Positions 1-12,905 of a DNA stretch of 12,905 nt are shown one piece after another. Under the pieces are notes generated by a model. It ran no database searches, was not told the origin of the DNA, and was given only the letters and a program-made list of their open reading frames with translations. The DNA comes from Opitutus sp. GAS368 (GTDB taxonomy: Bacteria > Verrucomicrobiota > Verrucomicrobiia > Opitutales > Opitutaceae): contig CAMAVZ010000046.1 of the NCBI GenBank assembly GCA_945861645.1, positions 1 to 12,905 of the forward strand, given 5' to 3'. Numbering within the stretch: the stretch's first letter is position 1; every line of letters starts with the position of its first letter. The translations under genes and the position numbers were made by a program.

Positions 1-249
1 AAAAATCGTGGGCGGGTGGATATTCTTCGTGAAACGGCTGGACGCGGTGGCAAGACGGTAACGGTCGTGACAAATTTTACGGGCATTGGTTTGCCCGAAA
101 AAGAGCAACTCGCCAAAAAAATGCGAAATGCGTGTGGCGCCGGCGGGACGGTTAAAGACGGGCGGATCGAAATTCAGGGAGACCGCCGCAAGATCGTCGC
201 CAAAATTCTAACGGCGGCAGGTTTCCGTCCCGTCTTGGCCGGCGGCTAG
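1..249 (+). CDS. yciH: Translation initiation factor SUI1/YciH family protein (5'-truncated by window edge)
   Basis: Frame is open from base 1 (KNRGRVDILRETAGRGGKTVTVV...) to TAG at 247-249. It carries the SUI1-family motifs GRGGKTVT, CGAGGTVKDG and IEIQGD. Confidence 0.9.
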   Translation, partial: KNRGRVDILRETAGRGGKTVTVVTNFTGIGLPEKEQLAKKMRNACGAGGTVKDGRIEIQGDRRKIVAKILTAAGFRPVLAGG

Positions 250-284
250 TCGATCATTGATCGCGAGCTGCCCTCCTCCAGTCA

Positions 285-1163
285 CTACGCCGCTAATCCT
301 GCGGCCAGGGCCAGCGCGCTACGCGCTCGATTCATGATATAGAGATGATACCCCGGTGCGCCGTTAGCCAGCAGTCCGCGGATCTGCTCGAGCGCCCAGT
401 CGATGCCCATCATTTCAACCACGTCGGGATTTTCGGCGGCGACTTCGAGTCGAGTGATCAGCTGGGGGGGGAGATGCGCGCCGCACATTTCCGTAAAGCG
501 GCGTACCTGCTTGAGCGAAAGTACGGGCATGATCCCAGGCACAATGGGCACCGTAATTCCCGCGGCGCGGCATTTTTCGACGAATCGATAATAAACGGTG
601 TTATCGAAAAAAAGCTGAGTCGTGATAAACGCGGCGCCGGCATCGACTTTGCGGCGGAGGTGTCCGAGGTCGATCTCGAGGGAAAGGGATTCCGGGTGTT
701 TTTCGGGATAGCCCGCTACGCCCAAGCAGAAGTCGGCGTGGCGTGATTTTAGTAGCTGCACCAGCTCACTGGCATGGCTCAGACCGTCGAGCGCTGGACG
801 AAACTTGGTGTCGCCCTTCGGTGGGTCGCCGCGCAACGTCATGATATTCCGAAAGCCGGCTTGGTGTAACTGGTCAGCGGTGGCGCCAAGCTCGGCTCGC
901 GAGTGGCCCACACACGTCAAGTGCGGCATAACGGTGAAACCGAATTCATTTTTTAGCATCGCGCTGGCTTGGGCGGTGCGATCGCGGGTGGTGCCGCCGG
1001 CGCCATAGGTCACGGAAACAAAATCAGGCGCGATGTGCTGCAGGCTGGTGGCAGTCTGCCGCAGGGTTAAAAGGCCGGCTTCATCCTTCGGTGGAAAGAA
1101 TTCCAGCGAGCGCACGATGGGCTGCGTGGTCAGTAAATGAGAGATTAACCGATCGGGTAGCAT
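285..1163 (-). CDS. metF: 5,10-methylenetetrahydrofolate reductase
   Basis: 292 aa with MTHFR motifs SLEFFPPK, FVSVTYGAGG, PHLTC, LRGDPP, GYPEKHP, ITTQLFFDN and PGIMP. Confidence 0.96.
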   Translation of the reverse strand: MLPDRLISHLLTTQPIVRSLEFFPPKDEAGLLTLRQTATSLQHIAPDFVSVTYGAGGTTRDRTAQASAMLKNEFGFTVMPHLTCVGHSRAELGATADQLHQAGFRNIMTLRGDPPKGDTKFRPALDGLSHASELVQLLKSRHADFCLGVAGYPEKHPESLSLEIDLGHLRRKVDAGAAFITTQLFFDNTVYYRFVEKCRAAGITVPIVPGIMPVLSLKQVRRFTEMCGAHLPPQLITRLEVAAENPDVVEMMGIDWALEQIRGLLANGAPGYHLYIMNRARSALALAAGLAA

Positions 1164-1200
1164 TAAATATCAATACATCTAGATTTGATGATATGTAAAG
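1164..1200 (-). promoter_or_regulatory. Putative metF promoter/operator: AT-rich element with dyad symmetry
   Basis: AT-rich island directly upstream of the metF ATG. It contains the palindrome ATCTAGAT (1177-1184) and two overlapping imperfect ATATCAA-N6-TTGATAT-like boxes (1167-1186 and 1175-1194). TTTACA on the minus strand is a -35 candidate. Confidence 0.55.
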
Positions 1201-1250
1201 CTAAGAGTGCTCGAGCTGGGCCGGGCGCGAGTGAGCCGCCGAGTGCTGGG

Positions 1251-2369
1251 CTAGGCCGGACTGGTCGCGGCTTCGCGGGCGCGCTCGGTCTTTAAGCGCA
1301 ATTGGCCGCAGGCGGCATCGATGGCGTGGCCTTTTTCGCGGCGAAGGGTGACGGAGACGCCACCGTTAAAAAGAATTTTGGCAAATTTTTCCTGACGGGT
1401 GAGGCTCGGGCGTTTCCATGGCAGGCCCTCGACCGTATTATAAGGAATTAAATTTACGTGCGCGTGAAGATCGTAGGCGATGTCGCGTAATTTTTCCGCC
1501 TGTTCGAGCGAGTCGTTAATTTCCTCGATGAGGATAAACTCCAAGGTGACCATGCGCCCTTTTTTCTCCGAGAATTCTTTTACCGCCGGTAACAATTCGC
1601 GCAACGGCCACTTTTTATTGATGGGCATAATCTGCTCGCGGACTTCGTCGGTGGCCCCGTGTAAGCTAATCGCGAGGCGGAGGCCGAGGGGTTCATCCGC
1701 GAGTTGCTTAATGCGCGGGACGAGTCCGGACGTGGAGAGGGTGATCCGGCGGGCGCCGAACCCGAGGCCCCATTCCGCATTCAGAATGGTCAGAGCGCGG
1801 ATGATGGCATCGTAGTTGTGCAGCGGCTCACCCATGCCCATGACGACCAGATTATCAAAAGAGGCGAGTTCTGCCCGGGCGCGAGGGGTGCGCTCATCTT
1901 CTTGTCGGCAGACTTGGATCAGTTGGTGCACGATCTCGCCCGCGCTCAGGTTGCGTTTGAGGCCTTCCAGGCCTGAGGCGCAAAATTTGCAACCCATGGC
2001 GCAGCCCACTTGGGTCGAAATGCAGATGGTTTTGCGCGAATTTTCCTGGCCGACGCCCAATTGGGGGGCGCGGATGATGACGGTCTCAATGAGGGCTTGA
2101 TCGCTTAATTCGAGTAATAATTTATCCGTCACATCTTCTGATTGTTTGGTGAGGACGAAGGCGGTGGGGTTGAGCTCGAACGTTTCGTCGAGCCATTGGC
2201 GCAGCGGCACCGAGAGATTAGTCATCTCAGGCCAAGTGCTGACGCGTTTTTTATAAAGCCAATCCAGAATCTGCCGCGCGCGAAAAGCCGGATGACCATG
2301 CTCGGTGAGCAGCAGGGTGAGGGATTCGAGCGTTTCGCCGTGGAGGGCGCGCTTGGTGGTGGGCATCAT
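1251..2369 (-). CDS. rlmN: Radical SAM 23S rRNA m2A2503/tRNA methyltransferase RlmN
   Basis: CxxxCxxC motif (CAMGCKFC), ICISTQVGC, MGMGEPL, SLHG, VNLIPYN and C-terminal IDAACGQL. Start placed at the ATG ATG at 2369/2366 rather than 2435. Confidence 0.95.
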   Translation of the reverse strand: MMPTTKRALHGETLESLTLLLTEHGHPAFRARQILDWLYKKRVSTWPEMTNLSVPLRQWLDETFELNPTAFVLTKQSEDVTDKLLLELSDQALIETVIIRAPQLGVGQENSRKTICISTQVGCAMGCKFCASGLEGLKRNLSAGEIVHQLIQVCRQEDERTPRARAELASFDNLVVMGMGEPLHNYDAIIRALTILNAEWGLGFGARRITLSTSGLVPRIKQLADEPLGLRLAISLHGATDEVREQIMPINKKWPLRELLPAVKEFSEKKGRMVTLEFILIEEINDSLEQAEKLRDIAYDLHAHVNLIPYNTVEGLPWKRPSLTRQEKFAKILFNGGVSVTLRREKGHAIDAACGQLRLKTERAREAATSPA

Positions 2370-2487
2370 GACTCGCGAGGTTTGCGCTGGTCGGAGCCAG
2401 CTGGCAAGCGATGAAGCGCCGCCCGCCGCGCGCATCGCTAAAAGAGGGATTGCTCGCCTAGCGGCGGCCGCCCAAGTTTAGCCAAGC

Positions 2488-3627
2488 ATGAACCTCATTC
2501 ACCGGCATATTTTTGCGAACGTCATCCTGACGTGTGCTGCGGCGGTAGGCTTGTTTGCTTTTGTGCTCATGATGGGCAACGCGCTGAAAGATTTACTGCC
2601 GCTCATGCTAGCGGGGCAATTAGCCTGGGATACCTCCCTGCGCTTGGTCGGACTATTAGTGCCGTTTGTCGTCTCCTACGCATTGCCGATGGGCATGTTG
2701 ACGGGGATTTTATTGGTGTTAGGGCGCATGTCTGCGGAAGGCGAAATTACCGCGCTGCGGGCTGCGGGCTTGAGTGTGGCCTGGTTATCCGCGCCGATAT
2801 TATTTGCGGCGATTCTGGGGGTCATTCTTTGCGGCTTGATCAATTTTCAATTTATGCCGGTCGCGCGGCTTACCTATCACCGCGAGATGGCGGCGGCCGT
2901 GCAGCAAAATCCGCTGAGCTTTATTGTCCCCAAAACTTTTATTCGGGATTTTCCGGGGATAGTGCTGTACGCCGGCGAAAAAAAGGGAGCAGCGCTCAAA
3001 GATTTTTGGCTCTGGGAGTTGGACACGAAAAATCGGGTGAAGCGATTTGCCCGATCTGATTCCGGCCGGCTTAGTTTTGATGAGGCGAACAATAAATTAA
3101 TTCTGACCTTAGAACGAACATCGGCCGAGGTGCGGGATGAGCAAGACCCCGAGAATTTTACCGCGGCGCGCGGAGCCGCCGCGTGGGATCAAGCAACGTT
3201 TGATCTACCGCTGGATAAGGTCACCGGGCAGCGCACGGTTGGGCTCAAGGACAAATGGCTGACCTTTAGTCAGCTGGTGGCAAAATGGCGCCGGCTGAAC
3301 GTGCCGGATGCCAAATTGACGACAGCGGAGCAAGCCAAGCAACAGATGCGCGTGCAGATTGCCCTGCATGAAAAATTTGCTACGGCCTTCTCCGTCTTAT
3401 CGTTTGCGCTCATTGCTATTCCTCTGGGGATCAAGGCTTCGCGTAAAGAAACCTCCGCCAATCTTGGGCTGGGCTTAGCTCTGACGATGGCCTATTATTT
3501 CGGGACGATTATCGCAAGCTGGTGTGATAATTATATCGGTTTACGGCCCGACCTGCTCATGTGGGTGCCGACGCTCGCTTTTCAGGCTTTAGGGCTTTGG
3601 ATGTTTTATAAAATTGATCGTGCTTAG
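2488..3627 (+). CDS. LptF/LptG (YjgP/YjgQ) family LPS export permease
   Basis: 379 aa with three N-terminal TM segments, the motif GRMSAEGEITALRAAGLS, a periplasmic beta-rich domain and three C-terminal TM segments (ALIAIPLG...). I cannot tell LptF from LptG by eye. Confidence 0.9.
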   Translation: MNLIHRHIFANVILTCAAAVGLFAFVLMMGNALKDLLPLMLAGQLAWDTSLRLVGLLVPFVVSYALPMGMLTGILLVLGRMSAEGEITALRAAGLSVAWLSAPILFAAILGVILCGLINFQFMPVARLTYHREMAAAVQQNPLSFIVPKTFIRDFPGIVLYAGEKKGAALKDFWLWELDTKNRVKRFARSDSGRLSFDEANNKLILTLERTSAEVRDEQDPENFTAARGAAAWDQATFDLPLDKVTGQRTVGLKDKWLTFSQLVAKWRRLNVPDAKLTTAEQAKQQMRVQIALHEKFATAFSVLSFALIAIPLGIKASRKETSANLGLGLALTMAYYFGTIIASWCDNYIGLRPDLLMWVPTLAFQALGLWMFYKIDRA

Positions 3628-3652
3628 CCCAGATCATGGCGAAATCGCGGTC

Positions 3653-3680
3653 TGTAACCCATCGAGCAGTAGCGCGTCTC
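3653..3680 (+). promoter_or_regulatory. ECF sigma-type promoter, probably autoregulatory
   Basis: TGTAAC (3653-3658), 16-nt spacer, CGTCTC (3675-3680), ending 27 nt before the sigma factor ATG. This matches the general ECF AAC...CGT promoter geometry. Confidence 0.7.
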
Positions 3681-3707
3681 TAGTGAGGTGTTAGTTTATC
3701 ACTCTCT

Positions 3708-4301
3708 ATGGATCCAGCTGAAGCCGCTTTTGATGTGGCCGCCTGTCTTAAATTGGTTCGCCACCGCGACCAAACGGCGGCGCGGGAACTCGTGGAGCAT
3801 CTCCACCCTCTGGTTATTCGGATTGTGCGCGCCCGGCTCCCGCGGCGCGTGGCCGAAGAAGACCTTGTGCAGGATATTTTTCTGAAAATGTTCACTCGCC
3901 TCGAACAATATCAAGGTAATGTGCCGTTCCCACACTGGGTGTCGCGGATCGCGGTGACGACCTGCATTGATCAGCTGCGTGCGCAGCAGCGCCGGCCGGA
4001 ATTTCGCTGGGCTGACTTATCTGAACAGGAAGCGGAAGTGCTCGATGCGGTCCTCACTGATGGTCGCGAGCCGCGCCCGGGTGATGCGTTAGCCGCGCGC
4101 GAGCTGGTCGATAAATTGCTCACGCAGCTCAAGCCGGATGATCAGCTCGTCATTCAATTATTAGATTTGGAGCAAAAAACGATGGTCGAGATCAGCGCTC
4201 TCACCGGTTGGAATCAGACACTCATTAAGGTGCGCGCTTTCCGCGCCCGCCGAAAATTGCAGAAATTATTTCAAACCTTAACCAGCAAGGAGAAATCATG
4301 A
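3708..4301 (+). CDS. ECF-family RNA polymerase sigma-70 factor
   Basis: 197 aa with region 2 (AEEDLVQDIFLKMF...FPHWVSRIAVTTCIDQLR) and region 4.2 HTH (EISALTGWNQTLIKVRAFRARRKL). Confidence 0.93.
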   Translation: MDPAEAAFDVAACLKLVRHRDQTAARELVEHLHPLVIRIVRARLPRRVAEEDLVQDIFLKMFTRLEQYQGNVPFPHWVSRIAVTTCIDQLRAQQRRPEFRWADLSEQEAEVLDAVLTDGREPRPGDALAARELVDKLLTQLKPDDQLVIQLLDLEQKTMVEISALTGWNQTLIKVRAFRARRKLQKLFQTLTSKEKS

Positions 4302-4591
4302 ACCGGTTCAATCGTTCCTGGCAGAAACTGACGGCGCTCGCCCGGCAGGTACCTGCCGCTGAGTGGGAGTCGGCACCTTTGGGGTTGGCGACACGCGTCG
4401 TCGCTCGGGCCTGGTCCGAGCCGGCGGCGCGGCCTTGGGCGGTGATGGAACGTTTCGCGTTCCGGGGTCTCATGGTGGCCGTGGCGCTCGGTGGAGCTGC
4501 GGCAATTTTTGATGATAGTGGGTCTACCGCTGAGCCCAATGAAGATTACGCGAACGCGGATACCGTCAATGAACTGCTGGACCTGACTTAA
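4298..4591 (+). CDS. Small single-TM protein, putative anti-sigma factor
   Basis: 97 aa. ATGA overlap with the sigma factor stop, N-terminal cytoplasmic helices (APLGLATRVVARAW), one hydrophobic segment (FAFRGLMVAVALGGAAAIF) and a short acidic tail. Confidence 0.75.
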   Translation: MNRFNRSWQKLTALARQVPAAEWESAPLGLATRVVARAWSEPAARPWAVMERFAFRGLMVAVALGGAAAIFDDSGSTAEPNEDYANADTVNELLDLT

Positions 4592-4592
4592 A

Positions 4593-5084
4593 ATGAATAA
4601 ACCCTGGAAATTAATTCTTCTCTTAATCGGTATTTTTATCGCGGGTAGTGTGACGGGTGCCTTGGTCATGCAGAAAATTGGCCGAGCCGCGGCGGCGAAG
4701 CGTCCGCTGCCAGAGCAATGGGCTCCACTCCATTTGAAGCGGCTAGTCGATCGGCTGGATTTACAGCCGGAGCAGGTTGACCAATTGCGGCCGATCGTCC
4801 GTCGCAATATGGAGCAGCTTAATCGGCTACGGGCTTTTTCTCTGGCTGAGACCAAGAGTGGGGTGGAACAGATGGAACGAGAAATTGCCGATAAATTGCG
4901 TCCGGAGCAGCGCGCCAAATTTGAGCAGATGAACAAAGAAATGCGGGAGCGCGCCAAACGGTTGGGCCATGATCGTCCGCCCGGTGGCCCCAACGCGCCC
5001 CGCCCAGAACGGACTCGCCCCAGCGGCGGGTCGCCGTTGCCGCCCGGCGATGGTCCGGCCTCAGAGAAGCCAAGGCATCACTGA
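4593..5084 (+). CDS. Membrane-anchored periplasmic helical protein, Spy/CpxP/ZraP/CnrX-like
   Basis: 163 aa with an N-terminal anchor (WKLILLLIGIFIAGSVTGALV), two LTxxQ-like motifs (LDLQPEQ, KLRPEQRAKF) and a Pro/Gly-rich tail. Starts 1 nt after the previous stop. Confidence 0.75.
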   Translation: MNKPWKLILLLIGIFIAGSVTGALVMQKIGRAAAAKRPLPEQWAPLHLKRLVDRLDLQPEQVDQLRPIVRRNMEQLNRLRAFSLAETKSGVEQMEREIADKLRPEQRAKFEQMNKEMRERAKRLGHDRPPGGPNAPRPERTRPSGGSPLPPGDGPASEKPRHH

Positions 5085-5159
5085 TCGGGGTCGGCTCGCT
5101 TCGGTTATTTTTTCTACCAGCTCAGCGTGGCGTGAGTTGACCGACATTTTTTATTTTAG

Positions 5160-5187
5160 TTGTCAGGGTAAGGTGTCCGCCTACGTT
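5160..5187 (+). promoter_or_regulatory. Sigma-70 promoter of the SRP RNA
   Basis: TTGTCA (5160-5165), 16-nt spacer, TACGTT (5182-5187), ending 6 nt before the RNA stem. An AT-rich UP-like tract lies upstream. Confidence 0.65.
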
Positions 5188-5193
5188 CTGCCT

Positions 5194-5291
5194 TGGCTAG
5201 GCGCCATGCATGAGTAGGCGCGTGAACCCCGCCAGGGCCGGAAGGCAGCAACGGTGACGACGTCCTCCCAGTGCCGTGGATTGCCTAGCCA
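5194..5291 (+). ncRNA. ffs: Small bacterial signal recognition particle RNA (4.5S)
   Basis: Helix-8 signature CAGGGCCGGAAGGCAGCA with a GGAA tetraloop. Terminal stem TGGCTAGGC (5194-5202)/GCCTAGCCA (5283-5291), 98 nt overall, followed by T6 (5293-5298). Position directly upstream of dnaX is a known synteny. Confidence 0.93.
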
Positions 5292-5393
5292 CTTTTTTAA
5301 GCGCCGGCCCGGCTAAAGCGGTGAAGCCTTAAAGAAATCAGAAACGAGGGCTGGATTTTTTATCGCATCGGTCTTTCAGTCATTCCGTCCTTC

Positions 5394-6536
5394 ATGGCCA
5401 CCCCTTATCAAGTCATTGCCCGCAAGTGGCGCCCGCAGACCTTTGACGATGTCGTCGGGCAGGATCATGTGGTGCGTACGCTGAAAAATGCCATTGCGCG
5501 CAATCGCATCGCCCACGCTTATTTATTAGTGGGACCGCGCGGCACGGGTAAGACCAGCACGGCCCGGATTTTCGCCAAGGCGCTCAATGCCACTGGTGGT
5601 CCCAACGCCAGTTTTGATCCGCTTGATCCCATTTGTGCGGATATCGCAGAAGGTCGTTGTTTGGATGTGATCGAATTCGATGCGGCGTCCAATACGCAAG
5701 TCGACAAGGTGCGCGAGTTCATCATCGACACCGTGGCCTATGCGCCGGCGCAGGCGCGCTTCAAGGTCTACATCATTGATGAGGTGCACATGCTTTCGGC
5801 GGGCTCCTTCAATGCCTTGCTGAAAACGCTCGAGGAGCCGCCCGCGCACGTGAAATTTATTTTCGCCACGACGGATCCGCAGAAAATGCCGGCAACCGTT
5901 ATTTCCCGTTGTCAGCGTTTTGATCTTAAGCCCATTCCCAGCGAGCTGATTGTGCAGCGGCTGAAGAAAATCGCGGTGGCCGATAAGATTAAAGTCAGTG
6001 ACGCGGCCTTGGCCAGTATTGCGCGCATGGCGGATGGCGGCATGCGGGACGCTCAATCTATTTTTGACCAGATGATTTCTTTTTGCGGCACGGAGGTCGG
6101 TGAGGCGGATGTGCTCGATGTCTATGGGTTGGTCGCCGAGGGAAAAATCGCGGCGCTCGCGGCGGCGCTGGCCGTGGCTGATCATAAGAAAATTATCGAG
6201 CTGGTCGACGAAGCGGACGAAAACGGCCGCGACCTTTTTCGCTTACTGGTAGATTTGCAGACCCACGTGCAGACGGCTTTGCTCGCGGCAATCGCGCAGG
6301 GCGGGACCAGCGAGCGGTTAGGGGCTCCGCTGACCACCGAACAGTTAACGCGGTTGCTGGACGGGCTGCACGAAGGGGAGAACGGCGTGAAGCATGGTTT
6401 ATCCCAGAAAATTAATTTTGAAGTAGCCTTGCTCAAGGCGGTGGAGGCCAGTCGAGCCCGCGCGATTGACAGCTTGATTAAAGAAATTGCGACGCTGGCC
6501 GAAGGCTTACCCGAAGGCTCAAAAAAAAACGACTAA
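5394..6536 (+). CDS. dnaX: DNA polymerase III clamp loader subunit gamma/tau (zero-frame product is gamma-sized, 380 aa)
   Basis: [13 protein letters not shown], Walker [14 protein letters not shown], Walker [24 protein letters not shown] motif (ISRCQRF) and GGMRDA. Confidence 0.96.
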
Positions 6537-6559
6537 CGACCCCGGCTGACGGTGGGGCG
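6521..6559 (+). other. Putative recoding site: A9 run / A_AAA_AAC slippery heptamer with a downstream GC-rich hairpin
   Basis: Zero frame reads TCA AAA AAA AAC GAC TAA with nine As at 6521-6529. A modest stem-loop is possible in CGACCCCGGCTGACGGTGGGGCG (6537-6559). Confidence 0.7.
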
Positions 6560-6907
6560 AGTGGTTTAAATGGAGGGGCGTCGGGGGTGGGGCAGAAGGA
6601 ATCCGACGAGGAAGATGCGCCGATCGCTCGCGGAGCGGGGGGCACGCCTGCCGATGAGGCGATGCCCAGCGGTCCATCGCTAGAGGAAGAAGCGACTCTG
6701 CTGATGGCTCAGCGCGGCTTGGAGGAATTTTATGGACCGGCGCCGCTCGCGGAGAATTTGGCGCCGATAACCGCCGAGGAATCGTTACCGCCGCTCGAGG
6801 ATTTGGTTAAGCGCATTCCGCCGGCTACTCGTGATTTACTGGAAGAATTATTTCGCGCCCGTTTCGTCACGGTCAAGCGCGTGCCAAAATTAGCGCTGAA
6901 ATCCTGA
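6530..6907 (+). CDS. -1 frame extension of dnaX (tau-like C-terminal part); alternatively a separate small ORF from GTG 6587
   Basis: The -1 frame has no stop between TAA 6479-6481 and TGA 6905-6907. It reads [29 protein letters not shown]..., a low-complexity acidic linker, then [34 protein letters not shown]. Confidence 0.7.
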
Positions 6908-6946
6908 AGTGGCGCGGCGCAGTCGGATAAAATATCTGCCCAGCGG

Positions 6947-8323
6947 TTAGGATTGAGTGATTCGGCTGTGCGGATCTTGCCGGCATTCAGTTTGGTAAAT
7001 TTTAAACTCCGCCGGGCGATAGGACCGGCCGCCCAGGTGGATGAGTACGTCGCCGCTGGTTTGCTTATAAGTGTTATGATCGAGGATGAATTTTTCTTCG
7101 TCAGCGGGGGAGATGATTGAATAGACGGCGGCACCATCGGGCGCCTCGCTGAAGGTATTGTGTCGAATATAAACCTTCCCCGGTTGGGTGTGAGGATTAA
7201 TTTTCCAGATGAACACATGATGGCCGACCGGCTGGGGATAAATCTCGGACTGCCGCGGCGGCAATTCCCCCTGCAGGCTGAAGCCTCCGCCGGCATCAAC
7301 ACTAACATTATACTCAAAGTAGATTTCCTGAGATGGCTCGCGGCATTCGTAAGCCGCAAATCCGCAACGACTGAAATGATTATATCTGAAATAAAGTCGC
7401 TCGGGGATGCGGCGGGTTTCCCCGCCTTGGTGGGTTACCCCGGCGTCGTAAATATTGTCAAAAGTGCAGTGCTCCACCGTGATGTCACGGGCCCCGTCCC
7501 ATAGTTCGATGGCGTTGCCAAAACGAATTCGTCGGTCGTTGTCCCAGACGGCTCCGCCGATGAAACGAAAATCACACGCCCGAATCACCACATCATGGGC
7601 CTGCCCCTGTTGATAGCCATGCACTCCGGCATTTCGAAAGCTGAGGTTCTCTAAAACGATATAGCCTTTTCCTTTAACCAGCCTTCGCTCGCCCCAGAGC
7701 ACACACTCGATACTCTGGTAGAAAATTCCTGGATTGGTGGATGCACAAAGTAAAAGTACGCTCTGCGGCGGAGCTTGACCCCCGCCCGCATCGCCCGAGG
7801 CGTTGCCCGTATAGTGCCACTCCCCGGGTTCCCGCAGCGCGGTGGCGGCCCAACGAAGGTTTCCGCAGCGCTCGCCTCCGTTGAATATCAGATTGCATAC
7901 TTTCGTCGCGAACTCGCCTTGATATTGCCAAATGCGTGGTCGCACTTCGATCCACTGGCTGGGATTCCCAATCGAGACCGATCCCATAAAAACAGGTTTT
8001 TCTCCTTCGCCATAGGCGCCGTAGGTAATCGGTGCGCCTTTCTCTCCGTCACGCGTATGCAAGTTTTCTCGAATGATACTGCCGCGCTTGAACAGGACTT
8101 GGTCGCCTCCAATAAATTCTCGGGCGTGATAAGTTTTCCATGGCTCTAAGTGGGTTGCACCGCTGTTGGCATCACTGCCAAGTAAGGGATCGATAAAATA
8201 GGTCTTCCCCCTCTGGGCCCCATGGGGTTGGGCGTAAAGCGGGGTCGTGCTCCGTCGGACAAAAAAGGCCCCTCCGGCTAGTAACCCTAATCGTTTTAAA
8301 AAAGATCTTCTTTTCGGATTCAT
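6947..8323 (-). CDS. Tat-exported right-handed parallel beta-helix (pectin lyase-like fold) protein
   Basis: ATG at 8323 gives MNPKRRSFLKRLGLLAGGAFF, a twin-arginine RRxFLK signal. It is followed by TYFIDPLLGSDANSG...PWKT, GDQVLFKRG, PITYGAYGEGEKP and repeated beta-strand units (IVLENLSFRN, ITVEHCTFDN, YIRHNTF). 458 aa; substrate unknown. Confidence 0.82.
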   Translation of the reverse strand: MNPKRRSFLKRLGLLAGGAFFVRRSTTPLYAQPHGAQRGKTYFIDPLLGSDANSGATHLEPWKTYHAREFIGGDQVLFKRGSIIRENLHTRDGEKGAPITYGAYGEGEKPVFMGSVSIGNPSQWIEVRPRIWQYQGEFATKVCNLIFNGGERCGNLRWAATALREPGEWHYTGNASGDAGGGQAPPQSVLLLCASTNPGIFYQSIECVLWGERRLVKGKGYIVLENLSFRNAGVHGYQQGQAHDVVIRACDFRFIGGAVWDNDRRIRFGNAIELWDGARDITVEHCTFDNIYDAGVTHQGGETRRIPERLYFRYNHFSRCGFAAYECREPSQEIYFEYNVSVDAGGGFSLQGELPPRQSEIYPQPVGHHVFIWKINPHTQPGKVYIRHNTFSEAPDGAAVYSIISPADEEKFILDHNTYKQTSGDVLIHLGGRSYRPAEFKIYQTECRQDPHSRITQS

Positions 8324-8474
8324 CTTAGTTGAGCGTTTTAATCGTGCGGCCGTTTTCTGGATGAGCAAATCTTTCCCGCTCGTCAGTGAACGGCGGCAAA
8401 GATTTCGACGCTGAAATTGATGGGCCAGTTTTTTTACGGGAAGGGAAAAGTGGGTGGGGGTAGTTGTGGTCGGC

Positions 8475-8834
8475 TCAGTGCGGCCAGTTTGCGCCCAGGT
8501 GGGGACGGCCGGACAGATCGCGCAGGTAAATGTACGTTTGGACTGTCTGCTGGGCGCAGGGCGGAGCGAGGCTGATGGGTTGGCGGGCGTAGAGTTGTTC
8601 GGCGACCCCTTCAAGGTCATCGAGTTTTTTTAGGGTCGGCTCATCCACTGACCAGATTTCTCCGTTCACCGCATGCTGCTGATCAGTTGAGGCGACCATC
8701 CCGGGATATGCGCCCAGTGAATAAAGCGTGAAGCCTGGCCGCGTGCGGGCGGGACCGAGAAATTGCTGCTGAGCGAGATAATGGTGATTCTGGCCACCGC
8801 GCATCAGCGTGCCGTAGACAAAAATAAGCGTCAT
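8475..8834 (-). CDS. Gamma-glutamylcyclotransferase (GGCT/AIG2-like, YtfP family)
   Basis: MTLIFVYGTLMRG signature, LGAYPGMV, VNGEIWSVD and LDDLEG with the putative catalytic Glu. ATG at 8834 overlaps the upstream TGA (ATGA). Confidence 0.9.
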   Translation of the reverse strand: MTLIFVYGTLMRGGQNHHYLAQQQFLGPARTRPGFTLYSLGAYPGMVASTDQQHAVNGEIWSVDEPTLKKLDDLEGVAEQLYARQPISLAPPCAQQTVQTYIYLRDLSGRPHLGANWPH

Positions 8835-10060
8835 GAACTGGGCGATTCCGACGCAGGGACCGCGAGCGCGGCGCAAACTAACGCGGTGATGTTATCACGG
8901 CCGGCGCGTTCGAGGGCGGCGTCGATCAGTCGCTGTGCGATCGGGGTGGTGGCGGACTCGCGGATCATTTCTTCGAGTTGGCGATCCCAAAGACCTTCGA
9001 TCAGACCATCGGAGCACAGTAAAAAGCGATCGCCGGGCGTGCAGGGTAGGGCGCCAAATTGCGGTTCGATGAATTGATGTTCTGCGCCGAGGGATTGGTG
9101 CAGGGCGTGGCGCATAGGATGCGCCCGAGCTTCACGTTCGGTGAGTTTCCCCTGACGGCGCAGCCAGCCCACGTGGCCATGGTCGTGCGTTAGCTGGATG
9201 AGTCCGCCGGTTGCCGGCAGATGGTAGATGCGACTGTCGCCAATATGACCAAAGTAAGCCCAGCCGGGGGTGAGCCAACACAGGCTGAGCGTGGTCCCCA
9301 TGCCGCGGCATTCTTCGTAGGATTCACCGAGCTTAATTAATTCCTGATGAATCTCGCGAAAGGCCTCGAGGAGGATTTCCGCATAGCCGCTATTTGGGCC
9401 AGGCGCGGCGCCCCGAAATCTTTTGGGCATCAGGCTCGTGATTTTATCGATGGTGATGCGGCTGGCAAATTCCCCGGAATTGGCGCCGCCCATGCCATCG
9501 CTCACGGCAAAGACAAAGTCGGCCTTCGTCCAGGAGGCCCCGCCGTTCTTGCCGAGGTAGCGAACTTCGTGGCCATCAAATTCCAACGCGAGGAAGCGGT
9601 CTTCGTTGATCGGGCGAACATGACCGCGGTGCGTCAGACCTGACCAGCGGAGGTGCGGTGACTGGGAGCTGGCGTCCGCGGTGCTTTCGCCCAACACGGT
9701 CGCGAATTCAAAATCGATCAGGCAAAAGCGACCGTCGCTCCGGCGGTAGGTGATATTGCGCAACTCGGGGTCATCGTGGCGAACGCCAAAGGCCGCGAGT
9801 TCAGCAAAGAGTTGCTGCATTCTTTCCGGGTTCAGCTGGTCGACCCGCGAGCCGCAATTGGTGGTGGTTATTTTTAGGTGGGTTTCATCAACTTCCAGCA
9901 ACTGCGGCACGAAATCGCAGCCTCGAGCTTCGAGGTAGCGAAGAACTTTAACCTCGTTCTCAAAACGCACAAAAGCTTCCGGTCCGCGGAAGGTTTTGTG
10001 GACGCTGCCATCAAAACCGATGCGGACGAGGGCGCGTTGGGTATCTTTAACCTCATGCAT
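8831..10060 (-). CDS. Fusion of a minimal protein-kinase-like domain (about aa 1-124) and a PP2C/PPM Ser/Thr phosphatase
   Basis: N-terminal part has VHKTF (Lys), FENEV (alphaC Glu), RHDDPELRNI (HxDxxxxN) and LIDFE. C-terminal part has RPINED, AVSDGMGG, GMGTT, HIGDSRIY, LTHDH, LLCSDGL and GRDNIT. Confidence 0.88.
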   Translation of the reverse strand: MHEVKDTQRALVRIGFDGSVHKTFRGPEAFVRFENEVKVLRYLEARGCDFVPQLLEVDETHLKITTTNCGSRVDQLNPERMQQLFAELAAFGVRHDDPELRNITYRRSDGRFCLIDFEFATVLGESTADASSQSPHLRWSGLTHRGHVRPINEDRFLALEFDGHEVRYLGKNGGASWTKADFVFAVSDGMGGANSGEFASRITIDKITSLMPKRFRGAAPGPNSGYAEILLEAFREIHQELIKLGESYEECRGMGTTLSLCWLTPGWAYFGHIGDSRIYHLPATGGLIQLTHDHGHVGWLRRQGKLTEREARAHPMRHALHQSLGAEHQFIEPQFGALPCTPGDRFLLCSDGLIEGLWDRQLEEMIRESATTPIAQRLIDAALERAGRDNITALVCAALAVPASESPSS

Positions 10061-10186
10061 GGGGCTGGGGGAGAGACGATTTGCGGGCGAGGGGGCGGTG
10101 GCAAGAGTGCGCTTTGGTCTGGGTAGGCTAAATTTAGCCCAAAATTGATAAAAGCTGAGTCATGTTATCAAAAATCTCTTTGCCTC

Positions 10187-10202
10187 TGGCACGTGAGATG
10201 CT
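10187..10202 (+). promoter_or_regulatory. Sigma-54 (-24/-12) promoter of the glutamine synthetase gene
   Basis: TGGCACG-TGAG-ATGCT against consensus TGGCACG-N4-TTGCW. GG (10188-10189) and GC (10200-10201) are 10 nt apart, about 80 nt upstream of the ATG. Confidence 0.85.
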
Positions 10203-10284
10203 GAATTAGGGCTTAAGTTTACCCCGGCCCTGCTGCCGTTTCGGCGCCAGTGGTCAGGTGGTTTCCCCCTTAACCTTAAATCAT

Positions 10285-11316
10285 ATGGCTAAATACAAAT
10301 TGGAATACATCTGGCTCGATGGCTACACGCCGTTAGCTAACCTGCGCAGCAAGACGCAAATCAAAGAATTTGCCAGCTTCCCGACTCTCGCCGATTTGCC
10401 CCCTTGGGGCTTCGATGGTAGCTCGACTCAGCAGGCCGAGGGGAAGAGTTCAGATATCACCCTGAAACCCGTCGCAGTTTTCCCTGATAGCACCCGGATC
10501 AATGGGGTGCTCGTGATGTGCGAAACTTTCCTGCATACGGGCGTGGCGCATCCTTCGAATTCGCGGGCCACGATTCCGGATGATGCCGGGACTTGGTTTG
10601 GCTTTGAGCAGGAATATTTCTTCTACCAAGACGGTCGCCCCTTGGGCTTTCCGGTGGACGGCTATCCCGCTCCGCAGGGTCCGTATTATACCGGCGTGGG
10701 TTACAAAAATGTCGGTGATGTGGCGCGCGAAATCGTCGAGAAGCACATCGATATCTGTCTCGATGCCGGCATTAATCTTGAAGGCATCAACGCCGAAGTA
10801 GCGAAGGGGCAGTGGGAATTCCAAATATTTGGTCAAGGCTCCAAGAGCGCCGCCGATCAAATGTGGGTGGCCCGTTATATTCTTGCGCGCTTAGCGGAAA
10901 CTTACGGCATCGATATTGAATGGCGTTGTAAGCCCATTCTGGCGCCCTTCCAGCAACCGCTGGACTGGAACGGTTCCGGCATGCACGCCAATTTCTCCAC
11001 GGCGCACATGCGCGATGTCGGCGGCAAGGCTTACTTTGAGAAATTGATGGCGGCCTTTAATCAATTCCGCGACGAGCACATCGCGGTCTACGGGCCGGAG
11101 AATCATCTGCGGTTGACGGGCCTGCATGAGACGCAATCCATCGATAAATTCTCCTACGGGCTGGCCGATCGCGGCGCTTCGGTCCGCATCCCGCACAGCT
11201 TCGTTAATAATGGCTACAAGGGTTACCTCGAGGATCGTCGGCCAAATTCTGCTGCTGATCCTTATTTGGTCGCCGGCCGGATTCTTAAAACGATCCAAAC
11301 GGTACCGACGAAGTAA
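10285..11316 (+). CDS. glnII: Glutamine synthetase type II (GSII)
   Basis: 343 aa from ATG 10285 with LEYIWLDG, WGFDGSST, FGFEQEY, QGPYY, GINAEVAKGQWEFQI, DWNGSGMHANFS, RLTGLHET, RGASVRIP and GYLEDRRP. Length and motifs fit GSII rather than the roughly 470-aa GSI. Confidence 0.93.
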   Translation: MAKYKLEYIWLDGYTPLANLRSKTQIKEFASFPTLADLPPWGFDGSSTQQAEGKSSDITLKPVAVFPDSTRINGVLVMCETFLHTGVAHPSNSRATIPDDAGTWFGFEQEYFFYQDGRPLGFPVDGYPAPQGPYYTGVGYKNVGDVAREIVEKHIDICLDAGINLEGINAEVAKGQWEFQIFGQGSKSAADQMWVARYILARLAETYGIDIEWRCKPILAPFQQPLDWNGSGMHANFSTAHMRDVGGKAYFEKLMAAFNQFRDEHIAVYGPENHLRLTGLHETQSIDKFSYGLADRGASVRIPHSFVNNGYKGYLEDRRPNSAADPYLVAGRILKTIQTVPTK

Positions 11317-11327
11317 GTTTCCTATAA

Positions 11328-11344
11328 CCGCTCATTTTGAGCGG
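11328..11344 (+). other. Hairpin just after the glnII stop codon
   Basis: CCGCTCA-TTT-TGAGCGG, a 7-bp perfect stem with only a weak U-tract. Confidence 0.5.
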
Positions 11345-11441
11345 CTTGCTGTTCTTCAGAACCTGCCCAAACGGGCGCTCTTGTTTCGCCGCCGTTTAAT
11401 GATGAGTAGATTTAATTCTGCCGTGATGGAGGCTTGGTCCG

Positions 11442-11472
11442 GCCGCCCGATGATTAGTCGGGCGGCTTTTTT
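11442..11472 (+). terminator. Rho-independent terminator downstream of glnII
   Basis: GCCGCCCGA (11442-11450)/TCGGGCGGC (11458-11466) 9-bp stem followed by T6 (11467-11472). Confidence 0.85.
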
Positions 11473-11513
11473 GTGGCTCAGGGTGGGCAAGCGGTATTGA
11501 GAGTGGGTTGCGC

Positions 11514-12905
11514 ATGACACCGATAACGGCAGATCAAGGGAGGCTTTTAACTCGGGCGCCTCGTGCGCAGCCTCCGCGGGAGCAGTTATTTATTTTTGGG
11601 GAGTGGGTCTTGGTCTTGGGGTTGGCGGCGACGTGGGCAGGAACTACGTTGTGCTTGGGTGGTTATTTAGCGGAGACGATGCAGGTGACGGCTTGGGCCG
11701 TGTTTGGTTTAGCGATGCTCGCTGGCACGCTTTGTCTGATCCGGCAGGATTCTCAGCCGGTGCCCTTAAATTGGGCGGTGTTGTTGCCGGTGCCCTTTCT
11801 TTTATATGCCCTGGCCAGTGTGCTGTGGCTGGCGCCCGCGCAGTGGCTGGCTTGGCGAGAGTGGCTACTTTGGGTGCAGATGTGGATTATCTTTGGGCTC
11901 GGGTTGCATTTCGGCCGCGGGCGTCGGCATACGTGGGTCTTGGTCGGTACTTTTATTCTGCTTGGGGTGATCGGAGTTATCCTCGCGGCTTATCAGCGCT
12001 ACGTCGATCCGCGGTGGCTCATGCTCGGTTGGGTCCATGGTTGGACCCAGGCGCAGTACTTTTTGGGACGATCGGCCGGCATGTTCGGTATTCCCAATAG
12101 TTTGGCAGGTTTATTGGAGCTGATGGCACCGCTCTGTTGGGCGCTGGCACTCATGCGCTCGCATCAGCTGAAGGTTCGTTTATTTTGCGGCGGGTTAGGG
12201 GCCCTGCTGGTTTTTGCGCTGGTGCTCAGTGGCAGTCGCGGGGGGTGGATAAGTTTGGCGCTGACCTTTTTGTTATGGGCGCTCTTGGCTGGTCGCAACT
12301 GGCGCCGGCGTTGGTTGGGGTTCATTTTAATTTTTGTCCTGACAGCCGTGGGGCTGGGGGTGTTGGACCGGTTTAGTGTTCATGCCCACGAGCGCATCCA
12401 GCCATTTCTTGACGGGAGGTTTGAGCTCACTCGCCCGATGATCTGGAAGGTAGCTGGGCAAATCTGGTCAGACCATCCGTGGCTGGGGGGTGGGGCGGCG
12501 GCTTATAATGTATTGTTCGATCAGTATCGGCCTCGTGGTTTTACGGATGAACCTATTTGGGCGCACAACGACTATTTAAATACGCTGAGTGACTATGGGC
12601 TGGTGGGTTTTGCCTGGTGGCTGCTTGCCGCCATTGGGCTGCTGGCGCTCGGTTGGCGGGCGGTGCAAAAGGCGCGGCGTGGAGAGGTTTCGGCGGGAGC
12701 TTTTTTTAGTCACTGGCAGGCGCGGCTGGGGTTATTTTTGGGTCTGGTTGCCTTCGCGCTTCATCTGGCGGTAGATTTTCATACCAAGATACCGGCTCTG
12801 GCTATGGCGTCGGCCTTGGTGCTCGCGTTGCTCTTGCGTGATGAAGCTTGGCTCCTGCGGCCGCTGCGGCCCGGTTTGGCGCGCCGTTTGGGCCTCGCGC
12901 TGGCG
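11514..12905 (+). CDS. O-antigen ligase (Wzy_C/WaaL-like) family membrane protein, 3'-truncated by window edge
   Basis: Translated by hand from ATG 11514 because it is not in the ORF track: multi-TM protein with RSAGMFGIPNSLAG, LSGSRGGW, TRPMIWKVAGQIWSDHPWLGGG and WAHNDYLNTLSDYGLVG. Start codon uncertain. Confidence 0.9.
   Translation, partial: MTPITADQGRLLTRAPRAQPPREQLFIFGEWVLVLGLAATWAGTTLCLGGYLAETMQVTAWAVFGLAMLAGTLCLIRQDSQPVPLNWAVLLPVPFLLYALASVLWLAPAQWLAWREWLLWVQMWIIFGLGLHFGRGRRHTWVLVGTFILLGVIGVILAAYQRYVDPRWLMLGWVHGWTQAQYFLGRSAGMFGIPNSLAGLLELMAPLCWALALMRSHQLKVRLFCGGLGALLVFALVLSGSRGGWISLALTFLLWALLAGRNWRRRWLGFILIFVLTAVGLGVLDRFSVHAHERIQPFLDGRFELTRPMIWKVAGQIWSDHPWLGGGAAAYNVLFDQYRPRGFTDEPIWAHNDYLNTLSDYGLVGFAWWLLAAIGLLALGWRAVQKARRGEVSAGAFFSHWQARLGLFLGLVAFALHLAVDFHTKIPALAMASALVLALLLRDEAWLLRPLRPGLARRLGLALA

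Follow-up and report, generated by a model that had tools for sequence, protein, structure and literature searches.

A two-ORF dnaX with a conserved nine-adenine run in an Opitutaceae bacterium, probably expressed by transcriptional slippage

Introduction

How does a bacterium obtain the tau subunit from a dnaX gene whose open frame closes two codons past a run of nine adenines (A9)? Tau is the subunit that connects the clamp loader with the replicative polymerase. In E. coli, dnaX utilizes a −1 ribosomal frameshift with the heptamer A_AAA_AAG, an SD-like element about 10 nt before it and a stem-loop a few nt behind it. The window analysed here, a stretch of 12,905 nucleotides (contig CAMAVZ010000046.1 of assembly GCA_945861645.1), derives from a freshwater Opitutaceae bacterium. 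An earlier note, made from the letters alone, had proposed that the genomic frame of this dnaX yields gamma, and that the long form requires a −1 shift or one extra A at the run.

The dnaX locus and its overlapping frames

The zero-frame ORF of dnaX (5394..6536, + strand) starts at ATG 5394 and encodes 380 residues with the C-terminal end LPEGSKKND*, read as TCA AAA AAA AAC GAC TAA. In the profile search, the ORF matches TIGR02397 with 403 bits (cut-off 250), and PF13177, PF22608 and PF12169 match as well. The ORF is a bona fide DnaX with the clamp-loader domains I–III, and it is the gamma-like product of the unslipped reading. The window genome contains a single dnaX above the family cut-off, and five genus genomes that are 99–100% complete likewise contain one each, with an open frame of 386–403 aa in four of the five, the fifth being truncated by a contig end.

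The A9 run, the proposed slippage site, is located at 6521..6529 on the + strand and presents a T9 template to the RNA polymerase. Within this region, the zero-frame heptamers A_AAA_AAA and A_AAA_AAC are both correctly phased (TC A AAA AAA AAC). The zero-frame stop TAA is situated two codons past the run (6534..6536, + strand), and a TGA at 6547..6549 (+ strand) closes the +1 frame, the frame that an mRNA would enter by gaining two A's or losing one. The −1 frame is uninterrupted from 6482 to the stop at 6905–6907. The earlier note had described a dnaX that stops at 380 aa right after A9 and a +1 frame that stops almost at once; sequence, ORF list and translation agree with it at every coordinate. 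The expected length of the long form is also reproduced, since 379 residues through the third Lys and 125 tail codons add up to the 504 aa predicted for a −1 shift or one extra A.

Conservation of the junction within the genus

The junction is visible in 22 loci of the genus, comprising the window genome and 21 other species, and two further loci are cut by contig ends. Alignment of these related dnaX loci bears out the expectation that the A-run, the early stop and the −1 ORF are conserved, all three being present in 22/22 genomes. The A9 run itself is invariant, and every one of the 22 keeps the complete arrangement, in which A9 is followed by CGRC and a stop and which includes the −1 tail and the stop of the +1 frame. 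The zero-frame stop occupies the same place throughout but differs in identity (TGA in 19 loci, TAA in 3), and the +1-frame stop is TGA in 21 loci and TAG in one. In all 22 loci, the stops of the two non-tau frames lie with their last base 7 nt past the run in the 0 frame and 20 nt past it in the +1 frame. Meanwhile, the −1-frame dipeptide that spans the +1-frame stop varies among AD, AE, PD, PE, PS, SD, VE and VD. The first A of the run is a third-codon position (TCA in 19 loci, CTA in 2, TTA in 1), where the choice is synonymous, and AAA accounts for 92 of the 452 other Lys codons (20%) in the dnaX genes of the genus. Such a combination of A9, a stop 5–7 nt later and a −1-frame tail in 22/22 loci is far from chance.

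Coding is continuous in the −1 frame. In 22/22 loci this frame stays open when followed back across the A-run, and over 1367 linker codons of the genus it contains no stop, whereas the 0 and +1 frames contain 46 and 47 stops, respectively. Homologues of the tail were found in 23 of the 24 other genus genomes, always in the −1 frame.

The −1-frame tail

The tail of tau, as defined by translation, homologues, a tail HMM and AlphaFold2, comprises 125 codons and a stop (6530..6907, + strand) and consists of an acidic linker, predicted to be disordered, followed by a conserved C-terminal helical motif. Its best-conserved part spans residues 89–125 (6794..6904, + strand), for which 98 tails give the consensus IPxxxRxxLEExFRAxFxxV. 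In the AlphaFold2 model, residues 91–110 reach a pLDDT of 93–96, with helices at residues 89–95 and 98–108, and the model as a whole is mostly disordered (pTM 0.31). From sequence conservation and this model, the segment 6794..6904 is the predicted contact site for the polymerase, through which the tail would bind DNA polymerase III alpha.

The earlier note had also likened the tail to known tau C-termini, a likeness that no profile or fold search, whether with Pfam, PDB profiles or Foldseek, confirms. The window tail has no Pfam match, and the 98 tails give scattered single-member matches only, at E-values of at least 0.02. PF12170 (DNA_pol3_tau_5), PF20964 (DnaX_C) and PF12362 (DUF3646) are not among the matches listed for the 98 tails (25 of the 28 weak ones), and PF20964 and PF12362 have no match at E ≤ 10 anywhere in the whole genome of the window. 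A search of PDB sequences with the tail profile retrieved no tau chain, the sole match being a PPR protein at E = 1. Foldseek of the AlphaFold2 tail model against the PDB returned nothing at E ≤ 0.001, a null that says little because the model is mostly disordered. In the ESM Atlas, look-alikes of known tau C-terminal families score just 0.82–0.84 and serve as leads only.

Tau reading frames across the Opitutales

Beyond the genus, 85 of 102 other Opitutales genomes carry a run of A8–A11 at the same dnaX position. The long frame is the −1 frame in 32 of them, the 0 frame in 30 and the +1 frame in 23, where four loci lacking any long frame are counted as 0 type (L149 and L205) or as +1 type (L180 and L192). 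In all 107 typed loci, the genus included, the median distance from the run to the closure of the other two frames is 7 nt, and a distance above 60 nt is seen for only 6 of 214. More than one frame type exists within 8 of 38 families; in one same-family pair with identical flanks, the runs are one A apart, and A9 gives the 0 type (L121) while A10 gives the +1 type (L125). The frame in which tau is encoded drifts across the order: on a tree that is weak, being built from 83 columns, the frame type changes 24 times, against 35–48 times with shuffled labels.

The tail HMM matches 22/22 genus tails and, in the order, 31/32 tails of the −1 type, 26/28 of the 0 type, 13/21 of the +1 type and 9/9 of the loci without an A-run. 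The tails are, as judged from their sequences, homologous across the frame types, and in 26 of the 28 zero-frame relatives the tail is fused in frame to dnaX. Downstream RNA structure has a mean percentile of 0.51 in the −1 type (n = 31), 0.51 in the 0 type (n = 28) and 0.46 in the +1 type (n = 22). A tentative but serious possibility is that the tau reading frame in the Opitutales is not fixed by the DNA, and that efficient bidirectional slippage provides a workable tau:gamma ratio in all three phases and permits near-neutral drift, the window genus being one frozen state (A9, −1).

Expression of tau and the rival explanations

The proposal that the genomic frame gives gamma and that the long form depends on a −1 shift or an extra A is supported by this comparative evidence, namely the split in 22/22 loci, the stop-free −1 linker, the single dnaX and the in-frame tail of the zero-frame Opitutales. 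The best reading of the locus, and a probable one, is that its two-ORF dnaX relies on programmed transcriptional slippage for expression. On the T9 template, RNA polymerase would generate mRNAs with a variable number of A's. Those with A9 (and A12) would encode the gamma-like clamp-loader subunit of 380 (381) aa, ending at TAA 6534–6536, and those with A10 (and A13 or A7) would continue into the genomic −1 frame and encode a tau of about 504 aa with the tail at 6530–6904. The conserved C-terminal helical motif of this tail would then tie the clamp loader to the replicase. In mRNAs with A11 or A8, the +1 frame would end at TGA 6547–6549 and produce a second gamma-like form of about 384–385 aa.

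Several lines of comparative evidence suggest that slippage occurs. Nine A's are kept in 22/22 loci, although a −1 ribosomal heptamer needs only six or seven. The +1-frame stop is also kept, and slippage visits the +1 frame, which a pure −1 ribosomal shift never does. The order-wide pattern of tau frames favours slippage over a ribosomal −1 shift. The homology of the tails across frame types and a downstream RNA structure that is no stronger in −1-type loci than in those of the 0 or +1 type also speak for this reading, as does the presence of a single dnaX above the cut-off in the window genome and in the five genus genomes of 99–100% completeness. Furthermore, precedents exist in the A9 run of T. 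thermophilus and in the proposal of Antonov et al. for poly-A two-ORF dnaX genes. The 24 public runs listed consist of assembled contigs, which drop minority variants and can neither show nor exclude slippage. One RNA-library contig (X15, 6423–6847) spans the run without an indel and has A9. Another RNA-library contig (X16) ends at 6519, just ahead of the run, a single case from which nothing is drawn.

Instead of the polymerase, the ribosome might slip: on the unslipped A9 mRNA, a −1 shift at A_AAA_AAA or A_AAA_AAC, stimulated by a hairpin, would follow the E. coli mechanism with the products reversed, and could also combine with slippage. This explanation, the main rival, is rather unlikely to be the correct one. 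In its favour, the zero frame offers both heptamers in the phase that such a shift requires, and a candidate RNA hairpin at 6537..6559 (+ strand), with the +1-frame TGA in its loop, is a possible −1 stimulator that begins 8–11 nt past the run and has a minimum free energy of −11.6 kcal/mol, a stability reached by 7% of GC-matched windows. The two closest relatives and L004 have perfect stems of 7–8 bp at −16.0 to −18.5 kcal/mol; over L001–L004, the hairpins range from −11.6 to −18.5 kcal/mol, and at most 7% of GC-matched windows are as stable. In a fixed register, 59.7% of cells are paired, against 37.5–50.6% in slid registers and 52.7% in shuffles, of which 4/500 are as high, but this test is biased because the register was derived from some of the same sequences, and the covariation is weak. 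Downstream structure in the genus is modestly in excess (mean percentile 0.26), and together with the hairpin of the closest relatives it makes a ribosomal contribution possible in the window genus. A reversed candidate with E. coli-like signals, cited as unpublished, is mentioned for Chlorobium phaeobacteroides in the available text of Atkins et al. 2016 (PMC5009743). However, RNAalifold on the 22 junctions yields no conserved downstream helix and just a 3-bp stem inside the coding part, the hairpin falls within the best 10% of GC-matched windows in only 6/22 genus loci and at the 50th percentile or worse in 5/22, and the −1-type loci across the order have no excess of structure. The E. coli heptamer A_AAA_AAG is absent from the window junction, and A_AAA_AAC and A_AAA_AAA are far less shift-prone in E. 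coli, according to the same source (PMC5009743). An upstream SD-like element is not conserved either: the window has GAAGG 4–8 nt before the run, whereas most genus relatives have GACGGCTC, which contains no SD-like word. The conserved +1-frame stop, the ninth A and the +1-type relatives are all left unexplained by a ribosomal shift.

The tail might also be made without any recoding, with the 380-aa protein as the only DnaX and a free protein of 106 aa translated alone from GTG 6587 or a later Met. The sequence and the ORF list do contain the elements of such a start (6572..6589, + strand), as the earlier note had indicated, with GGAGG at 6572–6576 placed 11 nt ahead of the GTG at 6587–6589. 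Some in-frame start with an SD-like 4–5-mer is found in 13/22 genus loci, and the 106-aa ORF is a separate record in a public gene call (ESM Atlas), which fits the expectation that the tail would be annotated as a gene of its own. Against this, the start is poorly conserved, GTG and GGAGG being kept in only four genomes (the window copy, its two closest relatives and one other of the genus). No start has a fixed place, 9/22 loci have none with an SD-like motif, and 2/22 lack any in-frame start ahead of the conserved part; moreover, the SD-like words here arise from Glu and Gly codons. Neither a promoter-like site on the + strand nor a terminator-like site was found in 5200–7100. The −1 frame, open back through the A-run and free of stops in the linker, and the homologous tail that forms the in-frame DnaX C-terminus of 26/28 zero-frame relatives also speak against a free tail, which would not be tethered to the clamp loader. 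Independent translation is thus highly improbable. A miscounted homopolymer (a true A10) or a dnaX pseudogene is scarcely tenable. Homopolymers are error-prone, and the source genome is a metagenome bin, 84% complete and in 116 contigs. However, the same A9 is found in 22/22 genus species, in 5/5 metagenome contigs retrieved with a search pattern that allowed A7–A13 and, with no gap, in DNA contigs of two other studies that cover the whole stretch (X13) or 6250–6593 (X9), so that an error of sequencing or assembly, against which the earlier note had cautioned, is rejected. Decay is rejected as well, since the split is conserved, both ORF parts are under coding constraint and no other copy of dnaX exists in the genome. 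Four public runs, two from RNA libraries and two from DNA, were compared with the window, and no insertion or deletion is listed for them. Phase variation at the DNA level was also discarded as a working mechanism, as the five metagenome contigs and the two DNA runs contain no length variant, although contigs hide minor variants.

Relation to known recoded genes

The earlier note regarded the inverted logic of this locus as a departure from known cases. However, dnaX genes made of two ORFs, with tau dependent on recoding, are described in the available text of Antonov et al. 2013 (NAR 41:6514; PMC3711429) and of Atkins et al. 2016 (PMC5009743); hence, the biology is not new, having been in print since 2013. 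As in those genes, a gamma-length DnaX ORF with domains I–III ends here at a poly-A tract, an overlapping ORF that is −1 at the DNA level encodes the tau tail, and the frame break and the motif are conserved among relatives. Transcriptional realignment is proposed for poly-A two-ORF dnaX genes in the consulted parts of Antonov et al. (PMC3711429), which name Chlorobi whose runs are A9, A8 and A7 and count a further nine species, left unnamed, with A10. In the main text of that paper, Opitutus and Coraliomargarita have no occurrence and 'Verrucomicrobia' occurs once, in the genome table. The +1-type layout, in which tau requires the loss of one A or the gain of two, has no mention in the available portions of PMC3711429, PMC5009743 and PMC1088944.

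In the case of T. thermophilus, slippage in dnaX takes place at an A9 run, and each of the two alternative frames meets a stop close by, as described for Larsen et al. 2000 in the available text of PMC1088944 and PMC5009743. The window gene resembles it in the approximately nine A's at the tau/gamma boundary, in the close stops of both non-tau frames and, in the favoured reading, in making two products from one gene without ribosomal frameshifting. Slippage is proven by experiment in Thermus, whereas for the window dnaX it is deduced from comparison. Furthermore, Thermus tau is the zero-frame product and the slipped mRNA yields gamma, whereas here the unslipped mRNA would yield gamma and the mRNA with one extra A would yield tau. 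A Thermus-like layout with zero-frame tau is found in 30/102 other Opitutales. Compared with E. coli dnaX, the window has the same gene with the same boundary past domain III, its shift site is likewise rich in A, and a hairpin may lie downstream in this genus. It differs in the heptamer, in the lack of a conserved SD-like element, in a hairpin that is weak and not general, and in that the shifted product is the long one.

Tau, the essential long form, is encoded across the split, with the tail on record as a small separate ORF, and is therefore missing wherever annotation takes the DNA at face value. In this genus, tau will be under-called by pipelines for scoring genome completeness or predicting which subunits a replisome contains. 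In addition, the order-wide series of frame types is suited to the questions of how efficient and how symmetric slippage must be for the gene to tolerate any DNA phase, and of how the tau:gamma ratio is set.

A similar dependence of the long product on slippage is described for mxiE of Shigella flexneri in the available text of PMC1088944, where making the longer product requires an extra nucleotide inserted at a run of Us. Although mxiE is an unrelated gene encoding a transcription activator, its overlapping ORFs are likewise joined by a non-templated nucleotide in a homopolymer run, as would be the case in the window dnaX.

The dnaX locus

The dnaX gene lies on the forward strand at 5394–6536, where the ORF list gives a zero-frame ORF with an ATG start and 380 aa. 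Its product contains DnaX domains I–III, as indicated by a TIGR02397 score of 403 bits (cut-off 250) and matches to PF13177, PF22608 and PF12169. The C-terminus, ...LPEGSKKND*, is encoded by TCA AAA AAA AAC GAC TAA, in which an A9 run (6521–6529, +) is followed by the zero-frame stop (6534–6536, +). The −1 frame on the same strand stays open between 6482 and a stop at 6905–6907, and its translation from the A9 run on reads [12 protein letters not shown]...[26 protein letters not shown]; the part from 6530 is referred to here as the tail. The +1 frame is closed by a TGA at 6547–6549 (+). A candidate GTG start is located at 6587 (+), with a GGAGG at 6572–6576 (+). The earlier note placed all of these features correctly, as verified in the sequence, ORF list and translation. 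It had proposed that the genomic frame gives a gamma-like product and that tau, the long form, needs a −1 shift or one extra A at the A9 run. The split gene with its −1 tail is confirmed by these coordinates and by all 22 loci of the genus with a visible junction, and the recoding interpretation is supported, with corrections to its novelty and its likely mechanism.

The source genome, from a genus of Opitutaceae (order Opitutales, Verrucomicrobiota), is a bin, 84% complete, in 116 contigs. The window stretch is also present in runs labelled freshwater or lake-water metagenome, and the nearest named records, metagenome bins titled Opitutaceae bacterium, share 75, 72 and 70% protein identity.

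Conservation of the junction in the genus

Of 24 other genus genomes, 23 have a homologue of the tail protein; the one that lacks a match is 83% complete. The comparison covers 22 loci, one from the window's genome and the rest from 21 other species; two more, cut by contig ends, were left out. The A-run, the early stop and the −1 ORF are kept in all 22, and the tail is −1 to the dnaX frame in each. The junction is invariant and its flanks are variable: the codon holding the first A of the run is TCA (19), CTA (2) or TTA (1), and the A9 is followed by CGAC (18) or CGGC (4) and then by the zero-frame stop TGA (19) or TAA (3). Elsewhere in the dnaX genes of the genus, AAA makes up 92 of 452 Lys codons. 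The linker between the A9 run and the conserved tail end amounts to 1367 codons across all 22 loci and contains no stops in the −1 frame, compared with 46 in the zero frame and 47 in the +1 frame.

The A9 run is crossed without a gap by DNA contigs from two other studies (X13 over the whole stretch and X9 over 6250–6593), and it is present in all five metagenome contigs recovered by a pattern permitting A7 to A13. Together with A9 in 22/22 genus loci, these contigs make a homopolymer error hiding a true A10 very improbable. The window's genome has just one dnaX above the family cut-off, as do five genus genomes that are each 99–100% complete, with an open frame of 386–403 aa in four of the five and a contig end cutting the fifth; thus, no second full-length dnaX is present in them as a source of tau.

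In addition, a +1-frame stop occurs at +18 to +20 after the run in 22/22 genus loci (TGA in 21, TAG in one), while the −1-frame dipeptide across it varies (AD, AE, PD, PE, PS, SD, VE, VD). Since the stop is kept while the −1-frame residues vary, it is under selection in the +1 frame, which a −1 ribosomal shift would never reach. The +1 frame would be read by mRNAs with one A fewer or two extra A's.

Phase of the continuation across Opitutales

In Opitutales, dnaX was located in 147 of 151 genomes, and junctions were examined in 102 genomes outside the window's genus (dnaX loci L111–L210, plus L025 and L026); the final portion of domain III was located in 95 of the former 100. Of the 102, 85 have a run of A8–A11 at the domain III end; by the frame that holds the long continuation, 32 are of −1 type, 30 of 0 type and 23 of +1 type, tallies that include four loci without any long frame (L149 and L205 counted as 0; L180 and L192 as +1). 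No run of at least eight A's was present in 12 of the 102, and five gave no hit. With the genus loci added (107 typed loci in all), a stop shuts the remaining two frames at a median distance of 7 nt past the run, and only 6 of 214 frames close more than 60 nt from it.

More than one type occurs within 8 of 38 sampled families. For example, L121 (ccggcc-A9-tagag, 0 type) and L125 (ccggcc-A10-tagag, +1 type) belong to the same family and differ by one A between identical flanks. On a quick domain III tree the type changes 24 times, compared with 35–48 for shuffled labels; the tree is weak (83 columns, 102 rows, the four loci without a long frame excluded), so the figure of 24 is likely too high. 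The type is heritable yet often switched.

An iterated HMM with the genus tails as its seed matched 22/22 genus tails and, in the rest of the order, tails in 31/32 of −1 type, 26/28 of 0 type, 13/21 of +1 type (the misses mostly in one family) and 9/9 without an A-run. The tail is thus the ordinary C-terminus of Opitutales DnaX, with its frame set by run length. The 12 genomes without a run of at least eight A's (including L196–L198, L200, L201, L203 and L207) have the tail fused to dnaX, often in a short form, and are mostly reduced genomes of 0.8–1.3 Mb, in families whose genomes measure about 1 Mb; reduced-genome Opitutales lacking the run may have abandoned gamma production. One 8.3-Mb genome carries two dnaX matches with equal scores, 1770 nt apart on one contig (G139:C3:1506189-1509089), a pattern left by tandem duplication or by faulty assembly.

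Structure of the tail

In an AlphaFold2 model based on 98 aligned tails (mean pLDDT 69.6, pTM 0.31), residues 1–50 are of low confidence and without secondary structure (block means 45–70, residues 8–23 below 50), followed by a helix at 51–63 and helices at 89–95 and 98–108 with pLDDT above 90. The conserved motif in the consensus of the 98 tails is IPxxxRxxLEExFRAxFxxV. The earlier note saw a resemblance to tau C-termini; no match was obtained against Pfam families, the PF20964 and PF12362 profiles, PDB sequences or, for the model, PDB folds. ESM Atlas look-alikes fall in clusters of the tau C-terminal families PF12362, PF20964 and PF12170, at scores of 0.82–0.84, too low to count as anything beyond leads. 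As the tail matches no known family or fold, its putative binding to polymerase alpha is inferred from its position in DnaX.

Mechanism joining the two frames

A run of at least nine A's, the immediate closure of both non-tau frames and the occurrence of tau in any of three phases are what transcriptional slippage predicts, and slippage at the A9 run is probably what joins dnaX to the tail. These three features agree with T. thermophilus dnaX, in which mRNAs with 9 or 9+3n A's are described as yielding tau and the others as ending at nearby stops (PMC1088944, PMC5009743). In the window, A9 and A12 mRNAs would give 380 and 381 aa, A10 mRNAs about 504 aa, and A11 or A8 mRNAs about 385 or 384 aa, ending at 6547–6549. 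Contigs from two RNA-library and two DNA runs show no indel, and one RNA-library contig spans the A-run with A9; being assembled, with minority forms dropped, they are silent on slippage. Another RNA-library contig (X16, 6250–6519) ends two bases before the run, through which DNA contigs continue, a single case that may be chance.

The main rival, a −1 ribosomal shift on A_AAA_AAA or A_AAA_AAC, is unlikely. A hairpin at 6537–6559 (−11.6 kcal/mol; 7% of GC-matched windows are as stable) has perfect 7–8 bp stems at its place in the closest relatives, but RNAalifold gives no consensus helix for the 22 genus junctions, and only 6 of the 22 fall within the best tenth of GC-matched windows. Pairing in a fixed register reaches 59.7% of cells, compared with 52.7% when shuffled (4 of 500 as high) and 37.5–50.6% in slid registers, in a test biased by a register drawn from some of the same sequences. 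Furthermore, across the order downstream structure shows no excess in the −1 type (mean percentile 0.51, n = 31) over the 0 type (0.51, n = 28) or the +1 type (0.46, n = 22), and an SD-like element upstream of the run is not conserved. Slippage and a ribosomal shift could also be jointly active in the genus. Translation of the tail as a free protein from its own start is very improbable: some start with an SD-like word exists in 13 of the 22 loci, but 9 lack one, 2 have no in-frame start at all before the conserved part, and the GTG with GGAGG, raised in the earlier note as an independent start, is retained, apart from the window's copy, in just three genomes, those of its two closest relatives and one more. 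The 5200–7100 interval yielded neither promoter-like sites on the plus strand nor terminator-like sites.

Relation to known dnaX layouts

The two-ORF poly-A layout is itself already known from Antonov et al. 2013 (PMC3711429; [quoted passage not shown]), where 12 of the genes have poly-A, nine with A10 and those of Chlorobi with A9, A8 and A7, and transcriptional realignment is proposed; Atkins et al. 2016 (PMC5009743) and Sharma et al. 2014 restate that account. The main text of PMC3711429, whose species list sits in a figure, names neither Opitutus nor Coraliomargarita, and 'Verrucomicrobia' once, in a genome table. A full-text search for dnaX transcriptional slippage in Verrucomicrobia returned only this paper. 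The roughly even three-phase distribution within one order, +1 layout included, was not found in the consulted parts of the three accounts.

Loci titled Verrucomicrobiota, Verrucomicrobiia or Verrucomicrobia (L036–L039, L041–L043) contain no A-run of at least eight at this place, and the tail is fused where the locus extends to the gene end. Seven loci (L049, L054, L057, L068, L079, L080, L085), titled Ignavibacteriota/Ignavibacteriaceae, Pyrinomonadaceae, Acidobacteriota, Bacteroidetes or Chitinophagales, have A9–A10 in dnaX, tau in the zero frame and nearby stops in both other frames, a layout like that of Thermus dnaX.

Neighbouring genes

The usual dnaX neighbourhood is dnaX-ybaB-recR; this arrangement was not seen downstream of dnaX in the window, where a convergent 557-aa ORF (6947–8620, −) is unmatched in Pfam at E ≤ 1e-5. 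Upstream, an ECF-type sigma factor with Sigma70_r2 and r4_2 (3708–4301, +) is followed by an overlapping 97-aa ORF (4298–4591) and a 163-aa ORF without a Pfam match (4593–5084, +), which may form an anti-sigma pair. A PP2C-domain protein (8831–10060, −) adjoins a short glutamine-synthetase-like ORF of 352 aa (10258–11316, +) containing Gln-synt_N and Gln-synt_C.
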